Source: a virus (Duplodnaviria; Caudoviricetes). From it: a stretch of DNA of 64,000 nt. Each line of letters opens with the position of its first letter. Positions within the stretch are counted from its first letter, which is position 1. A program made the position numbers and the translations under genes. Below, piece after piece: positions 1 through 64,000 of this stretch. The stretch is from IMG/VR virus record IMGVR_UViG_3300025383_000009, one strand, 5' to 3'. The notes beneath the pieces are model-generated. The model was not told where the DNA came from. It saw nothing but the letters and a program-made list of their open reading frames with translations, and made no database searches.

Positions 1-1
1 A

Positions 2-1096
2 GCATTAACAGTAGTAGGTAACACTATTATTGAAAACACATTTATCAATAATGCTTTTGTTAATACCACAGATACTCTTGTTGTTTCTAATACAACATCA
101 GCAACATCAACAGGAAGTGGTGCTTTACAAGTAGTTGGTGGTGCAGGTATTCAAGGTAATGTATACACAGGCAATCATGTTATTGTTGGTGCAGGTAATG
201 GTGTTACATTTGTAGATGGAACAATACAAACAACGGCAGGTTCTTCAGTAGCCAATACTGTATATCTTACTGGTGTTAATCTAACACAAAATGCTAATAT
301 TATTGGTGCATTCACGCAGGCAAATTCCGCTGGTGCTAATACTGTTTACTTACAGGGAGGTCTCAATACTGCTAATGCTAATACCATATATCTCCAAGGT
401 GGTCTTAATACAGCAAATGCTAATTCTACCTTAATATTTTCATTACTGAATACTGCTAATGCTAATATGGCATCTATATTTGCTCAAGCAAATGCGGCTT
501 TCTTAAAAGCAAATAATGCAGTTGCTAATCTTGGTCCTGTTGTAACAATCAATACTGCTTCGTATTTGTATGTGCCTAACACAACAGTTTCCACATCAAA
601 CACAACTGGAGCTTTAGTTATTTCTGGTGGTATGGGTATCACCGGCAACTTGTTTATGTCAGCCGCTAACAACTTCTATACCACAACAGCATCAGCAAGT
701 TATAGATTAGGTTGGACAGATAATTATTTTATGAGAGATTTTGTTTTTAACGGCATGAATTTTAATGGAAATTTTCTTTCTATTACTTCAGGCCAATTTT
801 ATACACAAGCAGGTATCTTCGCAACTTTTAGAGGTCCTATTAATAATGATACCGGCAATAACGTAGTTGTTATTAGTGGAACTTCAGGTGTATTGATTCA
901 AAATAATTTTTCTTCCACATCAAATACAACAGGAGCTCTTGTAGTAAGTGGAGGTATAGGTGCTGTAGGTAACATCTATTCAAGTAACAATCTAATCACA
1001 ACGGCAAACGTCACACTAGCAAACTCACAAGGTGGTACGGGTGCTACTATTTCTTATAACGTAACCGCTCAATCTATCGACTTCTTCTTTAGGTAA
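2..1096 (+). CDS. Tail fibre-like structural protein, 5'-truncated (frame open from window start)
   Basis: The frame of the listed 467..1096 ORF has no stop from position 2 (ALTVVGNTII...). N/T/A/G-rich, with YLQGGLNTANAN and STSNTTGALVVxGG shaft-like repeats shared with 3730 and 10490. Confidence 0.7.
   Translation, partial: ALTVVGNTIIENTFINNAFVNTTDTLVVSNTTSATSTGSGALQVVGGAGIQGNVYTGNHVIVGAGNGVTFVDGTIQTTAGSSVANTVYLTGVNLTQNANIIGAFTQANSAGANTVYLQGGLNTANANTIYLQGGLNTANANSTLIFSLLNTANANMASIFAQANAAFLKANNAVANLGPVVTINTASYLYVPNTTVSTSNTTGALVISGGMGITGNLFMSAANNFYTTTASASYRLGWTDNYFMRDFVFNGMNFNGNFLSITSGQFYTQAGIFATFRGPINNDTGNNVVVISGTSGVLIQNNFSSTSNTTGALVVSGGIGAVGNIYSSNNLITTANVTLANSQGGTGATISYNVTAQSIDFFFR
624..729 (+). 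repeat. Dispersed 106-bp repeat, copy 1 (copy 2 at 3851-3956)
   Basis: Manual alignment of 624-729 with 3851-3956 shows 3 mismatches. A second shared block of about 43 bp lies at 888-930 vs 4108-4150 (1 mismatch). Confidence 0.9.
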
Positions 1097-1102
1097 TATA
1101 TT

Positions 1103-3700
1103 ATGGCGACAAAAGTCGTATTCATCACAACTACAGGCGCAGGAACATTTACAATACCATCTGATTTTGGTTCACTGGTATCCGTCGAAGCTATTGGCGG
1201 TGGCGGTAGTGGGAGTAATTTAGGAGGTGCAGGCGGAGGAGCCGCATACGCAAAATCAACTTCTATAACAGGTTTATATGCTGGATTAACTACTTATTAT
1301 ACTGTAGGAGCAGGAGCAACTACAACAACAGGAGCTGCAGGAGGTGATACTTGGTTTAATACATCAAATGCCGCACCGACATTATCAAGCACAGGAGTTT
1401 TAGCTAAAGGTGGAGGTGCAGCTTCTGGTACATCTTCAGGAGCTGGTGGTGCATCTGCATCTTCTGTAGGAACTACAACATATTCTGGTGGCACAGTCAC
1501 TTCCGCTGCTCCAAGTGGCGCTGCAGGAGGTGGAGGTGCTGCAGGACCAGGAGGTATTGGTGGGAATGGATCTATAGGAAACACAACATCTACAGGACGT
1601 GGAGGTGGCGGTGGAGGAGCTTCTCTAACTAATTCAGGTGGAAATGCAACTTCAGCTTCAGCAAGTGCAGGTGCTACTGGAGGTAATGGTGGCGGTGGCA
1701 CCGGTGGTGGAGCTGGTTCAACTGTAAGTGGAGTGAATGGCACAGCTGGAACAGCAGGCACTGGCGGGGGTGGTGGCGGCGCATTTGGAACTTTAGGATT
1801 TGGTGGTGTTGGTGCTGCTGGTAGTTATTGGACCTCAACACAATTATGGAATGGAACAACATTATCAGATAGTGTTACAACTGGTGGTTCTGGTGGTGGA
1901 GGTGGTGCAACTATTACAGCAAGCGGTAATGGAGTTACAGGTGGTTTATATGGCGGTGGTGGAGGTGGATCTGGTGCTGGTGGCGGTCCTGGTGCACAAG
2001 GCATCATTGTGTTTACCTATAATACTGCAATTCCAGGAGCAAGATTATACAATAAAGGCACTCTTGTAATAGCAAACACAAATTATCAGTTTGATGAAGT
2101 CACTCAATCTAATGTAAGTATACAACAAACTGCTTTCTATTCTGGTTATTTTGATGAAGTGACCAACCAATATTCTATAACTCCTATGAGAATTGCTAAT
2201 ACAAGCACAGGTGTTAAATCTATTTTAGTTTCCGATTTATTTGATGAAGTATCTGATATTAATCAGGTGCCAACTGTTGTATATTCAGCATCTGTTGCTG
2301 TTGTTGCTGGTGGTGGAGGTGGTGCAGGTTGGATAAATGGTCAAGCTAACGGTGGTGGCGGTGGTGCAGGCGGACTCTTATCAGCAAACGTAGGATTAAT
2401 TTCAGGTCAAACATATACTGTTACTGTTGGTGGTGGCGGTGCAGGTGCTGGTGGTGGTTCATCTGGTTCAAACGGATCAAATTCATCTATAGTTACAACT
2501 ATTTCACCAGGAATTTCTTTCGTTTCATCAGCGGTATCAGTTCAAAATTCAGTATCAACAACCATAACAGTTACAATTCCTTCAGTAACCAACGGACAAC
2601 TAATGATTATGTCCTTATCATTTAATGGTAGTGGTATCGCAACTACACCGTCAGGATGGAATTTAGCTGCATCTGGTACTCAGCGTTATACATATTGGCG
2701 TATAGCATCTTCAGAACCTGCAAGTTATACAGTAACTTACTCAAGTAGTGTAACGGCAGATGCAATTGTTGTTGCTTATGCAAATGCTCAAATAGACCAA
2801 ATTGGTGCTTATGGATTATCTGGAAATCCATCAACTCCTGGATCTATCACAGTTACAAATCCAAATAGTTGGGTTTATTATTATTCAAGTGCTGTGTTAG
2901 TAGCAAGTGATACTTTTTCAACCCCTACAGGATATACATTAAGAGCATCCGATATTGATGCAACTTCACCTTCAGCTTATGTGTGGGACATATCAGGTAT
3001 ATCAGCTGGTGCTTATACAGCGCCATCGACTACACCATTATCAGGAAATCCACAAAGTGTCATCATATCTTTAACTGCAACAGTAACGCAAACATCTACA
3101 CTTTCATTAATTGCTTTAGGTGGTGGTGGAGGTGGTTCTTACACAGCCGTAGGTTATGCTGGTGGTTCAGGTGGTGGTGCTGGAGGTCGTTCAACTCCTG
3201 GAGCTGCAACACAACCAACAAGCACAAATGGCGGTTTTGGTAACTCTGGTGGTATTGGAGATGGTAGCACAAATGCTGGAGGTGGCGGAGGTGCTGGAGC
3301 TGCAGGGTCTAGTGCTACATCTGGAAGTGCCGGCGGTGTAGGCTTACCTAATCCAATTGTAGGTTCAACAGTAGGACAATTAAGTGTTTCAACATATTAT
3401 CTAGCAGGTGGTGGTGGCGGAACATTTAGTGGTGGAGGACTAGGTGGTGGCGGCCAAGCAGGATTTGTTCAAAACTCAACAATAAATGGAACAAATAATA
3501 CAGGTGGTGGTGGAGGTGGTTTTGGTGGTTCAACTGGTGTATCATTAAATGGTGGAACAGGTGGTTCGGGTGTTGTTATCATTTCTGTACCTACTTCAAG
3601 ATATACAGGACTTGTTACAGGTTCACCAACTGTTACTGCATCAGGCGCAAATACATTAATTACATTTACAACAGTAGGAACAGGTTCTTATACCGCTTAA
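1103..3700 (+). CDS. Glycine-rich virion structural/fibre protein (865 aa)
   Basis: Two long GGGG-rich regions flank a central beta-rich domain, with three FDEV motifs in the linker; lies in the fibre gene cluster. Confidence 0.65.
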   Translation: MATKVVFITTTGAGTFTIPSDFGSLVSVEAIGGGGSGSNLGGAGGGAAYAKSTSITGLYAGLTTYYTVGAGATTTTGAAGGDTWFNTSNAAPTLSSTGVLAKGGGAASGTSSGAGGASASSVGTTTYSGGTVTSAAPSGAAGGGGAAGPGGIGGNGSIGNTTSTGRGGGGGGASLTNSGGNATSASASAGATGGNGGGGTGGGAGSTVSGVNGTAGTAGTGGGGGGAFGTLGFGGVGAAGSYWTSTQLWNGTTLSDSVTTGGSGGGGGATITASGNGVTGGLYGGGGGGSGAGGGPGAQGIIVFTYNTAIPGARLYNKGTLVIANTNYQFDEVTQSNVSIQQTAFYSGYFDEVTNQYSITPMRIANTSTGVKSILVSDLFDEVSDINQVPTVVYSASVAVVAGGGGGAGWINGQANGGGGGAGGLLSANVGLISGQTYTVTVGGGGAGAGGGSSGSNGSNSSIVTTISPGISFVSSAVSVQNSVSTTITVTIPSVTNGQLMIMSLSFNGSGIATTPSGWNLAASGTQRYTYWRIASSEPASYTVTYSSSVTADAIVVAYANAQIDQIGAYGLSGNPSTPGSITVTNPNSWVYYYSSAVLVASDTFSTPTGYTLRASDIDATSPSAYVWDISGISAGAYTAPSTTPLSGNPQSVIISLTATVTQTSTLSLIALGGGGGGSYTAVGYAGGSGGGAGGRSTPGAATQPTSTNGGFGNSGGIGDGSTNAGGGGGAGAAGSSATSGSAGGVGLPNPIVGSTVGQLSVSTYYLAGGGGGTFSGGGLGGGGQAGFVQNSTINGTNNTGGGGGGFGGSTGVSLNGGTGGSGVVIISVPTSRYTGLVTGSPTVTASGANTLITFTTVGTGSYTA

Positions 3701-3706
3701 TAAATA
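3699..3706 (+). promoter_or_regulatory. T4-type late promoter (AATAAATA)
   Basis: One mismatch to the gp55 consensus TATAAATA, just upstream of the 3730 RBS and start. Confidence 0.55.
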
Positions 3707-3729
3707 CAAGATAACATTGAGAGAAAAAT

Positions 3730-4569
3730 ATGGCACGTCTACAATCTAATACTACAATATACGGTACCGCAAATGTTCAGAGTTCATTGAATGTTGGCTA
3801 TGTCACACCTTTCACTTCTACGTCTAATACGACAGGTTCGCTTGTTGTTACTGGTGGTATGGGTATCACCGGCAACTTGTTTATGTCATCTGCTAACAAC
3901 TTCTATACCACAACAGCATCAGTAAGTTATAGATTAGGTTGGACAGATAATTATTTCCAAAGAGATGCTATTTACAATGGCGTATTTTTTACTGGTAATT
4001 ATTTACAAATAAGTAATCAATTTATTACGGCTGGTGGTTTAGATGTTCGTTCAGTTATTTACAATGATGCTGGTGGTAACAATATTGTTTTATTTGGAGG
4101 TCAATCTGGTGTATTAATTCAAAATAATTTTTCTTCCACATCAAATACAACTGGTGCTTTAGTGGTTTCTGGTGGTGCAGGTATCAAAGGTAACGTATAT
4201 ACAGGAACATTATATTCAACATCAGGTGGTATAGGATATCCAACAGGTATTGCTGCTGGTGGTTCAATAGTTCAAAATACTTCTAGAACATCTGGTGTAA
4301 CACTCAATACATTAACTGGTCAGATTACATTATTCTCTACTACAGGTACTACAAACGTGGCTACATCATTTACATTAACAAATTCAAATATTGGTGCTAA
4401 CGATATGTTGTTACTTAACCATTTTTCTGGTGGCACTATTGGTGCTTATGCTCTTGCTGCTAATACAGCTGCAGGTTCTGCTCAAATTACCGTAAGACCA
4501 ATATTTACAACAACAGTAGCAGAAGCACCTATTATTCAGTTTGCTTTAATTAAATCATCAGTCACTTAA
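3730..4569 (+). CDS. Tail fibre-related protein, partial paralogue of ORF 2..1096
   Basis: Shares near-identical DNA blocks and STSNTTG-L-V-GG motifs with ORF1; has a distinct C-terminal domain. Confidence 0.65.
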   Translation: MARLQSNTTIYGTANVQSSLNVGYVTPFTSTSNTTGSLVVTGGMGITGNLFMSSANNFYTTTASVSYRLGWTDNYFQRDAIYNGVFFTGNYLQISNQFITAGGLDVRSVIYNDAGGNNIVLFGGQSGVLIQNNFSSTSNTTGALVVSGGAGIKGNVYTGTLYSTSGGIGYPTGIAAGGSIVQNTSRTSGVTLNTLTGQITLFSTTGTTNVATSFTLTNSNIGANDMLLLNHFSGGTIGAYALAANTAAGSAQITVRPIFTTTVAEAPIIQFALIKSSVT

Positions 4570-4570
4570 T

Positions 4571-5377
4571 ATGTCATTAAGATTAACAGGCGCTTACGGA
4601 CTTGTAGCTAACAATAATGTAGTTGCTAATGTTGTTGTGGCTAATACATCCGTAACAACAAATGTAATTACTTCAAATACAGTTACGTCAAACACAGTAA
4701 CAACAAATGTAATTACTTCAAATACAGTTACGTCAAACACAGTAACAACAAATGTAATTACTTCAAATACAGTCACTTCAAATACAATTACTGTTCAAGG
4801 AACTATAACGGCTCAAAGTCTTATTGTTACAGGAGGAATAACTCCTGTTTTTAATGCAAACAATATTAGTGCAAATGTTATAACAGCAAACACAATTACT
4901 TCAAATGTAATTACTTCAGGTGTTTTAAATGTTCAAAATACAGCAAGTTTTTTTGGTACACAAACACAAGTAGCTGCTAATTTACAAAATGTTATAGAAT
5001 CCGTTAATGTTATAGCAACTGCAGCTGCAACAACACAACCTTACTATATTGCTAATGGTGCAGTTATCTACCATACAACAAATGCTACAGCCACTTCAAC
5101 CGTCAATTTAACATATTCTCCAACAGCAACTATTAATTCTATATTATTACCAGGTCAATCAATTAGTATAGCTTTGCTAATGACACAAGGAACAACCGCT
5201 TTTTATGTTAATGTTGTTCAAGTTGATGGAACAACAACTGGCGTTACAACTTATTGGCAAGGCGGTACTACACCAACAGCTGGTAATCCTTCAGGTGTTG
5301 ATGTATATACATTTACAATAATTAAATTAACGGCAACACCTACATATACCGTATTAGCATCACAAACAAAATTCTAA
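4571..5377 (+). CDS. Structural fibre/decoration protein with VTTNVITSNTVTSNT repeats
   Basis: T/N/V-rich tandem repeats followed by a beta-rich C-terminal domain; fibre cluster context. Confidence 0.6.
   Translation: MSLRLTGAYGLVANNNVVANVVVANTSVTTNVITSNTVTSNTVTTNVITSNTVTSNTVTTNVITSNTVTSNTITVQGTITAQSLIVTGGITPVFNANNISANVITANTITSNVITSGVLNVQNTASFFGTQTQVAANLQNVIESVNVIATAAATTQPYYIANGAVIYHTTNATATSTVNLTYSPTATINSILLPGQSISIALLMTQGTTAFYVNVVQVDGTTTGVTTYWQGGTTPTAGNPSGVDVYTFTIIKLTATPTYTVLASQTKF
4652..4786 (+). repeat. In-frame 45-bp tandem repeat, about 3 copies
   Basis: GTAACAACAAATGTAATTACTTCAAATACAGTTACGTCAAACACA at 4652 and 4697, with a slightly diverged copy at 4742. Confidence 0.9.
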
Positions 5378-5383
5378 TATATC

Positions 5384-6331
5384 ATGCCAACGATTATAAC
5401 TAGAGGATCAGCTGCATTAAAAAATTATGGATGGACCATAGGCATAGGTGCTAAATTGAACACCATTGGTTTGTTTTTTGGCGGCGTTAATTCATACTGT
5501 GGTACATGCATTAAAGTTACTCGTATTAATAAATGTAACGCTCAAATAGGTTCTGAAACTTCAGCTGGAACTAGCCATAATAACTCTGGCTCAGCTGGGG
5601 CAAGAATAGGATGTAACGGTGTGTATTATGGTGGTGTTCTTTGTAATTGTGGTTCTATAGGTAACCCAAATAATAAAGTTACTCGTATTAATAAATGTGG
5701 AGCTTTAGTAGGTTCTGAAGGTGCAGTTGGGACGGCTAGAGGATTTCTTGCTGGAGCTGCAGTAGGATGTAATGGCATGTATTTCGGTGGAACAACGAAC
5801 GGTGCAACTATTTATAATCTAGCTACTCGTATTAATAGATGTGGAGCTTTGGTAGGTGAAGCTTCAGTAACTGGTGCAACAGTTAAATATCTTCATGCTG
5901 GAGCTGCAGTAGGATGTAATGGCATGTTTTATGGTGGAGTGAATACAGGTGGTCCTTATAATTCACTTTCTCGTATTAATAAATGTGGAGCTTTAGTAGG
6001 TTCAGAAACTACAGCTGGCACAGCTAGGGCATGTTTTGCTGGAGCTGCAGTAGGATGTAATGCAATGTTTTATGCTGGATTGTGCGAAAAAAATACAGTT
6101 ACTCGTATTAATAAATGTGGAGCTTTAGTAGGTTCTGAAGGTGCAGTTGGGACGGGTAGGAATGGTCCAGGCGGAGCTGCAGTAGGATGTTATGGAATAT
6201 TTTATGCTGGCGAGAATAATACCCCATACACCAATTTATCAACTAAAATTAATAAATGTGGAGCTTTAGTAGGTTCAGAAGCATCTATTGGAACAGCAAG
6301 ATGGCGTGTAGCCGGAGCAGGAGTTCCATAA
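5384..6331 (+). CDS. Cys/Gly-rich six-repeat (Kelch-like beta-propeller) protein
   Basis: Six units of about 44-54 aa with consensus TRINKCGALVGSE..GTAR...AGAAVGCNG.F.GG, resembling a Kelch blade. Confidence 0.6.
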   Translation: MPTIITRGSAALKNYGWTIGIGAKLNTIGLFFGGVNSYCGTCIKVTRINKCNAQIGSETSAGTSHNNSGSAGARIGCNGVYYGGVLCNCGSIGNPNNKVTRINKCGALVGSEGAVGTARGFLAGAAVGCNGMYFGGTTNGATIYNLATRINRCGALVGEASVTGATVKYLHAGAAVGCNGMFYGGVNTGGPYNSLSRINKCGALVGSETTAGTARACFAGAAVGCNAMFYAGLCEKNTVTRINKCGALVGSEGAVGTGRNGPGGAAVGCYGIFYAGENNTPYTNLSTKINKCGALVGSEASIGTARWRVAGAGVP

Positions 6332-6340
6332 GGATATTAT

Positions 6341-6898
6341 ATGTCAAGAGTGAATCATAACGCACAATACATCTACGAGATAGATGGTGAAACAATTTGG
6401 GAAAAGCTACGAGTCATTCGTAATATGCTGAACGATAGAAAAAGGTCTTTAGCATTAGCTAATCTCAATAAAGAAGAAATGCTTCTTAAAGACAAAAATT
6501 CTTTTGAATATAAAAAATATCTTATTGACAAAGAACACCAAGATGAACTGATTAAAGATTGTGAAAACGAAATAGAATTTTTAACAGAATTTGAATCTTA
6601 TCTAGCTAAAGAAGCAGAAAAAACTCGTATACCTGGTAAAACAGATGATGAGATGTATGAAATAAACTTTTATCTTGAATTACAAACTAGATTGGTGCGT
6701 AGAGCACAAGCACAAATTATATCTCACGGTAGAATAGAAGTTGAAACTCTGCAGAGAATATTAAAAAATCCAAGTGCTTTAAAAGTATGTATAGATACTG
6801 GATTATTATCAGCTGAAGTATTTAAATTAACTAATGAAAAATTATTACCTAATAGTGATTTTTCAATTAAATATATAGAGAATTGTAATGAGGATTAA
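6341..6898 (+). CDS. Hypothetical coiled-coil protein
   Basis: 185-aa ORF with AGGA RBS; helical, charged composition. Confidence 0.6.
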   Translation: MSRVNHNAQYIYEIDGETIWEKLRVIRNMLNDRKRSLALANLNKEEMLLKDKNSFEYKKYLIDKEHQDELIKDCENEIEFLTEFESYLAKEAEKTRIPGKTDDEMYEINFYLELQTRLVRRAQAQIISHGRIEVETLQRILKNPSALKVCIDTGLLSAEVFKLTNEKLLPNSDFSIKYIENCNED

Positions 6899-6904
6899 TA
6901 AAAC

Positions 6905-7537
6905 ATGAATAGTGAATTAGATGAATTGCAGTTTTTTAGTAGCCCGGTTTATTTCATATCAGCATTAGAGCATTTAGATAAAGTCAAAGAAGTAGCTAAC
7001 GATCCAACATACTACAATCCAAATAATACACTTGATGATAATTTTGGTAAAATGTCTGCTGACATTTCTTCTGATGAAAGAATACATGATTTTTGTTTGA
7101 ATGTTATACAATCATCTTGGAATATATTAGAACACCAAGGTTATATGATGTCTAATTACCATACCATATTTGAATCTATGTGGGTGCAAAATCACAATAA
7201 ACATTCACATATGCCTTATCACACACATTCTGGTGGTGTGCAACTTGTAGGATTTTATTTTTTAGACGTGCCTGAAAATTCATCAAAATTAATTATTCAT
7301 GATCCTAGAATTGCTAAAACACAAATTGATTTAGAAGAAATTAATCCTAAGGAAATAACTTTAGCTTCAAAAATGGTTACTTTTATACCAAAAGCCGGTG
7401 ATTTAATATTAATCAATGCTTGGTTAGCACATTCACTTTCTAGTAACTTATCTGATGATACTTTAAAATTTGTGCATATTAATATTGGCACACAAAAAAT
7501 TGCTAATAATCCTCCACCTGCACCTATCATAATTTGA
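6905..7537 (+). CDS. 2OG-Fe(II) oxygenase (TIGR02466-like)
   Basis: HTH...LVGFYF and PKAGDLILINAWLAH motifs typical of this DSBH family. Confidence 0.75.
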   Translation: MNSELDELQFFSSPVYFISALEHLDKVKEVANDPTYYNPNNTLDDNFGKMSADISSDERIHDFCLNVIQSSWNILEHQGYMMSNYHTIFESMWVQNHNKHSHMPYHTHSGGVQLVGFYFLDVPENSSKLIIHDPRIAKTQIDLEEINPKEITLASKMVTFIPKAGDLILINAWLAHSLSSNLSDDTLKFVHINIGTQKIANNPPPAPIII

Positions 7538-7779
7538 TGAACAAATATCTTATAAGATTTAACAAATCTCGTGGAAAACCTAATAGAGGAACCATGGATC
7601 ATGTTTGGCGAGTATTTGAAAACGACCAAGAATATCTTGTTAAAAATGTTAAAATTTTAGTACCATCGTATTCTGAAAAAAGTGGCAGTCAAATTGGAGA
7701 TGATTATAACATAGCTTGTGAAGGTTATATGACCATAGATAAAGTAACTTCAACCATCACAATATCTGATTCACAGTAA
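7534..7779 (+). CDS. Hypothetical protein
   Basis: 81-aa ORF coupled to the upstream gene by overlap. Confidence 0.6.
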   Translation: MMNKYLIRFNKSRGKPNRGTMDHVWRVFENDQEYLVKNVKILVPSYSEKSGSQIGDDYNIACEGYMTIDKVTSTITISDSQ

Positions 7780-7788
7780 AATCTTCAG

Positions 7789-7796
7789 CATAAATA
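7789..7796 (+). promoter_or_regulatory. T4-type late promoter (CATAAATA)
   Basis: One mismatch to TATAAATA, upstream of the AGGAG RBS of gp13. Confidence 0.6.
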
Positions 7797-7814
7797 CCTG
7801 ATTAGGAGATTTAT

Positions 7815-8588
7815 ATGGCTACAATAACCAACAGAACCGACTTCACAAACTATTGCCTCCGTAGACTAGGTTTTCCTGTCATTGATATTAACGTAGATGA
7901 CGACCAGGTCCAAGACCGTATTGATGACGCTCTACAATACTGGCAAGATTACCATTTTGATGGTCTACAAAAAGTTTATTGGATTAAAATATTAAATCAA
8001 ACAGATATCAATAATCAATATCTTGATGCTACAACAGCAGTAGATTCTAGTAATAATACATTAGAAATTGCTGGTGTGACAAGAATATTTCCACTATCTG
8101 ACTCTCAGGCTACCATTAATATGTTTGACTTGAGATACCAATTAAGACTTAATGAATTGTATGACTTCACATCTGCGTCCTACATCAATTATACTTTAAC
8201 ACAACAACATCTTCGTTCTTTAGAGATTATGTTTACTGGAGAAGTTCCTATTCGCTTCCAGAGGCATATGCAAAGACTTTATATTGATTGGAATTGGGGA
8301 CCTCAAGAAGCACCAGTTGGACAAGCTGTGATTGCCGAATGTTATGCTCTAATTGATCCAAATGTATATAATTTGGTATGGAATGACCGTTGGTTAAAAG
8401 AATATGCCACTGCTCTTATCAAGAGAAGTTGGGGTTCTAATATGAAAAAATTTGGTGGTCTACAATTACCAGGCGGTGTTACATTAAATGGTAACGAAAC
8501 TTATGACGAAGCAGTAGCAGAAATTGAAAGACTAGAGAAAGAAATGGAACAAAATTACGGTGCTCCATTGGAATTTTTCTTAAACTAA
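7815..8588 (+). CDS. gp13: Neck protein gp13
   Basis: YCLRRLGFPVIDINVDDDQV.DRIDDALQY and GGLQLPGGVTLNG motifs; synteny. Confidence 0.9.
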   Translation: MATITNRTDFTNYCLRRLGFPVIDINVDDDQVQDRIDDALQYWQDYHFDGLQKVYWIKILNQTDINNQYLDATTAVDSSNNTLEIAGVTRIFPLSDSQATINMFDLRYQLRLNELYDFTSASYINYTLTQQHLRSLEIMFTGEVPIRFQRHMQRLYIDWNWGPQEAPVGQAVIAECYALIDPNVYNLVWNDRWLKEYATALIKRSWGSNMKKFGGLQLPGGVTLNGNETYDEAVAEIERLEKEMEQNYGAPLEFFLN

Positions 8589-8589
8589 T

Positions 8590-9471
8590 ATGGCAACTAG
8601 TTTATATTTTAATTCTTATGGTTCACTAAATGAACAAAGACTAATCGAAGATTTGGTGGTGGAAAGCATTAAGGTTCAAGGATTTGATTGCTTCTATCTT
8701 CCAAACAATAACGATGCAGCTAGAGATTTATTATTTGGTGAAGATCCAGTCAAAAAGTTTTCATCAGCATTTCAATTAGAAATGTATCTTTCTAACTCAA
8801 CAGAATATATGGGAGAGAAAGAATTCTTTTCAAAGTTTGGTCTTGAAATTAAAAACAATGTAAATGTGATTGTATCTAAACGCTCATTCACACAAAGAGT
8901 TCCACAAAATACATTTACTCGACCTCGTGAAGGTGATTTAATTTGGATTCCATTTTTAAATGGCACTGGTGAATTATTTGAAATTAAATTTACTAATCAA
9001 ACAAAAGATTTCTTTATGTTAGGCAGAAAAGTGCCTTACTTCTATGAATTAGAATTAGAGAAATTTAAATACTCTAATGAAGTTATTAATACAGGAGATA
9101 GTGATATCGATAGCGTGGTTACAGATTCTTCATATACATTACACTTGAATCTAGGTTCAGGTACTGGTACATATACTATACCAGAGATTGTATATCAATC
9201 GTTAGATAACACATCAGCAAACTCATATGCTTCTGGTACCGTTCAATCGTTTATTAAATCATCTAATATATTAAGTGTTACAAACATTAAAGGTGAATTT
9301 ATTGATGGTTCAATAATCATTGGTGCTTCAAGTAATGCTCGTTATACATTATCAACATTTGATCCATTGAATACACCATCAACACATGAACAATATGATA
9401 ACTCATACATAAATCAACAGGGAATTTCAATTACTGATTTCTCTGAAACAAATCCTTTTGGTAATATATAA
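8590..9471 (+). CDS. gp14: Neck protein gp14 with extra C-terminal beta domain
   Basis: EQRLIEDLVVESI, FSKFGLEI, RPREGDLIW and FSETNPFG motifs; synteny. Confidence 0.9.
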   Translation: MATSLYFNSYGSLNEQRLIEDLVVESIKVQGFDCFYLPNNNDAARDLLFGEDPVKKFSSAFQLEMYLSNSTEYMGEKEFFSKFGLEIKNNVNVIVSKRSFTQRVPQNTFTRPREGDLIWIPFLNGTGELFEIKFTNQTKDFFMLGRKVPYFYELELEKFKYSNEVINTGDSDIDSVVTDSSYTLHLNLGSGTGTYTIPEIVYQSLDNTSANSYASGTVQSFIKSSNILSVTNIKGEFIDGSIIIGASSNARYTLSTFDPLNTPSTHEQYDNSYINQQGISITDFSETNPFGNI

Positions 9472-10475
9472 TGTCTGCTAACGTATTTTATAATAGAATC
9501 ATTCGTAAACTTGTTGTAGGTTTTGGTAACCTATTTGACAATATTACTCTTGTGCGTTATAATGCTGACTTGACAGAACAAGAACGATTTATTATTCCAA
9601 TTGCATATGCACCTAAAGAACGCTATGTGATGCGTCTACAAGAAGACCCTAATTTAGATAAAAAAGTTCAACTTACTTTACCTAGATTATCTTTTGAAAT
9701 GACAGGTATGACATATGATGCTACTAGAAAACAAAATACAAATTGGAAAACATTTAATCAAACATCAAATGGTTTAGCATCACAATACAATCCTGTTCCA
9801 TACAATTTTAACTTCTCACTTTATTTGTATGTAAGAAACATTGAAGATGGCACACAAGCAATAGAACATATTTTACCATACTTCACACCAGATTATACAA
9901 TCAAACTCAATCTTATTCCTGAAATGGGTATCATCAAAGAAATACCTATTGTGTTAGATACTGTATCTCAAGACATCACTTACGAAGGACCTAGAGATAA
10001 CGATACAAGACTTATTATATGGACACTAAACTTTACTGTTAAAGGTTTTATCTTTGGTGGTGTAACAGAAAATAACAAGATTATTAAAACATCTATTACT
10101 AATGTATTGAATAATATTAGTATAACCGATTCTGTTCAATTTAACATGGCTAATACTGGTGTTGGACAATATCAAGCAGGCGAATTAGTTTACCAAGGTT
10201 ACTCTCCTACAAACTCTACTGCAACAGGAAGAGTTTACTCTTGGTCTAATACAAATCATCAATTAGTATTAACTGATATTGCTGGTAATTTTTTATCAAC
10301 ACAATCTATCATTGGCGTGACTACAAACGCTAATTGGGTGTTTACATCTTACCAATCTCCTCAAATTAAGATGACACAAGTGGTTGTTACACCTAATCCA
10401 AATACTGCCACGGCTAATGATAAATACACTTATACTACTTCTATAACAGAAGAACCTAAAAACTTTAATTACTAA
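9471..10475 (+). CDS. gp15: Tail terminator / sheath stabiliser gp15 with extra C-terminal domain
   Basis: IRKLVVGFGNLF, PIAYAPKE, LPRLSFEM and QILPYF-like motifs; synteny. Confidence 0.9.
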   Translation: MSANVFYNRIIRKLVVGFGNLFDNITLVRYNADLTEQERFIIPIAYAPKERYVMRLQEDPNLDKKVQLTLPRLSFEMTGMTYDATRKQNTNWKTFNQTSNGLASQYNPVPYNFNFSLYLYVRNIEDGTQAIEHILPYFTPDYTIKLNLIPEMGIIKEIPIVLDTVSQDITYEGPRDNDTRLIIWTLNFTVKGFIFGGVTENNKIIKTSITNVLNNISITDSVQFNMANTGVGQYQAGELVYQGYSPTNSTATGRVYSWSNTNHQLVLTDIAGNFLSTQSIIGVTTNANWVFTSYQSPQIKMTQVVVTPNPNTATANDKYTYTTSITEEPKNFNY

Positions 10476-10489
10476 TTTAAGGTAAGAAA

Positions 10490-12346
10490 ATGGCAAAGAC
10501 CCTACAATTTAAACGATATCCAACTGCTAATTTGGCAAACATTTCTGGTGCACCAGGTGAATTAATTGTTGATTCTACACAAAATACTATAACTGTTCAT
10601 GACGGTGTTACATCAGGCGGATGGCCATTAGCTACTCAATATCAATTAAGTGCTAATGTGGTTACTATCAATTCAAATATTAGTTCTAATGTAGCATATC
10701 TTCAAGGCGGTCTTAATACAGCCAATGCTAATACGATATATTTGACTGGTGTTAATGTATCACAAAACGCTAACATCATTGGTGCTTTTACTACTGCTAA
10801 TAGTGCATCAGCTAATACCGTATATCTACAAGGCGCTTTAGCAACGGCTAATGCTAATACTGTTTATCTTTCTGGTGCTTTAGCAACGGCTAATGCTAAT
10901 ATTGCAGCAGCTTTCACAACCGCTAATAATGCTATTGCTAATCTTGGTCCAATTATTACTGTAAACTCAGCATCCTATCTTTACATTCCTAATGCAACAC
11001 CATCAACATCAAATACAACTGGCGCTCTTGTTGTTACAGGTGGTGTAGGCATTACAGGTAATGTGTATATTGGTGGTAGAGTGACTATTGCTGGTAATAC
11101 AACAATTGAAAATGTCAATATTACAAATTTCGCAGTTAATACTACAGATATTATTATAGCAACAAACACTACACCAGCAACCGCAAATGCTACTGGTACA
11201 TTACAAGTATCAGGTGGTGCTTGGGTTGGTGGTAATGTGTATGTTGGTAATGCAGCCGTAATTGCTGGTAATACAACAATTAACGGTTCAGTTTTACTTG
11301 GAACCACATATTCTCCTAATTATGGTATTCATAATTCATTGCCTATTACTGGCGCAACATCAGCTTACTCACAAACAAATGACGGAACGATCCAATCAGG
11401 CGTAACAACATATGGAGCATATTATGCAACAGTTGTTGCTACAGCAGCTGCATCATTTACAGTACCTAATCTAGTGCATTATCAAGCAACACAAGGAACA
11501 TTTGGTGCTGGCTCAACAGTAACAACACAGACTGGATTTAGTGTAGATTCTTCATTAACTGGCGCAACAAATAATTACGCATATTATGGAGGCATTAATT
11601 CTGGTACTAATCGTTATAATCTTAATATGGCAGGTACTGCAATAAACTATTTAGCAGGCAACTTAGGTGTTGGTGTTTCTCCTTCAACAACTGCTAACGT
11701 ATTGATTGGTGCAGGTACAACAAATTCGGCTCCATTACGATTAACATCAGGTACTAACTTAGCAACCGCTGTTGCTGGTTCTGTTGAGTGGAATGGTTAC
11801 TCACCATACTTTACACCATCTGGCACACAAAGAAGTATTTTACAAGCATCACAATATTACGAATTAAATGTTGCAAATACTTTATCATCTGTAGCTACTG
11901 CACAGTCTGCTCTTGGTTTAACTACTGGTGTTGCTCTATCAGCTTCAACCGTATACGAATTTGAATTATTGTTTAATTTGGTAACATCAGGTACAACATC
12001 ACATACTGAAGCTTTTGGTTTTGTATATTCTGGTACAACAACGAACTACGGTTATCAAATTACAAGAATGTTAAACGGAACAACAACGCCATATGGCGCT
12101 AATACTGTTTATTCTTCTTCTGCTACACCAACTGTAGTAACAACTGCTTTAACAACTGCACAAAATGCCACATATCTTGTTAAAGGTATTGTTAATACTT
12201 CTACGGCAGGTAACTTAAATCCAACAATTACATTCTCAGCTGGTCCTGGTGGTACTTCAACGATATCAGTTGGTGCTTATATGAAGATTAGTCCAATTGC
12301 TGCTTCACCTGGTTCTGCTAATACGATAATTGGTACTTGGGTTTAA
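10490..12346 (+). CDS. Tail fibre-like protein with Mtd_N-type N-terminus
   Basis: N-terminus LQFKRYPTA...GAPGELIVD...ITVHDGVTSGG resembles major-tropism-determinant/hyaluronidase N domains; shares shaft motifs with ORF1. Confidence 0.65.
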   Translation: MAKTLQFKRYPTANLANISGAPGELIVDSTQNTITVHDGVTSGGWPLATQYQLSANVVTINSNISSNVAYLQGGLNTANANTIYLTGVNVSQNANIIGAFTTANSASANTVYLQGALATANANTVYLSGALATANANIAAAFTTANNAIANLGPIITVNSASYLYIPNATPSTSNTTGALVVTGGVGITGNVYIGGRVTIAGNTTIENVNITNFAVNTTDIIIATNTTPATANATGTLQVSGGAWVGGNVYVGNAAVIAGNTTINGSVLLGTTYSPNYGIHNSLPITGATSAYSQTNDGTIQSGVTTYGAYYATVVATAAASFTVPNLVHYQATQGTFGAGSTVTTQTGFSVDSSLTGATNNYAYYGGINSGTNRYNLNMAGTAINYLAGNLGVGVSPSTTANVLIGAGTTNSAPLRLTSGTNLATAVAGSVEWNGYSPYFTPSGTQRSILQASQYYELNVANTLSSVATAQSALGLTTGVALSASTVYEFELLFNLVTSGTTSHTEAFGFVYSGTTTNYGYQITRMLNGTTTPYGANTVYSSSATPTVVTTALTTAQNATYLVKGIVNTSTAGNLNPTITFSAGPGGTSTISVGAYMKISPIAASPGSANTIIGTWV

Positions 12347-12362
12347 TAATATATAATTTACT

Positions 12363-12791
12363 ATGAGTAATTTTGAAAAATCTATGGAAGAAATATTTGA
12401 TGTTCAACCTTTACCAGAAGAACCTAAAAAAGTTCCTGTAGAGAATAAAACATGGCCAATAACGCCAGCTGCACCACCAAATCTTGAAGAAGATTTAACT
12501 GTAGCATATAATCAGTCAAAAGATAATCTACAAGATATCATTGACCAAGGTAAAGAGGCAATGGAAGATATACTCAAGATTGCTAAAGAGTCGGAACATC
12601 CAAGAGCATTTGAAGTCTTTGGTGGTATACTAAAGAATGTTGTAGAGGCAAATAAAGAATTAATTGCTATGCAGAAACAAATGCGAGAGATGGACAAAAA
12701 GAAAGAAGTTAATAATACTAACATTGATAAGGCAATATTTGTTGGTTCAACGGCAGAATTGTCGAAAATAATTCAAGGTAAAAATGATTAA
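12363..12791 (+). CDS. gp16: Terminase small subunit gp16
   Basis: SEHPRAFEV and NNTNIDKAIFVGSTAEL motifs; upstream of the large terminase. Confidence 0.88.
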   Translation: MSNFEKSMEEIFDVQPLPEEPKKVPVENKTWPITPAAPPNLEEDLTVAYNQSKDNLQDIIDQGKEAMEDILKIAKESEHPRAFEVFGGILKNVVEANKELIAMQKQMREMDKKKEVNNTNIDKAIFVGSTAELSKIIQGKND

Positions 12792-13431
12792 GTTTAAACA
12801 TTTTATTTCAGAAGAAGCGCTTGTTGCTAGAAAAGATAAGTCATCTAAAACTCTGCATGCGTTTGACATGGATGAAACACTCTTTCATCACGACCATTCT
12901 AAAGTAAAAGTTCATGTATTAAACAAACAAGGTGATAGAGTTCAATCTTTAACCAATCAAGAATTTAATACTCATAAGTTACCACCAGGTCATTCATACG
13001 ACTTCTCTGAATTTAGGTCTACTCACATATTTAAACAGTCTGCACATCCAATTCATAAGATGATTCGTAAATTAAAAGCAATCCATAAGAATAATAAGAA
13101 TGTTGAAATTGTTACCGCTCGTTCTGATATGGATGATAAAACAGGTTTTATGCACGCTCTAAAACATCACGGTATTGACCCTAAAGAGATTCATGTTCGT
13201 AGAGCAGGTAATTTACCAGGCAAACCAGGTGAAGTAAAACGAAAAGTAATTGGTGACTTAATTAAGAAAAGTGGTTACAAAAAAGTTCATTTATATGATG
13301 ATTCTGAACCTAATCTAAATCATTTTTTATCATTAAAGCAAGACCATCCAGATGTTGAGTTTCATGCTCACCATGTTCATCATAATCCAGAAACTAATGA
13401 AACAAAAATAAAAACTCGAATAATTAAATAA
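12784..13431 (+). CDS. HAD-superfamily phosphatase-like protein
   Basis: Motif I AFDMDETL, motif II IVTAR, motif IV LYDDS. Confidence 0.75.
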   Translation: MIKFKHFISEEALVARKDKSSKTLHAFDMDETLFHHDHSKVKVHVLNKQGDRVQSLTNQEFNTHKLPPGHSYDFSEFRSTHIFKQSAHPIHKMIRKLKAIHKNNKNVEIVTARSDMDDKTGFMHALKHHGIDPKEIHVRRAGNLPGKPGEVKRKVIGDLIKKSGYKKVHLYDDSEPNLNHFLSLKQDHPDVEFHAHHVHHNPETNETKIKTRIIK

Positions 13432-13457
13432 TTAGTTTGATTCTGACTTTTTTGGTG

Positions 13458-13465
13458 TATAAATA
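13458..13465 (+). promoter_or_regulatory. T4-type late promoter (TATAAATA)
   Basis: Perfect consensus 7 nt before ATG 13473. Confidence 0.7.
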
Positions 13466-13472
13466 CTACACC

Positions 13473-14081
13473 ATGTCATCATATACATACAGAAAAATTT
13501 GGGAAGATACTTACGGTCCAATACCTAAAGATTGTAATGGTCGTTCATATGAAATACACCATATAAATGGCAATCATAATGATAATAGAATTGAAAATTT
13601 AAAATTGGTAACTATTGAAGAGCATTATAAAATTCATGAGCAACAAAAAGATTGGGGTGCTTGTGTTATGATTGCTAAAAGATTGCTTATGGATCCAAAA
13701 GAAATATCAAAAATACAAAAAGGCAAAAAGAGACCAGGAATAGGTGGGGTTAAAAAAGGAACAATTCCATGGAATAAAGGAGTAAAAGGTTATCTTTTAC
13801 ATTCAGATGAAAATAAAAAACAATTTAGTATTAATAATTCTGGTGAAAATAATCCAATTTCAAAATTAACTGTTGATATTGTTAAATCTATAAGAGAAGA
13901 TTATAATAAAAAAGTGCCTATAGAATGTTATATTAAAACTTCAATTCCATCATCAAAAACAAAAGGTTTATATCCAACATATTTGGGTGCTTTTTGCTAC
14001 ACTTACGGTAAAAAATATAATGTTACTCTACAAGCTATAAAAAATATAATATTAAATAAATCATGGAAAAATATTAAATGA
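13473..14081 (+). mobile_element. Free-standing HNH homing endonuclease (Mob-like)
   Basis: YEIHHINGNHNDNRIENLKLVTIEEHYKIH HNH motif plus PWNKG/HSDE NUMOD-like segments. ATG 13473 is preferred over TTG 13437; overlaps the gp17 start (ATGA). Confidence 0.8.
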
Positions 14082-15748
14082 GTAGTGATTCATACAGAGA
14101 TAATCCACTTTTAAAAAAGACCGGCGTTCAAGTTCAATATACTCAAGAACAATTAGATGAGTATATATTGTGTTCCCGTGATCCAATTTATTTTACCAAA
14201 TATATTAAAATTATTACTCTTGATGAAGGTCTTACAGATTTTAAAATGTATGACTTTCAAAAAGAAATGATTGACATTTTTCATAAAAATAGATTTGTAA
14301 TTACAAAATGTCCTAGACAAGTTGGTAAAACAACAACATCAATAGCCTATTTGCTATGGGTTATATTATTTCAAAATTCTCAAAACATTGCAATATTGGC
14401 CAATCGTGGTCAAACAGCACGGGATATTTTAGGAAAATTACAGTTAGCTTATGAAAATTTACCAATATGGATGCAACAAGGAGTTATTACTTGGAATAAA
14501 AGTTATATTGAATTGGAGAACGGTTCAAAAATAACTGCATCATCAACATCATCATCCGCAGCAAGGTCTGGTTCTTTTAATATAGTGTTTCTTGATGAAT
14601 TTGCGTTTGTGCCTACCAATATTGCATATGAATTTTTTACATCAGTTTATCCTGTAATTACTGCTGGTACAAAGACAAAGATTATTATAGTATCTACTCC
14701 AAATGGTATGAATTTATTTTATAAAATTTGGACTGATGCCATTAATAAAAAAAATAATTATGTTCCATTTGAAATTCACTGGTCTCAAGTTCCGGGTCGT
14801 GATGAGAAATGGAAAGAAGAAACAATAAGAAATACGAGTGAGCACCAATTCAATCAAGAATTTAATACAATGTTCTTGGGTTCTACGAACACTCTTATTT
14901 CTGGAATAAAACTTCAAACTATGACATATAGTGACCCAATAGCTGAACATGATGGTGTAAAGATATACGAACAGCCTATTAAAGGTGATGCGGAGAAAGG
15001 TAAAGACCATCTATACTGTATTTCCGTAGATGTGTCAGAAGGTAAGAATCTAGACTTCTCTGCTTTTTCTGTATTTGATATATCGTCTACACCATATAAA
15101 CAGGTGGCAACATACAAAAGTTCTACTATATCACCTATTTTATTCCCATCGGTGATTCATAATGCTGCCAGATTATATAACGATGCTTACGTTCTAGTGG
15201 AGATAAATAATAATCCACAGGTAGCGGACGCATTACATAGAGACCTAGAATACGAGAATCTGTTTAAGATTTTCACCGGTAACAAAAAACCACAACAATT
15301 ACATAGTGGATTTGGCCGAGGCGTTCAGATGGGTCTTAAAATGTCACTTCAAGTTAAAAGAATAGGTTGTTCTAACCTTAAAACTTTAGTTGAAAGTGAT
15401 AAGTTAATTGTAAACGATTTTGACACAATATCTGAATTAACTACATTTGTGTCTAAAAAAACATCATTTGCCGCAGAAGATGATGCAAATGACGATTTAG
15501 CTATGACTTTGGTCATATTTTCATGGGTAACAACTCAACATTATTTTAAAGAGATTGTTAATCATGATTTAAGAAAACAAATTCAACTTGAGAATATGAA
15601 TCAAGTTGATGAAGAAACTCTACCTGAACCTATCATTGATGATGGTTTACAACATGAATTTGAGGTAGTTGATGGTGATGTTTGGGAAAAATCAGGTCCT
15701 GGTGAAATATATTCTAGTTTTATCAGAGAATCAATAAGAAAACTGTAA
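14078..15748 (+). CDS. gp17: Terminase large subunit gp17
   Basis: Walker A PRQVGKTT, Walker B FLDEFAF, nuclease DDLAM. Confidence 0.97.
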   Translation: MSSDSYRDNPLLKKTGVQVQYTQEQLDEYILCSRDPIYFTKYIKIITLDEGLTDFKMYDFQKEMIDIFHKNRFVITKCPRQVGKTTTSIAYLLWVILFQNSQNIAILANRGQTARDILGKLQLAYENLPIWMQQGVITWNKSYIELENGSKITASSTSSSAARSGSFNIVFLDEFAFVPTNIAYEFFTSVYPVITAGTKTKIIIVSTPNGMNLFYKIWTDAINKKNNYVPFEIHWSQVPGRDEKWKEETIRNTSEHQFNQEFNTMFLGSTNTLISGIKLQTMTYSDPIAEHDGVKIYEQPIKGDAEKGKDHLYCISVDVSEGKNLDFSAFSVFDISSTPYKQVATYKSSTISPILFPSVIHNAARLYNDAYVLVEINNNPQVADALHRDLEYENLFKIFTGNKKPQQLHSGFGRGVQMGLKMSLQVKRIGCSNLKTLVESDKLIVNDFDTISELTTFVSKKTSFAAEDDANDDLAMTLVIFSWVTTQHYFKEIVNHDLRKQIQLENMNQVDEETLPEPIIDDGLQHEFEVVDGDVWEKSGPGEIYSSFIRESIRKL

Positions 15749-15759
15749 ATACAGGGTTT

Positions 15760-15767
15760 CATAAATA
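15760..15767 (+). promoter_or_regulatory. T4-type late promoter (CATAAATA)
   Basis: Near-consensus, upstream of gp18. Confidence 0.6.
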
Positions 15768-15820
15768 TTGTTATGGTATTATAACTGCCAAGATACAATC
15801 AATAATTTAAGGAGAAAAAC

Positions 15821-17521
15821 ATGGCATTTCAATTGTCTCCAGGCGTCCTAGTAAGTGAGGTTGACCTAACCACGGTTATCCCTGCAGTTTCTACGACAGC
15901 CGGTGCTTTTGCTGGAGAATTCGTTTGGGGTCCAGCTAATAAGCGATATCTAGTTCCAGATGAAGTTACTCTTGCAAGAGTTTTTGGTAAACCTGATAGT
16001 AATACATATTATTCATTTTTTACCGCTTCATCATTTTTAGCATATGGTAATACATTATGGACTGTCCGTAGTGCTAACACATTAACATATAACGCAACTG
16101 CAAATTCACAAGCAACAATTCAAGTTGCTAACGAAGATGTTTTCCAAGCTGCTTACTTAACAGCAAATACAGCCAATAACTACGGTCCATTTATGGCACG
16201 TTATTCTGGTTACAACGGTAATTCATTAACAGTTTCAATCTGTGACGGACCAGGATTCTCAAGTTGGTCATATAAAGGTTATTTCAATGGTGCTCCAGGC
16301 ACTTCTGTAGCTGCTACAAACGCTGGTGCTTCAAACGATGAAATCCATTTAGTTGTTGTTGATACTTTAGGTTTATTTACCGGTACACAAGGTACTGTTT
16401 TAGAAGTATGGCCTTATCTAAACAAAGCACTTGACGCTAAAGATGCTCAAGGTAATTCATCTTATTATAAACAACAATTGTTCAATGTTTCAAAATACAT
16501 TTACGCAGTTGATCCTCCACAATATGCTTCTACAAATGCTACATGGGGTAAAACTTTAGCTAATACAAGCTTTGCTACATTATCTGGTAATACAACAGTA
16601 ACATTAGCTGGTGGTACATATGCTGCTCCAACAGACGGTGATAAGATAAATGCTTTTGGTTTATTCGCATCTGCTGAAGATGTAGATATTTCATTAGTAT
16701 TAACAGGTCAAGCTTCAGTAACCGTTCAACAATATGCTGTTCAAAATATTGCTGGTACTCGTTTAGACTGTGTAGCATTTATTTCACCTCCATCTGCTAA
16801 CGTAATTAACCAAGCAGGTAACGAAGTAACAAATATTACAAATTGGGTTAATGCATTATCAATTGCATCTCAATATAGTTCATATGCAGTTGCTGATTCT
16901 GGTTGGAAATATATGTTTGACAAATACAACAATACATATCGTTGGGTTCCATTAAACGGTGATATTGCTGGTCTTTGTGTATATACAGATACAAATCGTG
17001 ACTCATGGTGGTCACCTGCTGGTCTAAACCGAGGTGGTCTCAAAAATGTAGTCAGATTAGCATGGAATCCAAATAAGACATACCGTGATGCACTTTATCA
17101 AATTAGTGTAAATCCTGTTGTATCATTACCAGGACAAGGTACTGTATTATATGGTGATAAAACTTTCACACAAAAACCATCTGCATTTGACAGAATCAAC
17201 GTCCGCAGATTGTTTATTACGTTAGAGAAAGCAATTGCTAAAGCTGCTAAATACTCACTATTCGAGTTCAATGATGATTTCACAAGAGCTCAATTTGTGT
17301 CTTTAGTGACTCCATATTTGCGTGATGTTCAAGGTCGCCGTGGTGTTACTGACTTCCGTGTTGTTTGTGATACTACAAATAATACACCGCAAGTCATTGA
17401 TTCTAACCAGTTTGTTGGTGACATTTATATTAAACCTGCTCGTTCAATTAACTTTATCCAGTTGAACTTTGTAGCAGTAAGGACTGGCGTAGACTTTACA
17501 GAAGTCATAGGTAAGTTCTAA
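15821..17521 (+). CDS. gp18: Tail sheath protein gp18
   Basis: SPGVLVSEVDLT N-terminus; WWSPAGLNRG and FDRINVRRLF motifs. Confidence 0.97.
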   Translation: MAFQLSPGVLVSEVDLTTVIPAVSTTAGAFAGEFVWGPANKRYLVPDEVTLARVFGKPDSNTYYSFFTASSFLAYGNTLWTVRSANTLTYNATANSQATIQVANEDVFQAAYLTANTANNYGPFMARYSGYNGNSLTVSICDGPGFSSWSYKGYFNGAPGTSVAATNAGASNDEIHLVVVDTLGLFTGTQGTVLEVWPYLNKALDAKDAQGNSSYYKQQLFNVSKYIYAVDPPQYASTNATWGKTLANTSFATLSGNTTVTLAGGTYAAPTDGDKINAFGLFASAEDVDISLVLTGQASVTVQQYAVQNIAGTRLDCVAFISPPSANVINQAGNEVTNITNWVNALSIASQYSSYAVADSGWKYMFDKYNNTYRWVPLNGDIAGLCVYTDTNRDSWWSPAGLNRGGLKNVVRLAWNPNKTYRDALYQISVNPVVSLPGQGTVLYGDKTFTQKPSAFDRINVRRLFITLEKAIAKAAKYSLFEFNDDFTRAQFVSLVTPYLRDVQGRRGVTDFRVVCDTTNNTPQVIDSNQFVGDIYIKPARSINFIQLNFVAVRTGVDFTEVIGKF

Positions 17522-17527
17522 TAAATA
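17520..17527 (+). promoter_or_regulatory. T4-type late promoter (AATAAATA)
   Basis: Near-consensus, upstream of the gp19 AGGAG RBS. Confidence 0.55.
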
Positions 17528-17551
17528 ATACAACAGATATAGGAGAAAAAA

Positions 17552-18097
17552 ATGGCATTTAACGTAGCAGAATTTAGGTCACAGTTGATTGGTGACGGTG
17601 CCCGTCCTAATTTATTTTCAGTTTCTTTGAGCTTTCCGTTCATAGCTGCAAACTCTGGAGCTGCATCACAAAAAGTAACCTTTATGGCAAAAACAGCACA
17701 ATTGCCTGGTTCTACTATTGGTACAGTTCCTTTGTTTTACTTTGGTCGTGAATTAAAGTTTGCTGGAAATAGAACATTTACGGATTGGACATTACAAGTT
17801 ATCAATGATGAAGATTTCATTGTTCGTAATTCTTTAGAAAGTTGGATGAATAGTATCAATAGTCATCAAGGTAACCTTCGTAACCCAGCTGCATTTAATC
17901 CAGCAGGTTACAGTACCGATGCTGCTGTTACTCAATACGGTAAAACAGGTAACACTCTAAAAAATTACTTATTTGTAGGTTTATTTCCTGTTGATATCGC
18001 TCCAATTGATTTAGATTGGGGTTCAAACGATGCTATTGAAGAGTATTCAGTAACATTTGCATATCAATATTGGACATCAGTACCAACAACAACTTAA
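17552..18097 (+). CDS. gp19: Tail tube protein gp19
   Basis: GARPNLF, FGRELKFAGNRTF and IEEYSVTFAYQYW motifs. Confidence 0.95.
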   Translation: MAFNVAEFRSQLIGDGARPNLFSVSLSFPFIAANSGAASQKVTFMAKTAQLPGSTIGTVPLFYFGRELKFAGNRTFTDWTLQVINDEDFIVRNSLESWMNSINSHQGNLRNPAAFNPAGYSTDAAVTQYGKTGNTLKNYLFVGLFPVDIAPIDLDWGSNDAIEEYSVTFAYQYWTSVPTTT

Positions 18098-18110
18098 TGA
18101 TATATATTAT

Positions 18111-18147
18111 ATGGGGAGAACTTCGGTTCTCCTCATTATGTTTTTTT
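18111..18147 (+). terminator. Rho-independent terminator with cUUCGg loop
   Basis: ATGGGGAGAAC-TTCG-GTTCTCCTCAT followed by a T-run. Confidence 0.75.
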
Positions 18148-18258
18148 GAATTGAGGAAGATACTATGACAATAGCATATATAAACCACAACTCATCTACA
18201 ATGATAGGTATGACACCTATCAACCATATTTTATTTAATGTAAAAGGTGAATCAACAC

Positions 18259-19887
18259 ATGGCTAACAATAGCAAATTCAGTTTATTTGGTTTTACCATA
18301 GCTCGTGGTAAAACAGAAGACGAACAAAGAGTCCAACAATCCTTCACGCCTCAGACGAATGACGATGGCGCCTTAACGATTACTTCAGCCGCTTATTACG
18401 GTACATATGTAGACCTAGACGGCACAGCAAAGAATGAAGTAGAGTTAATCTCTCGATATCGTGAAATGGCTATGCAGCCTGAAATTGAATCAGCCATTGA
18501 TGATGTTATTAACGAAGCTATCACACAAGATGATGATGGCAAGAATATCAAAATTGTTTTAGACGCTTTAAATCAACCAGAAAAAATTAAAGATGCCATT
18601 AAAGCAGAGTTTAATACAATCGTTAGATTATTAAACTACAATAATATGGCACAAGATATCTTCCGTAGATATTATATTGATGGTAGAATGTTTTACCACA
18701 TTATTATCGATAGAGAAAACCCTATTGCTGGTATCAAAGAATTAAGATATATTGATCCACGAAAAATTCGTAAAGTAAGAGAAATCAAAAAGAAAAAAGA
18801 TGAACGCACAGGCGTTGATGTAATGAACGTGGTCAATGAATATTACATCTTTAATGATAAAGTAACATCTGGCTCTTCCTCTAATTTTGGACCAGTTGGT
18901 GTTCGTATTACAACAGATTCTATTATATCAGTTGTTTCTGGTCTAATGGACTCTCGTAGAGCAGTGGTATTATCATACTTACATAAAGCTATCAAACCAC
19001 TCAATCAATTAAGAATGATTGAAGACGCTACTGTTATTTACCGTATCTCAAGAGCACCTGAAAGACGTATATTCTATATTGACGTTGGTAATTTACCAAA
19101 ATTAAAAGCAGAACAATACCTCCGTGACATTATGGTCAAGTATAAAAATAAACTTGTCTATGATGCTAACACAGGTGAAGTAAGAGATGACCGTAAGTTC
19201 CTTTCAATGATGGAAGACTTTTGGTTACCTCGTAGAGAAGGTGGCAAAGGCACAGAGATTGCTACATTACCAGGTGGTCAAAATCTTGGTGAATTAGAAG
19301 ATGTAAAATACTTTGAAAAGAAATTATACAAAGCACTTAATGTTCCTATCTCACGATTAGACCCAAATCAATCTGGTTTCTCTTTAGGTAGAACATCAGA
19401 AGTTACTCGTGACGAATTGAAGTTTGCTAAATTTGTTGATAGATTAAGAAATAAGTTTGCTGACTTATTCGACCAAGCATTAAGAGTTCAATGTGTTCTT
19501 AAAGGTATTTGTACCAATGATGAATGGACAGAATTTAAAGAACATATCTTTTATGACTTCATTAAAGACAACAACTTCTCTGAATTAAAAGATGCTGAAT
19601 TGGTAAGAGAAAGATTATCATTACTTTCTAATGTTGATCCATATACAGGTCGTTATTTCTCACAAGCGTGGATTCAAAGAAATGTATTACGCATGACTGA
19701 TGATGAGATTAAAGAGATGACAAAAGAAATGGATGAAGAAAAAGAGTTGGGTCTTGGATTGCCTGTTGGTGTTACAAGTCAGGTAGCACAACAATCAATG
19801 TTGAATCAATTACCAGATGCTGGTGAAGCAGATGATGATTCAACCAATGAACAACTTACAATACACAAGTTAAAAAAGATTTTATAA
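18259..19887 (+). CDS. gp20: Portal protein gp20
   Basis: YRISRAPERRIFYIDVGNLPK and MMEDFWLPRREGGKGTEI motifs. ATG 18259 is preferred over GTG 18247. Confidence 0.97.
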   Translation: MANNSKFSLFGFTIARGKTEDEQRVQQSFTPQTNDDGALTITSAAYYGTYVDLDGTAKNEVELISRYREMAMQPEIESAIDDVINEAITQDDDGKNIKIVLDALNQPEKIKDAIKAEFNTIVRLLNYNNMAQDIFRRYYIDGRMFYHIIIDRENPIAGIKELRYIDPRKIRKVREIKKKKDERTGVDVMNVVNEYYIFNDKVTSGSSSNFGPVGVRITTDSIISVVSGLMDSRRAVVLSYLHKAIKPLNQLRMIEDATVIYRISRAPERRIFYIDVGNLPKLKAEQYLRDIMVKYKNKLVYDANTGEVRDDRKFLSMMEDFWLPRREGGKGTEIATLPGGQNLGELEDVKYFEKKLYKALNVPISRLDPNQSGFSLGRTSEVTRDELKFAKFVDRLRNKFADLFDQALRVQCVLKGICTNDEWTEFKEHIFYDFIKDNNFSELKDAELVRERLSLLSNVDPYTGRYFSQAWIQRNVLRMTDDEIKEMTKEMDEEKELGLGLPVGVTSQVAQQSMLNQLPDAGEADDDSTNEQLTIHKLKKIL

Positions 19888-19890
19888 ATA
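19883..19890 (+). promoter_or_regulatory. T4-type late promoter (TATAAATA)
   Basis: Perfect consensus at the end of gp20. Confidence 0.7.
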
Positions 19891-19921
19891 GAATAAGGTT
19901 TAATTTTTTGGAGACAATAAC

Positions 19922-20131
19922 ATGGACGATACAAGAAACATAATTGATTACGCAATGGACGAAAATGGTGTAGAGTTTAGAAATGCATTATATGCTTCTA
20001 TTCACGACAAAGTTTCTGCACACATTGAAGCAAAAAAACAAGAAATTGCTCAAAATTTAATTGCGCAATCAAATGATGTAGATGTTGAAGACGTAGAACA
20101 AGAAGAGGAAACTCCTGTTGAAGAATCTTAA
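19922..20131 (+). CDS. Prohead core protein, gp67-like
   Basis: Small acidic protein directly after the portal; synteny. Confidence 0.6.
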   Translation: MDDTRNIIDYAMDENGVEFRNALYASIHDKVSAHIEAKKQEIAQNLIAQSNDVDVEDVEQEEETPVEES

Positions 20132-20663
20132 AGAATTCTTAGCAGAACAAACTCGACCAGAAGTGGTTGAAGATGTTGTATTGCCTGAAGAATTAGAGGC
20201 AACTGACGAACCATTATATGAAGATGATGGCAAACAAAATTCTCATCATCCAATGGATCCTCCTGCCGTTCTAGTAATGCGTAGAAAGTGGATTAGACAG
20301 TTTCCTAATAATCAACGAGTAGCGATGTATTACGTTGATAAGATTAATAAATATGTAACCGTGCCTTATACTGCTATGCAATGGACAAATGCAGGTGCAA
20401 ATGAAGAGGCAGAGTATTCTGGTGAATATATCGAAGAAGATATTATTCATCATTTAAAAGGTATTGTTGATGGCCATACTGCAAAATCATATAAATTTGC
20501 CGATGGTAAAACAATGAAAATTGACGCTCAAACAGCTAATGCTGTATTGAAAGTTCATGGCGCTTTAAATGATGAAAACAAGAAAAAAGTATCAGATATG
20601 GCACGTAAAAGTAAACAACACTTTGGTAAGGTCGTAGACTTTGCCTGGAAACATTTAAAATAG
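20118..20663 (+). CDS. Putative prohead core/internal head protein
   Basis: Between gp20 and gp21; N-terminus MKNLKEFLAE resembles the T4 capsid-targeting sequence. Confidence 0.55.
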   Translation: MKNLKEFLAEQTRPEVVEDVVLPEELEATDEPLYEDDGKQNSHHPMDPPAVLVMRRKWIRQFPNNQRVAMYYVDKINKYVTVPYTAMQWTNAGANEEAEYSGEYIEEDIIHHLKGIVDGHTAKSYKFADGKTMKIDAQTANAVLKVHGALNDENKKKVSDMARKSKQHFGKVVDFAWKHLK

Positions 20664-20672
20664 GGATAAAAA

Positions 20673-21272
20673 ATGGCAAATAAGTATACAATTCAAACCT
20701 TACGAGATTCTACATCAGATGCTATCATCAAGATTACAGGTACATTTGACGGTACATCTAACGAATTAAATGTTTCTCGTATTTCTGCTAATTCACTTTA
20801 CGGTGCTTTAGATGCAAATAATGTTCCTTTAAGAACATCTTTAAGTTCAAGTAATACTGCAAAACCATATTACGATTTACAATTAACTGGTGTTAGTTAC
20901 TTCGTAAACATGACACAAGGTTCTGGTGCAGTAGAAATATTTTGGTCTGGTTACGGTGCTACGGTAGCTGCTGCATATGCAAATTCATCAACTATTTTCC
21001 ATCTTAACCAACAAGGTGATTATGGTAACATAGCTGGTTCACAATTACCTGCTATTCCTAATAATGCACCAAACTTGCTAAATAACGTATCTATCACAGC
21101 TGCTAATACAGCACTTGGTGATATTGGTATTGCTACACAAGGTGTTGCAGCTAACTCTGCTTACACATTGATTCTTTCTTTACGCAAAAATAATGCTATG
21201 TATCAAAGAGGTCAATTTAATGATCCTGCTGCATTTAACTTTACTCCTTATAATCTCACTCCTAACCCATAA
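20673..21272 (+). CDS. Hypothetical virion-associated protein
   Basis: 199-aa ORF in the head operon with GGGA RBS. Confidence 0.6.
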   Translation: MANKYTIQTLRDSTSDAIIKITGTFDGTSNELNVSRISANSLYGALDANNVPLRTSLSSSNTAKPYYDLQLTGVSYFVNMTQGSGAVEIFWSGYGATVAAAYANSSTIFHLNQQGDYGNIAGSQLPAIPNNAPNLLNNVSITAANTALGDIGIATQGVAANSAYTLILSLRKNNAMYQRGQFNDPAAFNFTPYNLTPNP

Positions 21273-21715
21273 TGAAGGAGTTTATTAATAAGGCAATATC
21301 TAATAATGCCTTAGAGGCAAGAAAGATATTAGACGAAACGATTAAAAATCTGGTCAAAGAAAAAATTGACCAGATTAAACTTCGTCTTACTGCTGAGATG
21401 TATGAAGAAGTAGATTTAGAGGTAGATTTTGCTGATGAAGAATTAGATGAAGCAATAAGAAATGTTACCAAACAAGGTCGAACAAAAATAGTTAGAGTTC
21501 GTGTCCGTAAAGGTAAGATACAACGCCGTAAGAAATTATCGGCAGTTAAAGGTTATACTATTCGTGGCGGCAGATTAGTAAGAATGTCTGCTATGGAAAG
21601 ACGCCATCGTAAAATGGCGGCTAGACGTGCTAAGTATAAACGTCGTGCTAAATTGTCACAGACGTTAAGAAAAAGAAGAATGTCTTTACGAAAAAGACGT
21701 TCATTAGGTCTATAA
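21272..21715 (+). CDS. Prohead core protein, gp68-like
   Basis: Acidic middle and very basic C-terminus, immediately before gp21. Confidence 0.55.
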   Translation: MKEFINKAISNNALEARKILDETIKNLVKEKIDQIKLRLTAEMYEEVDLEVDFADEELDEAIRNVTKQGRTKIVRVRVRKGKIQRRKKLSAVKGYTIRGGRLVRMSAMERRHRKMAARRAKYKRRAKLSQTLRKRRMSLRKRRSLGL

Positions 21716-21727
21716 AGGAGAAATCAG

Positions 21728-22372
21728 GTGAAACTGATTAAAGAAATTACAGAAACGGTAAGTTATCTTACTGAAGACAAAAACGGCAAAAAAGAATTGT
21801 TTATCGAAGGTCCTTTCTTGGTGTCCGAGAAAAAGAACCGTAATGGCCGTTTATATGAATTCAACACGATGAAAAAAGAAGTTCATCGTTATACAGAAGA
21901 ATATATTAATAAACATCGTGCTTTTGGTGAATTAGGTCATCCTGATACACCGACAATTAATTTAGACCGAGTATCTCATATGATTGTGGGTTTGAGAGAA
22001 GATGGTACTCAATGGATTGGTAAAGCAAAAATTTTAGATACACCTATGGGTAATATTGCTCGCTCTCTTATTGAAGGTGGTGCACAGTTAGGAGTATCTT
22101 CACGAGGCATGGGTTCATTGAAAAATGTGAATGGCGTAAATGTCGTTCAACCCGATTTTTATCTAGCCACAGCGGCAGATATTGTAGCAGACCCTTCCGC
22201 ACCTGGAGCTTTTGTTCAAGGTATTATGGAAGGCAAAGAATGGATGTTAGTCAATGGCGTATGGACAGAATTCGACCATCAAGAAGCAATCAAAGAAATA
22301 AAACAAGCTTCAAGACAGGATATCGAGGCAGTAAGTCTACGCATATTTGAAAACTTCATGAAAAAACTTTAA
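21728..22372 (+). CDS. gp21: Prohead protease gp21
   Basis: GELGHPDTPTINLDRVSH, GVSSRGMGSL and ADIVADPSAP motifs. Confidence 0.96.
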   Translation: MKLIKEITETVSYLTEDKNGKKELFIEGPFLVSEKKNRNGRLYEFNTMKKEVHRYTEEYINKHRAFGELGHPDTPTINLDRVSHMIVGLREDGTQWIGKAKILDTPMGNIARSLIEGGAQLGVSSRGMGSLKNVNGVNVVQPDFYLATAADIVADPSAPGAFVQGIMEGKEWMLVNGVWTEFDHQEAIKEIKQASRQDIEAVSLRIFENFMKKL

Positions 22373-22373
22373 T

Positions 22374-22381
22374 TATAAATA
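22374..22381 (+). promoter_or_regulatory. T4-type late promoter (TATAAATA)
   Basis: Perfect consensus upstream of gp22. Confidence 0.75.
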
Positions 22382-22410
22382 CCAATATATAAATCAAGGA
22401 GATTTTTAAA

Positions 22411-23649
22411 ATGGCAAAATACAATCTATCAGACGCCGCTAAGCAAATTTTAGTTAATGAAGGATCTAAAGAAACATTAGATTCTATCGTTAAATCTAAA
22501 ATGGCACAACGTGGTTCAGATAAACACCCAGACGGTGAAGTTGGTTCAGACCGTGTAGATTCAAAAACAGCATATGGTACTAACGATGCTGGCGAAATTG
22601 GCCAATCACCAGAAAGAGCATTAACAGATGCTTTACCTAATTACACAAAAGGTACACCAACAGCAACTCCACCAGGCGCAACACCACCTGTTGGTTCAGA
22701 AAAAGATGGCGTAGGTATTACTAAAGCAACAGGTCCACAAGATTCAATGGGTCGTTCTGATGTTGCTGAACCTACAAAATTTGATGCTACATCATACGAA
22801 AACATTCGTGACCGTATTGCTGCTAAATTACCATCAAATACTTTTGGTGCTAACCACAGCGCTACATTCCAACATTATGATGGTACACACACTGCTGGTA
22901 CACAATCATATGGTTACAATGAAGATATCGAAGCATTAATGCAAGGTGAAAATCTTTCAGAAGAATTTAAAGAAAAAGCAACAACAATTTTTGAAGCTGC
23001 AGTTCTTTCTCGTGTAGAAGCAGTTGCTGCTGAAGTTGAAGCTAATTTAACAGAACAATTTGAAGTTGCTGTTGAAGAAATTAAAGAAGATTTGGCACAA
23101 AAAGTTGATGATTACCTCAACTATATGGTAGAAGAATGGATCAAAGAGAATGAAATCGCAATTGAAAAAGGCTTACGTGCTGAAATCGTTGAAGATTTTA
23201 TTACAGAATTAAGAGATGTTTTTGTTAAACACTATATTGACATTCCTACAGACAAGGTTGATGTGGTTGAAGAGTTAGCTGCTAAGTTAGAAGAAGCAGA
23301 AGACGCTCTCAATGAAGAAATCAAACGTGGTGTCGAATTAACAAAAGAATTAAATGAACAAAAAAAGGTTGAAGCTATCTACACAGCGTGTGAAGGCTTA
23401 ACGCAGACTCAAGTAGAAAAATTAAAATCACTTGCAGAAGGTGTGGAATTTACTACTGAAGAAGATTTTGCATCTAAATTAGACACATTGAAAGAATCAT
23501 ATTTCAAGTCTGATATTAAAGTTGCAGATAACTCTGCTTTAGACGAAGAAGTAATTATTGAAGAAGAAAAGAAGCCAGCTAAAACGGCATCTTATGATCC
23601 TTCAATTGAACAATATGCAAAAACAATTTCACAAACATTGGTAAAATAA
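22411..23649 (+). CDS. gp22: Prohead scaffold protein gp22
   Basis: EEFKEKATTIFEAAV and KVDDYLNYMVEEW motifs; acidic coiled coil before the major capsid gene. Confidence 0.92.
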   Translation: MAKYNLSDAAKQILVNEGSKETLDSIVKSKMAQRGSDKHPDGEVGSDRVDSKTAYGTNDAGEIGQSPERALTDALPNYTKGTPTATPPGATPPVGSEKDGVGITKATGPQDSMGRSDVAEPTKFDATSYENIRDRIAAKLPSNTFGANHSATFQHYDGTHTAGTQSYGYNEDIEALMQGENLSEEFKEKATTIFEAAVLSRVEAVAAEVEANLTEQFEVAVEEIKEDLAQKVDDYLNYMVEEWIKENEIAIEKGLRAEIVEDFITELRDVFVKHYIDIPTDKVDVVEELAAKLEEAEDALNEEIKRGVELTKELNEQKKVEAIYTACEGLTQTQVEKLKSLAEGVEFTTEEDFASKLDTLKESYFKSDIKVADNSALDEEVIIEEEKKPAKTASYDPSIEQYAKTISQTLVK

Positions 23650-23676
23650 TACCAATACTAACGAAGGGAAAACAAA

Positions 23677-25005
23677 ATGTATTTAACAGAAGAATTACAA
23701 AAAAAATGGGAGCCAGTTCTAGAACATCCAGAACTAGAAGCCATTAAAGACCCATACAAGAAAGCAGTTACTGCTCTTGTATTGGAAAATCAACAACAAG
23801 CAATGCGTCAAGACGCAATGCAATTGAACGAATTAGCTGACTCTGGTCCAACCAACGTTGCTGGTGGTGTTCAAAACTTTGACCCAATCTTAATCAGCTT
23901 GGTTCGCCGTTCTTTACCTAACCTTATTGCTTACGATGTTGCTGGTGTTCAACCAATGACTGGCCCAACAGGCTTAATCTTCGCAATGAGAGCTCGTTAT
24001 ACTGGTCAAGCAAATACAAATGCAGAAGCATTCTACAATGAGGCTAATACAGTATTTTCAGGTAACACATCTGCTGCTAACCCTTACGGTTTCCAAGGTA
24101 CATTAGCAACTGATATTGCAAATACTTTCCAAAACGTAACATCAGGTGCTACAACATCTGGTATTGGTATCCCAACAGCGCAAGCTGAATTATTAGGTGC
24201 TGATAACAATGCTGCATTCCAACAAATGGCATTCTCAATTGAGAAAGTTACTGTAACTGCTCAATCACGTGCTCTTAAAGCTGAATACTCTCTAGAATTA
24301 GCACAAGACTTAAAAGCAATTCATGGTCTTGACGCTGAAACAGAATTATCAAACATTCTTTCTACAGAAATTCTTGCAGAAATTAACCGTGAAGTTATTC
24401 GTACCATCTACACAACTGCTGTAGCAGGTGCACAATACGGTACAACAACTGCTGGTTACTTCGACCTTGATACTGACTCAAATGGTCGTTGGTCTGTTGA
24501 ACGCTTTAAAGGTTTAATTTTCCAAATCGAAAGAGATGCTAACGTAATCGCAAAACAAACTCGTAGAGGTAAAGGTAATGTATTGATTGTTTCTTCTGAC
24601 GTTGCTTCAGCAATGGCAATGGCAGGCGTTCTTTCATACACACCAGCTTTACAATCTGACTTACAAGTAGATGATACAGGTAATACATTTGCTGGTCTAT
24701 TACATGGCCGCATCAAAGTGTATATCGATCCATACTTTGGTGGTTATACTGCTAACCAAGAATTAGTAACAATTGGTTACAAAGGTTCATCACCATATGA
24801 CGCAGGTCTCTTCTATTGCCCATACGTTCCTCTCCAAATGGTTCGTGCTGTTGACCAATTTACATTCCAACCAAAAATTGGATTTAAAACTCGTTACGGC
24901 ATGGTAGCAAACCCATTTGCACAAGGTTTAACACAAGGCAATGGTCAATTAAACGCTCGTTCAAATGTCTACTACAGACTATTTGGCGTTAAAAACTTAA
25001 TGTAA
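23677..25005 (+). CDS. gp23: Major capsid protein gp23
   Basis: GVQPMTGPTGLIFAMR, RALKAEYSLELAQDLKAIHGLDAE and FQPKIGFKTRYG motifs. Confidence 0.99.
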   Translation: MYLTEELQKKWEPVLEHPELEAIKDPYKKAVTALVLENQQQAMRQDAMQLNELADSGPTNVAGGVQNFDPILISLVRRSLPNLIAYDVAGVQPMTGPTGLIFAMRARYTGQANTNAEAFYNEANTVFSGNTSAANPYGFQGTLATDIANTFQNVTSGATTSGIGIPTAQAELLGADNNAAFQQMAFSIEKVTVTAQSRALKAEYSLELAQDLKAIHGLDAETELSNILSTEILAEINREVIRTIYTTAVAGAQYGTTTAGYFDLDTDSNGRWSVERFKGLIFQIERDANVIAKQTRRGKGNVLIVSSDVASAMAMAGVLSYTPALQSDLQVDDTGNTFAGLLHGRIKVYIDPYFGGYTANQELVTIGYKGSSPYDAGLFYCPYVPLQMVRAVDQFTFQPKIGFKTRYGMVANPFAQGLTQGNGQLNARSNVYYRLFGVKNLM

Positions 25006-25031
25006 TATTAGTTAAGTTTAGTTGTAATCCT

Positions 25032-25061
25032 AAAAGACCACCTTCGGGTGGTCTTTTTTTT
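25032..25061 (+). terminator. Rho-independent terminator with cUUCGg loop
   Basis: AAAAGACCACC-TTCG-GGTGGTCTTTT plus T-run after gp23. Confidence 0.9.
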
Positions 25062-25078
25062 GGTGACTAAATAAGAGT

Positions 25079-25618
25079 ATGGCAGCTACTAAAAGAACCC
25101 CACAAAATACCAATTACTTACAAGCCAGTAAGTTTATACTTACGTTTGATAGGATTGGTTCAACTCAATTCTTCTTACAACAAGTTAATATACCTGGTGT
25201 AAATTTAGGTCAAGCATCTAGACAAACTCCTTTTCTAGATATCAATTCACCTGGTAATAAAATGACATATAATCCATTTTCTATCAGATTTAATGTTGAT
25301 GAAAAGATGGATGCATGGCAACAATTACATTCATGGTTTCGTTCAATAGCTTCACCAGAAGGATTTGATGAAAGAAAAAGACTAACAGGTTTACAAAATC
25401 AATTCAAGTCTTCAACAAATCCAAACGTAGTGAATTATTCAGATGCTATGCTTACGGTATACTCAGCATTAAATAATCCACTATTTCGTGTTCAATTTCT
25501 TAATGTGTTTCCTATAACACTTTCTGATATCAACTTTGATACCACACAATCAGCAGATACCATACTTACCGCTGATGCTGTTTTTAACTTCGATTATTTC
25601 AATTTTATTCCTGCTTAA
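25079..25618 (+). CDS. gp3: Tail completion protein gp3-like
   Basis: NYLQASKF and F.VDEKMDAW motifs; position after gp23; preceded by CTAAATA. Confidence 0.75.
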   Translation: MAATKRTPQNTNYLQASKFILTFDRIGSTQFFLQQVNIPGVNLGQASRQTPFLDINSPGNKMTYNPFSIRFNVDEKMDAWQQLHSWFRSIASPEGFDERKRLTGLQNQFKSSTNPNVVNYSDAMLTVYSALNNPLFRVQFLNVFPITLSDINFDTTQSADTILTADAVFNFDYFNFIPA

Positions 25619-25621
25619 CGC

Positions 25622-25650
25622 TTGACAAATAACATTGGTTGTAGTACCAT
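25622..25650 (+). promoter_or_regulatory. Sigma70-type promoter
   Basis: TTGACA-17-TACCAT upstream of uvsY. Confidence 0.65.
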
Positions 25651-25675
25651 ATTATTTTAATAATGGATTTATATT

Positions 25676-26110
25676 ATGGAAAATTTAGAACAAGTCTTAA
25701 AATTATGGGAAAAAGATGCAGAGATTGACCAGACAGAACCTGGTAAAGAACTCATCAAGATACCTATTCTTCACAACAAATATCTTTCTATTCTCACTAA
25801 ACACCGTATTGCATCTAAAAAGGCAAACTTTGATTACTTGCGTATGCGTAAACTGAAATGGGAATACTATACAGGTAAAACATCACAAGAAGAATTAGAA
25901 GAGCGTGGATGGGAACCATTTAAATTCACACTCAAATCTGATGTGTCTACATACCTAGAATCTGATACTGATTTAATTAAACTTCTTGAAAAGAAAGTAT
26001 ATCATGAAGAATGTGTTTCAGTTATAGAATCTATTATGAATGAATTGAAACAAAGAACATGGCAGTTAAGAGATTATATTTCTTGGGAAAAGTTTGTTGG
26101 TGGCCAATAA
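25676..26110 (+). CDS. uvsY: Recombination mediator UvsY
   Basis: IPILHNKYL and KWEYYTGK motifs; upstream of uvsW. Confidence 0.88.
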   Translation: MENLEQVLKLWEKDAEIDQTEPGKELIKIPILHNKYLSILTKHRIASKKANFDYLRMRKLKWEYYTGKTSQEELEERGWEPFKFTLKSDVSTYLESDTDLIKLLEKKVYHEECVSVIESIMNELKQRTWQLRDYISWEKFVGGQ

Positions 26111-26570
26111 ATCTAATATTGCTAAAGGTAGAAATAGTTATGATGCTAATGTATCTAATAGCCTCGTGGCCTTTTTTAATAAAAATATTTCACCTTATCC
26201 AACAGAAGTTGGTAGTCCAAAGTTTGATTTAATACCAATTGAGAAACAAAAAGATGTAATGGTTAATGTTGCTCGTATGCATGCTCGTCAAGAGTATGAT
26301 AGAATTATGAGCGTGGTTAAAATATTACAACAACAAGCATTAGAAATTAAACAAAGATTAGATGTTACCGATATGGTTCATGGTGCAGTTTATGAATTCC
26401 AAATATCTCACGGACAAACTTATTGGTTATTGTTTGATTCTAAAATTCAAAAAACAAGATTGTGTATTCAAGGACCTGATGATTGGACATCTGGTAAACC
26501 AGAAAGTTACGAATACATATGTCAAGTCAAATGGTTAGGTGATTACACTTGGATAGAAGTTGATGAGTGA
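26100..26570 (+). CDS. DUF2452-like protein
   Basis: PYPTEVGSPKF..., G.TYWL and GPDDW motifs recalled for DUF2452; start uncertain (26094 TTG or 26100 GTG). Confidence 0.55.
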   Translation: MANKSNIAKGRNSYDANVSNSLVAFFNKNISPYPTEVGSPKFDLIPIEKQKDVMVNVARMHARQEYDRIMSVVKILQQQALEIKQRLDVTDMVHGAVYEFQISHGQTYWLLFDSKIQKTRLCIQGPDDWTSGKPESYEYICQVKWLGDYTWIEVDE

Positions 26571-28074
26571 TTTAATAATATCTAAAAAAGATGAAGTATA
26601 TGCTAAGATAACTTGTGAGAAACATTTAGCTCAAGAGTTATCGGAGTTTTTCACATTCTTTGTTCCTGGTTATCAATTTGTTCCTGCTTACCGTAATCGA
26701 ATTTGGGATGGAAAGATAAGGATTTTCAATCTACAATCATACACACTATATCTTGGTTTGCTTTATTATATTGAAGAGTTTTGTGCATCACGAGGTTATA
26801 CATTTGAATATGATGATACCAGACCTGATGTTGAAGATGAATTTTCATTGTATCATGCAAAGAAATTTGCTGAAGAATTAAACCTACATTCAAGAGGACA
26901 AAAGATTGAAATAAGAGAACATCAATTGGATGCTTTCTGTCAATCAATGCAAAAGCGTAGAGCGTTATTGGTATCACCAACTGCTTCTGGTAAATCTCTT
27001 ATCATCTATCTTTTATTCAGACAACTTTTAGATTATCAAAATCTCAAAGGTCTTATTATTGTTCCAACCACATCTCTTGTTGAACAATTATATTCTGACT
27101 TTACCGACTACTCATCTGAAAATGGATTTATTGTAGGTGAAAATGTTCACCGTATCTATCAAGGCAAAGATAAAGATGTTGATATGCCATTAACAATATC
27201 TACATGGCAATCTCTTTATAAAATGCCTAAAGAATTCTTTCATCAATATGATTACATTATTGGTGATGAAGCACACTTATTTAAAGCACAATCTCTCACC
27301 ACAATATTAACTTCTTGTATCAATACCAAATACCGAGTAGGACTTACAGGAACTTTAGATGGTACAAAAACACATAAACTAGTATTAGAAGGTTTATTTG
27401 GTCCTGTTAAACAAGTCACTACTACCAAAAAACTTATTGACAACAAGCAACTAGCAGAATTTCAAATTAAATGTTTAGTATTAAAGCATGATGAAGCTAT
27501 TTGTAAATTAATCAAGAATGCTGCCACTTATCAGAATGAATTAGAATATTTAATCTCATCTGAAGCAAGAAACAAATTCATCAAGAACCTTGCTGTGTCT
27601 TTGAATACAAACACATTAGTTTTATTCCAAATGGTTGACAAACACGGCAAAATATTGTATAATATGATTAAAGATACGAAAAAGATTGGTGATAGAAAAG
27701 TATTTTTTGTTCATGGAGGAACTGACACAGATGACCGAGAAAATATTAGAAAAATTATGGAATCAGAATCTAATGCCATTGTTGTTGCATCTTTTGGCAC
27801 TTTTTCTACTGGCATTAACATACGCAATCTTCACAATATTATTTTTGCTTCTCCTTCCAAAAGTCGCATACGAAACTTACAATCGATTGGTCGAGGATTA
27901 CGCCAAGCGGAAGGCAAAGAAATAGCAACACTATATGATATTGCTGATGACTTACGAGTAGGCAAACATATGAACTTTACTCTCAAACATTTTGTTGAAA
28001 GAGTAAAAATATATACAGAAGAGAAATTTCCTTTTAAAATTTATAAAATAGGTTTAAAGAATGAATCAAATTAA
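26560..28074 (+). CDS. uvsW: UvsW SF2 helicase
   Basis: SPTASGKS, GDEAH and QSIGRGLR motifs. Confidence 0.95.
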   Translation: MMSDLIISKKDEVYAKITCEKHLAQELSEFFTFFVPGYQFVPAYRNRIWDGKIRIFNLQSYTLYLGLLYYIEEFCASRGYTFEYDDTRPDVEDEFSLYHAKKFAEELNLHSRGQKIEIREHQLDAFCQSMQKRRALLVSPTASGKSLIIYLLFRQLLDYQNLKGLIIVPTTSLVEQLYSDFTDYSSENGFIVGENVHRIYQGKDKDVDMPLTISTWQSLYKMPKEFFHQYDYIIGDEAHLFKAQSLTTILTSCINTKYRVGLTGTLDGTKTHKLVLEGLFGPVKQVTTTKKLIDNKQLAEFQIKCLVLKHDEAICKLIKNAATYQNELEYLISSEARNKFIKNLAVSLNTNTLVLFQMVDKHGKILYNMIKDTKKIGDRKVFFVHGGTDTDDRENIRKIMESESNAIVVASFGTFSTGINIRNLHNIIFASPSKSRIRNLQSIGRGLRQAEGKEIATLYDIADDLRVGKHMNFTLKHFVERVKIYTEEKFPFKIYKIGLKNESN

Positions 28075-28438
28075 AATATTAAGACTACAATCTGGTTTAG
28101 ATGTTGTAGCCAATGTTTGCATTGATTTAAATGGATATAATTTAAAAGACCCAATGGTCGTTGATATTGACCATTCTGGTCCACGTGCTGGTTTGGTTAT
28201 GCAACATTATTTGCCGGTTCAAATCATTAAAAAGAATACAATCTCCGTGGCAAATAATAATATTCTCTGTGAAATAGAACCTTCTTTGGAATTTTCTGAA
28301 TATTATGAAAATACGGTATCTAAAATTGCTGAACTTCTCCGTGCTAAGTCCGTCATTGAAGAATTGTCTAAAGACGATTATAGTGATGTTATGGATGCTT
28401 TTGAAGATATATCATATGGAGATAAGGTAATACATTAA
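28061..28438 (+). CDS. Conserved T4-like hypothetical protein between uvsW and gp55
   Basis: ILRLQSGLDVVA N-terminus; syntenic position. Confidence 0.6.
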   Translation: MNQIKILRLQSGLDVVANVCIDLNGYNLKDPMVVDIDHSGPRAGLVMQHYLPVQIIKKNTISVANNNILCEIEPSLEFSEYYENTVSKIAELLRAKSVIEELSKDDYSDVMDAFEDISYGDKVIH

Positions 28439-28527
28439 TATAATATATCAAAGGGGGACATACAGAACTATACATGATGTCAACCTATTTGTCAATAACT
28501 TATGTGGTAAACTTGAAAGATAATAAA

Positions 28528-29097
28528 ATGACTGAAATCAAAAAAAAGAAAAAAGAATATGTAAACAATGCTGACTTCCTTGAGGCACTTATCAAGTATA
28601 AAGAAGGTTGTAGAGATGCTCAAGAAAAAGGAACTAAAGAACCTCCTATACCAAATTACATTGGTGAATGCTTCATGAAGATTGCCGAAGGATTATCACA
28701 TAAAGCAAACTTTATCAATTACACATATAGAGATGAAATGATTTCTGATGGTATTGAAAACTGTTTAATGTATTTTAATAATTTTGATCCAGATAAATCT
28801 AAAAATCCATTTGCTTATTTTACACAGATTATTTACTTTGCTTTTCTACGAAGAATCCAAAAAGAAAAGAAACAGCAATATGTTAAGTATAAAGCAACAG
28901 AACAATTTGGTATATTAGATGAATTTGAAATGATGGAACTTGAAGATGGTACCATGAGGCAATTTGAAATGTATGATAATCTTTCAGAATTCATTGAGAA
29001 CTTTGAAGAAACTAAACGAAAGAAAAAAGAATTAAAAAAACCAAAAGGTATTGAGAAATTTCTAGATGAAGAACCCATTGAACCAGATACCGTATAA
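28528..29097 (+). CDS. gp55: Late sigma factor gp55
   Basis: YVNNADFL, NFINYTYRDEMISDGIENCL and NPFAYFTQIIYFAFLRRI motifs; start likely MTEIK. Confidence 0.95.
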   Translation: MTEIKKKKKEYVNNADFLEALIKYKEGCRDAQEKGTKEPPIPNYIGECFMKIAEGLSHKANFINYTYRDEMISDGIENCLMYFNNFDPDKSKNPFAYFTQIIYFAFLRRIQKEKKQQYVKYKATEQFGILDEFEMMELEDGTMRQFEMYDNLSEFIENFEETKRKKKELKKPKGIEKFLDEEPIEPDTV

Positions 29098-29491
29098 CGA
29101 AGAAAATCTGGCCAAGATATCAGAGATAATCAAAAAGAATTTAACGATTGATTTGATACCAAAGAAATGGCAAGCACGAAACATATCTAATCCTATGTTT
29201 GGTCATTGTCATAATGTGGCTGGTTGTTTATATAAAGTTTTTGGTTCATCTGCTGTAAAGATGTATCGTGGCTTAGATGATGAAGGCATTTATCATTGGT
29301 GGGTTGTAGATTTAAACGATAAGATTATTGATTTGACAGTTGAACAATATACAAGTCAAGGTAGAAATGCGCCATACGATAAAGGCGAAAAATCAGGACT
29401 ACTTGGATTTCAATATAAGCAACGAGTTTTGAGATTAACAGAAAGGGTTATGGCAGAATATGAAAATAGGATTCACTTGTTCCGCATTTGA
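29066..29491 (+). CDS. Hypothetical protein with transglutaminase/YunG-like C-H-D motifs
   Basis: GHC...HWW...IIDLT.EQ spacing. Confidence 0.45.
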   Translation: MKNPLNQIPYNEENLAKISEIIKKNLTIDLIPKKWQARNISNPMFGHCHNVAGCLYKVFGSSAVKMYRGLDDEGIYHWWVVDLNDKIIDLTVEQYTSQGRNAPYDKGEKSGLLGFQYKQRVLRLTERVMAEYENRIHLFRI

Positions 29492-29861
29492 TTTGTTCCA
29501 CGCAGGTCATATCATGATGCTAAAAGAGGCAAAAACACATTGTGATTATCTCATTGTAGGACTTCAAACAGACCCCACACTTGATAGGCCAGAAAAGAAT
29601 AAGCCTGTTCAATCGGTATTTGAGCGATTTATCCAACTACAAGCTTGTAAGTATATTGATGAAATTATTCCATATTCTACCGAAAAAGATTTGATGGACA
29701 TCTTGCTTTCCATCAAAATTGATGTTAGGATAGTCGGTCGTGAATATGAATTTAAAGATTTTACCGGTAAAAAGATACCTGGTATTAAAATCATTTATAA
29801 TAATAGAAAGCATTCTTTCTCAACAACTGAACTCCGACAAAGAGTTAAAGATTTATCATAA
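29460..29861 (+). CDS. Glycerol-3-phosphate cytidylyltransferase-like (TagD family)
   Basis: FDLFHAGH (HIGH-type) and HSFSTT motifs. Confidence 0.85.
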   Translation: MKIGFTCSAFDLFHAGHIMMLKEAKTHCDYLIVGLQTDPTLDRPEKNKPVQSVFERFIQLQACKYIDEIIPYSTEKDLMDILLSIKIDVRIVGREYEFKDFTGKKIPGIKIIYNNRKHSFSTTELRQRVKDLS

Positions 29862-30931
29862 TGAAAATAGCAATTATAACAGACCAACATTTTGGTGCTA
29901 GAAACGATTCAACACAATTTCTAGATTTTTACGAGAAGTTTTATCGTGATACATTCTTTCCAAAATTAGTTGAAAATAATATCACAACACTCCTTATCCT
30001 TGGAGATACTTTTGATAGAAGAAAGTATGTGAATTTCAATACACTCAAACGAACTAAAGAAATGTTCTTTGATAAATTGGTTGAATTGAATATCAAAATC
30101 CATATGATTGCAGGTAATCATGATACTTATTTCAAAAATACCAATGATGTTAATTCTGTTGATTTATTATTAGCAGAATATAACAACATTGAAATTCTTG
30201 ATACACCAACTGACATATATCTTGATGAAACTGCAATCTGCATGATACCATGGATAGCACCAGATAATTATGCTCAAGCTATGCAACATATTCAAGAATC
30301 TGATGCTATTGTTTGTATGGGACATTTTGAGATTGCTGGGTTTGCTATGCAACGAGGTTTTCCAAGTCAAGAAGGTTTAGATAGAAATATATTCAAACGA
30401 TTTGATATGGTATTCTCTGGTCATTATCATCACAGGCATCATCAAGATAATATTTACTATCTTGGTAATCCATACGAATTAACATGGGGTGACTATGATG
30501 ACACTCGTGGTTTCCATTTATTTGATACAGAAAAACTTGAACTTGAATTTGTTGCTAATCCAAATACAATGTTCCACAAGTTACCTTATAACGATAAAGA
30601 AAACTCCATTACAGAAATCAATAATATGGATTTAAGTAAGTATACCAACACATATGTTAAAGTTGTTGTTATCAATAAAACTAATCCATTCTTGTTTGAC
30701 AAGTTTATGGCAAATCTATATTCAGTTAATCCTGCTGATGTTACCGTGGCAGAAGATTTTACAGACTTGACAGAAGGCGTGGAAGATGATATGGTGGACC
30801 AGGCTGAAGACACAATGTCAATTATTGAAAAGTTTGTGGATGGAATTAAAGAAGAAAATATTGATAACATTAGACTTAAAACTGTGATGCGTAACCTTTA
30901 CGTTGAAGCACTTAATATAGAGAACGAATGA
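29861..30931 (+). CDS. gp47: Recombination endonuclease gp47 (Mre11/SbcD-like)
   Basis: TDQHFG, LGDTFDRR, GNHD and SGHYH motifs. Confidence 0.95.
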   Translation: MKIAIITDQHFGARNDSTQFLDFYEKFYRDTFFPKLVENNITTLLILGDTFDRRKYVNFNTLKRTKEMFFDKLVELNIKIHMIAGNHDTYFKNTNDVNSVDLLLAEYNNIEILDTPTDIYLDETAICMIPWIAPDNYAQAMQHIQESDAIVCMGHFEIAGFAMQRGFPSQEGLDRNIFKRFDMVFSGHYHHRHHQDNIYYLGNPYELTWGDYDDTRGFHLFDTEKLELEFVANPNTMFHKLPYNDKENSITEINNMDLSKYTNTYVKVVVINKTNPFLFDKFMANLYSVNPADVTVAEDFTDLTEGVEDDMVDQAEDTMSIIEKFVDGIKEENIDNIRLKTVMRNLYVEALNIENE

Positions 30932-32643
30932 TTATATTTCAAAAATTACGATGGAAGAATATTCTTTCCACACCTAACGTCTTTACTGAAATTAATTTAG
31001 TAAGGTCACCTAATACTCTAATCATAGGCAAAAATGGTGCAGGTAAATCCACTATTCTTGATGCGCTATGTTTTGGTTTATTTGGTAAACCATTTCGTAA
31101 AATACCTAAAGCATCTTTACTTAATTCTATCAATCAAGCAGAAGGCATTGTTGAAGTAGAATTTTCTATTGGCCAAAAACAATATAAAGTTATTCGTGGT
31201 ATTAAACCTAATACATTTGAAGTTTATCTTAACGGCAAGTTAGTAGACCAAGATGCTAAATCAGTAGACTATCAAGAGCAATTAGAAAAGCATATTCTTA
31301 AACTCAATTATAAATCATTCACACAAGTGGTTATATTGGGTTCTGCTTCATTTGTTCCGTTCATGCAATTATCACCAGGTGATAGAAGAGCAATCATTGA
31401 AGACTTATTAGATATTCAAATATTCTCAACAATGAATTCTGTTGTTAAAGATAAGATGTCCATTATTAAAGATAGTTATACCAAAAACAAATATGATATG
31501 GACTTAACTGCTGAAAAAATTAAACTTCAGAAAGAGGCCATTGAAGAGCATAAGAAACACAATGATTCAGAAATAGAAAAAAAGAAAAACGAAATAGAAA
31601 CATCAGAGCAACAAATAGCACAATTACTTGAAGACTGTGTTTTAGTCCAAAAGCACATTGATGTATTACAAAGTAAGATTAATGATAAACTTAGCATTGA
31701 AACGAAATCTAGAAAACTTCTACAACTTGAAGCTAAATTAGAATCTAATGTTAAAAAAATTGAAAAGGATATAACATTTTATGAAGAAAACGACAACTGC
31801 CCAACCTGTAAACAGAATATCGAGGAGTCTTTTAGAACAGAGCAAGTTGATACTCGAAGGACAAAACTTGGTGAAATCACAACAGGACTCCAAGGACTCG
31901 CATCCCAAATTGAATCAGCTAATAGAAGAATTATTGAAATCCAAGGAATAATTAAACATATTCAAGAACACAATAATGAGATTGTTAAACACAACTCTAC
32001 AATATCTGCTGTTCAAACATATATTAGTAAATTACAAACAGAAATACAAGACCTAACATCTCATAAAGATAACCTTGAAGATGAGAATGCTAAATTAAAA
32101 GAACTTAAAGAAGCTCTTGCTGAATTGATTGCAAAACAGGAAGAATTATCTGTTGAAAAACAATATCTAGAAATTGCTTCATCATTATTAAAAGATACAG
32201 GTATCAAAACAAAGATTATTCGCCAATACTTACCTATCATGAATAAATTGATTAATAAGTATTTGGCTGCAATGGATTTCTTCGTGAATTTTAATATCAA
32301 TGAGAATTTTGAAGAAACAATTAAATCTAGACACCGAGATGAATTTAGTTATGCTAATTTTTCAGAAGGCGAAAAGATGAGAATTGATTTGGCACTATTA
32401 TTTACATGGCGCCAAATTGCTAAACTAAAGAATTCTACAAATACCAATCTATTAATATTAGACGAAGTGTTTGATTCTTCTTTAGACGGTGTAGGTACGG
32501 AAGAGTTTTTAAAACTAATACACGATATGCGAACTGATACGAATGTATTTGTCATCTCTCACAAAGGTGACCAATTGTTTGATAAGTTCCGTTCAATAAT
32601 CAAATTTGAGAAAATTAATAACTTTAGTCAGGTGGCAAAATGA
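30928..32643 (+). CDS. gp46: Recombination ATPase gp46 (Rad50/SbcC-like)
   Basis: GKNGAGKS, CPTC zinc hook, FSEGEK and ILDEVFD motifs. Confidence 0.96.
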   Translation: MIIFQKLRWKNILSTPNVFTEINLVRSPNTLIIGKNGAGKSTILDALCFGLFGKPFRKIPKASLLNSINQAEGIVEVEFSIGQKQYKVIRGIKPNTFEVYLNGKLVDQDAKSVDYQEQLEKHILKLNYKSFTQVVILGSASFVPFMQLSPGDRRAIIEDLLDIQIFSTMNSVVKDKMSIIKDSYTKNKYDMDLTAEKIKLQKEAIEEHKKHNDSEIEKKKNEIETSEQQIAQLLEDCVLVQKHIDVLQSKINDKLSIETKSRKLLQLEAKLESNVKKIEKDITFYEENDNCPTCKQNIEESFRTEQVDTRRTKLGEITTGLQGLASQIESANRRIIEIQGIIKHIQEHNNEIVKHNSTISAVQTYISKLQTEIQDLTSHKDNLEDENAKLKELKEALAELIAKQEELSVEKQYLEIASSLLKDTGIKTKIIRQYLPIMNKLINKYLAAMDFFVNFNINENFEETIKSRHRDEFSYANFSEGEKMRIDLALLFTWRQIAKLKNSTNTNLLILDEVFDSSLDGVGTEEFLKLIHDMRTDTNVFVISHKGDQLFDKFRSIIKFEKINNFSQVAK

Positions 32644-33209
32644 GTGATGAAATAAAATTTAATACGGAAGAATTAGCAAAACCAACCTTAACAAAGGTAC
32701 CAGTTGAAACATTTCAATTGGTTCCTGAAACACATCCCTTACTTAAACAGGTTTTACCAGAGTTTGATTTCTCTAAACCTCCTGTTGATCCAAATAAATT
32801 CGCTTCTACATTGGTAGAAACTTGTAAGGCAAATCACGGTATTGGTTTATCAGCCAATCAATGTGGATTTAATCATAGAGTTTTTGTTATGGGTGCTAAT
32901 GATGATTATGTGGCATTTTATAATCCAAAGATTACCAAATTTGAAGGCGAAGCACATATGATTGAAGGATGCTTATCTTTTCCTTTCTTGGCATTACGAA
33001 TCACTAGACCTGAAACGATTGAGGTTGAATACCAAGATTTCAATGGTGAAAAGAAAACTGCCAAATTTAGTGGATTATCTGCTCGTTGTTTCCAACATGA
33101 ATTGGATCACATGAACGGCCTTGTATACACATCAAAAGCAAAACCACTAGCTTTGAAAATGGGTATGGATAAAAGAAATAAAATTTTGAAGAAAATAGGA
33201 TTAAAATAA
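32640..33209 (+). CDS. def: Peptide deformylase
   Basis: GIGLSANQCG, EGCLS and QHELDH motifs. Confidence 0.93.
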   Translation: MSDEIKFNTEELAKPTLTKVPVETFQLVPETHPLLKQVLPEFDFSKPPVDPNKFASTLVETCKANHGIGLSANQCGFNHRVFVMGANDDYVAFYNPKITKFEGEAHMIEGCLSFPFLALRITRPETIEVEYQDFNGEKKTAKFSGLSARCFQHELDHMNGLVYTSKAKPLALKMGMDKRNKILKKIGLK

Positions 33210-34474
33210 TGGCAACACCAATTGAATTTGTAGAGAAACAATGGTCAGAATGGCAAGAGGCCAATCCTCCATCATCTATTGAACATATTGACGAAGCAGA
33301 GCTCAAAGAAAAACTTATTTCTGATTTGACTTATGCATCTCAAATGGATGTTAAAGAATATACTCTCTATCAAAAATGGTGTGAAGTGAAAGAAAGATAT
33401 CCAACTCAAATGGTGTCTACACTATTTGGTGAAGAACTTCAAATGGTTAATCCAGAACAAGAAAAGATTATTAAAGATGTTAAAACAAACTTTTGGATGC
33501 CAGATAATCCAGATGATTATGAAAAGTTACAACCTATATTAGAATTATCTAATGGAGATTTGGCAGAAAGATGGAATGCTATTAGAACATTCTCATCAAC
33601 AATGAAAAATAATTCAAATATTGGCAGAAATCTATTCTATACAGTAAAAGATGAACCTACTGGCAAATATCTTGGTGTGATTTGTATCTCATCTGACTTT
33701 CTTGATTTGACACCAAGAGATAAAGCAATTGGTTGGTCTAGAGATGTTAAAACACAACAAGGCATGATTAATCATACAGCAATTGGTTCAACAATTGTTC
33801 CATTACAACCGCTTGGTTATAATTACATGGGTGGTAAGTTGCTTGCTTTATTATGTTTAGATGATAGAATTCAGAAAGATTGGAAAGAAAGATATGGTGA
33901 TACTCTTGTGGCAGTTACCACAACATCACTATATGGTAAAGCAAAAGCTGGTGGGTTATCTCAATATGATGGTCTAGAACATTGGAACGCTATGGGATTC
34001 TCATCTGGTTCTGTTGCCTTTGAACCTAAACGCACAACCTCAAAGATGATATATGATTGGATTAAAGAGAATTATCCACGCAAATACTTTGAATGGTGGG
34101 ATGCCAAAAATACTCAAGGTCTTCCACTTAAGCGTGACCATAAGAACCGTTCATTAAACTTTGCTTATCCAAAACTTGGTATACCTAAGCAACTTATTAG
34201 AACAGAGCATCAACGTGGTATTTACTTTGCACCACTCTATAACAATACAAACGAATATTTAAGAAAAGAAATTACTGACGACCAGTTGGTTAAATCATTT
34301 GATACTTCTACTAAAGCACTTACTGATATTTGGAAAACCAAATATGCTAAAGGTAGAATATCAATGCTCAAGAAGAAAGATAAGGTATCTAAAGAATCCT
34401 TATTCTATGATGACTTAATTTACCTCACTTGGGAAGAAACAAAAGAAAAATATCTTGTTCAAGTTGGTAGATAG
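33209..34474 (+). CDS. DUF4338/DruA-like protein
   Basis: YLGVICISSDF, GGKLLALL and TTTSLYG motifs recalled for DUF4338-like proteins; not verified by search. Confidence 0.5.
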   Translation: MATPIEFVEKQWSEWQEANPPSSIEHIDEAELKEKLISDLTYASQMDVKEYTLYQKWCEVKERYPTQMVSTLFGEELQMVNPEQEKIIKDVKTNFWMPDNPDDYEKLQPILELSNGDLAERWNAIRTFSSTMKNNSNIGRNLFYTVKDEPTGKYLGVICISSDFLDLTPRDKAIGWSRDVKTQQGMINHTAIGSTIVPLQPLGYNYMGGKLLALLCLDDRIQKDWKERYGDTLVAVTTTSLYGKAKAGGLSQYDGLEHWNAMGFSSGSVAFEPKRTTSKMIYDWIKENYPRKYFEWWDAKNTQGLPLKRDHKNRSLNFAYPKLGIPKQLIRTEHQRGIYFAPLYNNTNEYLRKEITDDQLVKSFDTSTKALTDIWKTKYAKGRISMLKKKDKVSKESLFYDDLIYLTWEETKEKYLVQVGR

Positions 34475-34552
34475 TAGTAAGGATATTAATTCAGTAGAAT
34501 TAGTATCTGGTAGTATTATTTTAGATGTTCTAATTTAATTAAGGAGAATTAT

Positions 34553-35605
34553 ATGAAAGCACTATTTGATGTGCAAAAATCTTTAGAAATGTGTCCTCCA
34601 AAATATCCAAAAGGAGTTAGCCACATTAAAAGAGTAGTTTTAAAAAGAGGCGTGGATGTTACTTATCCAAAAGATAAAAATCCAAGATTACTTAAAGTGG
34701 TAGTAGAAAGAATTCCAGAATTAAGAGATTCATTTCTTGTTAATGGATTTATTAATACTTGTTCGCCACCTACAGTAAAAGTTGATCCAAATAATAAAAA
34801 TAGATTTATTGGATTATCTGGTTACCATAGAGATGCAGCTGCAGAACAAGCTAAATGGGATACAATGATATATGATGTATTAGAATTTGATTCTCCAAAA
34901 GATGAAAGAATTCATAGAGTAACAACTAATCATCATTTAACGCCAGTTATACCAAATACACTGGATGATATTGTTAAGCAAGTTGTTGAATCTATATCTA
35001 GTAAAGAAATACCTAATGATGATAATGATGTAAAAGAACTTATATCAGTATTAGCAGCAGATAAAACTCCAAATAACCAAAAAACAATTTTTGAGAGAGT
35101 TAGAAGGCAAGTATCTTTTTCTGATACTTTGTTATGTTATCATGCCGGTACAGGTTCAAATTCAACCAAAACATTTGCTGAAAAAAATAATCTCCCATTT
35201 CAAGGAGAAGCAAGATATGGTAAAACAAATAGATTGGGTTATATCACAAGTCAAAAAACTCCAAAAACAACATTATATGAATCTAAAAATTTATATAAAG
35301 ATTATAATGGACAACAAATTGAATATTTTGCTTGGATCTCTAAACCAGAACCTGCTCCTAAATTATACAAACAAAGAAAACAATACAAACAAGCTTTTGA
35401 TAATTTTATCCGACTTGATTGTGAAGCAGAAGTTTTCCGTATGCAAAAACTAGGTTTAAAAGTAAAATTAGAAGATATTATTGCTAGCCATCCAATAAAA
35501 TTTATTGGATTTTTAGCACAAGATATTACACCTGATCCATTCAATAACGGCAAACCAAAAGAAAGTGGTGTTGTTGATATTAATGGAAAAGCGGTAGTAA
35601 TTTAA
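34553..35605 (+). CDS. Protein with ParB/Srx-like N-terminal domain
   Basis: PPTVKV...FIGLSGYHRDAAA matches the ParB-N GxHR motif. Confidence 0.5.
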   Translation: MKALFDVQKSLEMCPPKYPKGVSHIKRVVLKRGVDVTYPKDKNPRLLKVVVERIPELRDSFLVNGFINTCSPPTVKVDPNNKNRFIGLSGYHRDAAAEQAKWDTMIYDVLEFDSPKDERIHRVTTNHHLTPVIPNTLDDIVKQVVESISSKEIPNDDNDVKELISVLAADKTPNNQKTIFERVRRQVSFSDTLLCYHAGTGSNSTKTFAEKNNLPFQGEARYGKTNRLGYITSQKTPKTTLYESKNLYKDYNGQQIEYFAWISKPEPAPKLYKQRKQYKQAFDNFIRLDCEAEVFRMQKLGLKVKLEDIIASHPIKFIGFLAQDITPDPFNNGKPKESGVVDINGKAVVI

Positions 35606-35622
35606 ATATGCCACAAAATGTA

Positions 35623-35652
35623 TTGACTTATGTCATACATATATGATATGAT
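35623..35652 (+). promoter_or_regulatory. Sigma70-type promoter with extended -10
   Basis: TTGACT-18-TATGAT with TG upstream of the -10. Confidence 0.55.
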
Positions 35653-35705
35653 GTTATTTCTCGTTGTGATACGAGGTTTTTTATTAAATTATGAAGGAGT
35701 TATAT

Positions 35706-35972
35706 ATGAAGTTATCAGCAAAAGAAAAAATGTTAGCAGCCTTAAAACAAGAATCTGGCTACAACACATTCACAGTTAAGCAAGCACAACGCCGTTTTGG
35801 TATCAAAAATGTGTCTGCTCGTATTGACGAATTACGTCAAGAAGGTAATGTTATCTACACTAACACAAAGTTAGATGCTAATGGTAACAAAGTAAAATAC
35901 TATCGCTTAGGCACTCCATCTAAAGCACTTGTTCAAGCTGCTTTACGTGCTGGCTATTCTTTCACTGCTTAA
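35706..35972 (+). CDS. Small winged-HTH DNA-binding protein
   Basis: FTVKQAQRRFGIKNVSARIDELRQEG HTH pattern; GGAG RBS before ATG 35706. Confidence 0.7.
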   Translation: MKLSAKEKMLAALKQESGYNTFTVKQAQRRFGIKNVSARIDELRQEGNVIYTNTKLDANGNKVKYYRLGTPSKALVQAALRAGYSFTA

Positions 35973-35991
35973 TCAATAAGCAGATTCAAAG

Positions 35992-36025
35992 AGGAGTTAG
36001 CCGCAATGACTAACTCCTTTTTTTT
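35992..36025 (+). terminator. Rho-independent terminator
   Basis: AGGAGTTAG...CTAACTCCT followed by a T-run. Confidence 0.8.
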
Positions 36026-36042
36026 ATTATTACGGAGAGCAT

Positions 36043-36861
36043 ATGGAAATTTCAATTAAAAAAGAACAGTTACAGACAAAAAGATTATTTGTAGCAACAC
36101 CAATGTATGGTGGCATGAACCATGGTTTATACATGAAGTCATGTTTAGATTTACAAGCTATTTGTATGCAATATGGCATTCAAAGTAAATTCTCATTCCT
36201 ATTCAATGAATCATTAATTACACGAGCAAGAAATTATCTTGTTGATGAGTTTATCCATCGTTCAGATGCTACTCATTTACTATTCATCGACTCTGACATC
36301 AATTTCAATCCACAAGATGTTATTGCTATGTTAGCATTAGATAAAGATGTTATTGGTGGTCCTTATCCTAAAAAGGCAATTAAGTGGCGTTCAGCAGCTA
36401 CAGCACTTAAAAAGAATCCAACTATGAACCCACAAGATTTAGAAAAAGTTGTTGGTGATTTCGTATTCAATCCAGTTAAAGGCACGGCTCAATTTAATGT
36501 ATCAGAACCATTAGATGTATTAGAAATTGGTACAGGTTTCATGATGGTAAAACGAGAAGTGTTTGCTAAAATGGAAAAACAATATCCAGAAATTAGATAT
36601 AAACCAGACCATGTTGGTCAAGCACACTTTGACGGTTCAAGATACATTCACGCTTTCTTTGATACCGTTATCGATACAAAAGATAGTATCACAGGTGGCG
36701 GCTCTGACAGATACCTTTCAGAAGACTATATGTTCTGTCAAATGTGGCGTAAAATGGGTGGACAAATCTACTTATGTCCATGGATGAGAACTGCACACAT
36801 TGGTACCTATCACTTCCACGGTGATATGCCTGCTGTTGCTAATTTTGTTGGAGAAATGTAA
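36043..36861 (+). CDS. GT-A fold glycosyltransferase-like protein
   Basis: VATPMYGG, SLITRARN, LLFIDSD (DxD) and SEDYMFC motifs. Confidence 0.6.
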   Translation: MEISIKKEQLQTKRLFVATPMYGGMNHGLYMKSCLDLQAICMQYGIQSKFSFLFNESLITRARNYLVDEFIHRSDATHLLFIDSDINFNPQDVIAMLALDKDVIGGPYPKKAIKWRSAATALKKNPTMNPQDLEKVVGDFVFNPVKGTAQFNVSEPLDVLEIGTGFMMVKREVFAKMEKQYPEIRYKPDHVGQAHFDGSRYIHAFFDTVIDTKDSITGGGSDRYLSEDYMFCQMWRKMGGQIYLCPWMRTAHIGTYHFHGDMPAVANFVGEM

Positions 36862-36974
36862 TGTCTAATATTGATAAAATTAGAGATTTGTTATCTAAAA
36901 TTGAATACAGACCAATTGAAGCTAACACCTCCAATATCCAACAAATTCAATCATTATACCAAAAACGTAAATGA
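36861..36974 (+). CDS. Small hypothetical protein (37 aa), not in ORF track
   Basis: MSNIDKIRDLLSKIEYRPIEANTSNIQQIQSLYQKRK; fills the gap and overlaps both neighbours (TAATG and ATGA). Confidence 0.45.
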   Translation: MSNIDKIRDLLSKIEYRPIEANTSNIQQIQSLYQKRK

Positions 36975-37639
36975 TTATCGGGTTTGTAGGCTTCATGGGG
37001 TCAGGTAAAGGGACTGCCGGTGAGATTCTAAAAGATATGAACTTTCATCAAGAGAGTTTCGCCAATGGCGTTAAAGATGTCGCCTCCGTCATGTTTGGAT
37101 GGCCTAGGCATCTTTTAGAAGGTGATACTGATGAATCCCGTCAGTTTAGAGAAACACCAGATAAATTTTGGTCTGATAAGATGAGCAGAGATTTTACCCC
37201 TCGTGAAGCACTACAAAAAGTTGGTACTGAAGCAGGTCGTGATACATTCCATAAAGATTTTTGGGTGTTGTCATTAGAGAATAGGATTAAATTTGCTACG
37301 GATTATGTTATTACTGATGTTCGTTTTCCAAATGAAATAGATTGGATACACGAAAAAGGTGGTATTGTAATCGAACTCAAAAGAGGACAAAATCCTATTT
37401 GGTATGAAGATATGGCCAACGATAATGACATGGAATTTAAAATAGAATTAATGAAAAAATTTGGTGTCCATGAATCAGAATGGGCATGGGTAGGAAGTCA
37501 TACCGATGCCACAGTTTGTAACAATGGCACAAAGGCAGAATTACAGGTCAATCTAATCAAAGTATTGACAAGTAAGTTAGGAAGCAGTATAATGAATAAA
37601 CTACTATATCATGGAGAAGAATTATATGAAGTTATCTAA
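36971..37639 (+). CDS. Deoxynucleoside monophosphate kinase (gp1-like)
   Basis: GFMGSGKGT, TPREALQKVGTE, ITDVRFPNE and HESE motifs. Confidence 0.9.
   Translation: MIIGFVGFMGSGKGTAGEILKDMNFHQESFANGVKDVASVMFGWPRHLLEGDTDESRQFRETPDKFWSDKMSRDFTPREALQKVGTEAGRDTFHKDFWVLSLENRIKFATDYVITDVRFPNEIDWIHEKGGIVIELKRGQNPIWYEDMANDNDMEFKIELMKKFGVHESEWAWVGSHTDATVCNNGTKAELQVNLIKVLTSKLGSSIMNKLLYHGEELYEVI
37565..37593 (+). promoter_or_regulatory. Consensus sigma70 promoter inside the dNMP kinase 3' end, driving the gp45 block
   Basis: TTGACA-17-TATAAT, perfect match. Confidence 0.8.
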
Positions 37640-38300
37640 TGAAACATTAAGCGTATTGAAGAATTTCTCTTCAATCAACCAAGGCATTCAGTTTAAGAAA
37701 GGCACTAAACTAACAACAGTTTCAGCAAGTAAGACTGTGTTAGCACAAGCTATTCTTAAAGACGATTTCCCACAAGATTTTTGTATTTACGATTTGAATC
37801 AATTCTTATCAGTCCATTCTTTATTTAAAGATTCAGCTGAACTAGATTTTGACTCAACAAATATCGTATTCAAAAGCGGTAAACGTAAAACAAGTTATCG
37901 TATGACCGCTAAAGAAATGATTGTAACACCACCAGAAAAAGAATTAACTCTTCCATCTGTTGATTGTTCATTCACATTATCATCCGAAGATTTAGATTGG
38001 GCTTTAAAAACAGCATCTGTTTTATCATCACCTCATATCGGAATTAAATCTGACGGAGATAAAATCGAAGTAATTACTTTTGATGCCGCAGACAACTCAG
38101 CACACACAAACGCAATTGAAGTCGGCACAGGTAACGGTAAACAATACAACATTGTATTTAAAACCGAAAATATTAAACTAATACCAGGAAGTTATGATGT
38201 TCAAATTTCTTTCAAAGGTATTGGTCATTTTAAAAACACCAAAGATGATATTCAATATTGGATCGCATTTGAGGCTAAAGAATCTAAATTAGGAGCATAA
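37626..38300 (+). CDS. gp45: Sliding clamp gp45
   Basis: MKLSNETLSVLKNFSSINQ, F.IYDLNQFL and YWIAFE motifs. Confidence 0.95.
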   Translation: MKLSNETLSVLKNFSSINQGIQFKKGTKLTTVSASKTVLAQAILKDDFPQDFCIYDLNQFLSVHSLFKDSAELDFDSTNIVFKSGKRKTSYRMTAKEMIVTPPEKELTLPSVDCSFTLSSEDLDWALKTASVLSSPHIGIKSDGDKIEVITFDAADNSAHTNAIEVGTGNGKQYNIVFKTENIKLIPGSYDVQISFKGIGHFKNTKDDIQYWIAFEAKESKLGA

Positions 38301-38301
38301 T

Positions 38302-38493
38302 ATGTTATTATCATTTACAGAAGCCGATTCAGGCAAACCAATCTCAATTAACCCAGCGCATGTTGTATTAGTATTTACAGCAAAACCTGAAGATAAAGAA
38401 GAACGCACACTTATCAATATGTTGAACGGTAATGTTGCAGTTGCTGAACCATATCTTGATGTTGTTGGCGCTATTCAAGCAGAAATTAAATAA
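38302..38493 (+). CDS. Hypothetical protein
   Basis: 63-aa ORF with AGGAG RBS. Confidence 0.6.
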   Translation: MLLSFTEADSGKPISINPAHVVLVFTAKPEDKEERTLINMLNGNVAVAEPYLDVVGAIQAEIK

Positions 38494-38768
38494 TGGCTAC
38501 AATTCAAACACTATTTGGCACCTTTAATGATGAGCAATTAAAGACACTTAAAGGTGCTGTTGATGAAATGGTTCTTGTCATGCACAAGGCCGACACACTT
38601 AAAGGTGATATGAAAGATATTGTGGATTCTACACATGACCTCTTAAAAGTTCCTAAAAAGATTATTAAGAAAATGGCTAAAGTGCAGTATAAACAATCCT
38701 TTCAAACCGAAGTTGCAGAGTCAAAAGAGTTTGAAGCATTATTTGAAGGCATTTCAGAAGTTAAATAA
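38493..38768 (+). CDS. dsDNA-binding protein (T4 DsbA/GapR-like)
   Basis: KKIIKKMAKVQYKQSF..E.AE..EFEALFE pattern and size. Confidence 0.65.
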   Translation: MATIQTLFGTFNDEQLKTLKGAVDEMVLVMHKADTLKGDMKDIVDSTHDLLKVPKKIIKKMAKVQYKQSFQTEVAESKEFEALFEGISEVK

Positions 38769-39379
38769 TGCAACCAATTATAATAGACAATTTTATTCCT
38801 GAAGTATATCAGGATTCTATTCTTTATCTATTAACTGGTTCAGAATTTGGCTGGACATTAAATGACGATTCAGCTGGTTACGGTGACGAGCCAGCTGATA
38901 AGTATTTTCATGTAAATATTCCAACTAAAGACCATATCCAGTTTAGACACACTTTCGTCAAAGAGAATGAATTAAAAAGTGATTTTTTAAAATATATTGG
39001 CGTATTAGTTGCTGAATTTGAAAATACAATGAAAGCAAGAGTCAAATATACAAAAAGAATCAAATCTAATTTGTTGGTAAGTAATCAAGTTGGTCCATGG
39101 ATACAACCACCTCATGTTGATGGAATGAATTTAAAAGATGGCGTTGTTGATGCTATTGGTAAATATTCACTATTATATTATGTAAATAATTCAGATGGTG
39201 ATACTACACTATATAATGAATACTTTACTGGAGAGTCTGTTGGTGAATTAACCGTTCAACAAAAGATTTTGCCTGTAAAAGGTCGAGCAGTTATATTTGA
39301 TTCTAATCAGATACATTCTGCTAGTTGTCCTAAAGTTAATGATACTCGTATTGTCATTAATTGTATTTTTGAGATTTAA
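38768..39379 (+). CDS. 2OG-Fe(II) oxygenase
   Basis: PHVD...LLYYVNNSDGDT...GRAVIFD...HSA..P...R motifs. Confidence 0.8.
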   Translation: MQPIIIDNFIPEVYQDSILYLLTGSEFGWTLNDDSAGYGDEPADKYFHVNIPTKDHIQFRHTFVKENELKSDFLKYIGVLVAEFENTMKARVKYTKRIKSNLLVSNQVGPWIQPPHVDGMNLKDGVVDAIGKYSLLYYVNNSDGDTTLYNEYFTGESVGELTVQQKILPVKGRAVIFDSNQIHSASCPKVNDTRIVINCIFEI

Positions 39380-39399
39380 TTTTATTATGGGAGTTTTGA

Positions 39400-40329
39400 A
39401 TGCAAGAATTATTATGGGTAGAGAAGTATCGTCCTAAAAAAGTAGAAGATTGTATTTTACCTGATACAATCAAAACTACATTCCAAGAGTTTGTAAATCG
39501 TAAAGAAATACCAAATCTATTACTATCTGGTTCAGCAGGCGTAGGCAAAACTACTATTGCTAAAGCATTGTGTGAAGAAGTTGGTTGTGATTATCTAGTT
39601 ATCAATGGTTCAGATGACAGAGGTATCGCAACGATGCAAACCACAGTCAAGAACTATGCTACTTCAATCAGTCTATCTGGTGGTAGAAAAGTTATCATCC
39701 TAGACGAAGCAGATAATATTACACCAGATGCACAAAAGGCATTAAGAGGCATGATGGAGGCAGTATCTATCAATTGCTCATTCATCTTTACTTGTAATTT
39801 CAAAAACAGAATTATTGATGCTATTCATTCAAGATGTTCAGTTATCGATTTCAAAATCAACGGCTCTAAAGCTAAAATGGCAGCATCTTTCTTTAAGAGA
39901 GTTGAATGGATTCTCGAACAAGAAAATATCACATATGATAAAGAAGTTGTTGCTTCAATTATCACAAAACACTTTCCAGACAATCGTAGAATATTAAATG
40001 AACTTCAAAGATATTCTGTAACAGGCACTATTGATAAAGGCATTCTATCAAACGTATCTGATATTCAAATTGAAGCCCTAGTCAAATCACTTAAAGATAA
40101 AGACTTTTCTGCTTGTCGTAAATGGGTTACAAACAATCTAGACAATGACCCAGCTAAACTGTTCCGTAAGTTATATGATGCATTATTTGAATCACTAAAA
40201 CCAAATGGTATTGCACAGTTGGTAATCATTCTTGCTAGGTATCAATATCAATCTGCTTTTGTTGCTGACCAAGAAATCAATACTATTGCTTGTTTAACAG
40301 AAATTATGGTAGATTGTGAATTTAAATAA
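39400..40329 (+). CDS. gp44: Clamp loader large subunit gp44
   Basis: WVEKYRP, GSAGVGKTT, ILDEAD and SRC motifs. Confidence 0.96.
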   Translation: MQELLWVEKYRPKKVEDCILPDTIKTTFQEFVNRKEIPNLLLSGSAGVGKTTIAKALCEEVGCDYLVINGSDDRGIATMQTTVKNYATSISLSGGRKVIILDEADNITPDAQKALRGMMEAVSINCSFIFTCNFKNRIIDAIHSRCSVIDFKINGSKAKMAASFFKRVEWILEQENITYDKEVVASIITKHFPDNRRILNELQRYSVTGTIDKGILSNVSDIQIEALVKSLKDKDFSACRKWVTNNLDNDPAKLFRKLYDALFESLKPNGIAQLVIILARYQYQSAFVADQEINTIACLTEIMVDCEFK

Positions 40330-40718
40330 TGGCAGACTTATTTAAAGAAGTTATTCCGTCAATATTACAGACAAAAAAGTCAGTCTTACATGATGATGTG
40401 GATGTAAAAAAATACGATGCTTTTATTGTCAACCGAGCGTTGTCCTATCACATGGATTGTGTTCTCCACGCTAATGAGATAAATAAGAATCCTAGCTTAG
40501 ATAATGATATGCAATACCAATATTATCTAAATAATATAAGACCTATGAAACGGAAATTTCAACCGTGGCAGAAATCAGAGGTCATAAAAGACATAGATTC
40601 AATCAGGCGATATTTTGGTTACTCCAATGAGAAGGCCAAAGAAGCATTAAGAATTTTGACTGACGAACAAATCGCTGAAATAAAAATAAAAACCGATAAA
40701 GGCGGGATAAACAAATAA
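40329..40718 (+). CDS. gp62: Clamp loader small subunit gp62
   Basis: FIVNRALS and YFGYSNEKAKEAL motifs. Confidence 0.92.
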   Translation: MADLFKEVIPSILQTKKSVLHDDVDVKKYDAFIVNRALSYHMDCVLHANEINKNPSLDNDMQYQYYLNNIRPMKRKFQPWQKSEVIKDIDSIRRYFGYSNEKAKEALRILTDEQIAEIKIKTDKGGINK

Positions 40719-41125
40719 TGATTTCAATTACAAGTTTAGTTGAAGTTACACTAGCAGAAAAAGACGACTTCTTAAAGGTTCGTGAAACCTTAACTCGCAT
40801 TGGTGTTGCTTCAAAGAAAGATAGAACATTGTATCAATCGTGCCATATATTACATAAACAAGGCAGATACTATATTGTTCACTTTAAAGAATTATTTGCA
40901 TTAGACGGTAAACCTACAGATATCACAGAGAATGATTTATCTCGTAGAAATGCTATTGCTAAACTATTACAAGATTGGGAATTAGTAAAAATTGTAGATA
41001 AAAAATCTATTGAAACACCAGAACCAATCTTTTTATCTCAAGTAAAAATCATCTCACATAAAGAAAGAGATGAGTGGAATTTAGTACCAAAATATAACAT
41101 TGGTAAAAAAGCACAAAGCTATTGA
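40718..41125 (+). CDS. regA: Translational repressor RegA
   Basis: DFLKVRETLTRIG, LYQSCHILHKQGRYYIVHFKELF and KYNIG motifs. Confidence 0.96.
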   Translation: MISITSLVEVTLAEKDDFLKVRETLTRIGVASKKDRTLYQSCHILHKQGRYYIVHFKELFALDGKPTDITENDLSRRNAIAKLLQDWELVKIVDKKSIETPEPIFLSQVKIISHKERDEWNLVPKYNIGKKAQSY

Positions 41126-41152
41126 CATTGTAATTGAGGTGTGATATAAATA
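41122..41152 (+). promoter_or_regulatory. Overlapping sigma70 (TTGACA-17-TATAAA) and late (TATAAATA) promoter for hsp20
   Basis: TTGACA at 41122-41127; TATAAATA at 41145-41152. Confidence 0.7.
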
Positions 41153-41213
41153 TAAGTGTAAGGTGCCTTCGGGGTCTTACATTTTTTTAACTCGCTTAAT
41201 AGGAGATTTTAAC

Positions 41214-41627
41214 ATGACAGCTTTACAAGGCTATCGGCATTTATTGCCTCAAACAGTAGGATTTGACCATTTATTTTCAACACTTGATGAAATGGTGGAT
41301 TTAAAGACTACTTCATACCCACCCTACAATATCAAAAAAATTGACGAAACAAACTATAGTATAGATGTTGCGATTGCAGGCTTCAATAAAGATGAAGTCG
41401 AAATCCGTGTAGAAGGTGACAAACTTACCGTAATAGGTGAAACTATCAATGAAGACACTTCAACCTACTTACACAAGGGAATTGCTAATAGAAACTTTAC
41501 ACTAAACTTTACATTATCAGATACAGTTGTTGTTGGTGATGCAGAGTTTAATAATGGTATATTATCTATTGGTTTAGAGAACGTAATACCAGATTCTAAA
41601 AAACCAAGAACAATTACTATTAAATAA
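41214..41627 (+). CDS. Small heat-shock protein Hsp20
   Basis: YPPYNI, A.AGF, YLHKGIA.R.F and F.NGILSI motifs; AGGAG RBS before ATG 41214. Confidence 0.92.
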   Translation: MTALQGYRHLLPQTVGFDHLFSTLDEMVDLKTTSYPPYNIKKIDETNYSIDVAIAGFNKDEVEIRVEGDKLTVIGETINEDTSTYLHKGIANRNFTLNFTLSDTVVVGDAEFNNGILSIGLENVIPDSKKPRTITIK

Positions 41628-41632
41628 GTTTT

Positions 41633-41706
41633 TACCCTGTAGTGTAACGGTAGCATAAGAGCCTCCAAATCTCTCGGTCGCAGTTCAAATCTGTGCAGGG
41701 TAGCCA
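41633..41706 (+). tRNA. tRNA-Trp (CCA)
   Basis: Acceptor stem TACCCTG/CAGGGTA, G73, encoded CCA, anticodon loop CTCCAAA, T-loop TTCAAAT. Confidence 0.92.
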
Positions 41707-41732
41707 ATTAACTAAAAGAAAGAAGGTAAAAA

Positions 41733-42089
41733 ATGGACTCTTGGGGTTATCACTTAATTTTGGATGTAAGAGGTTGTGATATTGAAAAAGCAACTAATCC
41801 AGATTATATTCGTGATTTTACTAAAGAATTAGTTAAACGAATAGATATGAAACCTTATGGAGAACCCCAAGTGGTTCATTTTGCTGATAATACTGATTTA
41901 GCAGGTTGGACAGTATTACAACTAATTCATACCTCTAATATTACTGCTCATTTCTGTGATATTAATGGTGACTTGTATTTAGATGTGTTTTCATGTAAGG
42001 AATTCGATGGAGATGTCGTGGTTCAGTTCCTAAACGATTCTTTTAAACCATTGAGAATAACCTCTAGATATCTTTACAGAACAGCGTAG
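41733..42089 (+). CDS. speD: S-adenosylmethionine decarboxylase-family (pyruvoyl) protein
   Basis: GYHLILD..GC, TSNITAHF and YLDVFSCK motifs. Confidence 0.75.
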   Translation: MDSWGYHLILDVRGCDIEKATNPDYIRDFTKELVKRIDMKPYGEPQVVHFADNTDLAGWTVLQLIHTSNITAHFCDINGDLYLDVFSCKEFDGDVVVQFLNDSFKPLRITSRYLYRTA

Positions 42090-42145
42090 ACCTAAATAAT
42101 GCTGTGTGGGATACCTAAAGATTATGCTATTAGTTGGAAATCTAA

Positions 42146-42676
42146 ATGCAAATCAGAATATCCAAATGTCCAGACAGTAAGAATTTCAGACCATATGTTA
42201 AAAGGGCTGTGGAATTCTATGGACAAGAGCTTATTAAAAATAAAAGACTATATAACAACATCTATGTTGATATTAAGTTTGACTCTAAAATAGATGCGTT
42301 TGGATATGCATCCATTGAAGGATACAATACTTTAGGTAAACCTAGAGAGTTTCTTATAGAGGTTCATCCTGGTATTAGTGCTAAAGACATATTGTCTACA
42401 TTAGCACATGAAATGGTTCATGTTCATCAGTATGCTACAGGGCTATTAACTGATGTAGAAAAAGACATAACTAGATGGTGTGGTAAAAAGATTGATCCAG
42501 ATAAACTAGACTATTATAGTCATCCATGGGAAATAGAAGCACATGGAAAAGAAATAGGTTTGCTTGCCAAATTTGTAGTAAAAGAACAGTTATGGAATAT
42601 ATTCGATAAAGTGAATGATCCATCTGCTCCAATCACAGATAAACCATTAGGTTGGAAAAATTTGGTAAACAAATAA
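42146..42676 (+). CDS. Zinc metalloprotease-like protein (HExxH)
   Basis: TLAHEMVHVHQY...PWEIEA motifs; preceded by CTAAATA. Confidence 0.75.
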   Translation: MQIRISKCPDSKNFRPYVKRAVEFYGQELIKNKRLYNNIYVDIKFDSKIDAFGYASIEGYNTLGKPREFLIEVHPGISAKDILSTLAHEMVHVHQYATGLLTDVEKDITRWCGKKIDPDKLDYYSHPWEIEAHGKEIGLLAKFVVKEQLWNIFDKVNDPSAPITDKPLGWKNLVNK

Positions 42677-42683
42677 CTTATGC

Positions 42684-42712
42684 TTGACATTATGTGTGAG
42701 TTATGAGATAAT
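42684..42712 (+). promoter_or_regulatory. Sigma70-type promoter with extended -10
   Basis: TTGACA-17-GATAAT with TG extension. Confidence 0.7.
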
Positions 42713-42739
42713 AATAAAACTGAAAGATTAAATGATTAT

Positions 42740-42807
42740 GCGGTGGGTTGTAGAACAAGCATTTCTTCCCGTTATGTTGCTTTGTGCAAGTCAAAGACAC
42801 CGCTCCA
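42740..42807 (+). ncRNA. Non-canonical tRNA-Gly(TCC)-like RNA
   Basis: GCGGTG/CACCGC acceptor stem, U73, encoded CCA, CTTTG/CAAAG T-stem with TGCAAGT loop, AGCAT/ATGTT arm with an 11-nt loop containing CT-TCC, rudimentary D-arm. Confidence 0.6.
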
Positions 42808-42813
42808 AATTCG

Positions 42814-43017
42814 ATGGCAGCTAAAAACGATATCACCGGCGATTCAATCTCAACTAAAGTAAATTCAAAAGAATATACTGATAATTGGGATTTGATTTGG
42901 GGTAAAAAGAAAAAAGAAAGTCGTATGGATATTATAGGCCAAAACGGTAATGACGGTTCACATTATGAGGAGATAGAAAATGGCAACAGCAGCGAGAGTC
43001 CATCCGGGCAAACGTAA
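42814..43017 (+). CDS. Small hypothetical protein (MAAKNDITGD type) with QNGNDG.HY motif
   Basis: ATG 42814 lies just after the tRNA-like CCA; the GTG 42784 start falls inside the RNA. Confidence 0.6.
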   Translation: MAAKNDITGDSISTKVNSKEYTDNWDLIWGKKKKESRMDIIGQNGNDGSHYEEIENGNSSESPSGQT

Positions 43018-43222
43018 AGCAGACCCAATGAAACATAAAACGGGCAAACCTAGATTAGGTCCACTAAATCTAAAACAATTAACAGACTTAATAGAAAAAA
43101 CTCAAGTCAAAAAAATCAAAGCAAAATTTCAAAGAGAATTGGAACGAAGAAATATTTTGGCAGTAAAGAAACAAGGTTTTAAAGTAAAGAAAAATCAAGT
43201 ATCAATTAATGAAAATCACTAG
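42980..43222 (+). CDS. Basic hypothetical protein
   Basis: GAGG RBS; 80 aa, K/R-rich. Confidence 0.6.
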   Translation: MATAARVHPGKRKADPMKHKTGKPRLGPLNLKQLTDLIEKTQVKKIKAKFQRELERRNILAVKKQGFKVKKNQVSINENH

Positions 43223-43243
43223 TAACATTTAAGTAATAAATCC

Positions 43244-43272
43244 TTTACTTTTCGTTACATTCCTTATATAAT
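43244..43272 (+). promoter_or_regulatory. Sigma70-type promoter of pqqA
   Basis: TTTACT-17-TATAAT. Confidence 0.7.
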
Positions 43273-43321
43273 AATGGTGTTAGAGTAGAAATTCTAACAT
43301 AACCTTTAAAGGAGATATACC

Positions 43322-43393
43322 ATGTGGACATCACCAGCTGCAACTGAAATGCGTTTTGGCTTCGAAGTTACTATGTATGTAATGAACAAGTAA
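43322..43393 (+). CDS. pqqA: Pyrroloquinoline quinone precursor peptide PqqA (23 aa), not in ORF track
   Basis: Translation MWTSPAATEMRFGFEVTMYVMNK with the conserved E15-X3-Y19 core; AAGGAG RBS 7 nt upstream. Confidence 0.95.
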   Translation: MWTSPAATEMRFGFEVTMYVMNK

Positions 43394-43415
43394 TTAACGA
43401 TTCAGTTTACTAAAT

Positions 43416-43446
43416 AAAACGAGAGCCTAAAAACTCTCGTTTTTTT
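43416..43446 (+). terminator. Rho-independent terminator of pqqA
   Basis: AAAACGAGAG-CCTAAAAA-CTCTCGTTTT plus T-run. Confidence 0.85.
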
Positions 43447-43467
43447 ATTTCCAAAAAGGACATCATC

Positions 43468-43764
43468 ATGAAATACCTTTTGATTGTTTTACTTTTAATA
43501 TTATCAACAGTAGCAATGTCAGAAGAATATTTGGTGATGTATTATAATCCTCATGTTAGGATTGTTTTATCAAAAGATACTTGTTTATTTAAAGAATTAG
43601 ATGGTAAGAGAGCGGCTGCTCAGAGGTCTGACGGACAGGTTCTTCAAGGTTGTTGGAATCCATCAAAAGACGGAAAACAAATCACAATTAAATGGCACAA
43701 TCCAGCAGTGCCTGATGATTCATCAACATTTGAAACAGAAAGATTTATTCCTACAACAGAATAA
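43468..43764 (+). CDS. Secreted hypothetical protein
   Basis: Signal peptide MKYLLIVLLLILSTVAMS; two Cys; AAGG RBS. Confidence 0.65.
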   Translation: MKYLLIVLLLILSTVAMSEEYLVMYYNPHVRIVLSKDTCLFKELDGKRAAAQRSDGQVLQGCWNPSKDGKQITIKWHNPAVPDDSSTFETERFIPTTE

Positions 43765-45768
43765 TTATTTTGAGGTGGCACGATAAGTGCCGTCCCAATT
43801 TGCAGGTAATCCTTCTTCCATTCTTTCTATCATTTTAGAATAGTATTCTTTTATGGTAACATCATCATTGTTTAACATTTTTCTAGCCCAATCAATTGCT
43901 TTATCCCAATTACCACGATAATATTCTTTTAGATATTCATTGTGCATGTAAGCAATAGTTTTGCCTACTGTATAAATTTTGACACCTTCTGTTTTACCTT
44001 TAACTGCTATGTTGTCTAATTCAACAACGCTATAATTATCTTTAACTAATTCAGCAGTTAATGGACCAAGAATAATCTTAACGCCATAGGGTTTAGATTG
44101 TCCTTCAAGTCTACTTGATAGGTTGACTGCATCTCCGAGGCAAGTGTAATCAAAACGATAGCGGCTACCCATATTACCAACAACAACACTACCAGTATTG
44201 AGCCCAATCCCCATTCCGAACGGCGGTATGCCTTCTTTTTCAATTTCTTTATTAAATTCATCTAAATCTCCTAACATTTCTAAAGCTGTTTTTACGGCAT
44301 TGATGGCATGGTCTTTATCATCAAGAGGTGCATTCCAAAAAGCCATCTGAGCATCACCAATATACTTATCTAGCGTTCCATTATTATCTAAAATCTTTTG
44401 TGTCATAGCAGTCATATATCGGTTCATGATAGAAGTTAAACCTTGAACGTCTTTACCATAGTGTTCTGATATTGTGGTGAATCCACGAACATCAGTAAAC
44501 ATAATAGTTAAATCTTTTGTTTCACCACCGAGTTTTAATAATTCTGGATTCTTTTGTAATTTTTCAACAAGTGCTGGTGATAGGTACGTTCCAAATTGTT
44601 TTTTGATTTGTAATTTTTGATTTAACTCACTTATAAATTTAACAGTATACGCATGAGCATAAACAAGACAAAGAGTAAGAATAGGAAAGATACAGTCCAC
44701 CAAATAATTGTAATGATTAAAGGTATAATGAGAACCATAATATAAAGAAACAATAATAGTAACAATAAAGATAATAGCATATTTCCACCTCGATAATAAA
44801 ATTAATAATATAGACATCATAATTGTGAATAAAAGTTCGGCACCAGTAGCCCAATCAGGTCGTTCTATATTGACATTATTAGCTAAGGTGCCGATTACAG
44901 CAGCCTGCACATCTTGAGGCCATACTGAACCTATACTTGTAGGTAAAGGATTGCCTAATCCTGAAGCAGTTACTCCAACAATAACTATTCCTTTGTTAAA
45001 GTTTTTTGGTAGATTTACTGCTGAAACAGAATTTGATTTTTGTGACCAATCAACCCATATACGACCAAGTGAGTCTGTTGCAATTGGTCTAAAACTTGGT
45101 ATTCGCATCTTCTCAACTCCGTTCTCATTAAGTTTGACTTGAAATGTTGAGTCACCAGACATAACCCTTAACACTTCTAAAGATACACTTGGGTAAATAT
45201 TACCATTATATCCAACGAACAAAGGTATTCTACGATTAACACCGTCTATTTCAGGTAATGTGTTTGTTATTCCAACTCCAGCAGCCGAAGATTCTAATGA
45301 CGGAATGTTAGCAATAATACCTGGATAATTTAAAATAGTATTGATGTTTTCTGAACCAATAATAACAGAACCAGGTTTCTTTGCTGTATTTTTATTTGAT
45401 TGTGAAGGAGAGTTTACTAAAATTACAGGATGGTCTTTGATTGTATCTTCTAATGCTTTGTCACCACCTAATCGGTCGGCTTCAGGCATCATTATATTCC
45501 ATACAACTAAACCGGCATTATGAGCATACAACTGAGCAATTAAATTGGCATATTGGTCACGTTTAAATGGCCATTGACCATAACGGTCTAAAGTGTTTTC
45601 ATCAATATTAACCGTATAGATATTATTAACGGTTTGAGTTTTGCCTGAAATGAGAGTGTCAAAATATCGTAATCGGATTGATTCGATAAAGTTAGAATTG
45701 GAAACAGCAATCACTAACGCTAAGGTTAGTAATGCTGTCCATGGTGATAATAGATATTTCTTAAACAA
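43765..45768 (-). CDS. CHASE2-domain membrane class III adenylate cyclase
   Basis: N-terminal TM, CHASE2 motif (IDENTLDRYGQWPF.R), three TM helices, FTDVRGFT, KYIGDA and FDYTCLGDAVNLSSRLEG. Probable start TTG 45768 (ORF track start 45822). Confidence 0.9.
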   Translation of the reverse strand: MFKKYLLSPWTALLTLALVIAVSNSNFIESIRLRYFDTLISGKTQTVNNIYTVNIDENTLDRYGQWPFKRDQYANLIAQLYAHNAGLVVWNIMMPEADRLGGDKALEDTIKDHPVILVNSPSQSNKNTAKKPGSVIIGSENINTILNYPGIIANIPSLESSAAGVGITNTLPEIDGVNRRIPLFVGYNGNIYPSVSLEVLRVMSGDSTFQVKLNENGVEKMRIPSFRPIATDSLGRIWVDWSQKSNSVSAVNLPKNFNKGIVIVGVTASGLGNPLPTSIGSVWPQDVQAAVIGTLANNVNIERPDWATGAELLFTIMMSILLILLSRWKYAIIFIVTIIVSLYYGSHYTFNHYNYLVDCIFPILTLCLVYAHAYTVKFISELNQKLQIKKQFGTYLSPALVEKLQKNPELLKLGGETKDLTIMFTDVRGFTTISEHYGKDVQGLTSIMNRYMTAMTQKILDNNGTLDKYIGDAQMAFWNAPLDDKDHAINAVKTALEMLGDLDEFNKEIEKEGIPPFGMGIGLNTGSVVVGNMGSRYRFDYTCLGDAVNLSSRLEGQSKPYGVKIILGPLTAELVKDNYSVVELDNIAVKGKTEGVKIYTVGKTIAYMHNEYLKEYYRGNWDKAIDWARKMLNNDDVTIKEYYSKMIERMEEGLPANWDGTYRATSK

Positions 45769-46009
45769 GTGATAATAAAGTTTGTGTTGCTGTAACCAAC
45801 CATCTATAGGCAGTTTCATCATCTGCTAAAGCTTGTTGATTTTTTACATCTACGATTTCTTTAACAAGAAATGAATACTCTTCGTCAGATAAATCACCTG
45901 CTTGATGTTGCTCGGTAATTTTTACCAACTCAGCAGATAATTTACCAAGAACACCTGGATGTCCTGATTTTTCTCTTAATTCTTCTAATATTTTCATCTT
46001 TGTCTCCAT
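45761..46009 (-). CDS. Small helical hypothetical protein
   Basis: 82-aa ORF overlapping both neighbours in the operon. Confidence 0.6.
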   Translation of the reverse strand: METKMKILEELREKSGHPGVLGKLSAELVKITEQHQAGDLSDEEYSFLVKEIVDVKNQQALADDETAYRWLVTATQTLLSLV

Positions 46010-46350
46010 GATTCTGAAATAACTTCTACTCTAGATTGTGCAATTGTTAATGCTGATTGGCAAAATAACATACTCTTTGAATCTTTTGCTTTTGTCAGTT
46101 CTTCTTTTAACTTATCAAAGCTTGGTGATTGTGGGTCATTTCTAAGCGCTGAATAAACTTTGATATGTTGTATTTTTGAAGAGAGGTCTGGCCAAGTTGA
46201 TTTATTGGCACAATCTAAATTGTCTACTACGATTTTAATATCTACCAATTGGTCAAACATAACAGGGTCATGTTTAAGTGGCATTATTGATGTAATAGTT
46301 GAACAAGCGGTTAATGTAAGTAATGCAATAAGTGATATAATTTTTTTCAT
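45994..46350 (-). CDS. Lipoprotein
   Basis: Lipobox LTAC (Cys16) after a hydrophobic signal; additional Cys pair. Confidence 0.75.
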   Translation of the reverse strand: MKKIISLIALLTLTACSTITSIMPLKHDPVMFDQLVDIKIVVDNLDCANKSTWPDLSSKIQHIKVYSALRNDPQSPSFDKLKEELTKAKDSKSMLFCQSALTIAQSRVEVISESWRQR

Positions 46351-46357
46351 GATTTAT

Positions 46358-47422
46358 TTAGTTGCTCTGTTGTTTAATAGTTATACTATTGGTTGTTTGG
46401 TCTTGATTTTTCAAATTTACTGTAACACCATTTTGTATGATATTTATATTATATCCTTTGTCTTTATCTATTAATACTGTAGCACTATCTTTAACCGTTC
46501 TTTGTATCATCCAATAAGTATTTTTATCAAAAATATACACTTGATTTAAAGAGTTATAACCTACCACAAAAGTTGCTAATATCATATTATCAAGAGCATT
46601 TGTTAAATAATTTGTGTCTAACGGATTTACATCTAATTCATTAAACCCAGCATAAGGGTCTTTAAAAACTTTTGCATCTAAAGCGTTTTGTTCTAATCCC
46701 GTAAATTCTAAAGCAGAACCTGATTTATTGATTATTTCAGCTTGTATTCTTTCAATGATTTGTTTTGGTGGTTTAACAATAAGCATATTATCAATAGATG
46801 ATTCAGATAATGCTAACAAAACAGGTTTTAATGGTTTAATTTCGGATGATTTTGTTACTGTAGCTTGAAACGCTTGGTTTAAAACTACTTTACCCATGGC
46901 TGTGCTAACTTCAATTGAACCAACTGAACCATCTGGATTTGGTAACAGAATAATAAGAGATTGTCCTATCTCATCTACAGTCATTGTGAATGCTGTACCA
47001 CGAACAGCAACTGAAGCGGTCGGAGTATTGATTGCTACATTTTTATTATTTTCGTGTGCGATATTACCAGATGCATAACGAACAGTTCCCATTGTTACAT
47101 TGAGAGCTAATTTACCTGCACCTTTTTTATTGGGGTCATAGACAAATTCGTCTATAAGAAGTTTTGAATGTTCTGTGACTTTTACTTGAGTTTTATCTTC
47201 AAATGTAATGCCTACTATTCCATTGCCTGTTTGAACAATATCATTACTATCTATATTTGATTTAGGTTTAGCCTCTATTACATCTTTATTTCTAGTAATA
47301 GAGGCTGGACCTTTTTGTTCAGTTATAGAACCAATTACCGCCCAACTAGTGTTGGATGACAGACACAGAAGCACCGCTACCAGTAAGGTTAACGATTGCA
47401 CTATTTGGGTTGGTCGTACCAT
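46358..47422 (-). CDS. FecR-domain periplasmic protein
   Basis: Signal peptide; D.VQTGNG...ITFED.TQV.V.EHSKL.IDEF and INTPTASVAVRGT FecR motifs. Confidence 0.85.
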   Translation of the reverse strand: MVRPTQIVQSLTLLVAVLLCLSSNTSWAVIGSITEQKGPASITRNKDVIEAKPKSNIDSNDIVQTGNGIVGITFEDKTQVKVTEHSKLLIDEFVYDPNKKGAGKLALNVTMGTVRYASGNIAHENNKNVAINTPTASVAVRGTAFTMTVDEIGQSLIILLPNPDGSVGSIEVSTAMGKVVLNQAFQATVTKSSEIKPLKPVLLALSESSIDNMLIVKPPKQIIERIQAEIINKSGSALEFTGLEQNALDAKVFKDPYAGFNELDVNPLDTNYLTNALDNMILATFVVGYNSLNQVYIFDKNTYWMIQRTVKDSATVLIDKDKGYNINIIQNGVTVNLKNQDQTTNSITIKQQSN

Positions 47423-48053
47423 CTTGAGTCACACTTATATTATTTGAATTACCAATGTTGTTAATACTAATACTATGGCCTGCACCAGCACCAGTACCAT
47501 TTGCACCTGTTTGGCTTGTGGTGATACTGTTATTGTTACCTGCAATTGCTATAGTATCTGTAACATTTTTACTGTTTATGGTACTTGTTATCGAATTACT
47601 ATTTCCTACAGTAGTGATGCTATAGTTATAATTACTCGAATCTCTCATTGTTCCTATATTCAATACAGAATTATTGTTACTACCTGAAAACGATAAATTT
47701 AAATTACCGTTATCAGTACCAAAGTTTCCGTAATTCAATACGATACCGTTACTATTACCATCTTGAGATATTACTCCTGTAGAACCACCACCAACAAAAT
47801 TACCTGTGATAGAGTTGTTCATACCGTTTTGTGTGATACCTAAATTAATACTGTTACCATCAATCACAAATGATGGACTACCAACATTAGTAGGATCTCC
47901 TACCGTGTTGTTAGAACCTGTTTGTGTTATGGTGACTGTAGAATTATCAGCGTTAGTTTGGTCAATATAAACACTATTACCTCCACTATCGACTGCCAAA
48001 GCACTAAATGCTAATAACAAACCCATCACAAAAGTGATAAGCTTACTTTTCAT
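47346..48053 (-). CDS. Curlin-like secreted beta-solenoid protein
   Basis: Sec signal MKSKLITFVMGLLLAFSALA followed by about 9 S/I-x-Q-x-G-x-x-N repeats; start ATG 48053 preferred. Confidence 0.75.
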   Translation of the reverse strand: MKSKLITFVMGLLLAFSALAVDSGGNSVYIDQTNADNSTVTITQTGSNNTVGDPTNVGSPSFVIDGNSINLGITQNGMNNSITGNFVGGGSTGVISQDGNSNGIVLNYGNFGTDNGNLNLSFSGSNNNSVLNIGTMRDSSNYNYSITTVGNSNSITSTINSKNVTDTIAIAGNNNSITTSQTGANGTGAGAGHSISINNIGNSNNISVTQDGTTNPNSAIVNLTGSGASVSVIQH

Positions 48054-48825
48054 TCTTTTTCTCCTTAAATTGCCACATACCTTTTTTTTCACCTTGAATA
48101 ATCAATTGCTCTACCGCCAGGTCTGTAGCTGCTTTTATGGCGTGTATAGAAGCCTCTGTTTGAGATATTCCTATCTCTTGTTCAAAATTTTGTGTTCCAT
48201 TATCAAAAAACTTAAATATAGCTACACCTGCTGTATAACTCAATATGGTTTTTTGAGCGTTTACTGTTAATAGCACTTCACCTGTTTGTGTGCTAATTGC
48301 TCTTATGCTTACAGTTACAACATCTTCTTGATATTGTGTGTCTGGTCCAATTCCTAACCAACGAACACCAATACCACCTGTTCTTATGTTTGTATCGTAA
48401 CTTATAATACCTCCTTCAATAATCATACCTGCATATAACATAGGTCTGATACCAGAAGGATCTTTTGCTTCATCTCTTGCTGAACGAATTAATTGTCTTT
48501 CTTTTAATAAATTATCAATACCAACTCGTTCTACTATTCTAAACCATTTTCCGTCACCAGCATCTTCTAATGACTTTAACAATACTGTTTCACCACCTTG
48601 TGTTACAGCGGATGATAACTTAGCAATCGTAGCAGAATCTTTTCTTTGACCAGTTTTATCAGCAAAGCTATAAACAGCTACAACTACTTTACCATTAACA
48701 GGTTCAGGTAACGGAGTCTTAGCCCATTTCATTGGCATAAGCTCTGGTTCTTTTTTAATAACATTCATTGGCGGTGTGCAACCAATTACTGCTATACACA
48801 TAAGTGCTATTAATATTTTTTTCAT
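48043..48825 (-). CDS. csgG: Curli secretion channel CsgG
   Basis: Lipobox VIGC; VAVYSFADKTGQRK, SSAVTQG, WFRIVER.GIDNLLKERQLIR and IIEGGIISYDTN motifs. Confidence 0.9.
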   Translation of the reverse strand: MKKILIALMCIAVIGCTPPMNVIKKEPELMPMKWAKTPLPEPVNGKVVVAVYSFADKTGQRKDSATIAKLSSAVTQGGETVLLKSLEDAGDGKWFRIVERVGIDNLLKERQLIRSARDEAKDPSGIRPMLYAGMIIEGGIISYDTNIRTGGIGVRWLGIGPDTQYQEDVVTVSIRAISTQTGEVLLTVNAQKTILSYTAGVAIFKFFDNGTQNFEQEIGISQTEASIHAIKAATDLAVEQLIIQGEKKGMWQFKEKKNEK

Positions 48826-48826
48826 A

Positions 48827-49264
48827 TTAGAAACTTAATGTTCCAATAGGAATACTAACTTGCGTCACATTACCATTTTGATCATTAACAGTCATGTTAA
48901 TCATGTCAGCTGTTTTGGTGTATGTAATAGTATTACCTTCAATGGTAACAGTTCCACTATTTTGTGGATTCTCACCAAACAGATTATTAATTAATTGTGT
49001 AGATAATTGAGCATAGACTCTGCTCTCAAAGTTAGTCAAGAACTTGGCTAATATAGTATTATTAGCGGCATTTGCTGCATCAATGGCTGCCTGTTTCTGT
49101 GCCGCTTCTATTGCTTGCTTGCGTGTGTATTCTGTGTTCTCGATAGTCTGTACATGAGAACTATATCCTATCCCAGAGAAGGAAGGAGATTTAAACTGAA
49201 ATACTTGTTCCGCATAAGCGTTACTGCTTATCAGTACTACTGCTAGGATCCTGGCGAGCTTCAT
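48827..49264 (-). CDS. csgF: Curli assembly protein CsgF
   Basis: Signal peptide then QVFQFKSPSFSG; FLTNFESRVYAQLS; adjacent to csgG. Confidence 0.85.
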   Translation of the reverse strand: MKLARILAVVLISSNAYAEQVFQFKSPSFSGIGYSSHVQTIENTEYTRKQAIEAAQKQAAIDAANAANNTILAKFLTNFESRVYAQLSTQLINNLFGENPQNSGTVTIEGNTITYTKTADMINMTVNDQNGNVTQVSIPIGTLSF

Positions 49265-49502
49265 TCTTCTCTTTCTCTCTTAAAGACAGAATAACGTTCA
49301 CCTTTTGATTGAGCCTAATAAGATCGTTGTCTAACATACGAATACGATCTATCAGTTCAATCAATACCTTATTTGAATCACCTAAAACTGGTTTAATTTC
49401 TTCTGTTACCCACTTCCATACATAAAAGATTAGATAACCTAATCCTCCAGCAGCAATAATGGGAAACCCATATTTGTTAATTAAAAATGCTATATCACCC
49501 AT
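49221..49502 (-). CDS. Small membrane protein (TM plus coiled coil)
   Basis: KYGFPIIAAGGLGYLIFYVW TM segment; paralogue of 49504. Confidence 0.65.
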   Translation of the reverse strand: MGDIAFLINKYGFPIIAAGGLGYLIFYVWKWVTEEIKPVLGDSNKVLIELIDRIRMLDNDLIRLNQKVNVILSLREKEKNEARQDPSSSTDKQ

Positions 49503-49503
49503 G

Positions 49504-49779
49504 TTAATCCCTTCGGGCGTCAGATTGTTCTGCTCTTGCTATTCTATCCAAATCAGGTGGGATACCTAAGGCATGACTTACTTTGGTATCTATACGAATG
49601 ACGTCATGATTCATAGCTGCGACTCTTTTGTCAAGGGCTATGATAATACCACTCATGCCTTTAACTCCAGATGTTACACCAGCTAAGATAAATTTGAGGG
49701 TTAAGAAAACGAAATATCCTCCAGCAAGAGCTGAGGCTATGGGAAATCCTACCTCTCCGACTAACTTAAGAAAATCCAT
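49504..49779 (-). CDS. Small membrane protein (TM plus coiled coil)
   Basis: EVGFPIASALAGGYFVFLTL TM segment; paralogue of 49221. Confidence 0.65.
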   Translation of the reverse strand: MDFLKLVGEVGFPIASALAGGYFVFLTLKFILAGVTSGVKGMSGIIIALDKRVAAMNHDVIRIDTKVSHALGIPPDLDRIARAEQSDARRD

Positions 49780-49796
49780 ATAGCTATTTATATAGA

Positions 49797-50885
49797 TTAT
49801 GTCTTAGTTTGGAGTTCGTCTATCTCTTGTTCTATAGTCTTATCAGGGTGTTCTGGGATATGATCTGCAGGCATCTTGGTTGGGTGCCAAGCTTCCTCAG
49901 TTGCTGGACTGATATACTCGTCAGGGTTAATACTATCCTCATAGTGCAAACCATGGTTGCCGTTCTGAGCTACAGTATCTATACGACTCTCATCCCAGTC
50001 TGCTTCTTCTGGGAGGGGTGTAGGATCTGGTTCAAGCCACTTACGTTTACGAGGCTTTTTCTTTTTAGGAGGATCAATAGGGTAATTGAGCCAAGGTTCT
50101 AGGTCCTCAGGTTCTACTTTAGGTTGACTTTTTTTTAGCGACCAGTTGACTGCTACTAACATTAGCACGGCAAGTGGATCGAACACTAACACGATCATGA
50201 TGATGACCCAACGGACAGCCTTTTCAAGCATGGTTTGGTCTAGAGTATCACCATAGATGAGTGCTGCGATGTACTTGATAGGACCAACCTCAGCCTCGAT
50301 CTTACGGGCTTGAGATGCCACGGGCGCACGTTCACCTTGTAGCTTAACTATAGCTGCCTGAGCTGATGAGATATCGTTCTGTAGTCTCTTACGTTCTGCA
50401 CCCTGTGATCGTCTAATCTGTACAGCTTTGTCTGCTCCTTGTTCGTCTGTAGATCTACTTAACTTCTGATCCACCTGAGCATCCATCTGAGCTAATGCTT
50501 TACGAGCTGCCTCGATGTTATCACGCTGTGTCTTGATCTTTTCATCAAAGATCTGTACTTGTGCTGATACGTCTCCAGCTGGGACAGCTTGGTCAAGGTG
50601 AGCTTTTGATAAGAAACCAAAAATACCCATAGATGTAATCATCATGAGGATAATTACTGCTGTAGTAAAGTAGATCCTAAATGTATTAGGAACATCTTGC
50701 CAGTTTCTGTATAACCATGAGGCTACGACTAACTTAGATACTTCAAGTATCCCACCCATGATGATGATTGGAACTACGGCTGCAGCAAATATAGCTGTTA
50801 AGCCTGCAATAGAGTAGAACGCAGCGATACAACTCAGCGATATTGCTGATACAAACATTATGCTCGTCATTACTTTATCGTTCAT
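49797..50885 (-). CDS. Multi-TM membrane protein with long coiled coil and Pro/acidic tail
   Basis: Three N-terminal TMs, coiled coil, C-terminal TM FDPLAVLML; QNGNHGLHY motif near the C-terminus. Confidence 0.7.
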   Translation of the reverse strand: MNDKVMTSIMFVSAISLSCIAAFYSIAGLTAIFAAAVVPIIIMGGILEVSKLVVASWLYRNWQDVPNTFRIYFTTAVIILMMITSMGIFGFLSKAHLDQAVPAGDVSAQVQIFDEKIKTQRDNIEAARKALAQMDAQVDQKLSRSTDEQGADKAVQIRRSQGAERKRLQNDISSAQAAIVKLQGERAPVASQARKIEAEVGPIKYIAALIYGDTLDQTMLEKAVRWVIIMIVLVFDPLAVLMLVAVNWSLKKSQPKVEPEDLEPWLNYPIDPPKKKKPRKRKWLEPDPTPLPEEADWDESRIDTVAQNGNHGLHYEDSINPDEYISPATEEAWHPTKMPADHIPEHPDKTIEQEIDELQTKT

Positions 50886-51172
50886 TTTTTCTTTGTTCTA
50901 GCTCTTGTCTCTACAATAAGAGCATCTTGTATACGGATCTTATCGTCCTGTGCCTTAATTTGTTTCTTTAAATCTTCTATACGTTCGATCAATATTAGAT
51001 CTTCTGAGTTTAGGTTATTCCATCTACTCGTTGCTTCATCTATACGTTTATTTTGATAGACGATCTGCTCATGATAATCCACCATCTGGATATAACACAT
51101 GAATGATGTATATAAACATGCAGCGCATAATAACGTTAACATGAATCCAATTACTCTCAACTTAATTCTCAT
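50882..51172 (-). CDS. Membrane-anchored coiled-coil protein
   Basis: N-terminal TM followed by a heptad-rich segment. Confidence 0.6.
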   Translation of the reverse strand: MRIKLRVIGFMLTLLCAACLYTSFMCYIQMVDYHEQIVYQNKRIDEATSRWNNLNSEDLILIERIEDLKKQIKAQDDKIRIQDALIVETRARTKKK

Positions 51173-51593
51173 ACTTTATATGACTCCTATGTACACGACA
51201 GTTCACGATCCCATTATACCACTTATCTGGGTTTTCTAATACTTCATTTTGCATTTGTAATTTTGCTTCAAAATAACTTGCGGTACCTTTGGATAAGCAA
51301 AACATTAGGATTTCCCGTTTGAACTTATCTTCTCCTAATGCCTTGACATCATCTATTACTTCTTTTGATGAGGACCAATATGTCCTCCAATCTGATTCTA
51401 TCTTGCTGCGGATTTTCTTTTTCTTTTTGTTACCGTTTTTAAGCGTAACTGTTCTTGTAGCAGTCTTAGAAAATTTAGTGAGTTTCTTACCAATATACTT
51501 TTTATTGGTAATGCAGTTAGTAATGATATATACAAACCCAACATATTTATCGTCAATAGTCTCAACGGGCACATTGTTGTACATCCATGTCAT
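51162..51593 (-). CDS. GIY-YIG nuclease (single domain)
   Basis: GFVYIITN...KKYIGKK...YWSSS...F.REIL...E motifs. Confidence 0.8.
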   Translation of the reverse strand: MTWMYNNVPVETIDDKYVGFVYIITNCITNKKYIGKKLTKFSKTATRTVTLKNGNKKKKKIRSKIESDWRTYWSSSKEVIDDVKALGEDKFKREILMFCLSKGTASYFEAKLQMQNEVLENPDKWYNGIVNCRVHRSHIKYEN

Positions 51594-51733
51594 TCATCAT
51601 CCTCGTCTTCTTCAAATATATCTGCACCGCATACTGGACAATACACAATATCTTCAATCGTAACATCGTTAGTCTTAACGGTCACCTTGCCTGTTGACTC
51701 ACAGTTCTCGCAATGAAAATATTTTGTTGCCAT
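51590..51733 (-). CDS. Zinc-ribbon protein (47 aa), not in ORF track
   Basis: MATKYFHCENCESTGKVTVKTNDVTIEDIVYCPVCGADIFEEDEDDE; coupled to nrdB (TAATG) and to the GIY-YIG gene (ATGA). Confidence 0.8.
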   Translation of the reverse strand: MATKYFHCENCESTGKVTVKTNDVTIEDIVYCPVCGADIFEEDEDDE

Positions 51734-52713
51734 TATTGGGCTCCTCCCCATACATCTTCCCATGAACCTTTAAGTGCACCCTTCGCATAGTCGGTTACAC
51801 GGTTCTCAAAGAAGTTACCATGAACTGGAGCATTGATCATCTCCTCAACCCATGGTAGCGGGTTCTTTTTAACTTTAAAAATACCTTTTAATCCGAGTGA
51901 GATCAAACGCCTATCAGCGATGTAACGGATGTATTGTTTAACATCTACTGGCTCTAACTCTCTCATGTGTGTACCTGAGAATGATAAATCAATAAACTTA
52001 TCTTCGAGTTGAACCATCTTCTCAGCTATAGTATATATGCGACCCTTCAAGTCATCATTCCATATCTCGTTGTTCTCTTTGATAAATGTTTTAAATAGCT
52101 TAATCATGTTCTCAGCGTGCATAGTTTCATCAACGATTGACCATGTAACGATCTGACCCATACCTTTCATCAAACCATGACGAGGAAAATTAAGCAGCAT
52201 GATAAAAGAACTAAAAAGCTGCATACCCTCCGTGAAAGCAGAGAATACTGCGATGTGCGTTGCAGTTGAAGATAAGTCACCGTTTTTCGAACTGAGTTCC
52301 GTAACATAGTCGTGTTTGTCCTTCATTTCTTGGTATTCAAGGAATTCATTATATGTAGATTCTGGCATACCTAACGTCTCAATCAAGTGAGAGTATGCTG
52401 CGATATGTAATGCTTCGCGAGCCGCAAAGCCCATAAGCATCATTCGAACTTCTGGTTGAGGGAAGTATGGTAGGTAGTTCTTAACATAACCGCCGGCAAC
52501 GTCGATGTCACCTTGCGTAAAGAACCTAAATATATTAGTAAGGAACTGCTTCTCTTCCTTTGTTAACTTCTTCTTCCAGTCCTTAACATCTTCTGCCATA
52601 GGAACTTCTGTATGTAACCAATGTGCCTGTTCATGTTTCAACCATGCGTCATATGCCCATGGATAATTGAATGGCTTAAAGTATTCTCTCGTATCGGTTA
52701 ATTTGTCTGCCAT
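51733..52713 (-). CDS. nrdB: Ribonucleotide reductase class Ia beta subunit
   Basis: FFTQGD, EALHIAAY, EGMQLF and DETMH di-iron motifs. Confidence 0.96.
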   Translation of the reverse strand: MADKLTDTREYFKPFNYPWAYDAWLKHEQAHWLHTEVPMAEDVKDWKKKLTKEEKQFLTNIFRFFTQGDIDVAGGYVKNYLPYFPQPEVRMMLMGFAAREALHIAAYSHLIETLGMPESTYNEFLEYQEMKDKHDYVTELSSKNGDLSSTATHIAVFSAFTEGMQLFSSFIMLLNFPRHGLMKGMGQIVTWSIVDETMHAENMIKLFKTFIKENNEIWNDDLKGRIYTIAEKMVQLEDKFIDLSFSGTHMRELEPVDVKQYIRYIADRRLISLGLKGIFKVKKNPLPWVEEMINAPVHGNFFENRVTDYAKGALKGSWEDVWGGAQ

Positions 52714-53255
52714 TAGATGTTCAACTCTTTCTTTAGTTCGTTAAATAAATTCATACAATGATCAAATCCTGCTATTGCTTCGTCTAATAGATCTATACTT
52801 AACTTAGAGTCTATGTATGCAATGCATGCAGGTCTATCTTCAAATGCATAAGCATGACTGGGTCCTGGTACTAACTTACCTATCATCTTACCACCGTATA
52901 AATCACCCATATGTCTTACATATACATGAGCCATGATCTGGTCTGGTCGACTATCAGCTAAAGATAATAGATGAAACATGTAATTCTTTGTACTTATATA
53001 AGGTGCCACGATAGTTCCACCTAACTCTGCAATATCAAGTGATATCTTATGAGTACGTCTAAGGTCTTCCATACCTTCAAACAGCCCATGAACTGTAGCG
53101 CATGCTTCTAGTGTAGAGTATATATGCCACATCTGTTGAAGGTATGTAAGATAGTGTTCCTTAGTTATCTTACCAGTGAACATATACTGGACAAAATCAG
53201 ATCCTTCGACCTCTTTGTGTTTTGCTCGAGTATGTTCTGTAAGTATCGTTGCCAT
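52713..53255 (-). CDS. Heme oxygenase
   Basis: T...H..VE...F, Y..YL, AHVYVRHMGDLYGG motifs. Confidence 0.88.
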   Translation of the reverse strand: MATILTEHTRAKHKEVEGSDFVQYMFTGKITKEHYLTYLQQMWHIYSTLEACATVHGLFEGMEDLRRTHKISLDIAELGGTIVAPYISTKNYMFHLLSLADSRPDQIMAHVYVRHMGDLYGGKMIGKLVPGPSHAYAFEDRPACIAYIDSKLSIDLLDEAIAGFDHCMNLFNELKKELNI

Positions 53256-53971
53256 TACTTAGCGATTGGTAAGTTAAACTTAATACCAGTTGCTTGCTCG
53301 ATTGCTGGTACAGTTGTTTGATACTTAGGCAAGTCTTTAACGGGTAATGCAGCGTTTGGCATTAACCATGCAGTAACTTTCTTACTATTCTTTTCATAAA
53401 CGATCTTATATAAACGAGTAGGGATACCTAAACCACTACCGATCTTTTGATAACCTTGATCCCAAATACCACCAGAGATAACATAGAAGTCTGTGTTTGG
53501 TGTTGCAACCCATTGACGTTCATATGTTTCTGCTTGTTTCCAAATACCACGATTGTTGTTAGCTACTTGTGGAACCATGTTTGATAAGTTAAAACTCTCA
53601 CTCATGATCGCATCGCTCTGTGTGTTGTTACCTGCTGGTGCCATATGACCGCGGTCATGTGTTTTACCAACGATAGCATAGTCAGCTAGGGATGCTGAAC
53701 AGTTAGGTGTTACTAATGCATCAGGGTGAAAATTATCTTTACGTTTTGCTGGTCCACTGATTGCTGCTTTTGTTAAATGCTCAAACACTGCTTCTGGAGC
53801 TTTAACATCACAACGATGGATTACTGCATAGTTTAAATGACATAACTCTTGGTCACCTGCTTTTGCTGTATATGTTGGTAATGCTGCTTCAAACTGACTG
53901 CAGTCTTTTAAACCTGCAAATGCTGCTGTTGTTGCTGATGCAAAAAATAATGCTGCTATAATCTTTTTCAT
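53255..53971 (-). CDS. Secreted DNA/RNA non-specific endonuclease (NucA/EndoG family)
   Basis: Signal peptide; DRGHMAPA, ESFNLSNMVPQ and NRGIW motifs. Confidence 0.92.
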   Translation of the reverse strand: MKKIIAALFFASATTAAFAGLKDCSQFEAALPTYTAKAGDQELCHLNYAVIHRCDVKAPEAVFEHLTKAAISGPAKRKDNFHPDALVTPNCSASLADYAIVGKTHDRGHMAPAGNNTQSDAIMSESFNLSNMVPQVANNNRGIWKQAETYERQWVATPNTDFYVISGGIWDQGYQKIGSGLGIPTRLYKIVYEKNSKKVTAWLMPNAALPVKDLPKYQTTVPAIEQATGIKFNLPIAK

Positions 53972-54243
53972 TTATTGTCCTCGGTTTCTAAATATATATT
54001 ACACTCACTTACTGTTATGTCTTTGATCTTCACTTTCTTACCATCAATCCTCACAAAGACATGAGGTTCAACGTACTTCTTCTTTAAAGATGCTGCATTG
54101 TTTGTTGCTAAAAAGATATTACGTCCAGCATCTTTTAATCTTTTAATCATTCCTTCGATATGCATGTTATGTCCAGACCCTATAGTTTTCGTAAGCACAT
54201 GGATTTTTTGGATCCAACTCTCTGTAGAATAAACTGTTGACAT
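53968..54243 (-). CDS. Hypothetical protein
   Basis: 91-aa ORF; start uncertain because it overlaps the hss 3' end. Confidence 0.45.
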   Translation of the reverse strand: MSTVYSTESWIQKIHVLTKTIGSGHNMHIEGMIKRLKDAGRNIFLATNNAASLKKKYVEPHVFVRIDGKKVKIKDITVSECNIYLETEDNK

Positions 54244-55606
54244 CTTTGAATGGTGTCCATTTTGTCTCGACGAATGGGACTTTACCTAGATATGGGTCAG
54301 CATACTTCAATACGAAGTCATATGGTATTGCTTCTGGCTCCACATAACCTTCATTAGGATTCTCTATTGCCCATATCATTGCACCTAACATTGATGCAAC
54401 AACCTGTAATGATGTAGCGTTCTCTCCTGGTATTAGTCTCCTTGCTTCCTCGATAGTTAACTGTGAACCGTGCCACATACCAAAGTCATCCCCCAATAAT
54501 AGCACACCTAATTCATCCATACCACCCACGATCTCATCCTTAGCGATGCGTAGTTTAGTATGTAGATCTAACTCTTTACCTCTCATCTCATGTACTGAAG
54601 CGATAGCTGCATCACATGGTTGATAGACGTAGTATACTGATGGCCTAAACGATTTATCTTTAGTTTCAAAGTATTCTGATATCGTTACAGCTTCTGAGTG
54701 TTGGATATGGAAGCCATTGTATTGACCACCTAATGGAACCCATGATCTTAGTAACACTGATACACCGGGTTGGAATAGGTATGCAGTGTTACCTTGTGCT
54801 TTACCATTCTCTGGGTTAGTATCTTCGTGTGTACCCCAACCCATCTCAGCGGGAGCTCTACCTTCTGCCCAAAAACCTTCACATGACCATGTATTTACAA
54901 ACTCATTCTTTTCTTTTGGTTCACCAAGGACTTGTGTGTCACGTTCTGCAACATGTACTACCTTAACACCAACCTTCTTCATCAACTGTGCCCAACCTTC
55001 TTTATCGGTTGGTACTACATACTTGATGCCTTTCTTTTCTGCTAACTTGAGTAACGCTCTCTTAGTAAGGTGTGTCACCAAACCAGGGTTTGCACCATGA
55101 GTTCCAACAACCGTTGCTGCACCTTTGTACTTCTCTGCCATAGCACGAACTTCTTTATGAGTATGGTATAGTGTACGTTCTGCTAGTTTAGGGATAGTCT
55201 CGTCTGGTTCATCTTCCCATCTTTCAAGAGATGTATTGATGTAATGAACACCATGTTTTAAACACCATTCAAGGATCTCAAGTGCACCGATGTTTAGTGA
55301 TACATCGATAACAAACCCACCTTCATCTACATACTTTGATAGTGTAGATTCTAAGTTATTCCTTAAGATCTCTTTCTTAATGTATGTGACTGCAGACTTA
55401 CCATTACGTTCTTTAAAAGTTTTTTCGTTCTCACCCTTCTCAAGCACTATAATGTTAGATGCTTCAGATGTGATGTGTCTAAGGATTATTGGTAAGATCG
55501 CTTGACCTACAGATCCATAACCTAAGATCAAGATCTTCCTACCATCAAACTTTACATACTTCTTATTTTTATAGTCTATGAACTTACTAAAATTTTCTAT
55601 TGCCAT
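54167..55606 (-). CDS. hss: Homospermidine synthase
   Basis: ILGYGSVGQ, HGANPGLV, HVAERDTQ, FVNTWSCEGF and NATSLQV motifs. Confidence 0.93.
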   Translation of the reverse strand: MAIENFSKFIDYKNKKYVKFDGRKILILGYGSVGQAILPIILRHITSEASNIIVLEKGENEKTFKERNGKSAVTYIKKEILRNNLESTLSKYVDEGGFVIDVSLNIGALEILEWCLKHGVHYINTSLERWEDEPDETIPKLAERTLYHTHKEVRAMAEKYKGAATVVGTHGANPGLVTHLTKRALLKLAEKKGIKYVVPTDKEGWAQLMKKVGVKVVHVAERDTQVLGEPKEKNEFVNTWSCEGFWAEGRAPAEMGWGTHEDTNPENGKAQGNTAYLFQPGVSVLLRSWVPLGGQYNGFHIQHSEAVTISEYFETKDKSFRPSVYYVYQPCDAAIASVHEMRGKELDLHTKLRIAKDEIVGGMDELGVLLLGDDFGMWHGSQLTIEEARRLIPGENATSLQVVASMLGAMIWAIENPNEGYVEPEAIPYDFVLKYADPYLGKVPFVETKWTPFKDVNSLFYRELDPKNPCAYENYRVWT

Positions 55607-55639
55607 TTTAATCCCTATATTTTGTGAATAGTGTGAAGG

Positions 55640-57424
55640 TCATCCTTCACAGGCAAGACAAGTGTCTCCGTCTGTCATTGCTTTAAGGTTGATTTCCGCT
55701 ATCACTTCACGTTCAATACGTTTAGATACTTTGTCTGCCTTAGCAATCTTATCCGAACGACAATAATACATAGTCTTTAATTTTTGTTTCCATGCCATAA
55801 AGTGTACTGCATGGACGTATTTGATGTTACTATCTGGTCTAAAGAATACGTTTAAGCTTTGTGCTTGGTCGATAAACTCTTGACGGTCTGCTGCATGCTG
55901 CACCACCCATCGTTGGTCAATCTCCATAGAAGTCTTGAACACATCCTTGGTCCAATCGTCAAGTATATCCAAATGTTGAACTGAACCATCATTCGCAATA
56001 ATTGAAGACCAAACCTCATCATATTTATCACCAGCTTTCTCCTTTATAATCTTGTCAAGGTACTGGTTCTTGTGTAGATGGGATCCTGATAAGGTATCTT
56101 GTCTATACGCATTTGCTCTAAATGGTTCGATTGAGGGTGATGTATTTCCCATGAGGATCGAAGAACTAGCGTTAGGAGCAATAGCCATAAGATGACTAAA
56201 ACGGTTACCCGTACCCACTGCGTCGGGTGCTTCACCTCGTTCTTTACCCAATTGCTGATTCGCTTTGTCCAAGCTTGATCTAATGTGTGCGAAGATCTGT
56301 TTATTAAGTCCCGTTGCCATTGCACTTTCCCAGGGAGTATTTCTTCGCTGAAGGAGAGCATGCCAGCCAAGAGCACCAATGCCAATGCTCCGCTCACGAG
56401 AAGCAGAATACTTAGCACGCTTAATAGTGCTAGGAGCATTGTCAATAAAATATTGCAAGACATTATCCAGCATTTCTGCAACATCTTTAAGAAAAAGTTT
56501 GTCATCTTTCCAATCATCATAATACTCCAAGTTTAAACTAGATAAGCAGCATACAGCTGTTCTCTTTTCATTAGTAGGTAAAATAATCTCGGAGCATAGG
56601 TTAGATTGATGTACTTTTAAACCTTTGTCCTTTAACCATTGAGGCAACTTTCTATTAGACTCATCGATAAAGTGCAGGTATGGTTCACCTGTTTGCATAC
56701 GTAATTCTAATAGCTTTTGCCATAATTCTTTTGCTGATACCACTTCCCTTACTTCACCTGAGTGTGGATCTTTTAGTTCCCAATCATCGTTAGCTTCAGG
56801 ATCCTTCATACAATTTTCAATAATCTCCATGAATGCATCAGGAATATTAACACCATGATGTAAGTTCAAGCATCGCATGTTTTGGTCACCTGTTGGCTTA
56901 CGCATTTCCAAGAACATCATAATGTCCGGATGACTAATGTCAAGGTAAGCAGCGTAGCTACCCCTACGAGTACGACCTTGGCGGTATGCGAGAGAACTAG
57001 CGTCGTACATTTTAAGATGAGGCATAACACCAGTAGATTTGTCATCAGCACTACGAATACCAAAGCCGATGCCAACACCACCCCCAAGCATAGATAGCCA
57101 ATTTGTTTCAGATAAGTTTTCAACTAAACCCTCCGCGGTGTCTTCAATAAAGTTAAGGAAGCAGGAAATTGGAAGACCTCGTTTGCTGCGGCCAAATGAA
57201 AGGATAGGAGTAGCATAGGATAACCAGTGCTTGCTGCTATACTCATATAATCTTTGCGCATGGAATTTATCTGTTGCGAAGGCTGATGATACGAATGCAA
57301 ACCTCTCTTGAGGACTTACTTCATTATCTGCCATGTATGACTCTTTTAACCTAATCATTCCCAATTCATCGAACAATGAATCTCGTGAATAGTCTACCTT
57401 AATACCGTGGACTTCGTCAGTCAT
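55640..57424 (-). CDS. nrdA: Ribonucleotide reductase class Ia alpha subunit (short, no ATP cone)
   Basis: PISCF, SNLCSEI, AIAPNASSS, SPSIEP and C-terminal CLACEG motifs. Confidence 0.95.
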   Translation of the reverse strand: MTDEVHGIKVDYSRDSLFDELGMIRLKESYMADNEVSPQERFAFVSSAFATDKFHAQRLYEYSSKHWLSYATPILSFGRSKRGLPISCFLNFIEDTAEGLVENLSETNWLSMLGGGVGIGFGIRSADDKSTGVMPHLKMYDASSLAYRQGRTRRGSYAAYLDISHPDIMMFLEMRKPTGDQNMRCLNLHHGVNIPDAFMEIIENCMKDPEANDDWELKDPHSGEVREVVSAKELWQKLLELRMQTGEPYLHFIDESNRKLPQWLKDKGLKVHQSNLCSEIILPTNEKRTAVCCLSSLNLEYYDDWKDDKLFLKDVAEMLDNVLQYFIDNAPSTIKRAKYSASRERSIGIGALGWHALLQRRNTPWESAMATGLNKQIFAHIRSSLDKANQQLGKERGEAPDAVGTGNRFSHLMAIAPNASSSILMGNTSPSIEPFRANAYRQDTLSGSHLHKNQYLDKIIKEKAGDKYDEVWSSIIANDGSVQHLDILDDWTKDVFKTSMEIDQRWVVQHAADRQEFIDQAQSLNVFFRPDSNIKYVHAVHFMAWKQKLKTMYYCRSDKIAKADKVSKRIEREVIAEINLKAMTDGDTCLACEG

Positions 57425-57456
57425 TTTAACTCCAATAATTTAATTTAACTATTTTG

Positions 57457-57464
57457 TATTTATA
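57457..57464 (-). promoter_or_regulatory. T4-type late promoter (TATAAATA) upstream of nrdA
   Basis: TATTTATA on + strand, a perfect reverse-complement match. Confidence 0.55.
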
Positions 57465-58341
57465 CTTGGGATTCTACTCGATAGGCTGATAGACACATAT
57501 CTTTCAAACTATACTGTGGGTGTAACAGGTTGAATTGATTAGTAATTGCTAGGGATGCTGGATCACCATCTCTTCGACCTGCCATTTTTACTTGAAAATC
57601 TATACCTGTGACCTCTTTCATGGTCTTAACGACTTCTTTGACTGAGTATCCATTTCCTGTTCCAATGCATTCATACGGCGTGTTAAAAGGACCATGCTTA
57701 ATAGTATCACGAATAGCGTTAACAAGATCCACAACATGAATATAGTCCCGCACGCAACTCCCATCACGTGTATCATAATCATCTCCATAAATTGACATAT
57801 AATCTCTTTTACCTGCAGCTGTCTCTGCTGCTATCCTAATTAGATGTGATGCTCGACCAACTTGTCTGTGTATACCATCAGAACCTGCAACGTTAAAGAA
57901 CCTGAATATGGTATATGACCTTGATTGTTCTTTGATGACGTCTTCTGCTGCCAACTTAGACCTTGCATAAGGTGACTGTGCATCAAATGCTCCAGCTGTA
58001 GACGCAAATATGAAGTGAGGTTCACCATTTATACGCTGCCTTAACATGTTTACAGTACCACCGAGGTTTGCTGAGTAGTACTTAGTTGGTCTTGCAACGC
58101 TTTCTTCTACTTGGATTAACCCTGCAAGGTGTACGATGACATCATAGTCTTCATCAACCACATGCTTTGTTACATCTTTGATAAGGATTCGTTGACAGTA
58201 TCTTGTAACATCATGATTATGTTTCTTCCATTCAATATCAAGACCGGTTATCTGGTGTCCAGCTTCAAATAAAACCTTTGCTAGATGAGATCCGATATAA
58301 CCTGTAACACCTGTGATTAATACTTTCAACATTTTCTCCAT
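57460..58341 (-). CDS. galE: UDP-glucose 4-epimerase-like NAD-dependent epimerase
   Basis: ITGVTGYIGSH, HLAG, YxxxK (PYARSK), RFFNVAG and DGSCVRDYIHV motifs. Confidence 0.88.
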   Translation of the reverse strand: MEKMLKVLITGVTGYIGSHLAKVLFEAGHQITGLDIEWKKHNHDVTRYCQRILIKDVTKHVVDEDYDVIVHLAGLIQVEESVARPTKYYSANLGGTVNMLRQRINGEPHFIFASTAGAFDAQSPYARSKLAAEDVIKEQSRSYTIFRFFNVAGSDGIHRQVGRASHLIRIAAETAAGKRDYMSIYGDDYDTRDGSCVRDYIHVVDLVNAIRDTIKHGPFNTPYECIGTGNGYSVKEVVKTMKEVTGIDFQVKMAGRRDGDPASLAITNQFNLLHPQYSLKDMCLSAYRVESQV

Positions 58342-59333
58342 TCAATAAACTTAAGCTTTGCTTCCATACCTTGGAATGTATTCGTATTTATCGTATCCAT
58401 GATAGACTCAATAGATTTACCATGTAACACCATCTCATTAATATCTTTATATTCTATGGTTTCTGGCCATAGGCATACTGCGTAGTCCTCATCAATTAAC
58501 TTCTCAATAAAGTTACAGATTTGTATGGATCTTGGTTCATTATCCATGATAAGAGTTGCATTATCTTTGATTGCTTGTATGAACTTAGTATCAAACCCTG
58601 CACCAGCCACAGCTATTGCATTAGGGATAAACATAGAATCTATTGGACCTTCTGTTACATAGATCCTCTTTATATGATCCATACGATCTATACCATAAAT
58701 CTTTTCTTTCTTTTCATCTAACTTAATTGTGATGTACTTGGGTTGTTCTTTACCAAGTGCTCTACCTTGAAAAGCAATGCATTTACCATCTTCATCATAG
58801 AACGGGATGATTAACCTTGGTGTATCATATGTTGTATCTGTAAAACTATATTTTAGTTTATTGACAAACTCTTTAAACTTGGGTACATAGTAGAGATCTT
58901 TCCAACGATCTTGCGGTATCTTACGAGATATAACATATTGTAAAGCTTCTTGGTTAGATTGTAAAGGTTGTGCACCTGCCAAGATAAGGTCTGTACATAT
59001 AGGCTGTGTGATCTCAGGTACGACTTCTTCGACCTTAGCATGAGGTGTGTGCTTAGAAGTATTTTCTTTATACCGTTCTAGTACATACTCGCTATAGACA
59101 GCTGGGTCAAGGTGTTTAATGAGGTTACCAATGCTCATGGATATGCCACAGTTATGGCACTTATACACTAACCTGTCTTTGTTCTTATAGACAAAGCCTC
59201 GAGCCTTTAACTCGTTCTTTTTGGAATCACCACATATCGGACAACTAAAGTTCCAATAGTAGTCATTTTTCTTTTTAAAGTTACGGAGTTTGTAGGAGAT
59301 TTGACCTACGAATCTTGCATCAATGTATAACAT
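58326..59333 (-). CDS. gp61: DNA primase gp61
   Basis: CPICGDS zinc finger, YKCHNCG, TEGPIDS and MDNEP TOPRIM motifs. Confidence 0.95.
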   Translation of the reverse strand: MLYIDARFVGQISYKLRNFKKKNDYYWNFSCPICGDSKKNELKARGFVYKNKDRLVYKCHNCGISMSIGNLIKHLDPAVYSEYVLERYKENTSKHTPHAKVEEVVPEITQPICTDLILAGAQPLQSNQEALQYVISRKIPQDRWKDLYYVPKFKEFVNKLKYSFTDTTYDTPRLIIPFYDEDGKCIAFQGRALGKEQPKYITIKLDEKKEKIYGIDRMDHIKRIYVTEGPIDSMFIPNAIAVAGAGFDTKFIQAIKDNATLIMDNEPRSIQICNFIEKLIDEDYAVCLWPETIEYKDINEMVLHGKSIESIMDTINTNTFQGMEAKLKFIEWRKC

Positions 59334-59339
59334 AGAACC

Positions 59340-59368
59340 ATTATATAATATAACTCAATTAAAGTACA
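59340..59368 (-). promoter_or_regulatory. Sigma70-type promoter of primase
   Basis: TGTACT-17-TATAAT on the - strand. Confidence 0.55.
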
Positions 59369-59638
59369 TTAATTTTCTAATACTGCTACGATGTTCTCTT
59401 CCAAGATCATGACACGTTGGGCACCATCCACGGTTGCCAGCTGAGCTTTTGACCAGTCCAATAGGATCTTGTCACCCACCTGCACTTCTGTCACCTCTGG
59501 GCCGATAGCCAGCACTGTACCTGTCTTTGATTCCCCATGACGGTCTGAACCCTCGATTAATATGCCTGATGCAGTTTGGTTATCACGTTTGTTCTCTGCT
59601 ACTAATACTTTCTTGCCTAATGGTCTTACTGCCATGAT
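59369..59638 (-). CDS. groES: Co-chaperonin GroES
   Basis: RPLGKKVLV, TASGILI and GTVLAIGP...V.VGD.IL motifs; start ATG 59638. Confidence 0.88.
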   Translation of the reverse strand: MMAVRPLGKKVLVAENKRDNQTASGILIEGSDRHGESKTGTVLAIGPEVTEVQVGDKILLDWSKAQLATVDGAQRVMILEENIVAVLEN

Positions 59639-59639
59639 G

Positions 59640-59873
59640 TTATCCTTTAATGAGCCAGATGTAGCTGGCAAATATGTTTAAGAAAAAGAAGTAAACATTT
59701 TGAATCAAGAGGGGTTTGTTTGGGTGGACCTTATGGAAATGGTGCACAAGGATACCATGAGCTATGACAAAGCCTGGGAAAGCATACTTCATGAACGGCA
59801 GTTTTAATGCCACAGATGTACCGCATAGGATGAAAAGAGTCGTGGATAACCACTTAATATCAAAGTACTTCAT
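59640..59873 (-). CDS. Small membrane protein
   Basis: Three hydrophobic segments in 77 aa. Confidence 0.6.
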   Translation of the reverse strand: MKYFDIKWLSTTLFILCGTSVALKLPFMKYAFPGFVIAHGILVHHFHKVHPNKPLLIQNVYFFFLNIFASYIWLIKG

Positions 59874-59878
59874 AATGT

Positions 59879-59907
59879 ATTATAATATAAACGTCAATTA
59901 ATGTAAA
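59879..59907 (-). promoter_or_regulatory. Sigma70-type promoter
   Basis: TTTACA-17-TATAAT on the - strand. Confidence 0.7.
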
Positions 59908-59912
59908 ATTAA

Positions 59913-60110
59913 TTAAGCGTAGTTAGGTGTTTCTGTGCCGTTAGCGATTGTAGTAACTAAGTTATTACTTTCATCATAGATCTTAATGTTATGATGAGTG
60001 TGTTTATGCTTATAAGCGTGCTCTTTAGCTTGATCTAATGTTTCAAAGTCCATTGAATAGACTCTTAACATAGGACCTTGCCATTTTGTTAATTTAACTT
60101 TATGTGCCAT
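59913..60110 (-). CDS. Hypothetical protein
   Basis: 65-aa ORF with GGAG RBS. Confidence 0.6.
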   Translation of the reverse strand: MAHKVKLTKWQGPMLRVYSMDFETLDQAKEHAYKHKHTHHNIKIYDESNNLVTTIANGTETPNYA

Positions 60111-60113
60111 GTC

Positions 60114-61163
60114 TTACTCCTGAAAATAATTTAACCAGATTTCTCTACTATTTATACAATATTCATTTAGTAAAGCTTGATGAACTTTTACGTTATACTC
60201 TGGATACTGATGAGCCTGATCCAGTGTGTATGCAATATTGTTACTACTTGTTGGATCAGAGTGAAAGTCCTCATGCATCCATGGTATCTCGATACTTCCT
60301 ATAACTGGTACACCTTGACTAACAAAGTCAGCAGCCACAATATTAAATGTTTCAGAGAAGCTTACCTGCATACCTATATCCATTGTAGAACATAGTTGAA
60401 TGAACTCTTCCCTTGGTGTCCATTCATGATTAACCAATCTATGACCACGATCATAGAGGTGTTCAAATAGTCCAATAAGGTTACTTAACACTGGACCACC
60501 ATTCATTTCAAGTCTTGCCGTATTAATATGGAAGTTTAATAGTTTACCAGATTCCTCAGCAAATTTTAAAGCACCGTACGCCTGTACGAGATGACTCTTT
60601 AATGGTCTTACCGCACCAAAGCAACCAATATCTATCGTATCTTTATTTGATATGTATTCTTTTGTCTTATAGCCTGGTGGATAGTAGTTTGGTAGATATA
60701 CAACCTTTTCGTTTACCTCATCGTCTGATAAACCAAAAGCTGTTTGTATATAGAACTGTACCTCATCAAGCATTCTAGGAGCGTTGCAGGATAATATAAT
60801 GTTCTTATGCATGGCGTATTCAGCTATCCAATTCATAGCTGGTCCTTCACCCGCCATAAACGGCATCTCTGAATGGATTCTTATAATCCACTTAACGTTT
60901 GGATGAAGTTTTTGAAGGATTACAAATTTTTCTGGTACAACCCATAGTGCCTCAATGATAACATGGGTTGGTCTAAATAGGGTTACTTCTCGATCGATCT
61001 TATTATTATCCTCAACAACAACGAGCTTTGATTCAATACCAGCTGCCTGAAGCATGTCGTCCATGAATTTTGCGGAATTATAGAGACCAGTGGATACTCC
61101 TATATGGTCGTCTTGTTTTGCGTAGAAGTTTGTTTTACGCTTTAGGATGAATAATGTTTTCAT
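60114..61163 (-). CDS. GT-B fold glycosyltransferase (GT4-like)
   Basis: IGCFGAVRPLKSH and SFSETFNIVAADFVSQGVPVI (E-x7 GT-B region) motifs. Confidence 0.7.
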   Translation of the reverse strand: MKTLFILKRKTNFYAKQDDHIGVSTGLYNSAKFMDDMLQAAGIESKLVVVEDNNKIDREVTLFRPTHVIIEALWVVPEKFVILQKLHPNVKWIIRIHSEMPFMAGEGPAMNWIAEYAMHKNIILSCNAPRMLDEVQFYIQTAFGLSDDEVNEKVVYLPNYYPPGYKTKEYISNKDTIDIGCFGAVRPLKSHLVQAYGALKFAEESGKLLNFHINTARLEMNGGPVLSNLIGLFEHLYDRGHRLVNHEWTPREEFIQLCSTMDIGMQVSFSETFNIVAADFVSQGVPVIGSIEIPWMHEDFHSDPTSSNNIAYTLDQAHQYPEYNVKVHQALLNEYCINSREIWLNYFQE

Positions 61164-61197
61164 TGTTTAGTGTCAGTCAAGTCAGTTTTAATAATTG

Positions 61198-61205
61198 TAT
61201 TTATA
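61198..61205 (-). promoter_or_regulatory. T4-type late promoter (TATAAATA)
   Basis: TATTTATA on + strand, upstream of the glycosyltransferase. Confidence 0.6.
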
Positions 61206-61917
61206 ACGACAGGGCTTGATCCTGTACATCTTTTTTGTATCGAGCCATCTTGTCTAAGTAACCTTGATTACGTAGTTCCTTAAACACTAGGTTCTCGAAT
61301 GAGAATTCACCACCTTTTAGGATGGCAGCGCCTCTCATGTCTCTTAGTTTATCCTTGAGGTTATTGAATGCTTCTACATCCATCTTGTTCTTGATCATAT
61401 CATCGATCATATCCATATAGAACTTAATCTTCTTCTTAAGGTATGGGTTCTTTAGGAAATCATCACCAATGAATTCTGGCTTGGCGATCCATTCATCCTT
61501 TGTCAATGAATAGACACCTTGGTCTTTAGGGTATGCTACTGACTCATCTTGTGCATAAGGCTCAAGACCATATCCAAGGATGGTGATCTTATGGGCCATA
61601 GTCCACATGACTTTCTTATCTTGTAAGTAGTCGTCTAGTAATGGGTTATCTTTGGCAATCTCGGACTTATTAACAACCAAGTGAACATCAATATCAGATA
61701 GATCAGTATAGTTGTAGTTGGCGTTGCCGCCGAGCATGATAACTTCTTTAACTGCACTTTTAGGGATCTTAGCAAATTCTCTCCATGCTTCTGCAAACTG
61801 AAGTAGCTTGGCTCTTACTTCAGGCTTTAGTTGGTATTCGTTCCAGAGTTTTGGGTTTAGTTCGGTATGGTACTGTAGTTGAAGTTTTAACTCTGATATG
61901 TACTGAGCGTATTTCAT
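61201..61917 (-). CDS. Pol-beta superfamily nucleotidyltransferase
   Basis: LGGNANYNYTDLSDIDVHL (hG[G/S]...DxD) motif. Confidence 0.7.
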   Translation of the reverse strand: MKYAQYISELKLQLQYHTELNPKLWNEYQLKPEVRAKLLQFAEAWREFAKIPKSAVKEVIMLGGNANYNYTDLSDIDVHLVVNKSEIAKDNPLLDDYLQDKKVMWTMAHKITILGYGLEPYAQDESVAYPKDQGVYSLTKDEWIAKPEFIGDDFLKNPYLKKKIKFYMDMIDDMIKNKMDVEAFNNLKDKLRDMRGAAILKGGEFSFENLVFKELRNQGYLDKMARYKKDVQDQALSL

Positions 61918-62297
61918 TTGAAAGTTTTATTAATCAACCAACCAATAACAACAGCTCCGCCGATGACTACCCAGCGCCATACTTCAAGGACTTTAACACG
62001 AGCATCGATGCCTTTAAGCTTCTCTTCTATAGCAGATTGGATCTTAGCATGACCTTCTATGCTGTTAGCCATAGACTGGTCTAGCTTCTTATTGATCTCT
62101 TTAGCTATGTTATCTATCTTTACGTGTATGTCTCTTATGTCGTCTTCGTTACGCACAGTATCTTTCTCTATGACATTTATTCTTGTATCATGTACAGCTA
62201 ATAGTTTACTAACATTATTACTAACTTCAGTAAGCTTATCTATCGATAAATCAAGCTTCTCAACTATACGTTCTAATTGTTCGAAATCATTTGCCAT
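61914..62297 (-). CDS. Coiled-coil protein with C-terminal TM (holin/XhlA-like candidate)
   Basis: Heptad coiled coil ending in WRWVVIGGAVVIGWLI; follows the spanin-like genes. Confidence 0.5.
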   Translation of the reverse strand: MANDFEQLERIVEKLDLSIDKLTEVSNNVSKLLAVHDTRINVIEKDTVRNEDDIRDIHVKIDNIAKEINKKLDQSMANSIEGHAKIQSAIEEKLKGIDARVKVLEVWRWVVIGGAVVIGWLINKTFK

Positions 62298-62886
62298 TAT
62301 AGATCTTTTCCTGTGATGTTACCCAGTCTTGTAGTGCTTTTAGTTGCTCTGATAACTGATGGTAGTTGTTATAGTTGATGCTTATTGTTTCTCCGACGGC
62401 AGAGAGATTAACTCCGGAGGCGGATCCATCAATTCCTTTGGAGGTGTCGGGAACTTCATTTTTTGCGGCAGAATCGTGGAGCAAGACAAAAGACTTAGGC
62501 ACACTGCACTTAGCATCAGACTCTTTAACATGTTGAGATAACTTCTTGATTTCATTACCCTTCTCCTTGATTACCTTTGTTTGTGTTACATATTTCGTTA
62601 CAATTTGTTTTGATCTCTTATCAGCTTCAGCAACCTTACGATCCATGTCAGCCTGAAGCTTCTCAGCTTCAGCTCTCCATAACATATCCTTAGAGTATGC
62701 ACCAGTAAAATAACAACCAACGCATAGTACTACTAATGATACCCATTTAAGTATGATGGCTGATAGCTTAACACCTGGGATATTACCGAGTATGGTGAAT
62801 ATTACAAATCCAATCCCACCTACACCCACTAACATCGTTGTTGCTTTTAATAACCATGCATCTGGAATAAATGATAATAAGAACAT
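62287..62886 (-). CDS. Rz-like inner-membrane spanin
   Basis: N-terminal TM segments, periplasmic coiled coil with Cys; encloses a lipoprotein gene in the +1 frame. Confidence 0.7.
   Translation of the reverse strand: MFLLSFIPDAWLLKATTMLVGVGGIGFVIFTILGNIPGVKLSAIILKWVSLVVLCVGCYFTGAYSKDMLWRAEAEKLQADMDRKVAEADKRSKQIVTKYVTQTKVIKEKGNEIKKLSQHVKESDAKCSVPKSFVLLHDSAAKNEVPDTSKGIDGSASGVNLSAVGETISINYNNYHQLSEQLKALQDWVTSQEKIYNGK
62382..62555 (-). CDS. Embedded Rz1-like outer-membrane spanin lipoprotein (57 aa), not in ORF track
   Basis: MKSRSYLNMLKSLMLSAVCLSLLSC-STILPQKMKFPTPPKELMDPPPELISLPSEKQ; AAGGAG RBS, lipobox LLSC, Pro-rich mature part. Confidence 0.8.
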   Translation of the reverse strand: MKSRSYLNMLKSLMLSAVCLSLLSCSTILPQKMKFPTPPKELMDPPPELISLPSEKQ

Positions 62887-62887
62887 A

Positions 62888-63475
62888 TTAAAATACCTTG
62901 TTGTTTCGGCGCGCCATACTTACTGCACCTTGATTTGTCTTCTTATACTTATCTATGTCTTTCTTCTTGAGTAATGGTGTAGTAGCTGCATCTGTAGATG
63001 TCATCACCCCTGTTGCATTAGCTGGAGCTGCACCTGCACCACCTCCACCTGAAACACCACCACCTCCAGCACCACCATCTTCTTCAATGCTCTTGATGAA
63101 CTTTTCAAGAAGGATAGTTTCCTCAGCAAAGTAAACACCCATACCCATCAAAGTATGGAATCTTTGTTCCATCATTGATGTCGTCCTATCATTCTTTTCA
63201 TAATACTCTTTGATTAGGAAGTATGCTGTAACTAAACTCTTTAGCTTATTTTCTCCACCTGGCAGTTTGTTGATTATCTTCTTCATGTTAAAGACCAATC
63301 GATGTAGGAACGTGTACGCATTTCTTTGTTCACTCGTCGTGAAAAAAGATGGCTTTATGAGATTTTTTCCTTTTTTATCGATGATGCCAAGCTTAAAGGC
63401 ATCAGTCTCACTGAAGGGCTTAACCAACATGGTAAGTACTCTTAACGCTATTAAATTATCTATTACTTGTGACAT
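62888..63475 (-). CDS. Conserved T4-like hypothetical protein
   Basis: RVLTMLVKPF...AFKLGIIDK.G motif; EED plus Gly-rich APAN tail. Confidence 0.65.
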   Translation of the reverse strand: MSQVIDNLIALRVLTMLVKPFSETDAFKLGIIDKKGKNLIKPSFFTTSEQRNAYTFLHRLVFNMKKIINKLPGGENKLKSLVTAYFLIKEYYEKNDRTTSMMEQRFHTLMGMGVYFAEETILLEKFIKSIEEDGGAGGGGVSGGGGAGAAPANATGVMTSTDAATTPLLKKKDIDKYKKTNQGAVSMARRNNKVF

Positions 63476-63852
63476 TAAATCTTCCTAAGTATTTTTATTA
63501 TGTGTTCATCTAGCTTGACATCAGACATCTTTAGCTTGTGTTCTGGTAACTCATCTGGCATCCTGTTAAGGAATATCAAAAACGTTACTAAGTAACTCCA
63601 ATACTCTTCATCTATCTTAAAGAATAACATGTTTGTTGTTTGATCACCAAATAAGTTATATAGTACTATCAAGTGGTTAAGTATTAGGTTCTCTTTAAGA
63701 TCCCCTTCGCTCTTATACCTATTGAATAGCTTCTTTAAGTATAGAAACCTCTTAAGATCATCATTAAACTCTTCCAACGAATAGCATTGGGTATTGTCAT
63801 AATGATGCATCGCATAGGTTAAAAAATTATCATCTGTCAACAATTGGTCCAT
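63475..63852 (-). CDS. Conserved T4-like hypothetical protein
   Basis: LTDDNFLTYAMHHYDN, EFNDDLKRF.YLK.L and LILNHLIVLYNLF motifs. Confidence 0.7.
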   Translation of the reverse strand: MDQLLTDDNFLTYAMHHYDNTQCYSLEEFNDDLKRFLYLKKLFNRYKSEGDLKENLILNHLIVLYNLFGDQTTNMLFFKIDEEYWSYLVTFLIFLNRMPDELPEHKLKMSDVKLDEHIIKILRKI

Positions 63853-63856
63853 ATTA

Positions 63857-63879
63857 AAAGAGGGGAGTTAACCTCCCCC
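63857..63879 (-). terminator. Rho-independent terminator
   Basis: On - strand GGGGAG-GTTAA-CTCCCC followed by TCTTTT. Confidence 0.7.
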
Positions 63880-63885
63880 ACTTAG

Positions 63886-63999
63886 TTAAGCTGTTACTGT
63901 TAATGTTACTGCGTTAGAGATAGCATTTGTATTAGCTGTATCAGTACCACAGATTACACGGATCTTCATACCAGTATCACCTACAGCTAGATGGCCAGA
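63886..63999 (-). CDS. C-terminal fragment of an Ig-like domain protein (truncated by window end)
   Basis: ...GDTGMKIRVICGTDTANTNAISNAVTLTVTA* resembles the end of an Ig-like fold (S..VTLTV). Confidence 0.5.
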   Translation of the reverse strand, partial: SGHLAVGDTGMKIRVICGTDTANTNAISNAVTLTVTA

Positions 64000-64000
64000 A

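Follow-up and report, generated by a model that had tools for sequence, protein, structure and literature searches.

An intact pqqA gene with a host-type control region in a freshwater T4-like phage: a new example of a virus-encoded PQQ precursor

The DNA analyzed here, referred to as the window, is the whole 64,000-nucleotide stretch of IMG/VR record IMGVR_UViG_3300025383_000009, a genuine T4-like myovirus from freshwater. It encodes structural and packaging proteins (terminase large subunit, tail sheath, portal, scaffold and major head protein) as well as proteins for replication and regulation (UvsW/Dda-type helicase, SbcC-like nuclease, sliding clamp, gp44/gp62, RegA, Hsp20 and SpeD), and the genes for terminase, sheath, portal, major head protein, the gp44/gp62 clamp loader and RegA are located upstream of a pqqA gene at positions 43322-43393. 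On the other side of pqqA, that is downstream, genes for a CHASE2-cyclase, a FecR-like protein, CsgG, CsgF, curlin, a SegE-type endonuclease, both RNR subunits, heme oxygenase and primase follow. The GC content is ~32-39% over the window, except for 41% in the first 4 kb, and phage genes continue for ~10 kb past each end. Metagenome sequencing of freshwater or lakes covers the 5-kb region around pqqA nearly in full in at least 12 separate runs, and many independent contigs from JGI, ENA and Logan encode proteins from both window ends in an unchanged gene order. A megablast search with the 41-46 kb interval against GenBank phages gave no match. The small open reading frames next to pqqA (42784-43017, 42980-43222 and 43468-43764) matched no Pfam or PHROG family and showed no linkage to pqqA in host genomes. 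Homologues of the first of these, a 77-aa frame on the plus strand, are found close to pqqA in unrelated phage types (P19250A_0029, L122, L061 and L104), and it may travel with the pqqA cassette.

The pqqA coding sequence is located on the plus strand and consists of 23 codons and a TAA stop codon, with the translation MWTSPAATEMRFGFEVTMYVMNK. An earlier note, made from the letters of this DNA, had read the frame as PqqA with the residues to be cross-linked at E15 and Y19 and had proposed a search with two profiles. The translation proved to be exact and both profiles recognized the peptide well above their cut-offs, with 37.9 bits for PF08042 (gathering threshold 21.1) and 34.4 bits for the NCBIfam equivalog TIGR02107 (cut-off 20). 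With two curated models passed, the sequence identifies the frame as a bona fide PqqA. The ExxxY motif reads E15-V-T-M-Y19, and the E/Y pair is invariant across all collected copies. Furthermore, the length of 23 amino acids falls inside the family range of ~20-40, and the N-terminal W-x-x-P is present (W2 and P5). This leader is the part of PqqA that is recognized by PqqD. A comparison with the dominant host forms of PqqA revealed 22 of 23 identical residues; the only difference is at the variable residue 4, which is S in the window and T or K in the dominant host forms. Judged from this identity, binding of the phage peptide by the PqqD of the host is near certain. Among the matches listed, 4 of 120 viral contigs encode the exact S4 peptide, whereas all 129 cellular copies have another sequence.

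The gene is embedded in a short transcription unit, whose elements had largely been pointed out before and were all recovered by scanning and RNA folding. In detail, these are a sigma-70-type promoter on the plus strand with a -35 element TTTACT at 43244-43249, a 17-nt spacer and a -10 element TATAAT at 43267-43272 (10 of 12 positions matching), a stem-loop where the transcript is predicted to begin (43278-43299), with 9 bp in the stem and 4 nt in the loop, a ribosome binding site AAGGAG 7 nt before the ATG (43309-43314) and an intrinsic terminator (43416-43446), which consists of a 10-bp stem (43416-43443) with an 8-nt loop followed by seven T. As promoter-like hexamer pairs occur at chance frequency in this AT-rich DNA (17 found versus 14.5 ± 3.8 in shuffles), the hexamers alone are weak evidence for a promoter; the promoter call is supported because of the host-type architecture described below. 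The leader folds more stably than shuffled sequences (z = -3.4), and so does the whole unit of 173 nt (z = -2.95). Structured leaders (z < -1.5) are a feature of ~41% of the host and 42% of the viral pqqA units, and the 5' stem-loop would probably stabilize the mRNA. A sequence resembling a ribosome binding site is present in 120 of 120 viral and 127 of 128 cellular copies among the matches listed. The terminator is the strongest of three candidates in 3 kb, and the hairpin is also predicted by RNA folding. The proposed monocistronic nature of the unit is in line with the T4-like relatives, in which 16 of 19 have a hairpin and a T-run 3' of the pqqA stop codon. The sequences of these hairpins are unrelated to each other, which indicates that the monocistronic layout is conserved as an architecture. 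In metatranscriptome contigs only the coding sequence was matched, at 90-95% identity and with unrelated flanks, so that these RNAs derive from other pqqA genes and a transcript of the window copy was not seen among them.

The pqqA unit begins further upstream than the earlier note had placed it. A dyad ATTAATGAAAATCACTAGTA (TAATGAAAATCACTA) is located at 43205-43224 on the plus strand, 117 nt before the ATG, with the core TAATGA-AAA-TCACTA, and it overlaps the stop codon of the open reading frame 42980-43222. We refer to this element as a host-type pqq box, as it scores 18.1 bits on a weight matrix made from 50 host sites and is the sole site with at least this score on both strands of the entire 64 kb. 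In the host genomes, the dyad of pqqA is located ~100-140 nt before the ATG and occurs in forms such as TCTCATGA-AAA-TCATGAG and TCTAATGA-AAA-TCATTAGA. A search of five host genomes with the exact 15-mer T(C/A)ATGA-N3-TCA(T/C)(G/T)A yielded 13 distinct sites, and the reversed control yielded essentially none. Nine of these sites are positioned 97-118 nt upstream of pqqA, one is found upstream of pqqB and one between a xoxF-like gene and the next gene. In the five genomes, the exact dyad is nearly restricted to such pqqA, pqqB and xox upstream regions. Among the matches listed, the matrix score exceeds the 95th percentile of shuffles in 86% of 119 distinct host upstream regions and in 35% of 111 viral upstream regions, with 5% expected. 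The dyad is thus recognizable in only about a third of the viral copies, and regulation of the host type is not universal among them.

Anchoring 75 host regions on the dyad uncovered a second conserved element directly after it, which is T-rich or resembles a half-site, and a TAnnAT box that resembles a -10 element and covers offsets 62-67, counted from the first position of the dyad 20-mer. The TATAAT of the window is located at offsets 62-67 as well and is therefore in the exact register of the host promoters. The -35 element TTTACT also occurs in pqqA copies of Methylotenera-type hosts. DNA similarity between the window and other copies in blastn is restricted to 43304-43396, which covers the ribosome binding site and the coding sequence, and from this result alone promoter and flanks could have been taken as the phage's own. 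This view was overturned by the host-type dyad and the -10 box in register. From the sequence, we rather assume that capture of the cassette included its control region.

With its center near -65 from the predicted transcription start, the dyad has a position typical of an activator site, and it would be the binding site of a dimeric host regulator of pqq genes or methanol oxidation. The T4 late promoter motif TATAAATA was found neither upstream of the window pqqA nor in 18 of 19 T4-like relatives. In our view the chances are even that the dyad is a pqq-specific operator of the Methylophilaceae, standing in register with the phage promoter, and that it wires PqqA output into the methanol/PQQ regulon of the host and not into an early/middle/late program of the T4 type. 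The earlier note had expected a boost early in infection, a timing read from nothing more than the presence of a sigma-70-type promoter. Because the control region resembles the host pqqA promoter with its upstream dyad, the timing of pqqA may be set by the host pqq regulator rather than by the phage program. No description of the dyad was found in the searchable literature; within the locus it is only this host-type pqq box, standing in register with the phage promoter, for which we found no earlier description. As a conserved element, it offers a handle for finding the regulator of PQQ supply in Methylophilaceae.

To describe the distribution of the gene, the peptide was compared by tblastn with 50,697 GenBank phage records, of which 13 matched. 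Matches at 73-96% identity were obtained for P19250A, MEP301, Venkman, MEP401, MEP402, four Melnitz isolates and a Manatee Spring podovirus; of the others, two come from fragments of a single Acinetobacter phage and one is a marginal match in an E. coli phage. The copies of the methylophages and of the Manatee Spring podovirus are intact frames of 23-24 codons with a ribosome binding site. Every cultured Methylophilales phage returned by this search carries an intact pqqA, and the cultured phages with pqqA all infect Methylophilales. In the GenBank records of these phages pqqA is unannotated or hidden under a "hypothetical protein" on the wrong strand, and the suspicion that annotation pipelines miss the gene was usually borne out in the deposited methylophage records. 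This amounts to a systematic annotation gap, as pqqA is omitted from most deposited methylophage genomes. In all four records of Melnitz, MelnitzEXVC044M_152 is annotated on the strand opposite to pqqA and overlaps its frame (L001, MZ577097.1 76100-76205). This annotation is probably a gene-calling error, and a tRNA-Leu starts 14 nt after pqqA in this phage.

For metagenomic contigs we used a degenerate back-translation of the 11-residue core EMRFGFEVTMY, which was found in at least 120 IMG/VR contigs. As this pattern forces the core, conservation of the 11 residues in these matches is not evidence, and we considered the pattern-free positions instead. All 120 matches listed contain an intact frame of 23-25 aa. 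In the 120 viral copies listed, W2 (single codon) and P5 (CCA, CCT or CCG) are kept in all, N22 in 118 (AAC 64, AAT 54), T3 in 117 (ACA 77, ACT 39) and K23 in 115 (AAG 74, AAA 41). That these positions are kept despite abundant synonymous variation points to purifying selection on the peptide. Searching with the window open reading frames by tblastn, we found ~20 T4-like contigs that keep pqqA near gp44-gp62-regA-hsp20 or beside the major capsid gene, even though their core proteins are only 30-70% identical to those of the window. The closest relative, L265, shares 92.7% nucleotide identity over 6.7 kb and has the pqqA unit at the same place. Between the two, 6 of 72 positions of the coding sequence differ, four of them synonymous in addition to the S4/K4 codon, and the leader from the dyad to the ribosome binding site differs at 1 of 110 positions compared to an average of 7.3%. 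Read from sequence, this comparison is consistent with constraint. A gene-conversion patch over the coding sequence (8/57 versus 5/272 differences, p = 3e-4) was considered and rejected; the coding sequence is at background, because divergence between the two phages is a mosaic with 0-33 differences per 100 nt and 7.3% overall. The gene has the sequence properties of an auxiliary metabolic gene, being host-derived, located inside a viral genome with hallmark genes on both sides, and varying mostly at synonymous positions.

The same core pattern is present in at least 120 contigs of cellular genomes, which among the matches listed are almost all from Methylophilaceae, including Methylotenera, Methylophilus, Methylopumilus, Methylobacillus, Methylovorus and other MAGs. 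The window pqqA is, by its sequence, of the Methylophilaceae type, and together with the hosts of the cultured carriers this bears out the methylotroph host that had been predicted. Because the peptide core is essentially confined to Methylophilaceae, it could also serve as a marker that assigns host-less viral contigs to methylotrophs. In each of five host-type genomes, two of them streamlined to 1.2-1.3 Mb, a single pqqE passes the curated cut-off and pqqA is present in 3-7 copies at scattered positions. The pqqBCDE operon of Ca. Methylopumilus is not flanked by a pqqA. The copy numbers are in line with the 3-12 pqqA copies described for Methylophilaceae, in which the other pqq genes are single-copy (Beck et al., 2014, PMC4109929). 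The expression of orphan pqqA copies and of pqqE increases along with PQQ output in a different methylotroph (PMC9851590). As pqqBCDE is present in the host family and often unlinked from pqqA, the partners of a phage-encoded PqqA would come in trans. The orphan pqqA units of Methylophilaceae are among the closest counterparts of the window unit, as they are stand-alone and monocistronic and share dyad, -10 offset, leader, ribosome binding site, 23 codons and terminator; unlike the phage unit they are chromosomal, and the S4 peptide is not among the cellular copies listed.

The presence of pqqBCDE in the same organism is a further mark of PqqA family members, and no such set was identified within the window, its ~10 kb flanks or the relatives. 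Homologues of pqqB, C, D and E were found neither in the window nor in any of 126 phage or viral loci, and the search of ~10 kb beyond each window end likewise returned none. Furthermore, pqqE was not found in five complete cultured methylophages and pqqB was not found in Melnitz or four long viral contigs. Thus, the idea that the phage supplies only PqqA stands for the window, its ~10 kb flanks and the complete related phages. In the known pathway, PqqA is bound by PqqD, its Glu and Tyr are cross-linked by the radical-SAM enzyme PqqE and the product is matured by PqqB/PqqC, with one peptide consumed per PQQ (PMC7678222, PMC9851590).

We consider it likely that the window carries a functional and selectively maintained phage pqqA, acquired from the host as a cassette, which tops up the PQQ precursor during infection. 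In this scenario the cassette would have been taken whole from a host chromosome, including dyad, promoter, structured leader, ribosome binding site, coding sequence and terminator. Host RNA polymerase would transcribe it, probably under a putative regulator shared with host pqqA and pqqB, and the phage peptide would be bound by host PqqD and cross-linked between E15 and Y19 by host PqqE. Host PqqB/C, together with a protease, would then mature the cross-linked peptide to PQQ. The extra precursor could sustain PQQ-dependent methanol oxidation by XoxF/MxaF and in this way the energy supply during infection. That a phage copy would add to the precursor supply seems feasible, because peptide and PQQ stand in a ratio of 1:1 and the hosts already multiply pqqA to 3-12 copies for one pqqBCDE. 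What the sequences show is the identity, intactness and conservation of the gene, its place in a phage, its host-type cis elements and a neighborhood free of pqqB-E; transcription of the unit, processing of its peptide by host enzymes and a benefit to the phage are inferred.

It is also conceivable that pqqA mainly feeds a XoxF encoded elsewhere in the phage genome, so that both genes form a viral methanol-oxidation module. Such pairs exist: the T4-like relative G006 (IMGVR_UViG_3300025120_009955, with locus L257 at 34238-35860), a 72-kb contig that has the neighborhood of pqqA and CHASE2-cyclase in common with the window, encodes a full-length XoxF-type methanol dehydrogenase in addition to pqqA, and the Lake Baikal population VP_266 carries both genes as well (PMC7678222). 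The XoxF of G006 is a 628-aa open frame with 89% identity to a Methylophilus enzyme. Neither the 64-kb window nor ~10 kb past either end contains a candidate of the size of XoxF, and the complete Melnitz genome has pqqA but XoxF was not found in it. We therefore regard a XoxF module as rather unlikely for the window phage.

The coding sequence shares 85-93% DNA identity with host copies and its control region is host-like, as would be expected if pqqA were recently captured host DNA that travels as a neutral passenger with no function for the phage. This is very unlikely, as all >125 phage or viral copies, from myo-, sipho- and podovirus backgrounds alike, are intact and differ mostly at synonymous positions, and as the gene is kept in T4-like lineages with strongly diverged core proteins (30-70% identity). 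We give hardly any weight to a decoy, in which the peptide ties up host PqqD/PqqE or the dyad titrates the host pqq regulator and PQQ synthesis of the host is shut down. No observation speaks directly for it, although a multi-copy phage genome would bring many copies of the dyad, and the loss of the cross-linking residues would be expected, whereas the phage peptide retains E15 and Y19 as well as the W-x-x-P leader and the C-terminal residues, all without change from functional host peptides; moreover, a shutdown of energy metabolism would be no help to a lytic phage of a slow-growing oligotroph. Finally, an assembly chimera that wrongly joins a piece of host pqqA to phage sequence, which the earlier note had named as a possible objection, is excluded for practical purposes by the near-complete 5-kb region in independent runs, the kept gene order of both window ends on independent contigs, the pqqA unit at the same place in L265 and the uniform GC content.

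The idea of a phage-encoded pqqA is not new, as it was reported in 2020 for the Lake Baikal population VP_266, a T4-like phage population with 35% GC that is predicted to infect Methylophilaceae and carries PqqA and methanol dehydrogenase, and a role of PqqA in sustaining methanol oxidation was proposed in the same paper (Coutinho et al., 2020, Microbiome 8:163, PMC7678222). The window is a well-supported new example. Compared by description only, VP_266 is similar to the window in its T4-like character, the ~35% GC, the freshwater origin, the predicted Methylophilaceae host and a pqqA that is present without pqqB-E, and it differs by carrying a methanol dehydrogenase and a peptide deformylase; promoter, dyad, leader, terminator and the frequency in cultured phages are not part of that paper (PMC7678222). 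A 2026 survey of reservoir sediments listed pqqA, pqqD and pqqE among viral phosphate-solubilizing genes (PMC13188868). Our literature search returned no further report of a virus-encoded pqqA besides these two, and the publications on Melnitz and MEP40x are silent on a phage pqqA. The cultured Methylophilales phages resemble the window in their intact peptide (73-96% identical), the ribosome binding site and the lack of pqqE in the genomes searched, and differ in morphotype and in the genome position of the gene. The dyad is recognizable in Melnitz, Venkman and the Manatee Spring phage and weak in the other cultured phages.

In lakes and coastal seas, Methylophilaceae such as LD28, OM43 and Methylotenera play a major part in the consumption of methanol. 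If the proposed supply of precursor by the phage holds true, a viral gene of 72 nt that maintains a key cofactor would link phage infection to C1 carbon turnover.

Some further genes of the window deserve mention. The pqqA unit is adjoined on the minus strand (43765-45822) by a gene for a protein of 685 aa, in which a CHASE2 sensor is joined to an adenylate/guanylate cyclase domain. The match to phrog_35576 covers the full length, and at least 574 relatives were counted in IMG/VR contigs, some of which reach 150-340 kb. As pqqA is found near this cyclase in only 2 of the best 80 loci, it appears to be a widespread phage signaling gene that is independent of methylotrophy. It is followed on the same strand (46358-49264) by a FecR-like gene (phrog_37870) and genes for a curlin-repeat protein, CsgG and CsgF, a curli secretion set that resembles the one reported for Melnitz and pelagimyophages. 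Additional cargo at 41633-42089 and 52713-55606 comprises a tRNA-Trp, SpeD, heme oxygenase, a non-specific endonuclease and a saccharopine-dehydrogenase-like enzyme with a fold of the homospermidine/carboxyspermidine type, which suggests an auxiliary metabolism related to polyamines.
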